The notes under the pieces: generated by a model
The model's input: only the letters and a program-made list of their open reading frames with translations
Told to the model about the DNA's origin: nothing
Database searches by the model: none
Made by a program: the position numbers and the translations under genes
Part shown: one piece after another, positions 1 to 64,000 of the stretch
Layout: the number at the start of each line of letters is the position of its first letter
Numbering within the stretch: the stretch's first letter is position 1
Assembly (NCBI GenBank): GCA_951406725.2
Contig: OX597824.1
Location: 46,128,001-46,192,000 of the forward strand
From: Octopus vulgaris
Taxonomy: Eukaryota
Direction of reading: 5' to 3'
Length of the DNA stretch: 64,000 nucleotides

Positions 1-91
1 AATATATATATATATATATATGTGTATATATATAATGGTATTTATATATATATATAAAATGGTATTTTTTCATAGCGTTTTTCAGATGGCC

Positions 92-154
92 AGATAACCG
101 AAGAGATGGTGTTGTTGTTTTCCACTTCGGCATCCGAAACTCAGAGTTTTATCT
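92..154 (+). ncRNA. Degenerate type I hammerhead motif (U4->C)
   Basis: AGATAA-CCGAAGA-GATG...CATC-C-GAAA-CTCAGAG-TT-TTATCT; stem I has 6 bp; flanked by (TA)n. Confidence 0.55.
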
Positions 155-212
155 TGACTATTGAATAATTGTAACATATTATTATACAGATGTATATAAA
201 TATATACATATG

Positions 213-340
<128 letters not shown>

Positions 341-1490
341 CAGTAGATTCCATTTTATAAATCCACATATTTAATGTATCCAAAATGGGTTTGGACGGAA
401 TTTTTACACATAAAATCTCTCATTTAATAAATCCAAACCATTACTTAAAAAATCGAATTATTACTGCTCCTTCGTAAAGTTTCAACTAGTGGCAGTGAAT
501 GAATGAAGTGCTTATTTTTTCACTTTTAAATACTGACAGGTAGGCTCCAGCAACCACAGCCAGCCAGCTGTCATATGGTACACTCCATCATCCAAAAATA
601 GATCAATAAATATTTAGTAGCTGGTGGTGGCTGCTTGAGTCTACCTCGCAACCCTGTCATTCAAGCGAAAAAGTAAGCTCCAAGACACCTCTTGTCAAAA
701 TTATGGGCCCTTCTTATTCATTGAATGATGGTGTGTACCATGTGACAGCTGGTTGGTTGCAGCTGCTGGACCCTACCTGTCAGTATTTAATAGCGAAAGA
801 AATGCATTATTTGTCATTCACATAGAGAGGCAGACACACACAAGTTGTTCAATATATTCAAAATGAAAAGAGAGAGGCAGGACAAATCCATGGCAGAAAA
901 GATTCAATTGTTAGAATGTTACAAAGCTCTTGGAAAAACAACTCAGTGGGAAACAGCACAGAGTTTTGGAATTTCAAGAGGTCTGCTCCAGAATTTGCTA
1001 AAGAATGAGGATGACCTTCATGCCAAAGAACATGATGGCTGGTTATCAAAGAGAAAGCACCAATGAGAGGGAAAAGACCAACAGATAGACCATGCTCTTT
1101 ATAATTGGTTTCAATTTATTCACTTGAGAAATGTCCCTGTCAATGGCCCGATCCTAATGCACAAAGCCAACACCTTTGCTCAAGCTGCTGGACATGATTT
1201 TAAGGCATCCAAAGGTTGGTTTTACCATTGGTTAAAAAGACGTGGAATCTTTTTTACGGTTCTAAAAGGTAAGTGATGTAGTTCACTAGTTCACATTTTT
1301 CTCTTTAGAGAACAAAAACTAAACATTTTATTCTTTGCAGGTGATGCGGCTGAAGCTGACGTCGACGGAGCCCATCAATTTCATGAGACAACCAAGCAGC
1401 TTCTATTGAAATTGTATAGGCCACAGGACATCTACAATGCTAATGAAACTGGGATCTTCTTTCGTGCTTTACCAGGAAGTACATATGTCT
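341..1490 (+). mobile_element. Tigger/pogo-type DNA transposon 5' remnant (CENP-B-like HTH plus start of the DDE domain); truncated, with one in-frame stop
   Basis: TA|CAGTAG terminus at 341. ATG at 863: MKRERQDKSMAEKIQLL...FGISRGLLQNLLK, TGA at 1064, then ALYNWF...VPVNGPILMHKA...FKASKGWFYHWLKRRGI. After a GT-AG intron (1269-1340): GDAAEAD...YRPQDIYNANETGIFFRALP. Confidence 0.88.
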
Positions 1491-1503
1491 ACTTGAGTTG
1501 TAG

Positions 1504-2249
1504 AAATATATAATATTTCCATTCTACAAATTATACAGCCCAAGTGAAATCGAGAGGAAAATCAGAGAAAAGAATTTTATTGATAAATTCGAACCCAAGC
1601 TAAATAAGCAATAATAATAATACTTAGAGGTACTACTTCTACTGCTACGACCATGACCACTAACAACAACAACAATACTAAAGGTGATCAAGATGAAGCT
1701 AGCAGGAAAATTATCTTATTTAGGGTTAAAAATTCTATTGCCACCACCATCACCACTAGCAACAATAATTAAGGTGCTGACAATGATGATGATGACAATT
1801 GAAATATAAAAATCCCTGACAAAGGCTATTTACATTTCTAAAAATAGCCCAACAATTGCTGCCTCGGCCAGGGTTAAGATACAGGACTCTTGACATGTTC
1901 AACAAAGTGTGATGCCTAAACCAATCAGCTTAAGTAATTGATTGATGCTACACACTGATTGGTCAGAATACAGTTTGCAAAACCTAGCAATCTGGAGCCT
2001 ATACAGGTGTATTTAAGGCACAGATTTAACCATCTCACTACAGTCAAAAATTATGAAGCATAACTGTCACCACTACTACATGAACCTGAAGATTGCATAA
2101 TTTAATGCATGAAAGTACTAGTTCAATCAGAATGAACATTTAACATTCTATTATTTTATATTATTTTATTATATTATATTATATTATACTATATCATTAT
2201 AAGATTGTAAATAAAATGTGAAAATCAGACAAGGCTGGAATTCCTTTTA

Positions 2250-2260
<11 letters not shown>
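1504..2260 (+). mobile_element. Penelope-like retroelement 3' remnant (GIY-YIG endonuclease C-terminus plus HHR-bearing tail)
   Basis: 1504-1614 translates KYIIFPFYKLYSPSEIERKIREKNFIDKFEPKLNKQ*, resembling Penelope GIY-YIG C-termini (R..E..FI..F.P.LN). An HHR motif follows at 2081-2125, then (TA)n. Confidence 0.72.
2081..2125 (+). ncRNA. Minimal type I hammerhead ribozyme motif
   Basis: TGAAC-CTGAAGA-T[TGCAT AATTTA ATGCA]T-GAAA-GTAC-TA-GTTCA. Stem I has 5 bp; stem III is palindromic (AGTACT); there is a U.U mismatch at the base of stem II. Confidence 0.75.
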
Positions 2261-2299
<39 letters not shown>

Positions 2300-2309
2300 A
2301 AATATTTGA

Positions 2310-2568
2310 GCAAGGTCATCGCCAGTGCCGCTGGACTGGCTCCTGTGCAGGTGGCACGTAAAAAGCACCATTTGGGCGTGGCCGTTGCCAGTACCACCAA
2401 ACTGGCCCTTATGCCGGTGGCACGTAAAAGCGCCCACTACACTCTCGGAATGGTTGGCGTTAGGAAGGGCATCCAGCTGTAGAAACTCTGCCAGATCAGA
2501 ATGGAGTCTGGTTCGCAAGACCTCAGTCAAATCGTCCAATCCATGCTAGCATGGAAAGCGGACGTTAA

Positions 2569-2604
<36 letters not shown>

Positions 2605-2870
2605 TATATATATATATATTGTGGAGGTGTGGCTTAGTGGTTAGGGCGTTGGCATTGTGATTGTAAGATTATGGTTTCGATTCCTAGACCAGGCAACATG
2701 TGTTCTTGAGCAAAACACTTCATTTCACGTTGCTCCAGTCCACTCAGCTGGCAAAAATGAGTAACGCTGCGATGGACTGGCGTCCCGTCCAGCTGGGGAA
2801 CACATACACCATTGAATCCGGGAAACTGGGCCCATGAGCCTGGCTAGCCTTTAATAGGGCGCATTTATTT
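2310..2870 (+). mobile_element. Two adjacent SINE-like elements
   Basis: One copy of the GTGGCACGTAAAAAGCACC...GGCGTTAGGAAGGGCATCCAGC family with a (GAT)n tail, then a copy with a tRNA-like head (GTGGCTTAGTGGTTAGG...GGTTTCGATTCC). Confidence 0.75.
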
Positions 2871-3857
2871 TTTATTTATTTATATATATTATGAATTATA
2901 AGCAGCACTAGTGTTGTAAACATTATCGGTCACACATACTCAATGTACATGTGTTTTTCTTGTTTACCAGATTGCTGCAGTACAGCACTCTGGGTACAAC
3001 TCCCACATAGCATAGTCATACACAGGTAAGACAATTCACCTCCAATCCCATCCAGGAGTGAGTGACGGATACCAACATTTTGCCATTTTTGTGGATTATC
3101 AACATCACATACCTGAATCAGAACTGGAGATGAACTGAATCACCGGTTTATGGCTTTATACAAATAATGTAAGAACCATCTGCTGGTATGCTGCAACAAA
3201 AATTATGAATTAAAAATGTTGTAATAATGTTGTAAACATTATTGACTGCATTTACTCAATGTATGTGTTTTGCTTGCTTGCCAGTTCACTGTGGTATAGC
3301 ACTCTGGGGATGACTCCTTCATTGCACTGGGTGTTCAAACAGTTGAAAGTCATAGACAAGCAAGACAATTCACCTCCAGTCCCAACCAGGAGTGATGGAT
3401 ACCAATAACACTGTGCAACAAATTTCAGGTTAAAAAAAAGTACAAGTTAAGTAAGACTTGTTTCTGGGTCAAAAAATTGTCCTGATTCTGATTCTGACCT
3501 TTATTTCTCCAGATTAGGCACTGTTTTCCAGTACTATGAGTCATATGTTTTATAATATACTGCATAATATTGTGTATTGAACACAACATTGCAAATACTG
3601 AAAGTTACAGAAAACAAAACAAAAAATTTAGTTGATATAACAAAACATATATTGATTATGAATATATTTTGCCATTTTTGGGGCTTATCATCAAGATATT
3701 TATACATGTATACACATATATACACGTGTTTCTGTGTGCGTGAGTATTCATATGCAGCCTACAGAAAGAAAGGCCTCAAGCATTGAAGAAGTTCATGGGA
3801 GATGGTTTCTTTGTTTTATTCACATCTTGAAAGCACAAAGCTAATCAAACTACATAA

Positions 3858-3906
<49 letters not shown>

Positions 3907-3914
3907 ATATATAC

Positions 3915-4286
3915 ACATGTAAATAGAGAGAAAACAAAGACAGAAAATATTCAGATGGTGAGTATTCATGCATAAATATATGGATATTTATATATTAACA
4001 GAGCAGATGTACACAGAGTACAAAGGCACAGAAAATGAATGGGAGAAGGTATGGTGTTACAGATCCGGTAGCTGTTTCTGGGGACTTGGAGTTACTTCAA
4101 ACTATTGGCTGGTGTAGTAAAGTAAAGTACATGCAACCAGTAGTGGAAGCATATAAACATTCAGTAAATCCAGTCTCTGTCTTCAGGGTGGAGAGATAGG
4201 CATCTATATATACATATCTATATATTTATACATGAATGTTCACCATCTTTATATTTTCAGTCTCTGTTTTCTCTCTATTTACATGT
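3915..4286. repeat. Inverted-repeat cassette (about 75-bp arms) next to (TA)n
   Basis: ACATGTAAATAGAGAGAAAACAAAGACAGAAAATAT... versus ...ATATTTTCAGTCTCTGTTTTCTCTCTATTTACATGT. Confidence 0.8.
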
Positions 4287-5419
4287 AATTCTATTATTCT
4301 TTTATTTGTTTCAGTCTTTTGATGGTGGCCATGCTGGAGCATGACCTTTAGTCGAACAAATTGACCTCAGGACTTATTCTTTGTAAGCCTAGTACTTATT
4401 TTATCAGTCCCTTTTGTCGAACTGCTAAGTTATGGAGACATAAACACACCAACATCAGTTGTCAAGTGATGGTGGGGGGATGAAAACAGACACACAAATG
4501 TCTGCCAAATCCACTCAAAAGCCTATAGTAGAAGACACTTGCCCAAGGTGCCATGCAGTGGGACTGAACCTGGATTCATGTAGTTGGTAAGCAAACTACT
4601 TACCACACAGCCACTCCTGTGCATATATGCATGTGTATTTTATATATCAAGACCAAGCAATTTATTTGTTTATTTGTATCATTATCTCCATATCTGTTCA
4701 CATGAATTCCTCTTATACCCTACAAACTTAATCCTCAGTAAAGATTTCAGTGCATAAGTTCAAATCATTTGAGCGCAGCTGACTCTATGTATATTCATTT
4801 GAGCGCAGCTGACTCTATGTATATATATATTTATGTATGTGTGCGTGTGTATTTTACACATGTACATGTGTGTTTGTGTGTGTGTGTTCCCATCTTGGAA
4901 TGATTGTAATTAAAAGTCACTCTTCATACAAATGGTGTCATTTTTTACAATCCACCAGTAAAGCATGCCAAGGTTTACATGTATTTACACACACACTCAT
5001 ATATATATGTATCTATCATCATCATCATTTGCTTGGAAATAGGTTACAATTGACTACAGGAAGGGCATCTGACTTAAGAAAAATATAACCTCCACAAAGT
5101 GTGTTTGATGCATGCAAGCATATAAAAATGAACATTAAACAATGGTGATGATGATGGTGGTGGTGGTGGTGATAAATACTTATACATAATGGCGGTGCCC
5201 CAGCATGGCCACAGCTCATGAGCTGAAACTAGAATCAATCAATCATATGTGTGTATGAGTGTGTATGCATGTGTTTGTATATGAGTGAGTGCATCTGTCA
5301 GTGGTGTGGTGTGAAGTGATGTTATAAGATTGAATACATATGTGTGTATGTGTGTGTATGTATTTATGAAAGTATGCATATGTATATACATAAATACATA
5401 CATACATGATGGCCATCCA

Positions 5420-5745
5420 CTCATAACCGAGGAAGACCATTGCTGACCTTTAGGAACATTGGGCACTCTAGGACTAACTTATATTTTGCATTTGTGGCTC
5501 TGTTGGTGGCTAATGAGACCTACTCTTCACAAGCATACACGACTGCAAACATTGCAAACCAAGCTTTCCCCATTCACTACCAGCAGTGTACTTTCGAGCA
5601 GCACACTTAAGTTCTTCCTGCAGAATACATGTTCTCTGAAAGGTGTCGACCCCCTTCTTAACCTGCTTCCTCCATCTGTGGCAATGACAAGCATTGCTCT
5701 CCCAGTCAGTCTCCTGCATATTACAGGCCTTTAATGAGGATTTGA
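5420..5745 (-). mobile_element. RTE (BovB-like) LINE 3' end fragment
   Basis: LKACNMQETDWESNACHCHRWRKQVKKGVDTFQ...KCAARK...CLQSC matches the pattern of RTE ORF C-termini. Confidence 0.6.
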
Positions 5746-5956
5746 CATACATACATGCATACATACATACATACACACATACATGCATGCATGCGTGAAT
5801 GCATGCATACATACATACATACATACATACATACATACATACATACATACATACATACATACATACATACATACATACATACATACATACATACATACAT
5901 ACATACATACATACATACATACATACATACATACATACATACATACATACATACAT
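5745..5956. repeat. (TACA)n microsatellite
   Basis: Long near-perfect ACAT array. Confidence 0.98.
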
Positions 5957-6030
5957 GTATATACGTTTATATACGTTTATATATTTGTTGTGCAAGATTT
6001 TTTTATGTGAAGTCGTGTATTGAAACAGAC

Positions 6031-6372
6031 ATTGTTATATTTCGGAATGGTCATTTTGCCAGTTTAGCCAATAAATAACACTGAAGCAAAGTAACACCAA
6101 ATATATAGTGCATGTGTTTTTATTGGCTAAACTGGCAAAATGACCATTCTGAAATATAACAAATACATGTATATACTTTTTACTAAAGCCCAGAAAATCT
6201 TCACAGATTGTTATTCTGAGTTTCCCATTACTCTTTATCAGGCAGTTATGATCACAACTGTCCAACGAATGGTAATGTGAAAACTGAGTGATCACAACTA
6301 TCTGACAAATCATGATGTGAAACTCTGAGTAACAGTCTGTGAAGATATTTTTGACTTTAATAAAAGCATATT
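6031..6372. repeat. Double-hairpin cassette with degenerate hammerhead copies
   Basis: Inverted repeats at about 6031-6081/6114-6162 and about 6170-6230/6313-6372. GAAACTC(T/A)GA(G/A)TA motifs occur on both strands. Confidence 0.7.
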
Positions 6373-7756
6373 ACTCTGCCTTTGGTATATGAGTACTATT
6401 TTTTACTACTTCAGTTTGCATTTATATGCTTACTTGGGTATATGTGTGTGTATACACATGCGTGTGCACACACACACACAACACACACTCAGAGCTGAGA
6501 TGGACGTCATTATATCGCATCAAGAATCTCTGTCTGTGTTAATTTAATATGTCTTCTGTTTCATATTGTGTATCACTGCCAATAATATCAATGCATTTGA
6601 ATGGTCTTTGTCCTCTATTAAGTTATGGAAGTTTTCAAAATACAACATCCAAGGTGACTTTTGTTGATAGCAGGGACCAGCAGAGCTTCCCTGCATTGAG
6701 AAACATTAGTAATGATTGGCATAATGTATTCATACCTTGCATTCTGTTGTTTACAATGATGAGGGTTCCAGTTGATCTGATCAACAGAACAGCCTGCTTG
6801 GGAAATTAATGAGCAATTGGCTGAGTACTCCACAGACATGTGTACCCTAAATGTAGTCCTCATGGAGATTCAGTGTAACACAGGATGTAACAAGGCTGGG
6901 CCTTTAAAATACAGGTACTGCTCATTTCTGCCAGCTGAGTGGACTGGAGCAATGTGAAATAAAGTGCCTTCCTCCAGGATACAAAACACCATTGGGAATC
7001 GAACTCATGACCTTATGATCATAAGCTGAATACTCCTAACCACTAGCACTATGTGTCTTCACAATGTGTCCATAAACCTTCTCTTTGATTTTGTACTCAT
7101 GCCATGAAATGTTCTGAGCTGTCATAAGGAACCTGGTGTTTGTAGCAACTTGTGAAATTCTTTCTCTATTGTCCAAGTTTCAGTTTCATTGAGAAGAATG
7201 CTCTCTACACATGCCTTGAAGCTGGTCACATGTTGAAACACTTAATTACCCAATGTTTTGAAGCTTGTAGCAGATGGGACCTCATAGTAAGAAAAAGTGA
7301 ATGTATTTCAACAGGTATAAATAGACAGTGGAGTTTGGATTTGCATGGATGCATGTTTGAATCTTGTATTTATCTTGAAATTGATTTTGTCCATACAGAA
7401 ATAATTAACCTTAATGTTGAGTGAGTTGAAGATTTTATGGTATTTGTATATTGATGGGAATTGACAGTTTATTAAAGCTAGGAAATTCCTGGTTATGTTT
7501 GTGGTGATTCCTAGAGTGTATAAGAAAATTCACTCAGATTACATATCTTTTGCAGGTTTTTGTTTGTTATTGGTGGGTGGGACCTTAATCCTATACACTT
7601 GTTTCTCTCTGAAGCTGTTTCTAGCTGGTGCTTCATTGTGGTTGGAGGCTGCTTTATTAAAAATATTCCTGTTCTAGTACAAACTAGAGACTTTTACTAA
7701 TACTGGTTACATGATTCTTAATTATGACCAATAGGAGGTTGGAATTTATTTATAGA

Positions 7757-8111
7757 CTAGCACTATGACCCAGCGTTGCCGGGTTATAGTGCTATTGCAT
7801 GCATATACAGCTGCGTGCATGTGCACATACATGCGAGTAATGTCCAAATCCCCGACTAATCACATACAGCTAGCTATCAAGTTTTGGGCATTTTGATTGC
7901 GTTTTGGATAGAAAATTTTAAAAAAAGTCACTTCTATTGATTTTTTTAATAGCTTTGAGGGGTGACTGGGGAAGTGTAAAGATGTGCACAACCACCGTTG
8001 GACGGTTTTGAATGACCATAGAAAGTGCAAGCCCTCTAACTGAAAAATTGTGGATTTGTATAAAGGATACACACACACAAACAGACATTTTGCCGTTTAT
8101 ATATATAGAGA
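7757..8111 (-). mobile_element. Non-autonomous Helitron-like element
   Basis: On the minus strand: 5' TC start, subterminal GC hairpin (CCCGGCAACGCTGGG), 3' CTAG end, inserted between A and T. Confidence 0.7.
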
Positions 8112-9512
8112 TATAAATATATATGGTATTCTCTTTCAACTTTCTGTCTTTAAGTCTTCTGCTGTGTTGAGAAAGTTAGCTATCATTAAGTGCAAATAGG
8201 TGGGGGTTTTTTTCTCTAGTTTCAGCTCAGAGCTGCAGCCATGCTGATGCACTGCCGTTAAATCCTTTATCGTTTAATCCTTTATCATTCAAATTACTTA
8301 TCAAATGTAAGATAACTTATTCACATTGCTTAGACTAAATCATACATTATTTCATAGCTTCAATATTTCATCGATGTGATTGTTTAATTTTAGAATGACA
8401 TTGCAGAGGAGGTGTGAGAGGCCAGATCTGGCCAGTTTGAACACTGAACAAATAGAATATTTGGGCCAGATATGGCTGGTTTAAATGGTAAATGGTTAAC
8501 TGAATCCTTAAATATTCTTCTTCAAATCCTTTCTATATCTATACATGGTATAGCAATTCATATTACATGAAGTTGCTATGCCATCAGCACTGAGTACCAA
8601 CAGAGTGAATAAGTTTCCCAATAAATATAAATGGCATGTATGGAGTACACTTTTCTTTGGTATGTATGCATAAATATGCACACACACACACATTATTTTT
8701 TAAAATCAATTATGGGTTTATCGAAAAGTCACTATGGGTGGTTTAATGTATTACAGACAAAGTCCTAGTGAAAATTCAGTTGGTTATTCTGGCTTTCTTT
8801 ACTATTTGTTAGTTCTACCCATTATACTTTTTAATATAAACATCTGCCCTGTTAATAATTTAGATCAATCTAAGGCAGCAAGCTGGCAGAATCTGGTGGA
8901 ATTTTGTTGGTCTTTACATTCTGAGTTCAAATTCTGCCAAGGTCAGCTTTACCTTTCATCCTTTCAGGGTCGATAAAATAGGTACAAATTGAACACTGGG
9001 GTTGATGTCATTGACTTACCCACCTCCTCCAAAATTGTTGGTCAATCTTTTCTTTATTAATAATTTTGTACCATAGTATCTTAATATAACCCTACTTTGT
9101 CAAATGTAATGCTTATTTATTCACATTGTTTTGAATTAATAATGCATTATGTCATAGCTTCAAGATTTCAATGATAAGCTTATTTTTAAAATGACATTGT
9201 AGAATGGGTGTGAGAGGCTGGTTCTAGCCACTTTGAACATAAAAGGGGGAAAATATTTAAGCCAAGTACAACTGGTTTAACTGCTAAAGGTATAAATATT
9301 TACTTTGCAAACATTTTAGATCAATCTTTTTCTTTATTAGTAGTCATATGCATAGCATTAAGACTTCTGTGCCATAAAAAAAAAATCATAGTTATTTCAG
9401 TAGAATACTTCTACATTTAAATTCAGTTTCCAGTTCCTTTTATAAATTAATAACTTTTGGTTCTCTCTGAATTTCTTTTGGGGGTGGTGGTGGGGGCTTT
9501 GATTGTTTAATC

Positions 9513-9831
9513 CAGTGGTTCTCAACTTTTTCACAACCAAGGACCCCTTTTATTTAGATGGGTTTTCCTACAGTCCCATTATCCTTATGTATATATATAT
9601 TTACAATTTAAAAATAGGATAAAATCTTTATAAGAATTTATCAAGTAGTTAGCGTGAAAAACCTCATAAAAGAAAAAATCCATCAATTTGGGCCAGATAT
9701 GGCTGGTTTAAATGGGAAATGGTTAACTGGAACTATGTGTTTATTTATTTTGGTAGTTTTGACTTTAAGAGTCCCTCCAAGCATGTGGTATTTATGTATA
9801 GTAATGCTAAAACATTTTTAAGGATTTAAGG

Positions 9832-9870
<39 letters not shown>

Positions 9871-9967
9871 CACATACATATATGAAATTTTGAATTTAGT
9901 TCACAGACGCCCTATACTACCTTTACAGACCACTAGGGGTCTGCGGACCACAGGTTGGGAACCACTG
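9513..9967. mobile_element. hAT (Charlie-like) MITE
   Basis: TIRs CAGTGGTTCTCAAC / GTTGGGAACCACTG; degenerate 8-bp TSD GTTTAATC / GTCGAATC. Confidence 0.75.
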
Positions 9968-11689
9968 GTCGAATCTGTGCCTTCTTTTGTTAACTATATG
10001 AAAATATTCAAGTCATGGAAAAGAATTATCCCCCTTAGATACTAATGTCCCAATACAAATATTTGAGAACAAACACATATCAGATATTATTGACATGTAA
10101 TACAAGAATTATGTTTGTGGAAGGACAAACAGAAATGAAATGCATATGTCTATGCACCATTTCCTCTTTATGGCTCTTTTATTGTTCACTTTTCTGTCTT
10201 GTGTTTTATCATTGTAGAATCCTATAGTAGAAAGGATTATTATTATAACCTTAAATAAAGTGGTGAGCTGGTAGAATTGTTTTATGTCTTGAGACTTTAC
10301 ATTCTGAGTTCAAACTCCACCAAAGTCAATTTTGCCTTTCATCTTTTTCGGGGTCAATAAAATAAGTACCACTTGAGCGCTAGAATTGATGTAATCAACT
10401 AGCTCCACCTACTGCCATGAAATTGCTGGCCCTGTGCCAAAATCTGAAACCATTATTATGACCTCAAATAAATCCGCTCTCACCACGTAACTAAATGACT
10501 GACAGGCACAGGGCCTTACACTTTTAATATATAGAATTTGAGTTGCATCTATGTCCAAGCAGAATATATTTAGTCAAGCAGCAAATACTTGGAAACTGAA
10601 ATCAAACTGACTATAGGGTGAATATGACAAATTCCTAGTTCTTTTACTTTATAAATCTCAATTTCCACAATTAGACAATGAATGTGAGCAAATTGCATAG
10701 AATAAATCTATGGCTCAGTTTTGAGCTACAGAACAAATCTATAGTTCAGCTTTGATCCCTGGCAGAAAGTTTTTCATTTCAATTCATTCATTCTGTGAAT
10801 GCTTTGGAGACCATCAAAACACTTAATTTTCCTTTTTTTATCCAACTTGTATGTAACCTTGTCAAACAGCAACAAACTTAAATAATGAATAATGCAAGCA
10901 TTTCAGATATACACACACACACACACAAACGTAACCAGTAAATTGACAAGAAGTCCAAAATAAGCTGTAAGTATATATTTATTTATAAAAATTCTTTGCA
11001 AAGCAGGTGCCATGCAAGGATATAGCATCGTTTTTTTTGTTTGTTTTTTTTATCAAGATGTCTGCTTCAATATTGGATCACTGGATATATAGTCTTAGGA
11101 TACTGAAATATACAGATATGTTACACCAAGAAGAGGTGGGGGGTTGGGGTCTTTATAGTTACACATCCAATTTTGTTAACAGGTTAAAGAAAACATTTAT
11201 GTCAGATCAATGATTCATCATAAGTGACTGTTGTTGTGAGATTTTCATAAAAGTGTTAAAATAACAGAAATCCTACATAAGAAATTGCATACATTATGTA
11301 AATATATTCAAATTTCAAAAATAAAACAAAATCACATCCTATCAATGCTAGCATGGAAGAAAAAAAATGAATAGAATAAAAGAGAAAGTACTTTCATAAT
11401 TTCAATAAGTTGAAACTGTCATAATGTAGGTGTTTATAAAGTTTTCTGACTTCTTTGTTTTGCTTATTTTGGGGATAATGTTAAAGTAGATGACAAAAGA
11501 GAAAGGTGGGATCTCAAACATTGATTTATTGAGTATTAATATCTTGACCCATTATTTATATTTCCAAATTTTGTAATAGGGATGAAATAAATATAACTCA
11601 AAAGACACCCTGTTCATGTCATATAGTAATTTGTCAAAACGAAAACAATAGCTGATTTCAGCCATTCCAAAATATAATAATAATAATAG

Positions 11690-12275
11690 TTGTTTCAAAT
11701 TTTGGTACAAGGCCACAAGTAGTGTTAGTCAATGCCTTCAATTTGAGTACTAGATTGGTACTTTATTTTAATGACCCCCAAAGGAGTGAATGGCAAAGTT
11801 GACATCAGTGGTCTTTGAACTTGGAACATAAAATGCCAGAACAAATGTTACTAAGCATTTGTTCAATGCACTAGTGATTCTATCTGCTAACCGCCTTAAT
11901 AATGATTTCAAATTTTGGCACAAGGGCAGTTATTTCAGAGAGGGAGTAAGTCAATTACACTGAACCCAGTGCTCAATTGGTACTTATTTTATCAACCCCA
12001 AAAGGGGATGAAAGGCAAAGTTGACCTTGGTGGAATTTGAACTTATAACATTAAGACAGATGAAATGCCACTGAGCTTTCTGCTCAGCATACTAACGATT
12101 TTGCCAGCTCACCCCCTTACTCACTGCCCAAATAATAATAATAGTGTTGTACTTAGGCACAAGGTCCACAATTTTGATGGGAGGTGATTAGTTGCAACTG
12201 TTGACCCCAGTATTTGGTTGAACTCTATTTTATAAGACTCAGGAGGGATAGAAAGCAAAGTTGACATCAGCAAAT
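11690..12275 (-). mobile_element. Cluster of tandem SINE copies (CTTTGCCTTTCATCC...GATAAAATAAGTACCAG family)
   Basis: The same roughly 200-bp unit recurs at about 14500-14710, 15440-15830, 18350-19070, 24630-24820, 31000-32470, 41950-42160 and elsewhere. Confidence 0.8.
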
Positions 12276-14391
12276 AATAATAATATTTTGCAAGAAACCA
12301 ATAAGAAAATTATGGTACAGCGATACTAAGTAAATGTTTAATATAGGTTTATAAATGTGAGCACAGTCATTGAGTCATTAGGGTATTAGCAAATAAAACA
12401 AGTGCTCAGTATGTCTATGGCTAAGACAATGCTCAATAGCCCAGTCAAAGTAAAGCTACATCGATACTAAAAAGTGATGCTGAATTTTCAACATCTAGCC
12501 AGCATTCATGTTGAGATAACCTCACCTTTTCTGGATCATATTCATTCATCCATTTTTTAAAAACAGTAGTGTGAACCAGATATTAAGGAGACAGTTGTTT
12601 TTTTTTTTAATGTAACAAGTCAAATAAAGCTCCTTTGCTGGCTTGGAAACATAAGAAGTAATGGTTAATAGCATAAGAAAAAATAATCTTATGAATTCAG
12701 TTCATGTTGTGGGATTAATTATTTGCAGTAGAGTGGTAGTCCATAGAAGAAGACAGAACTCTTTCATTTGTTTAAAATCCTAAAATAAGTTATTCCAGAG
12801 ACCACAAAGAAAAAAGTTAATAAATAAAATCCAGCACTTGTAGTGCACCTGAGCACTATATACAATAAGTTCATTATTATTTTATTACATTAAATAACTT
12901 TAAATTATTTTTCTTTTAGTCCCAGATATATAGTTCAAGGTAATTAAATTTACCCTTCAGTATTCACCATTTGACTAAACCATTGATTTCTTACATAAGC
13001 ATGAATTCAATAAATTTTTATACATGAGAAAATTAGAATGTGTGATGTTTGTTCTTTTCTCAACAGAATTTGCAGTATAAATCAAGTGAAACAGCAAAAA
13101 CTTGGACACAAAGGCACCATAAATTTAAAGGTGAGTTGCCACTTTTACTAGCATCTTACCTCTAACTTTATAGCAATTTATATTCTTCAGCTCTCATGTA
13201 TAACAACACAATAGATACAGGAGTAATATGCAACAAGCTGCTGAGCATATCAAGAACAGAAAAGCATATTTAAAGAAAACAATAGTGATAAAGAAGGCAA
13301 TATTTTTCTCTTAGGCTAAACACCCAAAGCATAAAAAAAGCGATATAAGTTAACCAAAATATAGATTTAACATGATCAATGGGGAAAAAATAACCACTGT
13401 TCTTAGTACTTTGTAATACTAAATATTTTAACAAGAGTACTATATATACATATTATATACACATACTTTACATACTAACTCAAATTATATATATTTGCAT
13501 CCATGCATTTATAATATATACATACACACAATATATACATACATCTATGCATCCATATATACATATACACATATATATACAAATGCATACACACATATCT
13601 ATATCTACACACACATACGCATACAATATATGCATAAATATAAATCATCATCATCATTTAATGAGTTTTTTTTTCTTGCTGACATGAGTTGGATGGTTCA
13701 ACGGGAGCTGGCAACCCAAGGGACTGCACCAAACTCCAATCACTCTGGCGTAGTTTTATGGCTGAGACCCTTGCTAATACCAACAACTTTACGAAGTGCA
13801 CTAAGTGCATTTTACATGCCACTGGCACCAGTGAGGTCACCAAGTAACTTGCAAGGCAAGACCCCTCAAATGAGGGACACAGTACCAATAATTAGTTATT
13901 AGAACTCAATCTCAATATACTGTACTTATATTTTACAATATTAGTAAGCTGTGAATTCTTTGATGTCCTCTGCTCCAGACTCTTACATGAACTAGGAAGT
14001 CAGCACATCAGTACACTAGCATCAAACTCTGGGTGTATAGTTCCTTATAGCCCCCACCCCTAAAAGACAAAGCTATAAGCTAATGCAGATGATTATATAA
14101 CTCCTGTTCTTTTGTCATTCATTTATTATATATATAAATATGTATGTAAAAACAGCTTTATTCACAAGGGAATGTTGGAGGGAACATAGGTTAAGTATGC
14201 AGAACAACAATCATTTTTAATGTGAAAATGATAAATCAATAGATTTGCAAAAGCACGAATACACACAAACACACACACGAATGCACATATAAGTGGGTAT
14301 TGCCTTTAAGATACAGGTATATCAATCCCAGTGCTTATTTCAGTCAGATATTATTTTATTGATCTGAGTTAAACTGCAAGATTGCAACATG

Positions 14392-14436
<45 letters not shown>

Positions 14437-16229
14437 ATATACACACATATATGGGTGTGTAAGCATATATATAACAACAAAAATAATAATGAAATAAAAA
14501 TAATTTCAAATTTTGGCAAAAGGCCAGCAATTCAGCAAGGGGTTAAGTCAAATTCATCGACCCCAGTACTAAACTGGTACTTAATTTATCGACCCCCAAA
14601 AGAATGAAAGGCAAAGTTGACCATAACAGAATTTGAACTCAGAACGTGAAGATGGACAAAATATTGTTAAGCATTTTGTCTGGTGTGCTAACGATTCTGC
14701 CAGCTCATCATCTTCAATAATGATATAACAACAACAAAAAGATAATGAAAACTGTGGCAAATTAGTGACATAATTAAAATTTAAACATAATAATAATTCA
14801 AAAATTTTGAAAGCATTCAATATTATGCACTGTTGCATTAACTTCTTTAGACATGGAATCAAAACAAAGACAAGCAACTACAATGAGGATGTCCCAAGCC
14901 ATGGCATATCTGCAATTCGCTTACACAAGGAGCTCTTTTGCATAGCCTTTAAAACTTACAATTTTAATAACATTAATAATAATAATTAATCAACTTTTTG
15001 CAAAGGTAAATACACAACTAGAAGAGTACAATATATTACAAAAACATACTTATTGACTTTACAGAAATTCTTATTCTTGTTCTAAACAATTACAACCAAA
15101 TGAAACTTGATCGTTTTTTTTTTTTTTTGAAAGTCCTACTGAATTTTTAATCTTTCATTATTCTTGTCTTATTTCGAAACAGATGAAGACAAATGTACTG
15201 TTGAAATATTATTCAATATACAAAGTCAATGTGTTTTTTTTTAATTACATATTGTGCTCTTCTAACAACAATGACAACAAAGATGGCATGGACACAAAGT
15301 GGAAAAGGTCTTAGAAAATGAAAAAGAGAAGATACTATGGGTTATAAAGCTCAACAGTCAACTGTGAACCTTGAATGTAAAGAGCTGGAAGGAAAACTGC
15401 TAAGCATTTTGTCTAATGTATCAATCCACCACCCTCATAATAATAATAATCCTTTCTACTTTAGGCACAAAACTTGAAATTTTGGGGGAGGGGGCAAGTC
15501 GATTATAGCAACCTCAGTACATAACTGGTACTTATTTCATCAATCCTGAAAGGATGAAAGGTAAAGTCAACCTCAGTGGAATTTGAACTCAGAACGTAAA
15601 GATGGACAAAATGCCACTAAGCATTTTGCCCAGTGTGCTAATGATTCTGCCAGCTCACTGCCTTAATAATAATAATAATAATAATGATGATTTCAAATTT
15701 TGGCACAAGGCCAACAAGTTCAAAGAGGGGATAAGTTGATTACATTGACCCAGTGTTCAACTGGTACTTATTTACCGACCCCCAAAAGGATGAAAGGCAA
15801 AGTTGACCTTGGCGGAATTTGAACTCAATAATAATGATACACATACATACATATAGGCACATGTATGGCTGTGTGGTTAAGCTTGCTTCCCAGCCATGTG
15901 CTCTTCAGCTCAATTCCATTCTATAGCACCTTGGGCAAGAGTTCAAAGGCTTGTGAGTGGGTTTGATAGACAGAAACTGGCAGAAGTCCATTGTGTATGT
16001 GTGTGTATTGTCTTAACATCATGTAATAGTCGTAAATGAGCATCACTGTCATAGAAGTAATATTATTCATTTCCAGTCTTCCATGAAAAAAAGGCTGGCC
16101 ATGGGGAAATATTAACTCACTTGGAAACAGGTGAGGGCAAGTGACAGAAAGGGCATCCAACCACAGAAAATCAACTTCAACAAATTCCATCTGACCCATG
16201 AATGGTAAAGTGGATGTTAAATGATGATA

Positions 16230-16264
<35 letters not shown>

Positions 16265-17788
16265 AAAGGTAATCTTTATATCCAACTTAATACAGACGTC
16301 TTGTTACACATACATACACATTATTTAGGTGAAAAGTTTGAGTTTCTGCTAAAGTTTGTATATATTTTCCAGATAATAAACCTTATATTTTAATTGTATC
16401 TGATTATATTCTAAAGTTCAATATTTCAGTGAGACTTAATTTTTCGAATTTCTAGAATTTTGTCTTATTTGATATTTAACTATATACAATACTAACATTG
16501 TACAAGGTGTGGCCATGTGGTTAAGGAGTTTGCCTCCCAATCACATGGTTTCAGATTCAGTTCTACTGTGTGGTACTTTGGGTTAGCATCTTCTACTACA
16601 GCCTTGAACTGACCAATACTTTGTGAGTGAATTTGTTAGATGGAAACTGAAAAAAGCTTGCCATGTTTGTGTGTGTGTACATACACATACATACACACAC
16701 TCACTCTCTTTTGCTTCTGTCTCTATGAATCTCTCTCTCTCTCTGTATGTGTAATTATTGTTGCTATGTCCACTTTTCTATAAGTTTCAGTACTTGATGA
16801 CTGGATATCTTTCCTCTTGCCATCTTTATAGTTGCCTTTTAAAGCATGCACCAATATAATGTACCTAAATTAAAAACTGGGATGTGTGTGTGTATGATGG
16901 ACTCTCCTGTCGAAGATGACATATGAGCGTTCAGCTCTTACCAAACAACCTGCACAAATGATTTGTTTATAGTGATCAAATGTTCATGCTGCACATTAGT
17001 TCAGTCTCTTCATCAAATCAACACTGTCCGAATAGATGTACTGTGTACCATAAGTCAGATGATCACAGAGCAGTACAAAATGAAGTGTTTTACTCAAGAA
17101 CACAGCATACCAACCAGTCCAGAGATTGAAATCACAATTGCTAGATCGTGAGTGCAACACCCTAACCACTGGGCCAGGTACCCTCATGTGTGTGTGTGTG
17201 GGTGTGTATATGATCATTACCATCATTTTCATTTTACAGTTACTTTTCGATACTGATATGGGTTAGCGGGTCAGATCCACATCTGTGTCTTGACCCTTGC
17301 TAAATACTTAAGTACCTTACTGTTTCCTTTGTAAGATCCAACAACCTGCACTTCTCACATTCTTTTTCTTCTGCAGGTTTCTTCACTAAGATTACTCTAT
17401 TTCATCCAACATTGAAAACCAGATAAAAATCAATGTCATCATTTATACATATCACAGTGCCATTCTAGCAGTTTTCTCTTTTGCATGTTTGCTTGTGTGT
17501 CTGTGTGTAATTTCATTGACAGTGACTTCAAAGTTTTATCAGTGATTGGCCTCTCTCTCTCTCTCTGTCTCTCATTTATATATGTATAAATGTAAGTATG
17601 CGTGAGTGCATGCATATGAATGAGTATTTGTGCCTGTATCTGGGAGAGAGAGAGAGAGGGAATAAGATAAAAGGAGAAACATGGTATACCCGACTGCATT
17701 TGTAGAACATACCAAATGAAATACTATGTAAATAAAAGTACAAAAGATCACTTTACAGTCCAGAAAACTCCAAGTTTTTTTTCTAGCC

Positions 17789-17828
<40 letters not shown>

Positions 17829-18024
17829 CCATGCTTGGGAAAAATTGCTTGCAAAACATTTTTATGAAAATGCTGTGAATGTGAGTATGAAGAGATTGGG
17901 GCCTCAGAACTAAAAGCTTAAGCATTATTATGGAGGGAGTCAGATAGAAAGAGAGAGAGGTGCATATTAGCATATATGGAAGTAGAGAAAAAAAACAAAC
18001 AAAAATTTTGACAAAAGACATATA

Positions 18025-18126
18025 TTATGATATTAGACAGCCGGTTTCATTTTTCGCATTCTTGTCAGACATTGGATATTCTTTCTCTTGTACTTTTGGG
18101 AGTTCTTCTTGTTTCGTAGCTTCTTG
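18025..18126 (-). CDS. BROX: BROX coding exon 11 (stop; CAAX motif CLIS)
   Basis: TTTCAG| QEATKQEELPKVQEKEYPMSDKNAKNETGCLIS*; human BROX ends DTGCYIS. The summed CDS is 1254 nt = 417 aa + stop. Confidence 0.95.
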   Translation of the reverse strand, partial: QEATKQEELPKVQEKEYPMSDKNAKNETGCLIS

Positions 18127-18349
18127 CTGAAATAAACAAAGAATACATGACTTTAGTGACCTCAGTCAGCAAGAAACTGGACTGGAAACCTATTTCATAT
18201 CAAGGTAATTAATATATAAAAAATGAAGAGAAATTATGGCATACTGATATAAAAAAAAGAACTTTAAAAAATAATATATCTAAAAGATATTTCAAAATGT
18301 TTTTCCAGAAATTTATATCTAACACACATGCACAAAAAGAAAACAAAAA

Positions 18350-19075
18350 TGACACAAGGCCAGCAACTGGTACTTATTTTATTAACCCTGAAAGGATGAA
18401 AGATAAAGTTGATATCAGGGGAATTTGAACTTGGAACATAAAGATGGATGAAATGCCACTAATTATTCTGCCAGCTTGCCACCTTAAATGATTTCAAGTT
18501 TTGGTACAAACACACCAATTTTTGGGGAGGGGGATAGTCGATTATATCAACCCCTGTATTTAACTGGTACTTATTTTATCAACCTCAAACTATCTCAGTG
18601 GAATCTGAACTCAGATGACTGAAATGCAACTAAGCATTTTGCCTGTACTAACAATTTTGCCAGTTTGACACTAAAAAAAAAAAATTATAAAAATAATAAT
18701 AATAATAATAATGGTTTCAAATTTTGCCACAAGCTCAACAATTTTGGGGAAGGGGACAAGTTGATTACATCAACCCCAGTGTTACAGTGGTACTTAATTT
18801 ATTGACCCCAAAAGGATGAAAAGCAAAGTCGCCCTTGGTGGAATTTGAACTCAGAACATAGCAACAGGTGAAATACTGCTAGAAATCCTGAAATTTGGGG
18901 AATAGTCGATTACATCGACCCCAGTACTCAACTGGTACTTATTTTATTAACCCAGAGAGGATGAAAGGCAAAGTCGACCTCAGCAGGACTTGAAATCAGA
19001 ACATAAAGACAGACGAAATACCGCTAAGCATTTCACTAGGTGTGCTAACGATTCTGCCAGCTTGCTGCTGCTATT
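18350..19075 (-). mobile_element. Tandem SINE cluster in the last BROX intron
   Basis: About four copies of GGATGAAAGGCAAAGTCGACCTC...TTTGAACTCAGAAC separated by (TAA)n. Confidence 0.8.
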
Positions 19076-19502
19076 ATTATTATTATTATTATTAAATAAT
19101 AATAATATCTTTTATTCTTTTTAACAATGATATCTTTTATGAATAACAAATAATGATAATAATAATCCTTTCCTTTATAGGTACAAGGCCTAGTGTTCAG
19201 TTGGTAATTCTTTTATCAAAAGAAGGAATTTGAGCTTAGGATGTAAAGACAGATAAAATCACACACAGAGACACACACAAACATGCAAAGAGAGTCATGC
19301 CTGCATCTATAATAATATGTAAATATTAAAAAAAACAATGATGCAGCATGGAATTTTGTCAGTGAACAGGTCACAGTCTCAAAGTGACAAAAATATTTTA
19401 GCAAATTAAATTTAAATGTTGAAGTGAATCTAACGGTTTTTGTGTGTTTCTTAAATGGCTTATAAACACCTTCCATGCTGCAAATGATCACAAAGCTAGG
19501 AA

Positions 19503-19535
<33 letters not shown>

Positions 19536-20011
19536 TTATCAAGCATTATATCTAAGTGTAGCTTAGTGGTTAGTGTATTCAGCTCACAAGACATCTATTC
19601 CTCTCTCTACATATACTTTCACCTCTCTCAATACTATGCACCCATTCAGTTGAGTGGGGTGGGTCTTGACTTGCGAGTTACTTGATAACTTCACTTGTGC
19701 CACATAAAAAGCATCCAGTACACACTGTAAAGTTGGCATTAGGATGAGTATCCATCCATGAAACCATGCCAAAGCAGAATTGGAGCTGGACACCATCCTA
19801 TGGGCTGCTGGTTCCTGTTCACCAGTTCAAACCATGCCAGCATGGAAAATTAACATTAAATGATGAGGATAGATGGATGGATAGCTAGACAAATAGATGG
19901 TGTAGACAGATAGATAAATTAGATAAATAGATAGATAGATGTATCTGTCTATCTATTTATAAATAGATAGACAGATACATAGACAGACAGATATATTGTG
20001 GTGTGTTTTAC

Positions 20012-20177
20012 CTTTTTATTTTCAAGTACACCTGTGTCTGGTATAACAAACTTCTGGTAGACAGCAGGAGTCCAAATAGGGTTGACAGGGATAGGCTGAA
20101 ATTCCTCAGGAGTAACAAGACCATAAGTGGCTTTAAGTTCAATGACTGGGGCATCATAAGGAATCTTTTGATGATAT
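20012..20177 (-). CDS. BROX: BROX coding exon 10
   Basis: ATAAAG| (I)YHQKIPYDAPVIELKATYGLVTPEEFQPIPVNPIWTPAVYQKFVIPDTGVLENKK |GTAAAA; 166 nt; ends in phase 0. Confidence 0.92.
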
Positions 20178-20247
20178 CTTTATTAAAAAAAAAAAAGAAA
20201 ATGAAGTAAATGTTGAATAATTACATTAGTCATGTTTTCATAATATA

Positions 20248-20458
20248 TGAGGGGGTGCTGAAAAGTTCTTGGCTTTGAGTAAAAGAAAATATAGGAAGAT
20301 CAGTTAATTATGATTTTATTTAACGTATTCCCTTCTTAGATTCACACTCTTATTGCAGTAGTCCTTCAGTTTATTTGTAAAGGAACTTGAAAGGTTAGGC
20401 CTTCAACCAGGCCTTTCACAATACTCTTAAAACCAGGAACTTTTCAGCACCCCCTTGT
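20248..20458. mobile_element. Tc1/mariner-type MITE
   Basis: TIRs GAGGGGGTGCTGAAAAGTTC / GAACTTTTCAGCACCCCCTTG; related copies at about 35128-35335 and about 37130. Confidence 0.7.
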
Positions 20459-20544
20459 GGAAAAAAAGGTATAATTAGGAATTTTAAAATACCATTTTAA
20501 TAATATTGTTTTCTTTCACTCAACCTAACACCATACAGAAATCT

Positions 20545-21420
20545 GATTTGAGGTGCAAAGTCAATGTAGCAAAGACCAAAGTTCTAGTAAGTAGGAAGGT
20601 GAGCGCATCACACACACCCTCAGGTAGGTGGCCCTGCTCAATCTGTAGAAAAGGTGTAGGTAGAAACTCCATAAGATGTACCCAGTGTAAGCTATGGACA
20701 CATAAGAGGTGCAGCAACATCAAAGGAAGTTTAACCTGGAAGATAGCTTTTGTGTGCAGCAGATGCACAGGGGCAATAGACACCACAGATGCTCAGAAAA
20801 CAGATTCGATCACACACCAGGGGGAGAAGCTAGAAGTAATTGATAGCTTCCGCTACCTAGGTGACCAAGTTAGTAGTGGGAGTGGATGCTCAGAGAGTGT
20901 TACCACTAGAATAAGAATAGCCTGGGCAAAGTTTAGAAAGCTTCTACCCCTGCTGATGACAAAGGGCCTCTCGCTCAGAGTGAAAGGTAGATCGTATGAT
21001 GCATGTGTGCGAACTGCCATGCTTCACAGCAGTGAAACATGGGCCTTGACTGCAGAGGACATGTGTAGGCTTGAAAGAAATGAAGATAGCATGATCCACT
21101 GGATATGTAATGTCAGTGTGCACACACAACAGAGTCTAAGCGCCCTGAGAGAAATGTTGGACATAAAACGCATCAGATGTGGTGTGCAAGAGAGACGTTT
21201 GCACTGGTATGGTCATATACTACGGATGGATGAGGAGAGATGTGTGAAGAAGTGCCACTCCCAAACAGTTGAAGGAATCAAGGGTAGAGGTAGACCCAGG
21301 AAGACATGGGATGAGGTGGTCAAGCATGACCTTCGAATGTTGGGCCTCACAAAAGCAATGATAAAAGGCCACGACCTCTGGAGATATGCTGTGACTGTGA
21401 AGACCCAGCAAATAAAGTGA
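20545..21420 (+). mobile_element. RTE-clade LINE 3' fragment with an open reading frame (Cys-rich finger plus RT thumb/C-terminus)
   Basis: KVNVAKTKVL...WPCSICRKGVGRNSIRCTQCKLWTHKRC...FRYLGD...RIRIAWAKF...GRGRPRKTWDEVVKHDL. Confidence 0.9.
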
Positions 21421-21845
21421 GTTCACAGCTATATCCTACAGCAGTTTCACCATTCGAAAGTTCCTTGGATGGTACGGCGAACTGCTGTGCTTGAAGAGAC
21501 TTATTGAGTCAAGTACATCAACATCAAAATGAAAATCAAATGGAAATTGTGCTGGTGGCACATAAAAAGCACCATCCGAACATGACCAATGACAGCGCTG
21601 CTTCCATGCCGGTGGCACGTAAAAAGAACTATCTGATCATGGCCATTTCCAGCCTCTTCTGGCCCCTGTGCTGGTGGCACGTAAAAACTATCCACTACAC
21701 TCACAGAGTGGTTGGCATTAGGAAGGGCATGCAGCTGTAGAAACACTGCCAGATCAGACTGAAGCCTGATGCAGCCTCCTGGCTTCCCAGATGCCAGTTG
21801 AATTGTCCAACCCACACTAGCATGGAAAACGGACGTTAAACAATG

Positions 21846-21899
<54 letters not shown>

Positions 21900-22026
21900 T
21901 ATATTTATCATATATATATGTACATACACACACATATATATACACGCATATACACACACACACACACACACACACATTTGTATGTATGTAAGTATACAGA
22001 AAAAAAGATAGAGTGAATATACTCAC

Positions 22027-22177
22027 ATCATTCCATTTTCTCTTTCACATTTTTCCAAAGTTCTTCGTACTTTTGGCCCAAGATTTCTAAAGAATATGTG
22101 TTCATGAGGCTTTGCTTGTGTCCCAGATCCTTTTGCTGCACTATATTCTTTACATCGTGCACTAGATCTCTCAAAAT
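22027..22177 (-). CDS. BROX: BROX coding exon 9
   Basis: ATTAAG| (Y)FERSSARCKEYSAAKGSGTQAKPHEHIFFRNLGPKVRRTLEKCERENGM |GTGAGT; 151 nt. Confidence 0.95.
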
Positions 22178-22982
22178 CTTAATTAAAAATGTTTAAAAAA
22201 AAGGAAAAAGAGAAAAGTAAATAAATATTTTAATAAATTTTGATAGATTGAACATTTCCACTAAGTGGGTGATTTTTTCAGTTTATTAGTTTAGGGAGAG
22301 AGGATTTATTGTTAGCCCAGGTCAAATGGGAAAATGCAGATTTATGATCAAAGGTATTCCGTCTATCACCATCTGACCTTTTTAAGGATATGTAAGACTA
22401 CATTATATAAGACTTTATGTAATAGGATGAAGTGTGATTTATAGGAGATTTGCAGGTTGGACAATTATATAGAAGTCAGTTCATAGAGAAAGAGGAGGAG
22501 GAGGAGATAATGGCAAAACAAGCTGCATTTGTCACTTTCAAGACAGTTTAAACTGGAGGATGAGATTAGTGAGGTTATTTTCAGTTTTCAGTATGCTAGT
22601 TGCTCCAAAACATAAACAATGGACGATTCGGAAAAGTGTTTAACATGAAAGAGAAAAATATAATACTGCACTGAGAGGATTTAGTGAGAGCACTAAACAG
22701 TAAGAAGAAAAGAAGCATGTGGGTCTACAGTAATGGTATGTGTGAAGTCAGTGAACAAAATCTATTTTCTGAGAAGAAAATTTTGCTGCTTCCACTTAAA
22801 ATAAATCTCTTGTAACATTTGTAAGATATTTTATTGATTTAAAATAACCAATAATTTACTTGGTAAAACAATAGGTTAATATTCAAATAAATTTTCAGAA
22901 AAACTTTGTTTAACAGAAATTGTATTATTGTCATTAATTTTACATATCTATGCATATGTCTGTGGGTGTGACTGAGAATCTA

Positions 22983-23155
22983 ACTACATAGCTAGTGTGT
23001 GTGGTGCCCGGGGCAACCCTTCCGTTTGCTGCTCCCCTGACCTCAGAAAAAAACCCACATATTGCCCACAGCAGACCCAAAAGTACAACCCCCATTAAAA
23101 GTGCCACCTGGGGCGACCTGCCCCTACTGCCCCACCGACCCCAGCTATGTTAGTG
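22983..23155. mobile_element. Short GC-rich MITE (hAT-like)
   Basis: Terminal inverted repeats ACTACATAGCT / AGCTATGTTAGT around a GC-rich core. Confidence 0.5.
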
Positions 23156-23926
23156 CAAACAATACTAAAACAGTTAATGTAATTTCACTATACTAATTTA
23201 TTTTAGGTGCGGTATAGCTATGTAGTTAAAAAGTTTGCTTTGTAACCATGAAATCCCTATTCTGTGACATCTTGAGCAAATGCAATTCTCAATAACAACA
23301 GTAAAACAGCGTAGATGGAAACTGTATAGAGGCTTGCTGGCTGCATTGTACCAGTATTTCAAAAGATACAGTGCTGTCACACTGATCCTGTCTGACAATT
23401 ATGTTAAGCATACACATTGCTGTGGAATACTCAGCCAATTGCATTTAATTCAGAAGCAAGTTGACTGAACAACTTAATGCTAAATATTGGAGATCTACCC
23501 ATCCACCACTAATTTTGTTATATGATTTTATATTGCAAGTATATATAGATATATGTACACAGTAAAAGCAATAAAAAAAAGTATAGTGAACTTGCCACGA
23601 GGGGTGAAAAATGCATCACAAAAAATTTGAAAGGAGAGAAATTATTGAGGAAACAGTAGGAGGATGTACATTAATATCTCTCCTTTCAAATTGTCTCTGA
23701 AAAAAGATACAATCTGAAACGTACTTTCTACTCCTCACAGCAAGTTCCCCTTATTCTTTTTCTTGATTTTACTACATAATATAAGTCTCGCCAACTCAGA
23801 TGAGCACCAGCTCCTTTGTAGTCTGATTGATAATATATGTATCAAATAAATCAAACAAATCAAAGCAAAGTTTAAAAAGTACAAAAGGGGTCCTATGTGA
23901 AAGTTAAACTAAGTGTACAAAAACAC

Positions 23927-24237
23927 TTCACCACAACAATGTACCTGAACACAATGCCCTAAGCATCCAGCAGTTCCTGGCCAAGAAGAACAACAGAAGA
24001 TGGCAAGATGACTCCAGGAGCAGGAGGCCTTCAACAACAGGATAGGTCAATGTTGAGCAATCAATCAGCAAGTCTACAAAGAGATCCTGTGGCATTTGCT
24101 TTGCTCAGTGTGCAAGAAATGAGAGTTGTGGGGGGGATGAATTGTAGCTGCTTCACCACAACAATACACCTGTTCACAGCACCCTGAGCATCCAGCAGTT
24201 CCTGGCCGAGAAGAACAACAGGAGATGGCAAGATGAC
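23927..24237 (+). mobile_element. Mariner transposase fragments with a partial tandem duplication
   Basis: CTTCACCACAACAAT..ACCTG..CACA..CCCT.AGCATCCAGCAGTTCCTGGCC occurs twice about 225 bp apart; matches the element at 25830. Confidence 0.7.
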
Positions 24238-24313
24238 AAAGCAACAAGCATCATTCGAGAAGTGATCAAGAGTTTAGTAAGGTACCAAACAGTGTAAATG
24301 AAAATATACTTAC

Positions 24314-24395
24314 ATTTCATTGCTTCCTGAAGGCATTTGATGGCTTCTCCACATTTATCTTGAGCCAGCAGTGTTTCTCCATGATAGGTATGTGC
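24314..24395 (-). CDS. BROX: BROX coding exon 8
   Basis: ACATAG| [27 protein letters not shown] |GTAAGT; 82 nt. Confidence 0.95.
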
Positions 24396-25829
24396 CTATG
24401 TGGTAAATATTCGATGATGAGAACAAAAAAGACAATTTTTATTTTGCTAGTAAGATAAAGGGTCTCATTTCTTCATATTATTATATGTATATTCATATAT
24501 ATCTATGAACATACATATATGAAACTTTCATTAGAATGACCTTAGATCAGTAGCTATTTAAAATTCAGTTTCCTTGTCAGTCTGTCAGACATCTCACTGA
24601 GCTTTTTATTCAGCCAATATGTGTATTGCTTAAGGTGACAAGCTGGTAGAACCATTAGTACACCAGGTGTGTCTTCATGTTCTGAGTTCAAATTCTGCTG
24701 AGGTTGACTTTGTCTTTCATCCTTTCAGAGTTGATAAAATAAGTACCAGTTAAGTACTAGGGTTGGTGTAACTGATGCACCCCTTCCTGTAATTGCTGGC
24801 CTTGTGCCAAAATTTGAAATCAATATTTGTATTATCTACACACAATTGAATTTATGCATAATTTCATCCAAACTCTCAAGTGAGGCTGTTTCATATATAT
24901 TACTGAACTTCTATTTATACTGCTATCTCAGAAGTTTTTCAACTTTACCTCTCACTTCCTAGTTGTAAACATCTGCCATTCTTGAAAAGATTTTGCAGAG
25001 AGAGCCAGATTATCAGTACACTAGTGTTCTTAAGAATATTGGTTTCAAATTTTGGCATAAGGCCAGCACTTTTGGGGGAAGAGGTAAGTTAGTTACATCA
25101 AGCCCAGTGCTCAAACCTGAATATATCTTTCGAATCTTCACACATGAACTAAACTGTTCTTAGTTTACTAATAGCTACGGATCTCAGTGTCAACTATACA
25201 TGTGTCTATATATGCATATGTGAAACTATAAATATGAGTATAAAGACGAGTGTGTATGTGTGTGTGAGTGTAAATATATGTATGTGTGAGTATATATATA
25301 TCAATGCTGTCACTGTTTTTAATTACCCTTTTTCATATTTGTATGGGTCAGACAGAATCAAAGCAGATTTTTTACGGATGTATATTTTTCCTGTCACCAA
25401 CCTATACCTATTTTCCAAGCAGAATGTTGGAAATGAATTACACTATGTGTATGACAATGACACTCATTTACTATTGTCATGATGATGAAGGTTCCAGCTG
25501 ATCTAATTAATGGAAATTAAACATGCAAGTGACTGAGCACTCTACAGACACATATTTCTCAGAAACAGTATGACACAGAATGTGACAAGGCTGGTCCTTG
25601 GAAATACAGGTACTTCTCATTTTTGTTAGCTAAGTGGACAGGAGCAATGTGAGAATAAAATGTCTTGCTGAAGGACACAATACGCTGCCTGATATCGAAC
25701 TCACGACCTTATGGTTGTGAGCAGAGTACCCTAACTACTAAGTCATGTGCCTTCACTGTGAATATGCATGTATGCATGTGTGTGTGTGTGTACTTATATA
25801 TACAAATGCAACACATAGAAATATATGTA

Positions 25830-26713
25830 CGAGGTTTGTTTGAAAAGTAACAGGACTGGGTGTGCTGTGAGCTATGAGCGAAAGAGGGATAAGTAGATTG
25901 TGTTATCATCTAACATGATATCAAGGGAGTATATAACTGTAATCTTAGCTTTCTGCAACCATTGAATATTTTTCACATGCTTTTGTTTACACCTCTTTTT
26001 CAGGTTGTTCAGCTATGAGCATTGAGAAAGGAACAATGAACACCTAGCAACAAATAAACCTGAAATTTTAGGTCCAGTAGGGGAAAACTCCATCACAAGC
26101 ACTTGAAATGCTTCAGCAAGAATATGGAGATAACACAATGTTGTGCACACGTTTTGAGTGGCACAAAAGGTTCAAAGAGAGGTGTGAGAAGGTGGAAGAT
26201 GACTCCAGGAGCAGGAAGCTTTCAACAAAAGGACAGGTCAACATTGAATAGTCAATCAGCAAGTCTACAACGAGATCCTGTGGCATTTGCTTTGCTCAGT
26301 GTGCAAGAAATGAGAGTTGTGGTGGGATGAATTGTGGCTGCTTCACCACAACAATGCACCTGCTCACAGCGCCCTGAGCATCTGGCAGTTCCTGGCCAAA
26401 AAGAACATTGCTGTACTGGAGTAACCACCCTATTCATCTGATCTTACTCCACATGACTTTTTATCTTTTCTCCAAGCTCAAGGGAATCATCAAGCGAATC
26501 AATTTTGTAAGCGTGAAAACCACGTGTAACAATGGAGCTGAGGGGCATTCCAGATGAATCCTTCCAGCAGCGCACAGATGTATGGCAGAGAAGGATGGAA
26601 AAGTGCATTAGACTTAAGGGGGAAACTTCAAAGGGGAAACGATGTAGTTTGTTGCTTGAAATTGAAATAAACTGTTTGTGACACCAGTCCAGTTACTTTT
26701 CAGACAGACCTCA
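25830..26713 (+). mobile_element. Internally deleted mariner element
   Basis: TIRs CGAGGTTTGTTTGAAAAGTAAC / GTTACTTTTCAGACAGACCTCA flanked by TA. Peptide remnants FEWHKRFK, LLHHNNAPAHSAL, PPYSSDL. Confidence 0.85.
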
Positions 26714-27116
26714 TATATGTATGTTGGCACTGTTTTCCAACATCTCTTGAGTCATTCCCATCCACTCATCTATAATGTGAGTTGCAATATAGCTCTTCTG
26801 CAGAAAGAAACTGGTTCTGTTCTGGCCTCTTCTCTCACACTTTAACCTTTCATCTTCTAGATTAAAGCTGCCTTCCTCTCAACTGTAGCTCTACTTAGTC
26901 AAAAGGGATCCTCTTTTTTCAGGCTGCACAGAGACCTCATTACTGTTGGTACCACAAAAAAGCACCCAGTACATGCAATAAAGCAGTTAGTATTAGGAAG
27001 CTCACTCAGTTGTAGAAGCTATGCCAAAATAGAATAATGGACCTAATGTATCCCGTCAAATAATTCGTCATGCCAGCATGAAACATGAACATTAACTGAA
27101 CATGATGATGATGATG

Positions 27117-27148
<32 letters not shown>

Positions 27149-27343
27149 ATACATATACAGAAATATTAATATTTCTAAATCTCTCTAAAGGAGACTATGG
27201 CAGTCAGGGAAAATAGGACGAATGCTGCTGTTGATTAGCTCCAAGAGACCATCGCCTCTAGCTAGCTATGTGACACACAAACCTATGTCCATTATAACCT
27301 ACGAACAGGGGAGGTCAGCAGCTTCCCCTTGCTGGTTCAACAA

Positions 27344-27384
27344 CCACAGACTAGTTTCGGAGTGATTGCCCTTTCTCAATGTAG
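27344..27384 (-). ncRNA. Inverted second copy of the U3-A8 hammerhead (weakened stem II)
   Basis: Reverse complement reads CTACA-TTGAGAA-AGGG CAATCA CTCC-GAAA-CTAG-TC-TGTGG, with an A.C mismatch at 10.1/11.1. Confidence 0.65.
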
Positions 27385-27584
27385 AGTAGCTGAACCCAGC
27401 AGGCATCACTGCTGACTGTCTGTTCGAAGGTTTATTTACCTATATTCAGTGGATAGTCTCCTATAGAGAGATTTAAAAATATTAATATTTCTATTTTTGA
27501 AAACCAGTGGATGTGTTCCACTGAATATAGGTAAATAAACCTTCAAATAGACAGTCAGCAGCAATGCCTGCTGGGTTCAGCTAC

Positions 27585-27627
27585 TCCACATTGAGAAGGG
27601 GCAATCACCCCGAAACTAGTCTGTGGA
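27585..27627 (+). ncRNA. Apparently intact minimal type I hammerhead, U3-A8 core variant
   Basis: TCCACA-TTGAGAA-GGGG CAATCA CCCC-GAAA-CTAG-TC-TGTGGA. Stem I has 6 bp, stem II has 4 G-C pairs, stem III is palindromic (ACTAGT). Predicted cleavage is after the GUC at 27621. Confidence 0.8.
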
Positions 27628-28525
27628 TGTTGAACCAGCAAGGGGAAGCTGCTGACCTTCTCTGTTCAAAGGTTGTAGTGGACACAGGTTTGTGTGTCAC
27701 ATAGCTAGCTAGAGGCAATGGCCTCTTGGAGCTAATCAATGGCAGCATTCGTCCTATTTTCCTAGATTGCCATGTTAGCTTGGCGATAACTATTAATATC
27801 CAGTACTGCTGCCGTAGTCTCCTTTAGAGAGATTTAGAAATATTAATATTTCTATTTTTGAAAACAAGTGGATGTGTTCCACTAAATAAACCTTCGAACA
27901 GACAGTCAGCTTGGCGATAACTATTAGTATATGTGTGTGTGTGTGAAGGAGTATATGGGAGTGAATATGTGTGAACAAAACTGGAGAGTTTGTTCCTTAA
28001 TTGTTTAATTGTCTTACATGTGTTTCAGTGAAGATAATGTCTACATTATGCAACCCATGCTTGAATTACATAATTTGGCCTTAATCTTCACTGAAAAATG
28101 AGTGATGGCATAATTAAGTAATCTATGAAGCACCTCTCCAGTTGAAATTTTTTCCTCTATATATACTCTGCAACCTTTATCATTATGGGGACCAGTGAAA
28201 GGAAATTTGGACTATATGAATCTGCATTGCAGTTTTCTCTTTTAACATAAAGGAATACACATGAAATTTTAAATATTGGTTATCATTATTTTGATATCCA
28301 CTTTTCCATGCCTGCATTGAGAATTTGAGGCAGATTTTCTGTAGCTGGATGCCCTTCCTGTCACCAACTTTCACCTGCTTCCAAGTAAAGTAATATTTCC
28401 CCATGACTAGACAGGCTTTCATGGGAGACTGGAAATGAAGGACACTACTTACATGATGGTGACAGTCCTTTACAACTATTACATGAAGTCAAGGCAAGAA
28501 GACTATAACACACATACACATATAT

Positions 28526-29027
28526 ATTACATGGGAAAATGCGAGCATGCAAAGTAATACTCTTAAGATTACAAACCTGGAAAAGTACAGAACAAGTTAA
28601 TACAGCCGTATAAGTATAGGACAAGCTATTACTTCTAGTAAAGTAAAGAATAAGAAACTTTTTACTTAAAATACCAGTTCTTCTAATTTATCACTCTTTA
28701 CAGTTCTCATCTCTTAAATTTATTGTACAAAACTGTTCAGCTAATTTGTAACTTTGTCTAATTAGTCACTTTTTTCTGTATTTAAGGTAGTAAATTAGCC
28801 AAATTCTACTTAAATAAGTATAGTGTTATTTGTAAACTATAATAAAATAAGTTTTAATACTCAAATTTTAATTTTAGCTGCAATATTTTAAGTAAAAAGT
28901 TTCTTATTCTTAACTTTACTAGAATAGCTTGTCCTATACTTTTACAGGGGTAATAACTTATCCTGTACTTTTCCAGGTTTATAATCTTAAGAATATTACT
29001 TTTTGTGCTCGCATTTTACCACATAAT
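28526..29027. mobile_element. Foldback/MITE-like element with about 145-bp inverted arms
   Basis: 28526-28673 is the approximate reverse complement of 28884-29027. Confidence 0.8.
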
Positions 29028-30774
29028 CCATAATTTTTCCAGGTATTGCTGTTATAAGATAATTAATAATGTGTCAATTAATAATTTAAGATTTTACCTT
29101 ATAAAATACTGAAAGATAACATTTCAATTTTTCCATGTAAGTGATGATGATATTTCAATTTTTTTCATGTGTAATTTAAATACATGTTGTGATCAAATTA
29201 TTTGATATTACCCATCCACACCAAATTAAGAGAAGGGATTTTTACCATGTTGTTGGTTACACCATGGCTCACCAAAAGTTACAAACAAGACCTCAAAACC
29301 ATCAGTTACCAGGCTCACCTTAAGTAACCTAATTTTGCAATATTAGGCGGTCACAGGAATACATTCAACTAAAAAAAAAAAAAATTTCCAATGATTCCTG
29401 GATTGGGGGGAACCCTCCACATCATTTTTTCCGAACCAAAATAAGGGATTTGCAGCATATTAGGTGGTCAGAGTACTTGATGCAAAAAATCAAATTTTTT
29501 TGTTTTTTTCTTAGTAAAAATCGTGCGGGTGTTAATATAGAAATTTACCATAATGTTGTTTTATTTAGCCTCAAATCAACCCAGATACTGCAAACCTATC
29601 ATCAAAGACATTCCAGCCTTCAGCAAATCATCTTTTTAGGGATAATCTAGGATATTACATACAATGGGTGTGTGAATTAGGTAGAGGGATACTTTGGCTG
29701 CTATTCTTAGCATGTCAAGCAACCAGGTAGAGGCTCTTATATATGTAATATGTATATATATCATCGGCAGAAGTTAGAAAGTAGGTCAAAAGCCTTCATG
29801 TATTGGCACTTATCAAACACAAATTTGTCCATTGTTACTCTGTAACTTCTGACGAAATAACTTCTAAAATACAAAATTTTGTCAAAAATGTTAAAAGTAA
29901 ACCCTGTTCTAAGTGACACATTCTACCAGTATCGGAAGTTTGAAAGCATTTAGTTAAAAAAAATTAATCAAATAATCTGTATGTCAAAGTCAACCTCGGC
30001 GAAATTTGAACTCAAAACTCAAAGACAGACCAAATACCGCTACACATTTCACCTAGCACGCTCGCTGCATTTCTGCAAGCTTGCTGGCTTAGAATGTAAA
30101 GAAATATATTCTTTATTCTTATTGCCTAGGCGTTACTTCTTACTTCCTCACTTACTGACATTAAATTTCGTAACATTTTACCTCATAACTGTTTTTTCTA
30201 CTAATTTTTGTTCAATGTGACTAACGATTCTGAAATCCTCATGCATTTTTCTATCATTTAAGCCTAAGAAAAATATACTTTTAATTTAAAATTAAAAAAT
30301 TTATGTTAATTGAAGATGAATATCTGCCTAACTGCTCACTTAAGGTCTGACATATTTTGATGTAACTTTTTTTCTACTGAACCAAATCTCAAACTATTTA
30401 TGCCAAAGAGTAGCTGAAGAGGTGCAATTTATTTGAGAACTGAATTAGTGGTGAAGCTTGGAAGCTGCTGCAATTGACGAAATGGTGGACTTCAGAATAT
30501 ATTCAACCACTACCGTGGTTGACTGATTTATACACACAATAGGCTTTTTTCAGTTTCTGTCTACCAAAACTAATTGCAAAGCTTTAGCTGGCCTGGGCTT
30601 ATAGTAAAAAGACATTGCCCACGGTACCACACAGTAAGACTGAACCAAAGACTATGTGTTTGGGTAGCAGACTTCTCACCACATAGCCATGCAAGAGCCT
30701 ATATGTCAGGTAATTTAAATCACCTATACACTTATAACTATCTATTTACAAGTTTACATGTGAGATATACTTAC

Positions 30775-30860
30775 GTAGGCTGTATAGAAATCTTTCTTTA
30801 GTTGGAAGTATTTCCTCCATTTGTTAACTGTTTCAGCATCTAAACTGGAAAGAGTATCAT
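30775..30860 (-). CDS. BROX: BROX coding exon 7
   Basis: TTTCAG| (D)DTLSSLDAETVNKWRKYFQLKKDFYTAY |GTAAGT; 86 nt. Confidence 0.95.
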
Positions 30861-31282
30861 CTGAAAATAATTACATGAAGATATTAATTAAAAACATATT
30901 TGTAATAGATAGAATAATTTCTTGCATGGACACAAGAACATGGTCAGAAATATTATGGGTAGAATTAGTCAATCATATTGATTACAATATTTGACTGGTG
31001 CTAAGACAGTGAGCTGGCAGAAGCATTACTGTGCCAGGCAAAGTGCTTAATGACATTTCATCCATCTTTACGTTCAAATTCTGTCAAGGTTTACTTTGCC
31101 TTTCATCATTTCAGGGTACATAAAATAAGCACAAGTTGAGCATCGGGGTTGATGTAATCAACTTAACCCAACTCCCAAAATTGCTGGCCTTGTGCCAAAA
31201 TTTGAAATCAATATTTGATTAGTACTTTATTTTATCAACCCCAAAGGAAATAATAAAAGTAAAATGCTTCTCCTTTATTTAT

Positions 31283-31680
31283 CTTTGGTGACTGTAGCAT
31301 TGACCAGAGGGAATTGATGTCATCAGATAGTGTCCAGTGATCATTAGGTATTCTGACCCTGAACCAAAGTACCATTCCATTGATTAGTTTTTAGTGAGAG
31401 TTTTTCCCTGCTCAGTCACTACGGAGAATGCTTACAGCCAATGAAATTAGAGTGAGCAAGAGAGAACAAGGTAGCTATGTGTAGGCTGGGAGAGAAGCAG
31501 AAAGAGTCTTTTGGTGATTGTAAAACTGGAAATGAGGAAGAGAAAAGGAGCAGTAATTTGGTCCCACTGTCATCCCATCAATAGGAGGGTGTTAGAATTT
31601 AAGGCTGAAGCAATACAATAATCATTGGACACCCTCTGATGACATCAATTTCTCCAGCTCAAAGCTACATTCACAATAGG
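31283..31680. mobile_element. MITE-like element with about 65-bp TIRs
   Basis: GAATTGATGTCATCAGATAGTGTCCAGTGAT versus ATCATTGGACACCCTCTGATGACATCAATTT. Confidence 0.65.
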
Positions 31681-32859
31681 TGAATGTAGCTCAAAGCTTT
31701 AAAATGTAGTCAATCTAATAATAATAATGCTTTCACATTTTGGCACAAGGCCAGCAATTTTGAAGGAGCGATAAGTCAATTACATCAACCCTAGTATTCA
31801 ACCAGTACTTATTTTACTGATGAAAGGTAAAGTCCGCTTTGGTAGAATTTGAATTCAGGACGTAATGATCGATGAAATGCTGCTGAGCATTTTGCTTGGC
31901 GTGCTAACAATTCTGCCAGCTTGCTAGTAGTAGTAGCAGTAGTAATAATAATCTTTTCTACTAAAGGCACAAGGCCTGATATGTTGGAAGAGGGGACAAG
32001 TTGACCCCAGTGTTTCACTGGTACTTAATTTATTGACCCTGATAGGATGACAGGCATCATCATCATCACCACCCTGTTAGACATCGAAAACACCAATCTG
32101 AAACAGGAAAGAGAAAGTGACCTACTGCCAGGTACTTAAACCATCCACCTATCACTTTCTAGGCAACTGTATTACCAATTAAAGTCAACCTCAGTGGAAT
32201 TTGAACTCAGAACATAAAGATGGATGAAATGCTGTTAAGCATTTTGCCCAGCATGCTAATGATTCTACCAGCTCACCGCCTTTTACAAAATAATAGTCCT
32301 TTCTATAATTGGCCCCAGTGTGTGACTGGTACATATTTTATCGACCCCCAAAAGGATGACAGGCAAAGTCAACCTCAATGGAATTTGAACTCAGAAGAGA
32401 CATGGATGAAATGCTGTTAAGCATTTTGCCCAGCATGCTAACAATTCTGCTAGCTTGCCACCTTTTATAAAACTGTAGTAATGAAGCATAATCAAGTATT
32501 GAATTAAAACTCAGAATGCCATCATCATCATCTTCGTTTACTTTTTCCTTAAAGTTGGTTCTATAGTTACAGCTGAGTATTAAAATTCTAGCTACGATTG
32601 CTCTCACATCAGGCCTAATAATAAGTTAATAAAGGAAATCTTCAGAAAATATTCATAAATCATTTCAATGTTATGATACAAGGAAGTCTCATGCATCTGA
32701 GACAACATTTTTCAACAAGTGTTAGTTAATCATAACAGGAAAATAAAAACTAAAAAAAAAAATATTATTTTCATACATCCTCATAACTGAAATACAAAAA
32801 GAAATTAATTATAAGGATTAACTGTAATTACATGGAATTATGTGGAAAATTATACATAC

Positions 32860-32949
32860 CAGCTTTTGTGTAGAGCTGTGCAGTTTCATATGTTAATGCA
32901 GCAATTAAACTGGCACTATGTTTAAGTTCAATAGCTCGTGCTGTGGTCA
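32860..32949 (-). CDS. BROX: BROX coding exon 6
   Basis: TTACAG| (V)TTARAIELKHSASLIAALTYETAQLYTKA |GTATGT; 90 nt. Confidence 0.95.
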
Positions 32950-33749
32950 CTGTAAGAAGATGATAAACATATGGATGTGTATATATTACCATCAATACCA
33001 TAATATTTATATATATGCACACACACACACACACACGTGTTGCTTAATATCAGAAGAATGAAAAAGGAGTACTCAAAACATATCCTTGTAGAGGATATGG
33101 ATTTTTAAAATTAAAATTGAAGCAGAGAATTTGTCTTGTGACATGAGTTTCATGCCATTGCAATCTTCAGGAAAAACTATTATAACTTCGTTGGTAGTGC
33201 ATGTGTATATATGTATGTGTGTATACATATATCCAATTTCCCATGCTTGCATGAGGTCGTTGCAATCTATTAAGGCAAATTCACCAACCCTCATGTCTGT
33301 CCTGACATACTTTCATGGACGACTGGAAAGAAAAGACATTACTTGTATGACAGTAATGCTTGTTTATAACAACCACATGATGTCAAGATAAGAAAGCACT
33401 AACAGACATCCACAGCTATGCACACACACATGTATACAGCCATCTTTCAGTTTCCAGCTACAAAATCCACTCATAAGACTTTCATCGGTTTGGGGCTATA
33501 GTACAAAACACTTGCCCAAGGTACCAAACAATTAGACTAAATTCAAGATTATATGGTTGGGAAGCAAACTCTTCAACCACACACTCACACCTGCACACAT
33601 ATCATCATCATCATCATCATTTAACATCCATTGGACAGTTTAACAGGAGCTGGCAAGCTAGAAGATTGTGCCAGATTTCACTGTGTTTTGGCAAGGTATT
33701 TATAGCTGAGTGTTCTTCCTAATGCCAATCACCTTACAGAGTGGACAAT

Positions 33750-34618
33750 GGTCTGATCAATAAGTATCTGGACTGTTGAGATAGTAACAAAGCTCAAGCA
33801 CAGAGAGTGAAGCCACTTGGCATAGACTGACCTTGAACATTACTGTGCATGTGCACTAAGTTTTAACATTCTAGCTCGCTTCCGCTGTTTACAGCAGTGC
33901 TTGGAAGGAAGGTGTGTAGTGTGTGATCGTCACATTAACTGTAACAGAAGAAGTTGAGCAGAAAATCTGCATCAAATTTTGCCAAAAGTCTGGCAATATC
34001 TAATCAGTTTTCAAAAGGTTTTCATCGTTTTCAACACAATCAAGGAGATCTTGTGCAACTGAAACTTGAGTGTCTTTTTGGTCAGCTGAAAGCAGTTTTG
34101 GCACAAACTTGGCAGACATGCATCTCATACCCAAATCTTTAGTGATAATGAACTGAACCATAACTAATCTGCACATCGTCTGATAAATCACAGTTGGTAA
34201 TTTGACAATTTCCCCTCACAGTTGCATGCACATCTGTGATGTTTTTCTCAGTTCTGTTGGTTGTGGATCTCCCATAACATTTGTCAATATTGATATTTTT
34301 TCAGCATCTTGGAAACGTCTGAACCACTCGTACACTTGTGTGCAGCTCATACACTCCTCTCCATACACTTTCTGCAACTTTGCGTAGGCCTCTGAGCAGG
34401 TATCACCATGACAACTTTGTCTGTCATAGTCAATGTGACAATCACATGCTACACACTTTCCTTCCAAGCACTCCTGTAAACAGTGGCAGTTAGCTAGAAT
34501 TTTAAAACTTAGTGTGCAGCACAGCAGAGTTCAAGGTCACTCTGTGCCATGTGGCTTGACTGCATGTTTTAGCTTCATTACCATGACAATAGACTGGATA
34601 CTTACTGATCAGACCTCA
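33750..34618 (-). mobile_element. Mariner remnant with long inverted 5' ends
   Basis: GGTCTGATCAATAAGTATC / GATACTTACTGATCAGACC. Minus-strand peptides LQKVYGEECMSCTQVYEWFRRF and LGMRCMSAKFVPKLLSADQK. Confidence 0.85.
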
Positions 34619-34627
34619 TATATATAA

Positions 34628-34685
<58 letters not shown>

Positions 34686-34891
34686 ATATAAAGTATAATT
34701 CTATAATATAAATATACATTATACATACATACACACACACACACACATATATACAAATGCAAAAGTAAGTTGAAGGAAATTTGAAATAAGGACATTAAGA
34801 TTGATACAAGAACCATAAACCTCACAGAGTGTTGCTCTTAAAAATATACAATTTTCTTTTTCTTTTGTAAATAAACATTTGAATTTGTTAC

Positions 34892-34994
34892 CTTCTTGAG
34901 CTTCGGCAGTAGATTGGTAAATGAAAGCATCAAGAACACGAACATCCAAATCAGTACCACTATCAATGTCTACAAGTCTTGCACACAAGTCATT
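34892..34994 (-). CDS. BROX: BROX coding exon 5
   Basis: TCAAAG| NDLCARLVDIDSGTDLDVRVLDAFIYQSTAEAQE |GTAACA; 103 nt. Confidence 0.93.
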
Positions 34995-35987
34995 CTTTGA
35001 AGAAAAGAAAAGTTCATTATTCAGTAGATGAAGGGATAAAATATATAAGGAACATTTGTAAATGATAGCTAATTTTAAGCTGGTTTTATAGAAATGTAAT
35101 TAGGATTTTTTTTTAAAGCCTGGTACTTACAAGGGCATGCTGAAAAGTTCCTGACTTTAAGGGTATTGCAAGGCCTGGTTGGAAGCCCAACCTTCCGAGT
35201 TCTTTTACAGGGCTTAGAAAAACTGAATACAATAAATATGTGAATCTGAGAGGGGAATATGTTTAATAAAATCATAATTAACTGATCCTCCTCTATTTTT
35301 TTTATCCAAAGTCAGGAACTTTTCAGCACTCCCTCATTTTCTACCAGTCTTTTTTTGCTTGAACTGCTAAGATACAGGGATGTAAACACATCAATACCAG
35401 CAGTCAAGTGATGGTGGGGTACAGACACACACACATATATACAACAGGCTCCTTCTGTCTACCAAATCCACTCACAAGGCTTTCAGAATATATATTTTCC
35501 TTCTTGTCAAATAAACATTATAAGAATCTCCTTTTATTTTTGCTGAACTATTGGGATGATCTCCATCCTGAGATGAAATCAGCAAACTATATCCAACAAA
35601 TGAAGAAATGAATAACTAACTAAAACACGTACCTATTATGAAAGATAACCATGCAATTTAAACATTAACTTTAAAATCACCAAAAGAAAATGAATTAATT
35701 AAAGAAACAAGAATAAAATGTTATTCCAGATCCTTTTTCTTCACTTGGTTAAATCATTGTGAGAGATCTCTATGTGATTGGTCAACCTGCTAAAAATAGC
35801 AATCAAATCTCTCCCAAATCATATTCTGTTTTAAACACACTCATAAGATATTGTACTCCTAGACACTAGCATGTCTAAAATGTGATAGTCACAGTTGGAA
35901 TGCCTTTGGTCCTAGGTCTGCTGTATCAGGGCATGTCTTAGACTAAGCAAAAACCATTGTGAGTTTTGCAGTTGAAAGAACACTTAC

Positions 35988-36060
35988 CTTCACATATGTA
36001 AACATGCCAGCAGCAATACGAAGACATCTATGAACTTCCTTTGCTTCATCCATGTCCACA
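35988..36060 (-). CDS. BROX: BROX coding exon 4
   Basis: TTGCAG| VDMDEAKEVHRCLRIAAGMFTYVK |GTAAGT; 73 nt. Confidence 0.95.
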
Positions 36061-36367
36061 CTGCAACATAAGACAGAACATCGTAAGTAAACAAACACAA
36101 CAAATGCAGTTTTAATGTGAAGGATTTCTTTAATTACTTAGAAACACCTTTGATTGCAAACATTTAAAAAGTGCTTTATAACCTTTCTTACTTCAGTTCT
36201 CACTGAAAAATCATCATCATTTAATATTTATTTTCCATGCAGGTATGGGCTGGACAACTTGACAGGAGCTGATAAGGCCAGGGACCACACTAAGTTCCAT
36301 AGTCGTTTTTGGTTTGGTTTCTACAGATGGATGCCCTTCCTAATGTAAACCATTTTACATTGTACCA

Positions 36368-36745
36368 AGTGCTTTTTATGTGGCACCGTCACCAGTGCAT
36401 CTTATGTGACACCATCACCAGTGCTTTTCATGTGGCACCATCACCAGTGCTTTTTATGTGGTACCAGCACCAGTACTTTTTACATGGCATCAGCACCAGT
36501 GCTTTTAATGTTGTACCTGCATCAGTGATTTTAACATGGTACCAGCACCAGTGATTTTAATGTGGCATCAGCACCAGTTCTTTTAATGTGGAACCAGTAC
36601 CAGTGCTTTTTATGTGACACCAGCACTTTTTATGTGGTACTAACACCAGTGCATTTTACATGGAATTAGCATCAGTGCTTTTTACGTGGCACCAGCATCA
36701 GTGCTTTTTACGTGGCACCAGCATCAGTGCTTTTCACATGGCACC
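36368..36745. repeat. Minisatellite with an approximately 26-bp unit (about 15 copies)
   Basis: Unit GTGCTTTTTACGTGGCACCAGCATCA, with variants. Confidence 0.9.
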
Positions 36746-37450
36746 TTGGTTTGTACAGTATTAAAATATAGCAAGAACATTTACAGATATTCTGAATGCT
36801 AGCAAACAGCCATATACAAAAAGGCAACATAGGATGAAGACACACACATGTACATACATACTCACACACACACACAGGGTGGAGTGATTGTGCATGTATT
36901 CACTTTATGAATATTTGAGTCTTGAGTTCACAAACAAGAGGGAAAAAGTAGTCAGTGCAAAAGTAGAGAGGAAATATTTATTATAGTACTGACATTACTT
37001 TCTGTCACTATCCACAGTATCATGTATGCTGCTATTCATTAGCATAGTTGAAACTGAGTGTAACAGAGAGTAGTCTCAGGTCTACAAAATGTGTGTGTAT
37101 GTATGTATACACACACATATATATGCATGTACAGGGGAGTGCTAAAAAATTCCTCACTTTGGATAAAAGAAAATACAGGAGGATCACTTAATTATGATTT
37201 TATTCAACATATCCCCCTCTCAGATTCACACACTTATCTGTCCAGTGCTGACCTCTGTCAGATTCCCAGATATGTTTCTAGCTCTTTAGCCATTATCAAT
37301 GGGAAATAATGAAGAGAAGTAACTATGGGCATGCATGCACACACACATTCACACACATCATCCCTTTGTGTGTGTATGTCTATGGATTAAATAATTCAAG
37401 CATTCAAGAAAGAGAGAGGAATTAATAAGAACACCAAAAGTTTGACTTAC

Positions 37451-37546
37451 TTATCACGGGCTGCCAACTTTGCAGCATGTTTGGTAAACCAGAGAGCAAC
37501 ATTGACAACCATTGAAGCATGTTCGAAAATTGCATCTTTCTGTACT
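37451..37546 (-). CDS. BROX: BROX coding exon 3
   Basis: TTTCAG| VQKDAIFEHASMVVNVALWFTKHAAKLAARD |GTAAGT; 96 nt. Confidence 0.95.
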
Positions 37547-37685
37547 CTGAAAAAATTCAAACAATGTAAACTATGAAATTAAATTATTTTGAGCATATGT
37601 ATGTGTTCGAATGTCAGCTTCTGTATGTGTGTACTTGCGTGTGTAGAGGTGGGTGTACAAGAATTAATGTACATGGGATTGGTGG

Positions 37686-37992
37686 CACGGTGGCACGTAA
37701 AAAGCACCATCCGATTGTGGCCGTTGCCAGCCTGGCCTGGCCTCTGTGCCGGTGGCACGTAAAAAGCACTATCCGACCGTGGCTGTTTGCCAGCCTCGTC
37801 TGGCATCTGTGCCGGTGGCACGTAAAAAGCACCCACTACACTCATGGAGTGGTTGGTGTTAGGAAGGGCATCCAGCCATAGAAACATTGCCAGATCAGAC
37901 TGGGCCTGGTGCAGCCTTCTGGCTTCCCAGACCCCAGTTGCACCGTCCAACCCATGCCAGCATGGAAAGCGGACACTAAACGATGATGATAA
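37686..37992 (+). mobile_element. SINE-like element, little CpG decay
   Basis: Three GTGGCACGTAAAAAGCAC subrepeats, the AGGAAGGGCATCCAGC core and a (GAT)n tail. Inverted relative at about 49430-49632; same-orientation relatives at 21545-21850 and 51790-52170. Confidence 0.8.
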
Positions 37993-39120
37993 CACAGCAA
38001 GGCATTCTTTTAATACATTCTTTGACTGAAACAGAAACATAACTGAGGTTTCAGCAGTTGCTAAATATTCACTTGGAATTGTTAGTGCTTGGGTGAAGGT
38101 GGAGTGGGGAAACATGAGCAAGAAAGTTAATATCAGATATATTTGTGGGGACTTAGTTAATATAGGGGTTGAATGGTGAGATATAACAAACAGGGGATAG
38201 GAGAAAGAGATTTTAAGTTAGTCAGGAGGGCAGAGGCACCAACCATGTCCTTTGCAGGCCCTCCTAAACTGATAACATTGATGCAGCTGATACCCAGTCA
38301 AACAACTAGATTAATGTACACAGAAAACTGGTCCAAATACTTGCAACACATTGAACTCTGCTAAAAATACCCAAAGAAAAGGCGGTTGTATTAAATGGAA
38401 AACAGGTTCATGGTGTGTTATTGTGGGACCAACTATAGAACGGTTATCAAGCTGAGAAGAACATTTGCATTGAGATACAAGGATGTGTAACAATGATGAA
38501 GTTCATCAACATTTAAAAAGAATATTTTAGAACTTTGGCTTTATCTTCAGTTCTTAGCAGGTTGAAGGCCAAGTTTTTCACAGAAATCCATCTTGTTTTT
38601 CTGAATGTAGTAGGCAGAAGTGTTATAGAGCTGGTGAGATCACAGGAGCAGGAATTTCATTGATAGAGGTGAAAGAGACAGAGAAAGGACATAGTTAAAT
38701 AATGGAGCAAGATGTGTGACTAGTTTTATCTACATGATTTTGATATATGTATATATATCAACACAAAAAAAAATCTGATATGTATAAGCCTATAAGGAAA
38801 TACTTGATTCTGTCTCTTTTTTCCTTCTGCTACCTAGCTGCCCTGCTCACTTTATCTAAGTATATGTGTTTGTGTACGTGTGTGTGTGGGGGGGGAGCAA
38901 TAGGACAATAGCTGTCTGGGTCAGAGAAAGTGCTCTTCTTGAGAATGTGTACATGTTGAATTTTCCCAATGGTCAGGATATGTCCCTGTAAAGAGAAAGA
39001 ACTATCTCTGGGATGCAATATTAGATGGTAAGGGAAGAAATATTTTAAATTCAGTAGCCTAGGAAGCAGACTGCCTTAACTGAATTGCCATTACCCATTG
39101 AGGCATAAGATGCATTTTAA

Positions 39121-40174
39121 CCCTTTCGATACCAAACCGCCCGAAAAAATGTTTGGTTAATGTCACCAAACCGCCCAAAGCCGCTCGAATTTACCTATTC
39201 ATATTTAAATGAGAATATCAGAGCAAATCTCTTTAGTACATTCGTGAAAACACGTATTATACTTCGTAAACAGTTCAACTACAGTTTTGTACAAAAATTG
39301 AAGTGTAATTTTAATTCCGTGAATTTTGGGAGATTTTTTTCCAAAATTTGTTCCTATTGTGTTTTCAAAATTTGTAATTCTGACAAAAAATGGATACGAA
39401 TTTCATTATATCAAGCAGCGAGTCAGAATTCGAACGATTTTCTACTGAAGACCTTCATAAATCTAACTCTATGACTGAAAAAAAAAAAGCACGTGGTATT
39501 TGATAATGAATCTGATGTTTCATTTTCCGAAAGTGAAAACAGTGAATCCGAGAGCTCCGACAGCGATAAAGAAAATGAATTGGCACCAGAGTGGAGTGAA
39601 AATTTAAAAACTGTTTCTTTCGGTGATTTTTCTGAAGAAACTGGACCAAGCCACAGACTTTCCCAGAAGAGTAAAGCCTTAGACTATTTCTTTTTACTTT
39701 TTCGAATGAGCCTATTTGAAATCATTACGGCGGAAACAAACCGTTACGCTAAATGTAAACAAAACGATTCCCATAACCTTAAATGAAATTAAGACTATTT
39801 TGCCATAAATATTATTATGGGTATCAGAAAGTTACCCAGAATAAATTCTATCGTAAAATTTTGTTGTATACCCAATTGAATATTAGCTAATAACCCATTT
39901 TCTATAGCGATGTTTGAACAAAATTTTAATAATTTTATATTTTGTTGAATTTACCTGTATTTACCTGCAATTAGAGTCACTTTGTGACAAAAATTATAGT
40001 ATAGAATTGGTTGAGAACATTTCATTAAATTCTCTTCCAAAATTCACGTTAATATATTGATAAATAAAAAAGTTATAGTTGTTTAATGAAACCAGACTAA
40101 ATTTATGATTACGTTAGAAATTAATTGAAACACATAAGGGGTGTATTTTGGTCAGAAATATAGTAACGAAAGGG
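39121..40174 (+). mobile_element. Internally deleted piggyBac element
   Basis: TTAA TSDs at 39117-39120 and 40175-40178; TIRs CCCTTTCGATAC / GTAACGAAAGGG. ORF 39493-39786 has an acidic N-terminus and ALDYFFLLF..SLFEIITAETNRYA. Confidence 0.9.
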
Positions 40175-40420
40175 TTAAAGCACATCAGATATGTTACACA
40201 AATATGACTGAAGCTGAGAGCTTCAGCTATACTGAAATTAAAATTCTATTAAAATACTCTGCTCTTTTAACCAGTAGCAACACTTACAATAATAAGAAAG
40301 ATCACTTTATTATTGTTACAAGAGTGAGGGATGAGAGTATGATAAAAACAATAATGCAAAGGAAAAATATATACAAAACAAGAAAAAATTGAAACAGAGA
40401 ATCAATAAAAAATAACTTAC

Positions 40421-40621
40421 ACAGGTATTTTCCCTTTGAGTGTGTTTGTCCATTTAAAGTAGATAGCTTTTTGTAGCTTATTTTCAGATTGGCCTTCATA
40501 GTTCTGATAAAGACCTTGCAAGAAGGCAAAATATTCAGTGTATGCTTTGATAATTATTGTCTTATCATGGCCAGGGTCAGTGAGAAGATCCAGTAAATTA
40601 TTCCTGGTCATTCGTAAATCA
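40421..40621 (-). CDS. BROX: BROX coding exon 2
   Basis: TTTCAG| (S)DLRMTRNNLLDLLTDPGHD...YFAFLQGL...ENKLQKAIYFKWTNTLKGKIP |GTAAGT; 201 nt; phase fits neighbouring exons. Confidence 0.95.
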
Positions 40622-42489
40622 CTGAAATATAACATGATAGAATTAGCTGAAAGAAATGCCAAGTGAGTAAAATTTGAAAAGTAATGGTTACTACAAGACA
40701 TACTTGATTGGCATCAACACCCCCAACCCCATTCATATTAAACATATAACAGGGTCTTTGATATTACAACTTCATTCTTGTAGAACTAACTGTATTTTAG
40801 TTTGTTTTCCTTCCAATCACAAATTTCCCTCTTGCTTCTGATTTAGATAAAAGGTCAGTAATAATAAAAGAAGAGGTTAATTGACACCATCAACTCCAGA
40901 ATTTGACTAGTACTTTATTTTATCGACCCAGAAAAATATAAGGCAAAGTTGATCACAGTGGGATTTGAACCCAGAATGCAAAAAGCTCGAATAGATGCCA
41001 CAAAGCATTTTTTCTGATGCTCAAATAATTGTTAGCTCACTGTCTTCCTTTACAAACACCAGTAAAAAATTCAAAGGTGACAAATTACAAAAACTAAACT
41101 GTTGCTCCAACAATGTATAAAACTTTAAAACTCTGTAATAAACATTTTGCTGAGCTTTTATCTTTTCAGAAGCATTTTTCTGGAAGTCCTTCCTTGTACA
41201 TCTATTCCTTTATGAACAAGAATTCAAATTGAATGTTAAGTGAATCAACTCTTTGTTCTTATAGTTAGAATACACTGCTTTTGTTTCAAATAATGAAGAA
41301 TTTTTTGAAATAACTTTACTGTTGTTATTATCTTGGTGTTTGGAACATAAATTAACAATTAAATTTTGATGGAAGGTTTTGACTTAGATCATTTTAAATC
41401 AAGAAATTTGCATCATAGAACTAAGGAGAGTTGGTATTAAAAAGATTGTCACTTCTCCTGACAGTGATAAATGTTGTAATATAGGAGGAGATTCTAGGCA
41501 ACCCAACTTAGCCCTTAGATACTGTTAGCAATGTATGCTCCATTGCAAACATTTAGCCAGGGCTTCAACCATAAAGAAATTGTTCACCATATGATACTCT
41601 TTTAATAAAAGGGATCATCAACACTGCTCTTCATCCTCTGATGAAGGCAATTCAAGTTCGATTCTAGTTCAAAGATATTTCACTTACTCTGCAGATACTT
41701 TTGGAAAAACTATGAATGGGACGACTTGCATTTCCACTCCCCTAAAGTCAATGACATAGACCATCTTTCAGCTGATGTATTTGACAACAGAATGCCAAAC
41801 AACTGATTTTATTTATACCAATACAGTATTGATAGAATATATGTCTTTTTAAAATTTATAATCAAATATAACCCTGGAAAAACTATGCACTCTTTCTCTA
41901 CTCAACAAAACCATTTATTGTTGTCATTGTTATTATTATTATTATCATTCAGGTGGTAAGCTGGTAGAATCGTTAGCACACCAAACAAAATAGCATTTCA
42001 TCAGTCTCCACATTCTGAGTTCAAATTCTACTGAGGTTAACTTTGCCTTTCATCCTTTCAGGGTCAATAAATTAAGTACCAGCTGAGTACTGGGGTCGAG
42101 GTAATTTACTATCCTCCTCCCCACAAATTCCAGGCCCAGTGCCTTTAGTAGAAAAGATTATTATTATTATGGTAAGTAAAAAAAGACCATTTTAGAATCA
42201 ACTGTAATTACCCTCACATGATAAGTTGTGATTTATTTTTATTTACTTAGCTGTCATTAGGTCATTAGTCTAAAAACTTGGTAGCTAAGCACATTTCACT
42301 AATTAGTACCATGGAAACAGCCTCATTATCACTCTCTGCTATAGACTACACTTTAATAGAAGGACGCATATATGATAAAACTATCTCAGACCATAAACAC
42401 TGCCTGGTAAACAGCAAGAACTTGTTTTGGTAATTAACACCTCTACATCATTAAGAGGTGTAGCTTCACAGTTGTAGTAAAGGTAACTG

Positions 42490-42945
42490 ATCTAGATAGT
42501 TGGGAACAGAAAAGTTTTAGCTGAGAAGCAGTTTGGATTTGTACGAGGATAAAGCTCTATTGATGCCGTCTTAAGGAGACAACTATAAGCAAGCTCTAAG
42601 CTAAAAACAAGCCACTTGACCTCACATTTAGTGATCTGGAGATATTCTTTGTCCAAAGCACAATGCACTGTAGTCTGATGGTCATTAAAAACACAGAGTG
42701 TAAGGTATGTACAGGGGAATATCTGCAAGGTGAATATTTTCAATAACTTTAGCAAACAATTTGGCATATACATAGGTGTCCATCTGGGCTGGGTTCTCAG
42801 TTTCTTCTTTCTTATTGTAATTCTCCAAACCATATTAAAAGAAACCTTAATGGAAGTGTCATCCATAGCAGAGAGTGGTAATCAGGCTGTCTCCATGGTA
42901 CTAATTAGTGGAATGTGCTTAGCTATCAAGTTTCAAGACTAATGA
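42490..42945 (-). mobile_element. Degraded LINE reverse transcriptase fragment
   Basis: Frameshifted RT-like peptide in ORF 42492-42866 (LRTQPRWTP..PNCLLKLLKI...KTASIELYPRTNPNC). Confidence 0.45.
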
Positions 42946-43009
42946 GAGATAAGCAAATAAAAAAAAATCACAACTCATTATATGAGGGCGATTACAGTTG
43001 ATTCCAAAA

Positions 43010-43485
43010 TGATTTGGCAAAGCAAAAAGTGTTTGAACAATTAGCTGGTAGGTGGGATCAAAAACTACAGCATGGCAAATATGTGACCTGTAGCAAACAA
43101 GCTGATGTAGACCAGAAGCACACCCATCAGTGGCTATGGAGCTCAGCGCTAAAAGCAGAGAGCGAAGGCTTTATTTTTACCTACTCAAGATCAGAGCTTA
43201 TTGACCTGGAACTACTAAGCCAATGTGATAAAAAATGGAGTAAACCCAAAGTGCTGATACTGCAATGATGAGATTGAAACAGTGGACCACCTAATCTCTG
43301 GGTGTAAGGTTTTAGCACCAGTAGAGTATAAATTAAGACATGACAGAGTTGTCCAATATCTACACTCGTTAATGTCAGCATTATGAAATCAAAACTGCTG
43401 ACAAATGGTAGAAGCACCACCCTGGGACTGTAACTGAGGGAGAAAGGGTAACAATTCTTTGGGACTTTCCAGCACATACAGACCA
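43010..43485 (+). mobile_element. R4/Dong-like LINE C-terminal fragment
   Basis: HGKY...DVDQKHTHQWL..SALKAESEGFIF; frameshifted ETVDHLISGC..LAPVEYKLRHDRV; VTILWDF. Confidence 0.7.
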
Positions 43486-43669
43486 GACTTTCTCCTTTTT
43501 TTCTATCACAAGACTTTGTAAATGAATCATCTGGTGTCTTTATTTTAATGGCCTACCAATGTATACAGTGAGTTTCTTTGCCCTAGGTGTTGGGAAGACA
43601 TTTGGCAAGAAATGGAAGCAAAATTGAAAGAAGAGGATAATAATAATGGTTTCAAATTAAAAGAAGTTC

Positions 43670-45250
43670 AAGGTTGGTGGTCTGACCACCTAGTTCCAAT
43701 AGCTGAATCTGTCAAAGTACTAGAGAAAGAGTTCCATATGTGGAGGCAAAACCTAGAATCAAAGAGTCTGAAAGTAAACTCAGCAAAGACAAAAGTCTTA
43801 CCCAGGAAGAAAAAATATAAAGTCCTACTGTCGTTTGGGAAGTGGCCATGTTTGACATGTAGAAAATAAAAAGGCAAAATTCCTTTGTGTGTGTAAACTA
43901 AATTATGACTGCACATATGATGCAGTAGGATTACAAGCAGGATGACAAAAAACAAGGATTTTATATGTGATGAAGTTGTTAGCAGTAAGAACAAAGTTAC
44001 AGAAGCTTCATTGTATTACCAGGGTCATGTAGTAACAGTGGAGATTGGAAGTGTGTAAGGATGAGGTAGAAAAATGCTCAAGAAGCAATTACATTTGTGA
44101 CAACAAAACAAGATTCTCTCTCTGAATGAAAAGCAGACTATTATGCTTGCACACAAAATGTAATGTGATATGGTAGTGAAACACAAACATAGGTACATGT
44201 GTGATAAGAAACTTGTTCACAACCTCATGGTTTTGGATTCAGTCTTGCTGTGTGATACCTTAGGCAAGTGTTTTCTACTATTGCCTTGGGTTAACTAAAG
44301 CTTTGTGAGTAGATTTGGTAGGCAGAAACTGAAAGAAGCCTGTCATGTGTGTGTGTGTAACCACTACTTGACAACTGGTACATTTACATCACTATATCTT
44401 AGCAGTTCGGCATAAGAGACCAATAGAATAAGTACCAGGCTTAAAGAATTAAGTACTAGGGTCAGTTCATTTGACTAAAAAATTCTCCAAAAAATTCCCC
44501 AGCATGGCCACAGTCTAATGACTGAAACAAGTAAAAGACTGAATGAGAGGAGGGGGTGAAGGCTAGATAGAAATGTGGGTGAGTATGCTTTGTTGGATAT
44601 GTAATACACTGTGCATGAATGGATAAGTATGGCTGTATGGTTAAGAAGTTCACTTCCAACAACATAGCTTTGGGTTCAGCTCGACAGCATGGCAGCTTGG
44701 GCAATTGTCTTCTGCTATAGCCCAGGCTGATCAAAACCTTGTGAGTTGATTTGATAGATGGAAACTGAATGAAACCTTGCATGTCTATGCATGTATGCTT
44801 GTGCCTCCTATTGATGTATAATAGTTGTAAATGAGCATCACCATCATAGAAATAGTATTGCTTGTTTCCAAATCTTCTGTGAAAGCACATCTGGCCATGG
44901 GAGAAATACTACCTTGCTTGGAAACAGTGAGGGTTGGCAACAGAAATGGCATTCAGCTGCAGAAAATTGGCCTCAACAAATACCAACAGACCAATGCATG
45001 CATGGAAAGTGGATAGTAAAACAATGATGATAATAAATGACAGAGTTCAGGTGAACTGAGGATAAAAATTGGTATCAGAGGTATTGGTGTGCACAAGAGT
45101 GTGTGTGTGCAAGAGAAGACTGCACTGATATAGAGGGAGGCCAAAGAAGACATGGGACAAAGTAGTGAAGGATGATCTCAAGGCGTTGAACCTCATGGAA
45201 AGGATGACAAAGAACTGAGATGACTGGCAATTTGCAGTGCTCAAGAAGAC
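43670..45250 (+). mobile_element. Degraded RTE LINE pieces interrupted by SINEs
   Basis: WRQNLESKSLKVNSAKTKVL...GKWPCLTCRK at about 43700-43870; 3' piece at about 45070-45250. Confidence 0.65.
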
Positions 45251-47199
45251 TCATTCAACTTCATGAAAGTGAGGTCCTAAAAGTCTATATCTATACACAC
45301 ACTAAATCTTGCTCCCAATCTGTCCCAGTCAAATTTTTTCCACCTTTCATCTCAACACCCATCCCTCTAGTTTTCTAATTAGAACACTCACTATTCAGCT
45401 GTCGTAATCATACGAGACCAAAGGTAAAGGGTAAAGACCCCATTCAGTCATGAAAGACCATGAGATTCTACCTAGAAAGTTACCCTCCAAAGCACAAGTC
45501 TGGGTAAGGTTGCTTATAGAAGACCAGCAATTGCCCATGCATACCAGCCTCCCATCTTCATGCTACTCATGTTAACCAAAGGAAAGGCAAAGGCTGATAT
45601 ATCTTGGCACCAGTGACGTCACAACTCATTTCTACAGCTGAGTGAACTGGAGCAACATGAAATAAAGCGTCTTTCTCAAGAACATAACACACAGCCCAAT
45701 CTAGGAATCGAACTCACTACCTAATGACTGTGAACCAAACGCTCTAATGACTGAGCCATGTGCTTTCACATGCTATGATCATGAGAGCAGAATATGCATA
45801 TACTTTGTCCTTTTTACTCCCACACCCGCTGAAACCACTTCATTTTAAAATCCATGCCTCATTCACAGTATCACCCCTTCCTATTAATTTTTACTAATCA
45901 CCCTTTCCTCTATCTCCAACTTTCTCTGTCTCTCCTGTGAACTACATCTATCTTAGGCCTGCCATACCTTATCTTTAGCACTCCACTCTTATCTGCTATC
46001 ATTCTCATCATCTTTTCAGATGTTGTCAACTTCTGTCCCCCCCAATCACTAAAGCTTCCTTTCCCCCTACATACCTCTGACATTCATCTCATAGAGAAGA
46101 CCAAAGCCAAACTGAAGAAGATGCCATTCTGTAAACTATCTCTGAGACGAGAATGGGTTCTCTACCAAGAACAGACTGAAATAATAGACTGAATAGATGC
46201 AAGATGAGAAAAAGTTGAATTTATTTTTAATAACGCTGGATGTAAGTTACATGCAAAGAAAGTGTCAGAATATGGAAACATTAGCTGTTAGTTAATCTTT
46301 CAAATTTTCAAGTGAGTGGTGTCTGAGATTCTACAAAAAAACCTTCTCTATATCAGAAAGCCCAAAAAAAGAAACTCTCAGAAGTTTTCCTCTGATTGTG
46401 CATTTTCATAGTTTTGTGATAAAAACTAAAAGATAGTATGATTTTGAAGCAAGTTAGATAGGAAACATAAAACTCATTTTTTGACATGACATACTAGATA
46501 TAATAATAAGTAAAATTGTCTATTTTAGAACAACAGGACATTAAAAAAAAACAGTTTACTGGATTTTAAAATGATTACTTATGAACAATAATCTTTCTCT
46601 TAACCTGTGCTACAACTTTTCCTCAAAAGCTTTTAAGCAAAAGTTAGTAATAGCAGGAACCATGCTGGTTTTAGTATTTGCTTTATGTTTTGTGTTTTAA
46701 AATTTACTGAGTTTTACACTTGTTTGTAAAAATTTATCAATAAGTATCAGTTTACTCAGAGGCCACATTATATAACAGGATAAGGTATATTTTTGATTCT
46801 TAGGTACAAAAATGTAGTGTTACATTATATTCAAAATCACATTGCACTGAAGTAAATACCATATGTATTATATAATTTGTGTGTGTGTCCATTCATTCAT
46901 ATATTCATTTGTTTGTATGTATACTTTCCCATGCTAGCCTGACTTAGATGAACATGTAACTGAGGCATTGTTTTAGAGATGGATGCTCTTCCTTGCAACA
47001 ACTTACAATAGTGCTGCTACACTAGCCATTGGGCATAGCACCTTCTTGTACAACCTAATTATGTATATGGTCAGCTTGGCCATGTCTTATTCTGACAGAT
47101 ATTTTAAGCATCTCAGCAGATTCCTGATAGGCCAGGGGGCTTTCCCTACCTTCATATCCTAAATAGTTTTATCATACTGCTGTTGACTAGGATAGCTGA

Positions 47200-48060
47200 T
47201 ACCTCTGTTGGGTCCTTGTTAGGGAGACTCTTTTTCCCATGCATTCTCCACATACAGTATCCTTTCATAGTAGTGCTTCAATGACTCGTTCTTTTCATAA
47301 TCACTAAATATATGTAGACCATTGTACATCAATACACATTTCTTACCCACAACATCTTGTTTCTTTCTGATACACGGCCTTGCAATCCAGAACACCTCAT
47401 ACCACTGAGACTCACACTGTAGAACTGCTAACTCTAACTTCTCAAACTTGCTGTAACTTTGCACCAGCTTTAGATTTGGTTTGTTGCTATCACTAAGTGT
47501 TTCCAAAGGAACATTTCTTATATGTTATACATCTCTATCACCTCATCCTTTTCTTCAAATGTTTCAACGATACTTCTCTAAATTTCTGACCATCCAATTC
47601 GATTTTTAAGCTTCTATAACTTCTCCAGATTGGATTATGCCTTTGAGCTCTAACTCTGAAGTCATTGGTAACTAGCCTATGTTGGGTTTTACATTCTTCA
47701 CCCGAGAATAACTTTGTATTTACAAGCATTTATCTATCCCATTTTCCGGTCAGAATGTAGTTAATTTGATAAGTGACCAGGTGACTAGCTAGTTTTTTTA
47801 AATTACTGTTGGACATCATGAGGTCATTTACATTGCATAATTCCAAGAACTTTGTTCCCCATTCATCTTTAGGACCAAAGCTATAGCCTCCATGTACATC
47901 AGAGAAACCATCAAGTTTTTGCCCAACATGTCCATTAAAGGCCTCAGCCATGAAGAAAGTTCTGTAAAAGGGCTTTTATAAAATCAGTCCTTTTATTCAT
48001 CTACCAGTCCCAAATGAGAAGCATATGCATAGAGATAAATGTTGCTGTCATATTTTCCAA
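47200..48060 (-). mobile_element. Degraded RTE LINE endonuclease fragment
   Basis: FNGHVG...VHGGYSFG...GTKFLELC..NDLMMSN...QHRLV. Confidence 0.7.
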
Positions 48061-49909
48061 GTCTAGTCAATGCTTAAATTATCCTGTCTCATACTCTAAT
48101 TACCTTGATCACCTTACACACACACACACACACACTTTCAGTGCTGATGATAGCCAAGTGTTAGAAATGCATTCACCATTTATGGGAGGGTGCTATGAAA
48201 TGACCGTTGGTTTTTTTTATAACACCTTTTGCCTGAAGCAAAATTTTTTCTTGATGGCAAACAGCAGTGGATACCTTTTTTTTTTACAGATCAAATATGT
48301 CCCAAATGTATTTCATCTAATCTAAATGTTTGTTTACTCAAAACACTGCTTTCACATGCCTACTACAATAGTTTGTTCTAGCCTAGATCAGCATTACATG
48401 TAATCAGTTTAGGTTTGATACTGATTTTCTACAAGGAAGCAAAGATTTACAGAATCATTTCTAAGTTTTCTTTCTTGCAGTACATAGTGCTGATGATAGT
48501 GAAGGAACAAGAAATGCATTCACCATTCTGCAAGAGATTGTTGTGAAATAACTGTTCGTCTTTTTAACACCTATTCTCAAAACCAAGAATTTTTCTCAAC
48601 AGCAAACAGCAGAAAATACAACCTTTATACAGGTTAAATATGTCACAAATATATTTGAACCTCTCTCCCTCTCCATATATATATATATCATCATCATCAT
48701 CCTCGTTAAGATCCTAGGATCAAGGTGTAGGAAGTTAGTAAACTTCGAGTAGCCTGTAGAAGGTATAAAAGACAAATTTCAGGAACAAGTGTGGTTTGTT
48801 GACACAGAAAGTTGTACATTTTACCCAAATCGATGTTTGATAAGCTGAAAAAAATTATTTTATAATTTTCGGTTAGCAGCAGGGTTGCTGTGTATATAGT
48901 ATATAATACAGTAACAACAAATACAGAGATTAGTACATCTGATAATTTTTTCGTATTTCTACAGTCAATTACAATGTATTCGATTTAAATTTGTCTGAAG
49001 TACATTTTGCAATTGCATCCATTGACTTTCAACTAGTGGATAAGGGTTCATAAACTAATCACCAGTTGAAGTAACTAGGTGCAAATTCCCATAGCTAGAT
49101 GTCTATGCAGCAGAAACATGCGTCAGACAAATTTAAATCAAGTATACTGTAACTGACTGTAAATAATAATAAAAAAGTTATCAGATGTATTAATCTCCAT
49201 ATTCATTGTTACTATATTGGATATACATTCAGTTAAATATACATAACTCAGAGAAGTGAACCCAGGATTTACTCATCACATAAAATACAGTAGAATTGCT
49301 TATCTCAAATAATTCTGGGTGTTCATTACAACTTGATGCGGTTAGCCTTAACACTGGATTATAACTAAGTACTTGAATGGTACCCACCTGGATACTGTAT
49401 TCCTGTCTATTGACTATTATATCATCATCATCGTTTAACGTCCGCTTTCCATGCTAGCATGGGTTGGACGGTTCAACTGGGGTCTGGCAAGCCCGAAGGC
49501 TGCACCAGGCCAGTCAGATCTGGCAGTGTTTCTACAGCTGGATGCCCTTCCTAACGCCAACCACTCCGAGAGTGTAGTGGGTGATTTTATGTGCCACCGA
49601 CACAGGTGCCAGACGAGGCTGGCAGACGGCCACGCTATATATATATACACACACACACATATACATGCACATGTGCAAGTGACCAGATTGAACCATTTAC
49701 TTAAGGTGTAGCTGATATATATTAAACATTGTGGCATAAAGGTAAAATGAGCCATGCCTTTTGCTCAGTATCATACTGGTCATTACAGAGTGAGAAGCAT
49801 GCAACTGTATGTGCTGTAGCATTTGCTTCTTGTGAATAACCTAATTTTTAAAGACAAATAGAAATAATGAATATATGAGTACGTGTATGTGTGTGTTATA
49901 ACTCGTTAA

Positions 49910-50129
49910 CCCTTTAATGTTTAAACCAGTAATATCCGACTCAAATATTCCAGCTGCTTTATGTCTAACCTGGTCAGATTTAACGTATCATACTCACGCT
50001 ACAATATCATTTTAAAAATAAACAAACACACCATCGAAACCTCAAAGGCACAAGATAAGGCATGACTAATTAAAAACAACATGAATAAATAAGCATTACT
50101 TTTGATAGAGTAATCTGAATGCTAAAGGT
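49910..50129. mobile_element. piggyBac-like MITE
   Basis: TTAA|CCCTTTA...TAAAGGT|TTAA; related partial copies at about 8300-8500 and 9090-9290. Confidence 0.65.
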
Positions 50130-50270
50130 TTAAAAAATACAAATGTGTTTATCTGCCATGTTGCATGTATATTTAGTGCTTATGTTTGCACACATGTTTA
50201 TGAAGTTACAACCCACACAACCATATTGAATTCCTACAGATGTATATATGTTTTGGAGAGAGAGAGAGAG

Positions 50271-50319
<49 letters not shown>

Positions 50320-50439
50320 CATAGTGCTTGAGTCTTCTGTTCACAATTTATTAATGCATACAGCCAGCCCCAAATAATAATGCATGACAGTATGTATCTA
50401 TGAAAGTCTAGGTGTAGACATATTTATGCTGTAATGATC

Positions 50440-51640
50440 CAACTAATAGATGGCCTTTTAATCAATAAAACACCTTCCCCTCCAATGGATTCCAAGTCTT
50501 TAGAGCTGCAACCATAAATGTGGGCACAAGTGAATGTTTGCTGTGTGCAAGAGGCATGATGGAAAGGCTCCTCAAGCAAACTCCTCGTGGGCAAAAGACA
50601 GAGATACAAATTCTTCTGGGGAAGTAACAGTGATGGCAGGGTTGGAGCAAGCATGCTGTTAACTGAGAAATTGATAGAAAAAGTAACTGAGGTGGTCAGG
50701 GTAAGTGATAGGATAATCAAGATAATATTAGTCATGGGTAACTCAACAGTTATCTCAGCATACATCTCACATGCAGGACTAACAGAAGGACAAAAGAATT
50801 GCTTGTTCAAGACCCTTTTCAAGGCTACCTCAATGACAACTGATGACAACATCATTATTATGGCTGCTGACTTCAATGGTCATGTTAACTAATGCAGCAA
50901 TAGCTTCTATGATGTATATGGAAGCAAAGGATATAAGGAGAGAAACAAGAAGGGTATATGGTTCCTAGAGTTCTGTGATACAACAAATCTAACAATTTGC
51001 ATACTTTAGGAAACCAGCCAACCACTTCATTACCTACAAATTTGCCATACACACAAGTCAGACAAATTACGTTCTCACCAGGAAAAAGCACAGAACATCT
51101 AGTGTAAATGACAAAACTATTTCCAGCACTGCACAACACAGACTAGTGGTTAGTGACTTCAGAGTTAGATCTAAGAAGACAAAGAGACAGCGGATGAAAG
51201 GAAGAAGGAAGATAGGGAAACTAAAGGATCCTACAATTGGAAAGAGATTAGAGAATACTAAATGATGCATATAACTGCAGGGAGGTAGACTTAGATACCC
51301 GCAATGTAAATGAAAACTTGGAATTTTTATGAAGTAAATTGCTCAGGGTCACTAAACAGACATGTGGCTGGAGCAAAGTCCTGACCAAGCCGAAAGTTAC
51401 ATGGTGATGGAACGATACAGTTGATAAGGCATTAAAGGCTAAGAAATAGGCATGAGAAAGCTGGAATGTAGGTAGTAATAGAGAGCATTATGAAGTGGTT
51501 AAAAGAGCAGCTAAGTGATAGATATATTAAGCTGAGGGTAAAGCAGAAAGGAAGAGATTTATGCAGGTCTTGCAGCATGGGGATCAAAGGTGTGAAGTGT
51601 TCAGGATCAAGAGACAGTATGTGAGAAAGGACTGTGATGC
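50440..51640 (+). mobile_element. Degraded RTE LINE endonuclease and linker fragment
   Basis: YKFFWGSNSDGRVGASMLL...VVRVSDRII...ISAY...ADFNGHV...QHRLVVSDF. Confidence 0.8.
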
Positions 51641-52954
51641 CATTGATGTATATGCATATGTAAGTATGTATGCATATGTGTGTGTGTGTATGTTGTAATT
51701 ATCATCATCATTCAATAAACTATGCTTGTGAAGACTTGTTGAGGCAAGTGAAATTGCTGTCAAGGCCAATGACAGTACTGCCTGATTGGCATCCATGCCA
51801 GTGGTACATTAGAAGCACCATTTGAGTGTGATCATTGCCAGGGCCACTGACTAGCACCCATGCCAGTGGCACGTAAAAATGCACCATTCAAGTGTGGTCA
51901 TTGCCAGTGCTGCTGGACTGGCTCCTATGCAGGTGGCATGTAAAAAAACACTATTTGAGCATGGCTGATGCCAGTACTGCCTGACTGGACCTCGTGCCAG
52001 TGACACATAAAAGCACCCACTACACTCTCAGAGTGGTTGGCGTTAGGAAGGGCATTCAACTGAAGAAACTTTGCCAGATCAGACTGGAGAAACCTTCTGG
52101 CTCGCCAGCCCTCAGTCAAACCATCCAACTCATGCCAGCATGGAAAGCGGACGTCAAAAGATGATGATGATTTGCTGGTTTAGGTTGGACAGTTTGACAA
52201 GGGTGCAATGAATCAATGATTACATCATACTTTAATGTCTGCTTTGGCATGGTTTCTACAGCTGGATGCCCTTCCTAATGCCAACCACTTTACAGTGCAT
52301 ACTGGGTGCTTTTTTCATACCACCAGCACTATTGAGCTCACAAGTCAACAAACCTAGGATGATGTGAGAGAAGGGGTTGGAGTAGAGCAGGTTCTTGTAG
52401 AGGAGCTATATAGCTACTATCATTTAGGAGAGAGTGAGAATGAATTAGATCTCCAGAGAAATAGACAGTGGTGATGAGGTGTCTAGGTGGCACCTCAGGT
52501 AGCAGGAGCAGTAGTGGGTGGGAGAAATAGGGGTTTTGCAATAGTGTATGAGGGGAAAAGATAGGGGAAGTGGGAGAGGAAGGTAAGCATCATCTTTAAG
52601 TATTGAGGGGAAGGGGTGAACGAGTTGGGGAAACTACAGGGATACTAGCAATGTGGTAGTAACAAAAATGTTGTTAGGAACAGAAAAGAGAAACATGAGA
52701 TGTTTGGGTAGGCTGCAGGAGTGGAATAGAGAGATAAAACAGGCATAATGCATGGGATTTGGTGATTTGGGTAGAAGGTTGGCCACTAACATGTGGGCAT
52801 GGAGAACAATATTAACAGATGAAGAATGAATAACAACTGAGTTCTGGGTAGCAAGAGAGAAAAGTGGTATCAGGCTGGTTGTGATGGTGGTAGGGAGCTG
52901 CAGTGGATGACATATGAAGGGAGAGCAACATGAGGTGGAGATTGATCGATTAGG

Positions 52955-52992
<38 letters not shown>

Positions 52993-53070
52993 CTAATGTA
53001 AGAAAAAAAATTTTATCAATGGCCAGCATATCAAAAAATACCTTTAAAGGTTAAATTTATAAATAATTTA

Positions 53071-53182
53071 CAAAAATAAGTGCAAAAGAAAAATTCTAAT
53101 GCCAAATATGCCGAAAAAAAGACAAATTTTGTCTTTTTTTCGGCATATTTGGCATTAGAATTTTTCTTTTTGCCCTTATTTT

Positions 53183-53184
<2 letters not shown>
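53071..53184. repeat. Near-perfect 114-bp palindrome
   Basis: ...AATTCTAATGCCAAATATGCCGAAAAAAAGACAAA-T-TTTGTCTTTTTTTCGGCATATTTGGCATTAGAATT... Confidence 0.92.
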
Positions 53185-53223
<39 letters not shown>

Positions 53224-53299
53224 ACACATATACACACATGCCCTTATGCATGCATATATATATATATATATACAGAATATATCCAATACAGTGCTTTTA

Positions 53300-54960
53300 G
53301 AAGTCAGTTTCATCATGATTGGCAGGTTTTCATAAGAACCTTGTATTGCCAGATATCCTAGTCCCTTGTCATTTCCTTTGTGAGGCTGATGATCCTGAGG
53401 TCAGCCTTCACCATTCCATACCCTATCTTTCTTGGTCATCCTTGTTTACAGGCTCCAGTCACATATAGTGATCAGCACTTTTTTATACAGCACTTTTTTA
53501 TATCATCTATATGTATCATGTGTCCATACTCGTATAATCTTCTTTCTTGCACACTACATCTGATCCTTCTTGTTTGGTCTTTCTCTCAATACATATATAC
53601 TATGGCATTCAGGTACACTTACATTGCCCATCCAACAGAGCATCCTAGCTTCATTTCTTTCCAGTCTTCTAATGTCCTCTGAAGTCAAGGTCCATGTCTC
53701 ACTACTATGCAGCATTGAAGTTCTGACACAAGCACCATATAATCTGCTTTTCACTCTGACGAAAAAGAACATTGTTGCTAGCAGGAGTAGTAGCCCCCTG
53801 AACCTTTTCCAGCCCATTCTTACTCTGGTTATCATGCTCTTAGAGCATCCATCTCCCTTGCTAATTATATCTCCCAAGTAACAAAAGTTATCAAGTACTT
53901 CTAGTGTGTTAGTATGAACTCTTCCAGTGCATCTACCACATATGAAGCCTACATTTTTTGGATAGTCTGCCACTAATTCCACTACATCTCTTGTGTGTTC
54001 ATAGCTTACACTGAGTACAGTGTATAGAGTTTATACCCACTCCTTTTCTGCATATTGAACAAAGCCATTTCCTTGAAGCTGTCAGGGTCCTGTCTTCTCT
54101 CATACTTACAAAAAATTGTGTTTTTTCTAGGTTTTCTTTAAGGCCTTTCAATTCCAGATTTAACTGAAGGTATATATATCTTCTCTAATTCTCCTATAGA
54201 TTCAGCTATGAAAAATAGGTCACCAGCATGTAGGAGCCCATGGACATCTAAGCATAAACTCTTCAGAGATGGACTATGAAGAATAAGATTATGATAAATA
54301 GAACAGGGCTGAGAATTGTGCCTTGATGAACACCAGCCCTCAGTGAAGTTGTTGACTCTCACTTTACTTACTGCATGGTTTGCACAGCTCTCACAAGTCA
54401 TTCAACAATGCTTAATTTCTTTATTGACTACCCGATTATTGTACATGGTACCCTTCTGAAAGTCTTCTCCAAGCCAATAAAGGCCACAAATAAGGGTTTA
54501 TTCTTAGCAAAGTATTTCTCCCGTAGTTGCCTCACTAGGAAGATTGCATCTCTGGTACCTCTTCCAAGCACAAAACCAAACTGCATCTCATCTAAATCTA
54601 CCCTATCATGAATCTGTTGTGCAACGACTCTCTCTGTGACCTTCAATATCCGATCCAGCAATTTAATTCTTCTGTAACTATTTCTCTCTAAGGTATCTCT
54701 TTGCTTTGCCACAGTTTACCATGATATTACTACACTAGTCATTGTGTATGACACCCTCATGTATGATTCGATTTACTATCCAGATGGTAATCCTGCATCC
54801 TGCTTCACCAAATATTTTGAGCATCTCCACAATTATCCCAGATGGACTGCAACTTTCTCACTCTTCATTTCCTTGATTGTCTTATCTAACTACACTGCTA
54901 TCAACTTGAATTGCTGGTCCCTCAGTATGGTCAGCACAAGGTATCACTTCTTCATATCAT
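53300..54960 (-). mobile_element. Degraded RTE LINE reverse transcriptase and 3' fragment
   Basis: YRRIKLL...MQFGFVLGRGTRDAIFLVRQL.EKY...FCYLGD...RVRMGWKRF. Confidence 0.88.
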
Positions 54961-55970
54961 GCATTCTACACATTCAACAACCTCTCATACTCAAGTAGTT
55001 ATATTTAATTTGTTTATCTGCATAATTGCCTCTATATTTCATCATCATTGTTGTTTAACATCTATTTTTCTATGTTGGCATGGGTTGGATGGTTTTGACA
55101 GGAGCTGTCCTGACTCCAATTGTTTCTTGTGACAAGGTTTTTACAGCTGGTTGCCCTTCCTAATGCCAATAAATATATATATATATATATCATTGAATTT
55201 GGTAGGCGGAAGTTTCCATCATGTACATGTGCTTGTAAGTGCTCATGCCCCCTAAAAGATAGAAGGCAATATAAATATATAGTTATTGTCTAAGTATCTA
55301 TAAGTCAGGGAAAATAGGCATTCATATATTTGTCAATAGAGTGGGTTATCAATTAGGAATGCTTTTCAGGAAGGGCAGGTATTAGATAACAACCTTGTAA
55401 CCTAGTATCTAATGTGAAACTAATTGATTAGATTGGCTATAATGGATCTGTAACACTGTATACTTTGATATATATATATATATATATATATATACAGGGA
55501 TCCTAACAGCATATTGGTTTGTAGCCCAGAGAGTGAATGAGGGATCCATGACAATCTGCAAGGGTCATGATTAAGTAAAAAAAAAAAAAAGTACACCACT
55601 TTTATTTTGAGAAAACGCCCTTCCTGGGACCTGAAACTAGTTTTGCTTCACCTAGTCAAATTCTTATGTGCTCATGGATTCGGCAGTGCTGTATTAAAGA
55701 AGTTGACACCTTCCCTATATCGAAATGTGAAGAAATTGCCTGATCTCCCAAGGGATTCATGTTCCTTCTGGCTCCTCTTGCTGCTCACCTATCTTCAAAC
55801 AGTTGCACATAAACACAAATAAACGTGCTTGTATATATGCATGAATGAACGAACACAACTACTGTGTTGAGTGCTTTTTTTCTTTCGTTTGTCCAGTCAC
55901 TTGTGTGTGTGTATCGCCAATGTACCATGTATTCGAAAAAGAAGTATATTCTAAAGCATAGGGCAGTAAT

Positions 55971-56151
55971 GTAGTTAGGTCTATGTCCGGATATAGAGGT
56001 GACCAATGGTTTCGCATCCACAAAGGGCTTAGCCCCGTGAACGTTTGCGTCAGACCCTTCGGCTTTAGAGTCTGACGTGACGTTCAACGGCTAAGCCCTT
56101 TGTGGATGCGAAACCATTGGTCACTCTATATCCGGACATAGACTTAACTAC
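55971..56151. repeat. Near-perfect hairpin (about 85-bp arms): inverted duplication of an HHR-bearing sequence
   Basis: GTAGTTAGGTCTATGTCCGGATATAGAG... pairs with ...CTCTATATCCGGACATAGACTTAACTAC around a 14-nt loop. Confidence 0.9.
56066..56128 (+). ncRNA. Type I hammerhead motif (A9->U variant)
   Basis: TAGAGT-CTGACGT-G...C-GAAA-CC ATT GG-TC-ACTCTA; perfect 6-bp stem I and 3-bp stem III. Confidence 0.7.
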
Positions 56152-56159
56152 TTACAAAT

Positions 56160-56212
<53 letters not shown>

Positions 56213-57437
56213 ATATAATAAACAGTAGGACAATCACATGATAAAATTGAAGTCGTATGTGTGAGTGTATACACACACATGTATGTATGTATTTGAATAA
56301 AAATCCATATTGTATTAAGTAAGAATTACGTAGTACTTCACACGCCCTCATTTCACAATAGCCCCTAAACCTGTATTCAATTATATCTAACAATTTGTCA
56401 GCTGACATTAATGTTATCCCCATTTTTTCCTGAATCCTATCCATGTATAAATGAATCAATGAATAAAACAAAGATATACGAGTATAGTTATCAACAACGT
56501 AAAAGAAAGAACCATGGTCAATAAAAAGAAAAAACTGTTTGCTCAGCTATTTTGGAAATACCCGTTATAATAATTAAATCCAGATGATTACACTTCGTAA
56601 GCTGTCAAACTTTTGACAATGATTTCTACATAAACAACAAAGAGAAAAGAACAGTTAAGCGGGGAGGAATTACAGATTTCAATACGTTAGTAATTATTAT
56701 TTATCCTTGTTGATCAGACTAATGTTCATAAGAATGACATATAGTTGATTAAATCTACAAGTAATTTTGTTGGCGTTTATTCCATCGACACTCTGGAAGA
56801 TTAGGGCAACTCCGGTGAGATTTTAAACAGGAAAGAATGAGATATAAAAACTAAACTAAACAATGATTTTAATCAGCAACACTGTTTCGGCCATCTCAAC
56901 GACACAAAAAAAATTTTAAATCTCTCATACTGACAGAAGACGAAAGATTTGCAGTGGGACGTCACAGGAAAATAACCTAATCGGAGAATATGCCTGGTAC
57001 CCTGGTACATATTTATCGTCCTCATTAGTGAAAGGGTGGGAAACAAAGACGAACAAGCAAGATTTGAACTAGGAACGTTGATGGAAGAAACTAAATATAT
57101 ACTATAATGCACTCTATCGTTCCACATTATCTCTAATAAAAACAAAACATTAGTCATTCGAAGCATTACATAAGACAAATCATTAAGTTCTATGTCTGCT
57201 GTAGAGTTAATCATTTAAAAGTAATAGTTGTAAAAGTCTTATCAAAATGTGAATAATCTGGAAGAGTGTACTAAGAATTTGTTTAACAGAAGACATTAAA
57301 GAAAGGGTGTAACCTGTTAGAGATTAAAAATATATATATGTATTCCGTAATCAGTAATTTAGGTAAGAACCATTCAAAAAATTGGTTAACATTTAAATAA
57401 GCTACAAGTTTGATATTTCCCGGATGAAATCACAAAC

Positions 57438-57541
57438 CTTATAATTTTCCTGCTTATTTGGTCCGTGGTAGAGCCATGAAGTTCGAAAGTTACAGCTGCT
57501 GTAGCTTTCAGTGGGTTACGATGGAACCAGTAAGCCGCCAT
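57438..57541 (-). CDS. BROX: BROX coding exon 1 (start codon)
   Basis: ATG at 57541; MAAYWFHRNPLKATAAVTFELHGSTTDQISRKII matches the BROX N-terminus (human MTHWFHRNPLKATAPVSF...). Donor AG|GTTTGT; 104 nt, phase 2. Confidence 0.95.
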
Positions 57542-57546
57542 GTTGA

Positions 57547-57654
57547 CTGTGAAACAAAAACAATACACTAACAAAGGGGACATAACTTCGATCTTATTTA
57601 TTATCAATTTCTATTAACCAAAATTCCTTTTGAGAGCTTCTAGTTTCCACTCAC
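57547..57654 (-). other. Candidate short 5'-UTR intron of BROX
   Basis: Acceptor TTTTTGTTTCACAG lies 5 nt upstream of the ATG; the nearest good donor is CCAT|GTGAGT at 57654. Confidence 0.5.
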
Positions 57655-57929
57655 ATGGATATTTCTCGAATCCTTTAATGTGGTTCAATAAAAATGTATT
57701 TTATTAAAGCATATTTTAGTGTATTCTTTAAAACGTTATCGATTACTCTACCTTTGTTTTCACACACACACACACACATACAAGGTTTCAGGTTCAATCA
57801 CACTTGGCAAATGTCTTCTATTATAGACCTAATCCAAGCAATGTAGACAGAAACTGTATGAAAGCCTGTCGTGCATGTATGTATGCATGTATGTAAGTAC
57901 GTTTTTCTTTGAGTTTCATTTAAAGAAAA

Positions 57930-58701
57930 TACTCAATGCTGAAAAATTCCAGGCCCTGCGCTACCAGCATCCAAAACTGAATATGAAAATTACAGGGTAC
58001 ACCGGTCCACAGGGAATTTCAATCCCAGAGTCTAAGTCAGTGAGGGACCTGGGTATCGACATGAGTGATGATACCTCTTTCCAAGTCCACATTACCAGGA
58101 TGGCAACAAAGTGCAGATGACTGGCTGGATGGATCCTAAGAACGTTCAGAACCAGAGATAAGGAAACCATGATGGTCCTCTGGTGGACATTCGTCCTCAG
58201 CCACCTGAATTACTGCTCACAGCTATGGTCACCCACCAGTATGAAATTAACAGCGGACCTTGAAGCTATCCAGAGAAGATTCACAAAGAAGATCGTGTCT
58301 TTGCAACAGCTCAGCTACTGGGAAAGGTTGAAACAGCTAAGACTCTACTCCCTGGAGAGAAGACGGGAGGGGTATGTAGTAATATATATCTGGAAGATCC
58401 TGGAAGGAATTGTGCCAGAACGGGACAACACTGCATAGTGCCAAAGATCCCAGCAATGCCATCATGCTTCAGGACCAGTTACTGCAACAGCCTGGGTTTC
58501 AAGGGCCCACAGCTTTTTAATATTCTCCCAAAGAGTCTGAGGAACTTGCACAAAGTAGATGTAGGGGTTTTTAAATCAAAGCTGGACCTCTTCTTGTCGA
58601 GAGTCCCAGATGAACCTACCTCACGGCAAAAGGTGCAAATGAGGGTAGCTATATCAAACTCCATTCTTCACCAAGTGCCACATATTAGAGGAGGCTCTTA
58701 G
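57930..58701 (+). mobile_element. CR1/L2-group LINE 3' fragment
   Basis: NAEKFQAL...VRDLGI...HLNYCSQLWSP...LEAIQRRFTK...YWERLKQLRLYSLERRR. Confidence 0.85.
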
Positions 58702-58979
58702 TAATAACAGTGTAGCAAAATGGTGGTGCATCAGCATGGCCGCAGCTCTGAGCTGAAACTAAAAAATGAAAAAATGTATGTGTGTATATATGTATGCATG
58801 TATGTCAATGTATTCATGTTCCTCAACCCATAACTTAGTATTTTCACAAAAAGGACTAATAGAAGAAAAATCAGAATAAGTAACACAGAGCTATAATAGA
58901 AGACACTGGATTCTATAGCCATCCCTCTCTGTTTGTCTCTCTCCCTCTCTCTCTCTCTCTCTCGCTATGTCTCTATGTG

Positions 58980-59033
<54 letters not shown>

Positions 59034-60296
59034 CTTTTACTTGTTTCAGTCATTAGATTGTAGCCATGCTGGGGCATTGCCTTAAAGAGATTTTAACCAA
59101 ATGAATTGACCCCATTACTTGTTTTACTTTTTGAGCCTGGTACTTAGTCTATCAGTACCTTTTGCCAAACTGCTAAGTCACAGGGATGTAAACATACCAA
59201 CACCAGTTGTCAAAAGGTGGTGGGGGACAACACATATACAAAGACACATATATATACATATATATATGTATGTATATGTATACACACACACACACACATA
59301 TATATATACACACACACATATGCACAACAGGCTTCTTTCAGTTTCTGTCAACCAAATCTACTTGTTCACCCCAAGGCTATAGTAGAAGACACTTGCCCAA
59401 GCTGCCACACAGTGGGATTTAACTTGGAACCATATGATTGGGAAGTAAACTTCTTACCACACAGCCACGTCTGCACCTATAAGTTATTTTGCAAGAATTT
59501 TTAACTGAAATCATGCATCGAAACCAATATTGTTATATTAGAGAAGTGTCATAATAGAGCTTGTAGACAAGTAACAACACATGAATGTATTTATAGGCTT
59601 AACTGATTATTAGACTTCTCCACAATAACATTGTATGCACACATAAAAAGTGTCCAGTACACTCTGTAATATGGTTGATGTTAGGAAGGGTATCCAGCAG
59701 CAGAAAACATGCCAGAGCAGATAATGGAGCCTGGTGCAGACCCCAGCATTACCAGCTCCCATCAAACCCATGCCAGCCTGGAAAATGGACATTAAATGAC
59801 GATGATAATGATATATATTCTCTATTTGTATGTATATTCATGTGTAGTCATATTTAACATGTTTGAGTACATTCAGACATGAGAAGACCTTTTACTACAA
59901 AAATAGTCAGAAATACTATCAAGAACAAATTCTCCTTTGACATGTATGAGAGCACAGTAAGTTGTGAACTGCCGTTAGAAAGTAGAACACATGTACTTTT
60001 GTGTTATTTTGTGTCAGCGGCTATGAATGCCAAAATCTGCCCTTCACAGCCTAAGACTGATTTATTCTTATTAGAACAGCAAATAGTACATTTAGTGATG
60101 TATGTAAAGCTTGGTCAAGTTTCAATTAAATAAGTAAAGTTGCATGAAGCTGTGTTGAGTTAAATATATTTATGTAACATTGTATTTAGCACATTTTAAT
60201 AAGAACAAATCATTCTTATTAGAACAGCAAACAATGCATTTGCTGATGTGCATAAATCTTGACCAAACTTTACACATATATATATATATGCATGTA

Positions 60297-61013
60297 CTAG
60301 CTGGTGTACCCGATAATTCCTGGGGGTAAAGAGGTTCTATTGAAATGCCTTATTACTCTGATATAAGAAAGCAATTTCATTATAAGTGCCACAAAAGGTG
60401 TATTTTCCATGACGAAAAAGTACAAAAAACTATCAGCTGGAGGAGGGAGAGATTGTTGGAGGTTTGCGAGAGAGGTTTTCCGAGGTTGGTGAAAAAGATT
60501 GTCAGAGGCTGGTGAAAGAGGTAGTTGGAGGTTGGCGAGAGGCAAAGACATTATTCTGCTTAGCAAAGGCATTTATGAAATGTATAACTGCTGTCATTCA
60601 CAGAAAAGCAATTGCTTTACCATGAGAAAAGTGTTGTTGAAGTGTTAAGTGAAATTTGGCAATCAAGGATCTAATCCATGCTATGCCTGCATGAAGCCAC
60701 AACCAATACATTGTGGAATAAAACATTTATCTACTCTCATGGAAAAAGTGTAAGTGTAAAAATGCAGAATTATTGGAGTAATGGGCATTCAAAAAAGTAT
60801 GTATGTATAGAAATGTATGAATGAAGTCTTTAAGGTTTAAGATTCAAATTAAGGAAGTGCAATAATAATGTTTAGCAGATCAGAACTGTGAGTAGTGAAA
60901 TGCAGAATTAGGTTGGATGATCGTGAGAATCAATTATTGATCGCTTCGCTACAATCTCTTGGTGGTTATTTCCCTTGGGTTGTTTAAATAAAATATTAGT
61001 AATATGTAGTAGA
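60297..61013 (-). mobile_element. Probable Helitron-like non-autonomous element
   Basis: Minus strand starts TCTACTAC after an A and ends CTAG before a T; the subterminal hairpin is weak. Confidence 0.45.
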
Positions 61014-61381
61014 TAGAAGGATCCATTGGAAGGGCCCTATTATTGATTTTTTTTTCAGGAGTGGTTGTGTGGTAAGTAGCTTGCTTACCAACCACATGGT
61101 TCTGGGTTCAGTCCCACTGTGTGACACCTTGGGCAAGTGTCTTCTGCTATAGCCTTAGACCAACCAAAACCTTGAGAGTGGATTTGGTAGACGGAAGCTG
61201 AAAGAAGCTCATCGTATATATGTGTGTGTGTGTGTGTGAGTATATATATATATATATAGATATATATATGTATATATGTATGTGTGTGTATATGTTTGTG
61301 TGTCTGTGTTTGTCCCCTTCAACATCGCTTGACAACCGATGGTGGTCTGTTTATGTCCCCGTAACTAATAGCCTCAGGCAT

Positions 61382-61444
61382 TGGAGTCTGATGAGACATC
61401 TATAAAGCTAAGTGCTTATGGATTTGAAACCATTGATCACTCTA
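61382..61444 (+). ncRNA. Type I hammerhead motif, same family as the copy at 56066
   Basis: TGGAGT-CTGATGA-GAC ATCTATAA AGC TAAGT GC TTATGGAT TT-GAAA-CCATTGA-TC-ACTCTA; canonical core, one stem III mismatch. Confidence 0.72.
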
Positions 61445-62163
61445 TGACAGGACATATTTTAACTTCTTGCAAATACATTACTCCTCTAAACTTTAGAACG
61501 GGCTTCTTTCTCAGATATATGTGTGTGTATACATGATCCACTGATGATACATACTGAACTACAAAAGAAACATTGCATTGTAAAAGATTATTTGTTTCAC
61601 ACATGATATTGAGATTATATTGATTTTATCACATTTCTAGGTTATTTGACATCAGGAAGATGTCACTGACCCACAACACCACTCTCTTTTGAAAACACAA
61701 GGATTGCATGTTGGGTTCAAACTCACTCACTTTTTGTGAACATGGTAATGCTCACGAATGCATATTTATGAAAGGCATGATGCATGTGCAAAATGTTGAC
61801 TCGTTGGGTATAAAGGACACCCAAATTTACCAGTAAGCAGTAAACATGTCAAGACTGACATGAAATCAGAGGGAGCAAACCACTGGATTTTTCTATGCTG
61901 GTCAATGTCCATGGGTCATTGCTAATGACTTGAACTGCTGTATTCGGACAATTGAGCAACTGAGGGAATGATACAATGCCACAAACAGTATAGATGATCA
62001 TCCACGCAGTGGCTGACCGAGGGTTACGATGATACATCAAGATCACCACTTGTAGGACTGATTTTTGAAGACAATAGAATCAGCTAGGCAGACCATTGGG
62101 GCTCACCATAGACCCACTTGTGCAGAGACAGTTCACCACTAGCTGAGATCTTTCAATCTGTCT

Positions 62164-62793
62164 TGTAATACAATTTACTGAACCTCAGTTTTTTAATATG
62201 CTAGACCACTGATGTTAAATTGATGTTATCAAATTAATATCCAATTTTTCACCTTCATTTAAATTTTAATTTTAAATTAATACGTTCTCAAACCGGCAAA
62301 AGCTACTGCAGTGAATTATTTTATGCAGTATTATTTCCGGTATTTTAGCGTGCCAAAACGAGGACTTTTGAAAAATAACCACAAGTGTAATAGGTAGAAC
62401 TACATACATGATCGACCTCGTGTGGACGTCTGGTGTGTAGTTCTGCAAATTATATTTGTATGGATAATCTTACTGAAGATCTACAGATAAATTGCATAAG
62501 TAAAATTACGTAATCTGTTGATAGTGAAACATTGTTTATGATTAATCTATATTTTTGTTACTTTTCATTTGCCTTGCTCACTTACATTTCTGATGTTTGC
62601 TAAATTTTCTAGAGAACATTTCTTAGTGGTAAGACCATAGCGGATCTACTTCTAGCATTAGGGTTGTCCACATAGTGGTCATCCCTCTCATATGTATGTA
62701 ATACAATTTACTGAACCTCAGTTTTTTGATATGCTAGACCACTGGTGTTATCAAATTAATATCCAATTTTTCACCCTCATTCTAATTTTAATT
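62164..62793. repeat. Direct repeats of about 100 bp (period 533 bp) flanking a structured, HHR-containing core
   Basis: TGTAATACAATTTACTGAACCTCAGTTTTTT.ATATGCTAGACCACTG...CAAATTAATATCCAATTTTTCACC at 62164 and 62697. Confidence 0.85.
62465..62544 (+). ncRNA. Degenerate type I hammerhead motif
   Basis: TAATCTTA-CTGAAGA-TCTACAGAT...ATCTGTTGATAGT-GAAA-CATTG-TT-TATGATTA; stem I pairs at 7 of 8 positions. Confidence 0.6.
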
Positions 62794-62800
62794 CTATACA

Positions 62801-62835
<35 letters not shown>

Positions 62836-64000
62836 ATACATATGTATGATGGATTCTCTCATCATGAATGACAAATGAGGGTTCAGGAAAATAAAGCAGT
62901 AATGATGTTCTATGGACACAAATATGTCTCTTGAGGCCTGCTGGTGCCTTGCAAATCTTTTGGCAAAGGAAACAAGTTGAGGATTCAGTTTGCTTGTGGG
63001 TCCTTTACTACAAGTTTTCTTGAGTGGATGGCACTTTGCTTTATGCCACAAAACCACAATGACTAGTAATGTTTCCATTTAGAGGAATGGCATTTTGCCA
63101 GCGTGCTTTCATGCTTACACGAAGTTGGGTTTGCACGACTGAGTTTGGATCTTCAACAGAGCAAGTTTATTTCACAGGCAACCTCCGCTATCCTTTGATG
63201 CATACATTGTTTCTGTTCTCCAGCAGAAGTTATGTCTTGTATTTGTTTTTCCAGCATACATCATCATTATGTACCAATTGCATGTGAAACCATTGTGTAT
63301 ATATTCTGGCCTTTCTTTCAAGATGTATCTCTACAGATTTGCTGTGTTAATGCTCTTTAATAGGTTGAATAAATTGTCTCATTTTTATCTTCCTGGTTTT
63401 TCTGTTTCTTCATTTATCTACACACACATGTATATTGAAACTCAAACCATCTTTATCTATCAACACAACCTCAACCTTGTTAAAATTCAAAATAGTGTGA
63501 ATAAATAAGCATTGCATTTGACAGAGTAATCTGAATACTAGAGGTCTAGAATAAATTTGGTAATGGGTCATGCTTTCAAGAATTTCATGGTATACCCTTC
63601 TACACGTTTTTTTCTGTTGTTGTTATTGTTATATTTGATCTCAGGTCTTGAATATAAATATATGGATGAAGCAAAGTTATTATTTTTAAATCATTATTTA
63701 TCTACATGTTTATAAAGGGTTGTGTTTATTTTACCAATTAATTGCTAACAAAGAAATAAGTGGATAAACATTGCAATTAATGACCAAAGCTCTATATAGT
63801 GAGTGCTAACATATTTTATGGATATAAATAAGTACTATACTATATAAATATAAAATATACTTTCATGAAGAAAATTTATTTTTAAATTAAGTTTTTGTAA
63901 AGGTTTTTGTTTCTTTTAAGTCTATGGACAACACAATCAGGAACTAAAACTATAATAATAATAATGAAATTATTGTATACAGTGCTCAGGTGCACCACAA

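What the first reader, a model, noticed from the sequence alone, without database searches (positions are those of the whole stretch)
27159..27926. Intact-looking U3-A8 variant hammerhead inside a 257-bp inverted repeat in BROX intron 7
Seen: the core is TTGAGAA instead of CTGANGA, so positions 3 and 8 have both changed and can still pair. Stems I and II are perfect and stem III is palindromic. The motif is duplicated in inverted orientation (about 22 mismatches by eye over 257 bp, mostly transitions). The spacer is reused as a direct repeat and as an inverted repeat. Known: C3-G8 is a base pair in the active HHR, and compensatory variants can retain activity. Inference: this family was under selection for self-cleavage, and standard CUGANGA searches would miss it. 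The nested architecture resembles Penelope inverted pLTRs.
Basis: partly seen in the sequence, partly recalled or inferred. Interest (0 to 1): 0.8.

Follow-up and report, generated by a model that had tools for sequence, protein, structure and literature searches.

The report
Octopus retrozyme relic with U3-A8 hammerhead
A hammerhead-shaped RNA motif with an already published swapped core pair (U3-A8) sits in a decaying copy of a very abundant octopus repeat inside a BROX intron; the repeat is likely a small Penelope-dependent jumping element whose family would cut its own RNA, but this copy is predicted not to cut the host transcript.

Summary
There is a type I hammerhead motif (core TTGAGAA, 27585-27627, + strand) in a 257-nt inverted repeat with 22 mismatches (19 transitions), in coding intron 7 of octopus BROX, a minus-strand gene. 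The locus is one insertion of a high-copy repeat: 5,746, 3,192 and 2,481 contigs were laid on it in three DNA runs. It has a 361-nt non-coding, strongly self-paired unit (z -7.6), a partial second unit in tandem, a head-to-head inverted copy, and both 3' ends in TA/CA microsatellite. This fits a non-LTR retrozyme with Penelope-type integration marks. U3-A8 is not new: it was reported in nature in 2011 and in about 1,300 Schistosoma Penelope hits in 2014. Only the copy antisense to BROX is intact. The sense copy has lost G10.1, and in the whole locus both motifs are predicted to be buried in a 257-bp duplex. Both arms drift from the family alike (6 and 8 own changes among the listed rows), so the data show no selection at this locus. 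Self-cleavage, circular RNA and a partner Penelope ORF were not shown. This is a new member of a known kind; interest is low.

The parts
27102..27158 (.). (GAT)n/(TA)n/(CA)n microsatellite, left insertion site
   Evidence: sequence
27159..27196 (-). 3' end of the inverted copy; equals 27815-27853 (39 of 39 over 27159-27197)
27197..27453 (-). inverted arm: 5'-truncated copy of the unit, sense to BROX; lacks the 41-nt segment 27774-27814
27343..27385 (-). damaged hammerhead copy (core starts 27379; G10.1 to A at 27372, stem II C to U at 27361)
27454..27814 (+). one full 361-nt repeat unit, GC 42.7%, no long ORF, strongly self-paired
   Evidence: MFE -129.1, z -7.65 linear, -6.58 circular, 60 shuffles each
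27454..27516 (+). 63-nt spacer between the arms, which is the start of the + unit; head-to-head junction at 27453/27454
27517..27773 (+). + arm of the inverted repeat
27538..27674 (+). predicted long rod with the hammerhead at its tip
27585..27627 (+). type I hammerhead motif, U3-A8 core 27591-27597, predicted cut after 27621; distal stem I 27575-27581 with 27629-27635; antisense to BROX
27815..27910 (+). partial second unit in tandem (10-nt gap); breaks off before its hammerhead
27905..27930 (+). terminal copy of 27774-27799 (24 of 26), joined through a 6-nt near-repeat; matches a common family 3' end
   Evidence: loose ends behind 27799 into (AT)n in 33 (X1) and 29 (X10) contigs
27927..27945 (.). 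TA/(TG)n microsatellite, right insertion site
   Evidence: sequence
30775..30861 (-). BROX coding exon 7 (upstream of the host intron)
24315..24395 (-). BROX coding exon 8 (downstream of the host intron)

Best explanation
This is a decaying insertion of a high-copy, non-coding octopus repeat of about 361 nt that carries a U3-A8 type I hammerhead motif and is likely a non-LTR retrozyme copied by Penelope-like enzymes; the family's tandem transcripts would self-cleave as dimers, while this copy is predicted to be inactive in BROX pre-mRNA. Shown: the motif, the unit, a partial tandem, a head-to-head inverted copy, microsatellite ends, many diverged family copies under three organism labels, and decay of both arms. 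Inferred: a transcript through tandem units folds so that the ACUAGU palindromes of two motifs pair into a 6-bp stem III. Each motif then cuts after GUC, releasing unit-length RNA that may circularise. A Penelope RT/GIY-YIG protein would reverse-transcribe it into (TA)n DNA, leaving 5' truncation, an inverted copy at the 5' end and two alternative 3' ends about 55 nt apart. One such event gave this locus, since both arms share 4 departures from the majority letter of all three DNA runs. Later the second + unit likely lost its hammerhead through a deletion between 6-nt near-repeats, and the minus copy lost G10.1. In BROX pre-mRNA the antisense arm is transcribed first, so the two arms are predicted to zip into a 257-bp duplex, a likely ADAR substrate rather than a ribozyme.
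For: Motif beyond chance. Unit size 361 nt, GC 42.7%, z -7.65, 60% paired, no long ORF, against the published retrozyme traits of 170-400 nt, GC under 45%, highly self-paired, and 350-390 bp in mussel (PMC7229834); 5,746/3,192/2,481 contigs laid in X1/X6/X10, most under 95% alike. X10 record 9 holds two pieces head to tail at unit spacing. Joints go back 345 and 363 nt in X1 and X6. X10 record 12 holds another head-to-head inverted pair. Loose ends run into (AT)n behind 27799, and a joint runs 27855 to 27928. Depth is far higher over 27690-27870 than over the motif. Loose ends behind 27336 (51/22/16 contigs) keep the GAAACTAGTC half-core with other stem letters. Penelope signatures in print: partial tandems, an inverted 5'-truncated copy at the 5' end, a tail at one end, (TA)n targets. 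Octopus Penelope families with (TA)n preference, one with a hammerhead, are listed. Cofold of two + motifs pairs the palindrome: -48.8 against 2 x -22.8 kcal/mol. Hammerhead stem pair probabilities are 0.88-1.0 for the + copy alone, 0-0.47 for the minus copy alone, and 0.0 for both in 27159-27926.
Against: No cleavage, circular RNA or expression shown. No RT/GIY-YIG ORF is linked to the unit, no genome was held, and 8 short motifs of the unit had 0 hits in the one supplement with octopus Penelope consensus sequences (one strand only, and line breaks can hide a match). The cofold MFE pairs stem I between molecules and gains only about 3 kcal/mol, so it is weak support. The depth drop over the motif also reflects diverged subfamilies falling under the 80% cut-off, and depth is no copy number. 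The go-back joints can arise from the window's own repeated spacer. Family-wide U3/A8 conservation is only indirectly seen (40 of 286 variant rows shown). In a 2026 preprint only 1 of 9 predicted Xenopus retrozyme dimers cleaved.
Confidence: 0.7

Rival explanations
1. The unit is the pseudo-LTR (3' end) of an autonomous Penelope-like element, and this locus is a heavily 5'-truncated insertion with no ORF left.
For: Same architecture as Penelope insertions. U3-A8 was first tied to Penelope pLTRs of Schistosoma. The window holds a likely Penelope remnant elsewhere: a GIY-YIG-like C-terminus at 1504-1611 followed by a C3-G8 motif at 2086. Retrozymes and pLTRs are reported to be homologous in Xenopus.
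Against: The end of the unit runs straight into the start of the next unit, here and in X10 record 9, with no ORF between. The motif has the canonical shape (6-bp stem I, 4-bp stem II, no extra base after A9), not the minimal pLTR shape. There is no similarity to the 1700-2230 region.
Confidence: 0.2
2. This copy has been kept by the host and regulates BROX, by cutting the intron or an antisense RNA, or through its long duplex (editing, splicing).
For: The + motif has 0 own changes among the listed rows. The right junction is seen in organism A (X1 record 8, 0 differences) and apparently in organism E (X10 record 14, 30 other letters), so the insertion is not recent. A 257-bp duplex is predicted in the pre-mRNA.
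Against: The BROX-sense copy is the damaged one. Both motifs have stem probability 0.0 in context. Of 21 arm positions with listed variants, 8 are changes of the minus arm only and 6 of the + arm only; the motif region has 4 mismatches against 3.7 expected. Arm divergence K2P is 0.093. There is no second same-strand motif to dimerise with.
Confidence: 0.05
3. The repeat is a SINE-like or satellite-like family whose hammerhead is a vestige that never needed to cleave during the main expansion.
For: The most deeply covered part lies 3' of the motif. Hammerhead mutants did not affect insertion by an Anolis Penelope in vitro (PMC11167929). Naiad elements thrive without hammerheads.
Against: Variants with different stems keep the half-core and palindrome. 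No tRNA gene was found in the window. The unit folds far better than shuffles.
Confidence: 0.05

Closest known systems
Non-LTR retrozymes of metazoans with canonical type I hammerheads (Cervera and De la Pena 2020, PMC7229834; mussel repeats of 350-390 bp)
   Same: Unit size, GC under 45%, non-coding, strong self-pairing, type I motif with short palindromic stem III, tandem units.
   Different: U3-A8 core. Dispersed insertion with an inverted copy and microsatellite ends. Cleavage and circular RNA not shown here.
U3-A8 minimal hammerheads of Cercyon-type Penelope elements of Schistosoma mansoni (Cervera and De la Pena 2014, PMC4209133)
   Same: Same core covariation (about 1,300 hits there); motif pairs on opposite strands 100-700 bp apart; predicted dimer dependence.
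   Different: Here stem II is 4 bp with no extra base after A9, and stem III has a 4-nt insert: canonical shape, not minimal. No ORF link shown.
Natural U3-A8 hammerheads (Perreault et al. 2011, PMC3088659)
   Same: C3-G8 covaries to U3-A8 in several natural examples; the paper states such covaried cores had been shown active in vitro.
   Different: No octopus repeat in the passages seen.
EN+ Penelope-like elements, including octopus Naiad_Obim/Ovul/Omin and Hydra-1_Obim (Craig et al. 2021, PMC8557442)
   Same: Partial tandem, inverted 5'-truncated copy at the 5' end, alternative 3' ends, (TA)n target.
   Different: No ORF. The listed Hydra-1_Obim hammerhead has a C3-G8 core and other stems. 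0 hits for 8 unit motifs in that supplement. The two 3' ends are about 55 nt apart against a 30-40 bp tail.

Membership tests
Type I hammerhead ribozyme | Core N3-UGA-N-N8-A ... GAAA ... UH with positions 3 and 8 able to pair | tested here: met
   U3-A8 in both copies; variant accepted in print
Type I hammerhead ribozyme | Stems I and II form, stem I open-ended | tested here: met
   + copy: pair probabilities 0.88-1.0 in three contexts without the other arm. Not met for the minus copy (stem II 0-0.13) nor in the whole locus (0.0)
Type I hammerhead ribozyme | Stem III, or a palindrome for dimer pairing | tested here: met
   ACTAGT 27615-27620; paired between molecules in cofold
Type I hammerhead ribozyme | Score above an Rfam hammerhead model | tested here: not met
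   No hammerhead family among 25 matches to E 5 in 20000-35000
Type I hammerhead ribozyme | Self-cleavage 3' of H17 | not testable with these tools
   Only contigs were available, no raw RNA reads
Non-LTR retrozyme | Non-coding unit of about 170-400 nt, GC under 45%, highly self-paired | tested here: met
   361 nt, 42.7%, z -7.65, all six frames broken by stops
Non-LTR retrozyme | Head-to-tail tandem units, each with a type I motif | tested here: inconclusive
   Partial tandem here, but the second unit lacks the motif. X10 record 9 is tandem, but only one of its two aligned pieces spans the motif
Non-LTR retrozyme | Multi-copy family with conserved core | tested here: inconclusive
   Multi-copy: met. 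No row for 27591 or 27596 among 40 of 286 shown; shown rows seem to need about 85% share in one run, so a minority of C3-G8 copies is not excluded
Non-LTR retrozyme | Expressed as unit-length linear and circular RNA | not testable with these tools
   No listed holder on record as RNA
Autonomous Penelope-like element | RT and GIY-YIG ORF next to the pLTR | tested here: not met
   None at the locus (output partly cut); not testable genome-wide
Autonomous Penelope-like element | Tandem/inverted insertion, tail, microsatellite target | tested here: met
Minimal pLTR hammerhead (min-HHR) | Long stem II, extra base after A9, little or no stem III | tested here: not met
   4-bp stem II, no extra base, 4-nt insert

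The most novel reading that the evidence does not exclude
Octopuses carry an undescribed, very abundant retrozyme family built wholly on a U3-A8 hammerhead of canonical shape, which self-cleaves, circularises and bears every Penelope integration mark. It would be a direct mollusc example that retrozymes are Penelope's non-autonomous partners. With a second, unrelated U3-A8 motif 10 kb away, U3-A8 may be a major hammerhead core in cephalopods that CUGANGA searches have overlooked.
Probability: 0.3. Interest if true: 0.45.

Novelty: new member of a known kind. Interest (0 to 1): 0.2.

Why it matters
Modestly. It adds octopus to the animals with retrozyme-like repeats, and it shows Penelope-type insertion marks on a non-coding unit, which bears on the open question of what mobilises retrozymes. 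It also shows that hammerhead censuses limited to CUGANGA or to Rfam miss such families. It does not reveal a new ribozyme chemistry or, on present evidence, a regulatory ribozyme in BROX.

Tried and rejected
No genome is held for the window, so copy number and ORF linkage could not be counted. Rfam: no hammerhead; the miRNA matches, all below gathering score, reflect the long hairpin and microsatellites. No further copy of the unit in the window. Metagenome scans: 0 exact hits; a looser pattern gave 21 loci, none with the TTGA core, and their best blastn match to the unit was 22 nt at E 0.007, so they were rejected as chance. Viral and prokaryote collections: 0 hits. No tRNA. No RNA holder listed. 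One run guessed to be RNA (X15) gave 74 records, among them a 200-nt piece across the right junction; it may be DNA, so it is not counted as expression, and its change spectrum (A>G 15, G>A 14) says nothing on editing. Single BROX exon frames gave no Pfam hit; identity rests. CpG decay explains only 7 of 22 arm mismatches. A MITE reading was rejected: the inverted arms are copies of the unit's body, and the same sequence also occurs as direct repeats. Earlier scan notes: nothing by sequence, by genome or by the first word search. Lunse et al. 2017 was not available; only its title was seen in a reference list.

Full report
Observation. The inverted repeat is as described: arms 27197-27453 and 27517-27773, 257 nt, 63 nt apart, 22 mismatches of which 19 are transitions. 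The + arm holds a type I hammerhead motif: 6-bp stem I, core TTGAGAA (27591-27597), four G-C pairs with a 6-nt loop, GAAA, the palindrome ACTAGT and a GUC triplet ending at 27621. A descriptor for type I motifs with a paired 3-8 core found 3 hits in the window on both strands against a mean of 0.01 in 100 dinucleotide shuffles. The 66-nt + motif folds at z -2.64, the minus copy at z +0.23.

Host gene. One exon matches, at 100%, a protein that a source names BROX of Octopus sinensis, and it matches human BROX chains in the PDB at E 1e-7. Eleven coding exons map to the minus strand, and the element lies between the seventh (30861-30775) and eighth (24395-24315). The intact motif is therefore antisense to BROX, and the copy in the pre-mRNA is the damaged one: G10.1 to A, and G-U pairs in stems II and I.

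Anatomy. The + side is a 361-nt unit (27454-27814), then the start of a second unit (27815-27910), which jumps through a 6-nt near-repeat to a copy of 27774-27799 and ends in TA/(TG)n. The second unit thus lacks about 220 nt, including its motif (the deletion is inferred). The minus side starts head to head at 27453, copies unit positions 27517-27773, lacks 27774-27814, and ends at the equivalent of 27853 in a (TA)n/(CA)n tract. The unit is 42.7% GC, has stops in all six frames, and folds at -129.1 kcal/mol (z -7.65 linear, -6.58 circular, 60 shuffles each) with the motif at the tip of a long rod.

Family. No genome was held. Of 24 listed runs, 20 hold part of the stretch, under six coded organism labels. 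I laid 4 of them at 80% likeness: 5,746 (X1), 3,192 (X6), 2,481 (X10) and 74 (X15) contigs, most under 95% alike. This is a large, diverged family; depth is not a copy number. Summed depth is about 50-60 on X1's flank contigs, about 1e4 over the + motif and 2.6-5.6e5 over 27692-27867. That fits 5' truncation, but also the loss of diverged subfamilies at the cut-off. Copies end behind 27799 in (AT)n (33 and 29 contigs), and others near 27855 (a joint to 27928, loose ends at 27856 and 27858), so there are two 3' ends about 55 nt apart, and this locus uses one at each end. X10 record 9 has two pieces head to tail at unit spacing; X10 record 12 has another head-to-head inverted pair. At core position 7 the family reads T (17,142 of 17,939 depth in X1; 12,257 of 12,753 in X6; 1,290 of 1,484 in X10), so the family core is likely TTGATAA and the G is local. 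No row was shown for U3 or A8, but only 40 of 286 rows were printed and these seem to need about 85% share in one run, so family-wide conservation is consistent but unproven. Loose ends behind 27336 (51, 22, 16 contigs) and one insert in table 5c keep GAAACTAGTC with other stem letters, which hints at selection on the core at family level; their 5' half-core was not visible.

This copy. The 23 listed rows inside the arms cover 21 positions: 8 are changes of the minus arm only, 6 of the + arm only, 6 are shared by both arms (4 against the majority of all three DNA runs, 2 against X10 only) and 1 differs in both. Both arms thus came from one source variant and have since drifted alike (K2P 0.093). 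The motif region has 4 arm mismatches against 3.7 expected. No change in the 17 core and stem III letters has P 0.22, and no own change of the + arm in 43 nt has P about 0.15. These data show no selection at the locus, though the test is weak. The right junction is in X1 (record 8, 0 differences) and apparently in X10 (record 14, 30 other letters, 44 nt into the element), which suggests an old insertion. In the whole locus, on either strand, the arms pair and all nine tested hammerhead stem pairs have probability 0.0; without the other arm they are 0.88-1.0 for the + copy and 0-0.47 for the minus copy. On either strand the complementary arm is made before the motif (follows from the layout). 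No second same-strand motif remains for a dimer.

Mechanism. Best reading (0.7): a non-LTR retrozyme-type element. Tandem transcripts would cleave as dimers through the palindromic stem III (cofold pairs it, -48.8 against 2 x -22.8 kcal/mol; weak support), give unit-length and possibly circular RNA, and be inserted into (TA)n by a Penelope protein. All of these steps are inferred. Rivals: truncated pLTR of an autonomous Penelope (0.2), host-kept regulator (0.05), vestigial motif in a SINE-like family (0.05). Against easy optimism: minimal Penelope hammerheads cleave weakly in vitro, 1 of 9 Xenopus dimers cleaved in a preprint, and hammerhead mutants did not affect insertion by an Anolis Penelope in vitro.

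Known kinds. PMC3088659 (passages) reports U3-A8 covariation in several natural hammerheads. PMC4209133 (parts 1-2 of 4; passages of supplement file 2; file 1 not seen) reports about 1,300 U3-A8 hits in Schistosoma mansoni and opposite-strand pairs 100-700 bp apart, and defines the canonical metazoan shape (6-bp helix I, 4-bp helix II, short palindromic helix III) that this motif has. PMC7229834 (passages and section 14) gives the retrozyme traits. Craig et al. (preprint passages; PMC8557442 supplement searches and part 2 of 59) describe the tandem/inverted/tail/(TA)n pattern and list octopus Naiad and Hydra families. The preprint 10.64898/2026.07.22.740005 (parts 1-3 of 5; supplements not seen) argues that retrozymes derive from pLTRs. 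PMC11167929, PMC6765202, PMC7151607 and PMC13282606 were seen as passages; the last has no mention of hammerhead or ribozyme in its main text, and its supplement was not read.

Novelty. Searches for 'hammerhead ribozyme' with 'octopus' (5 papers, 4 listed), 'retrozyme' with 'octopus' (3 papers, 2 listed) and 'U3-A8' (1 paper) showed no description of this family by title or abstract start. Repbase, Dfam and subscription papers were not searchable, so it may already be catalogued under another label. The core variant and the architecture are known. Verdict: new member of a known kind, interest 0.2. An earlier AI note on another genome reached the same view of a U3-A8 motif; it is not independent evidence.

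In passing. The window has two more hammerhead-like motifs with no sequence link to this unit beyond the core: a U3-A8 motif at minus 37299 in BROX coding intron 3, sense to the gene, next to a mariner-like end (fold z -0.59), and a C3-G8 motif at + 2086 downstream of a 36-aa frame whose 4 hits include a protein with a GIY-YIG domain. Hits of that score with an exact paired core occur 0.025 times per shuffled window (200 shuffles).

Noticed in passing
window 37257-37305, minus strand (core starts 37299): Second U3-A8 type I hammerhead-like motif (TTGATAA, 6-bp stem I, 5-bp stem II, imperfect palindrome), unrelated to the 27.5-kb unit, sense to BROX in coding intron 3, abutting a mariner-like end at 37135-37237 that recurs at 35232-35333 and 20251-20353. 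Fold z -0.59.
   Followed up: partly
window 1504-1611 and 2081-2126, + strand: Likely Penelope remnant: a 36-aa frame resembling the end of GIY-YIG proteins (4 hits, one with Pfam GIY-YIG), then about 470 nt on a C3-G8 hammerhead-like motif shaped like published Hydra-clade motifs, then AT-rich and (TA)n DNA. It follows a Tc5-type transposase fragment (794-1510).
   Followed up: partly
window 28521-28673 and 28884-29032: MITE-like inverted repeat (110 nt at 85% plus 41 nt at 98%) in the same intron; a second predicted duplex in BROX pre-mRNA.
   Followed up: no
window 25821-25859 and 26684-26722: 39-nt terminal inverted repeats 824 nt apart, mariner-like by recall, same intron.
   Followed up: no
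window 26956-27000: Short piece of another high-copy repeat just left of the element (raised depth and loose ends in all four runs).
   Followed up: no
window 36338-36769: Array of 26-nt units in BROX coding intron 3, joined to a common dispersed repeat of this genome.
   Followed up: no
window 25363-25471 and 28330-28473: Two diverged copies (72-75%) of a dispersed repeat on either side of the element.
   Followed up: no
window 20488-21417 (+) and 34003-34530 (-): A 310-aa frame that looks like a non-LTR retrotransposon fragment (recalled resemblance; Pfam gave only weak zinc-finger hits) and a mariner transposase fragment (PF17906).
   Followed up: no
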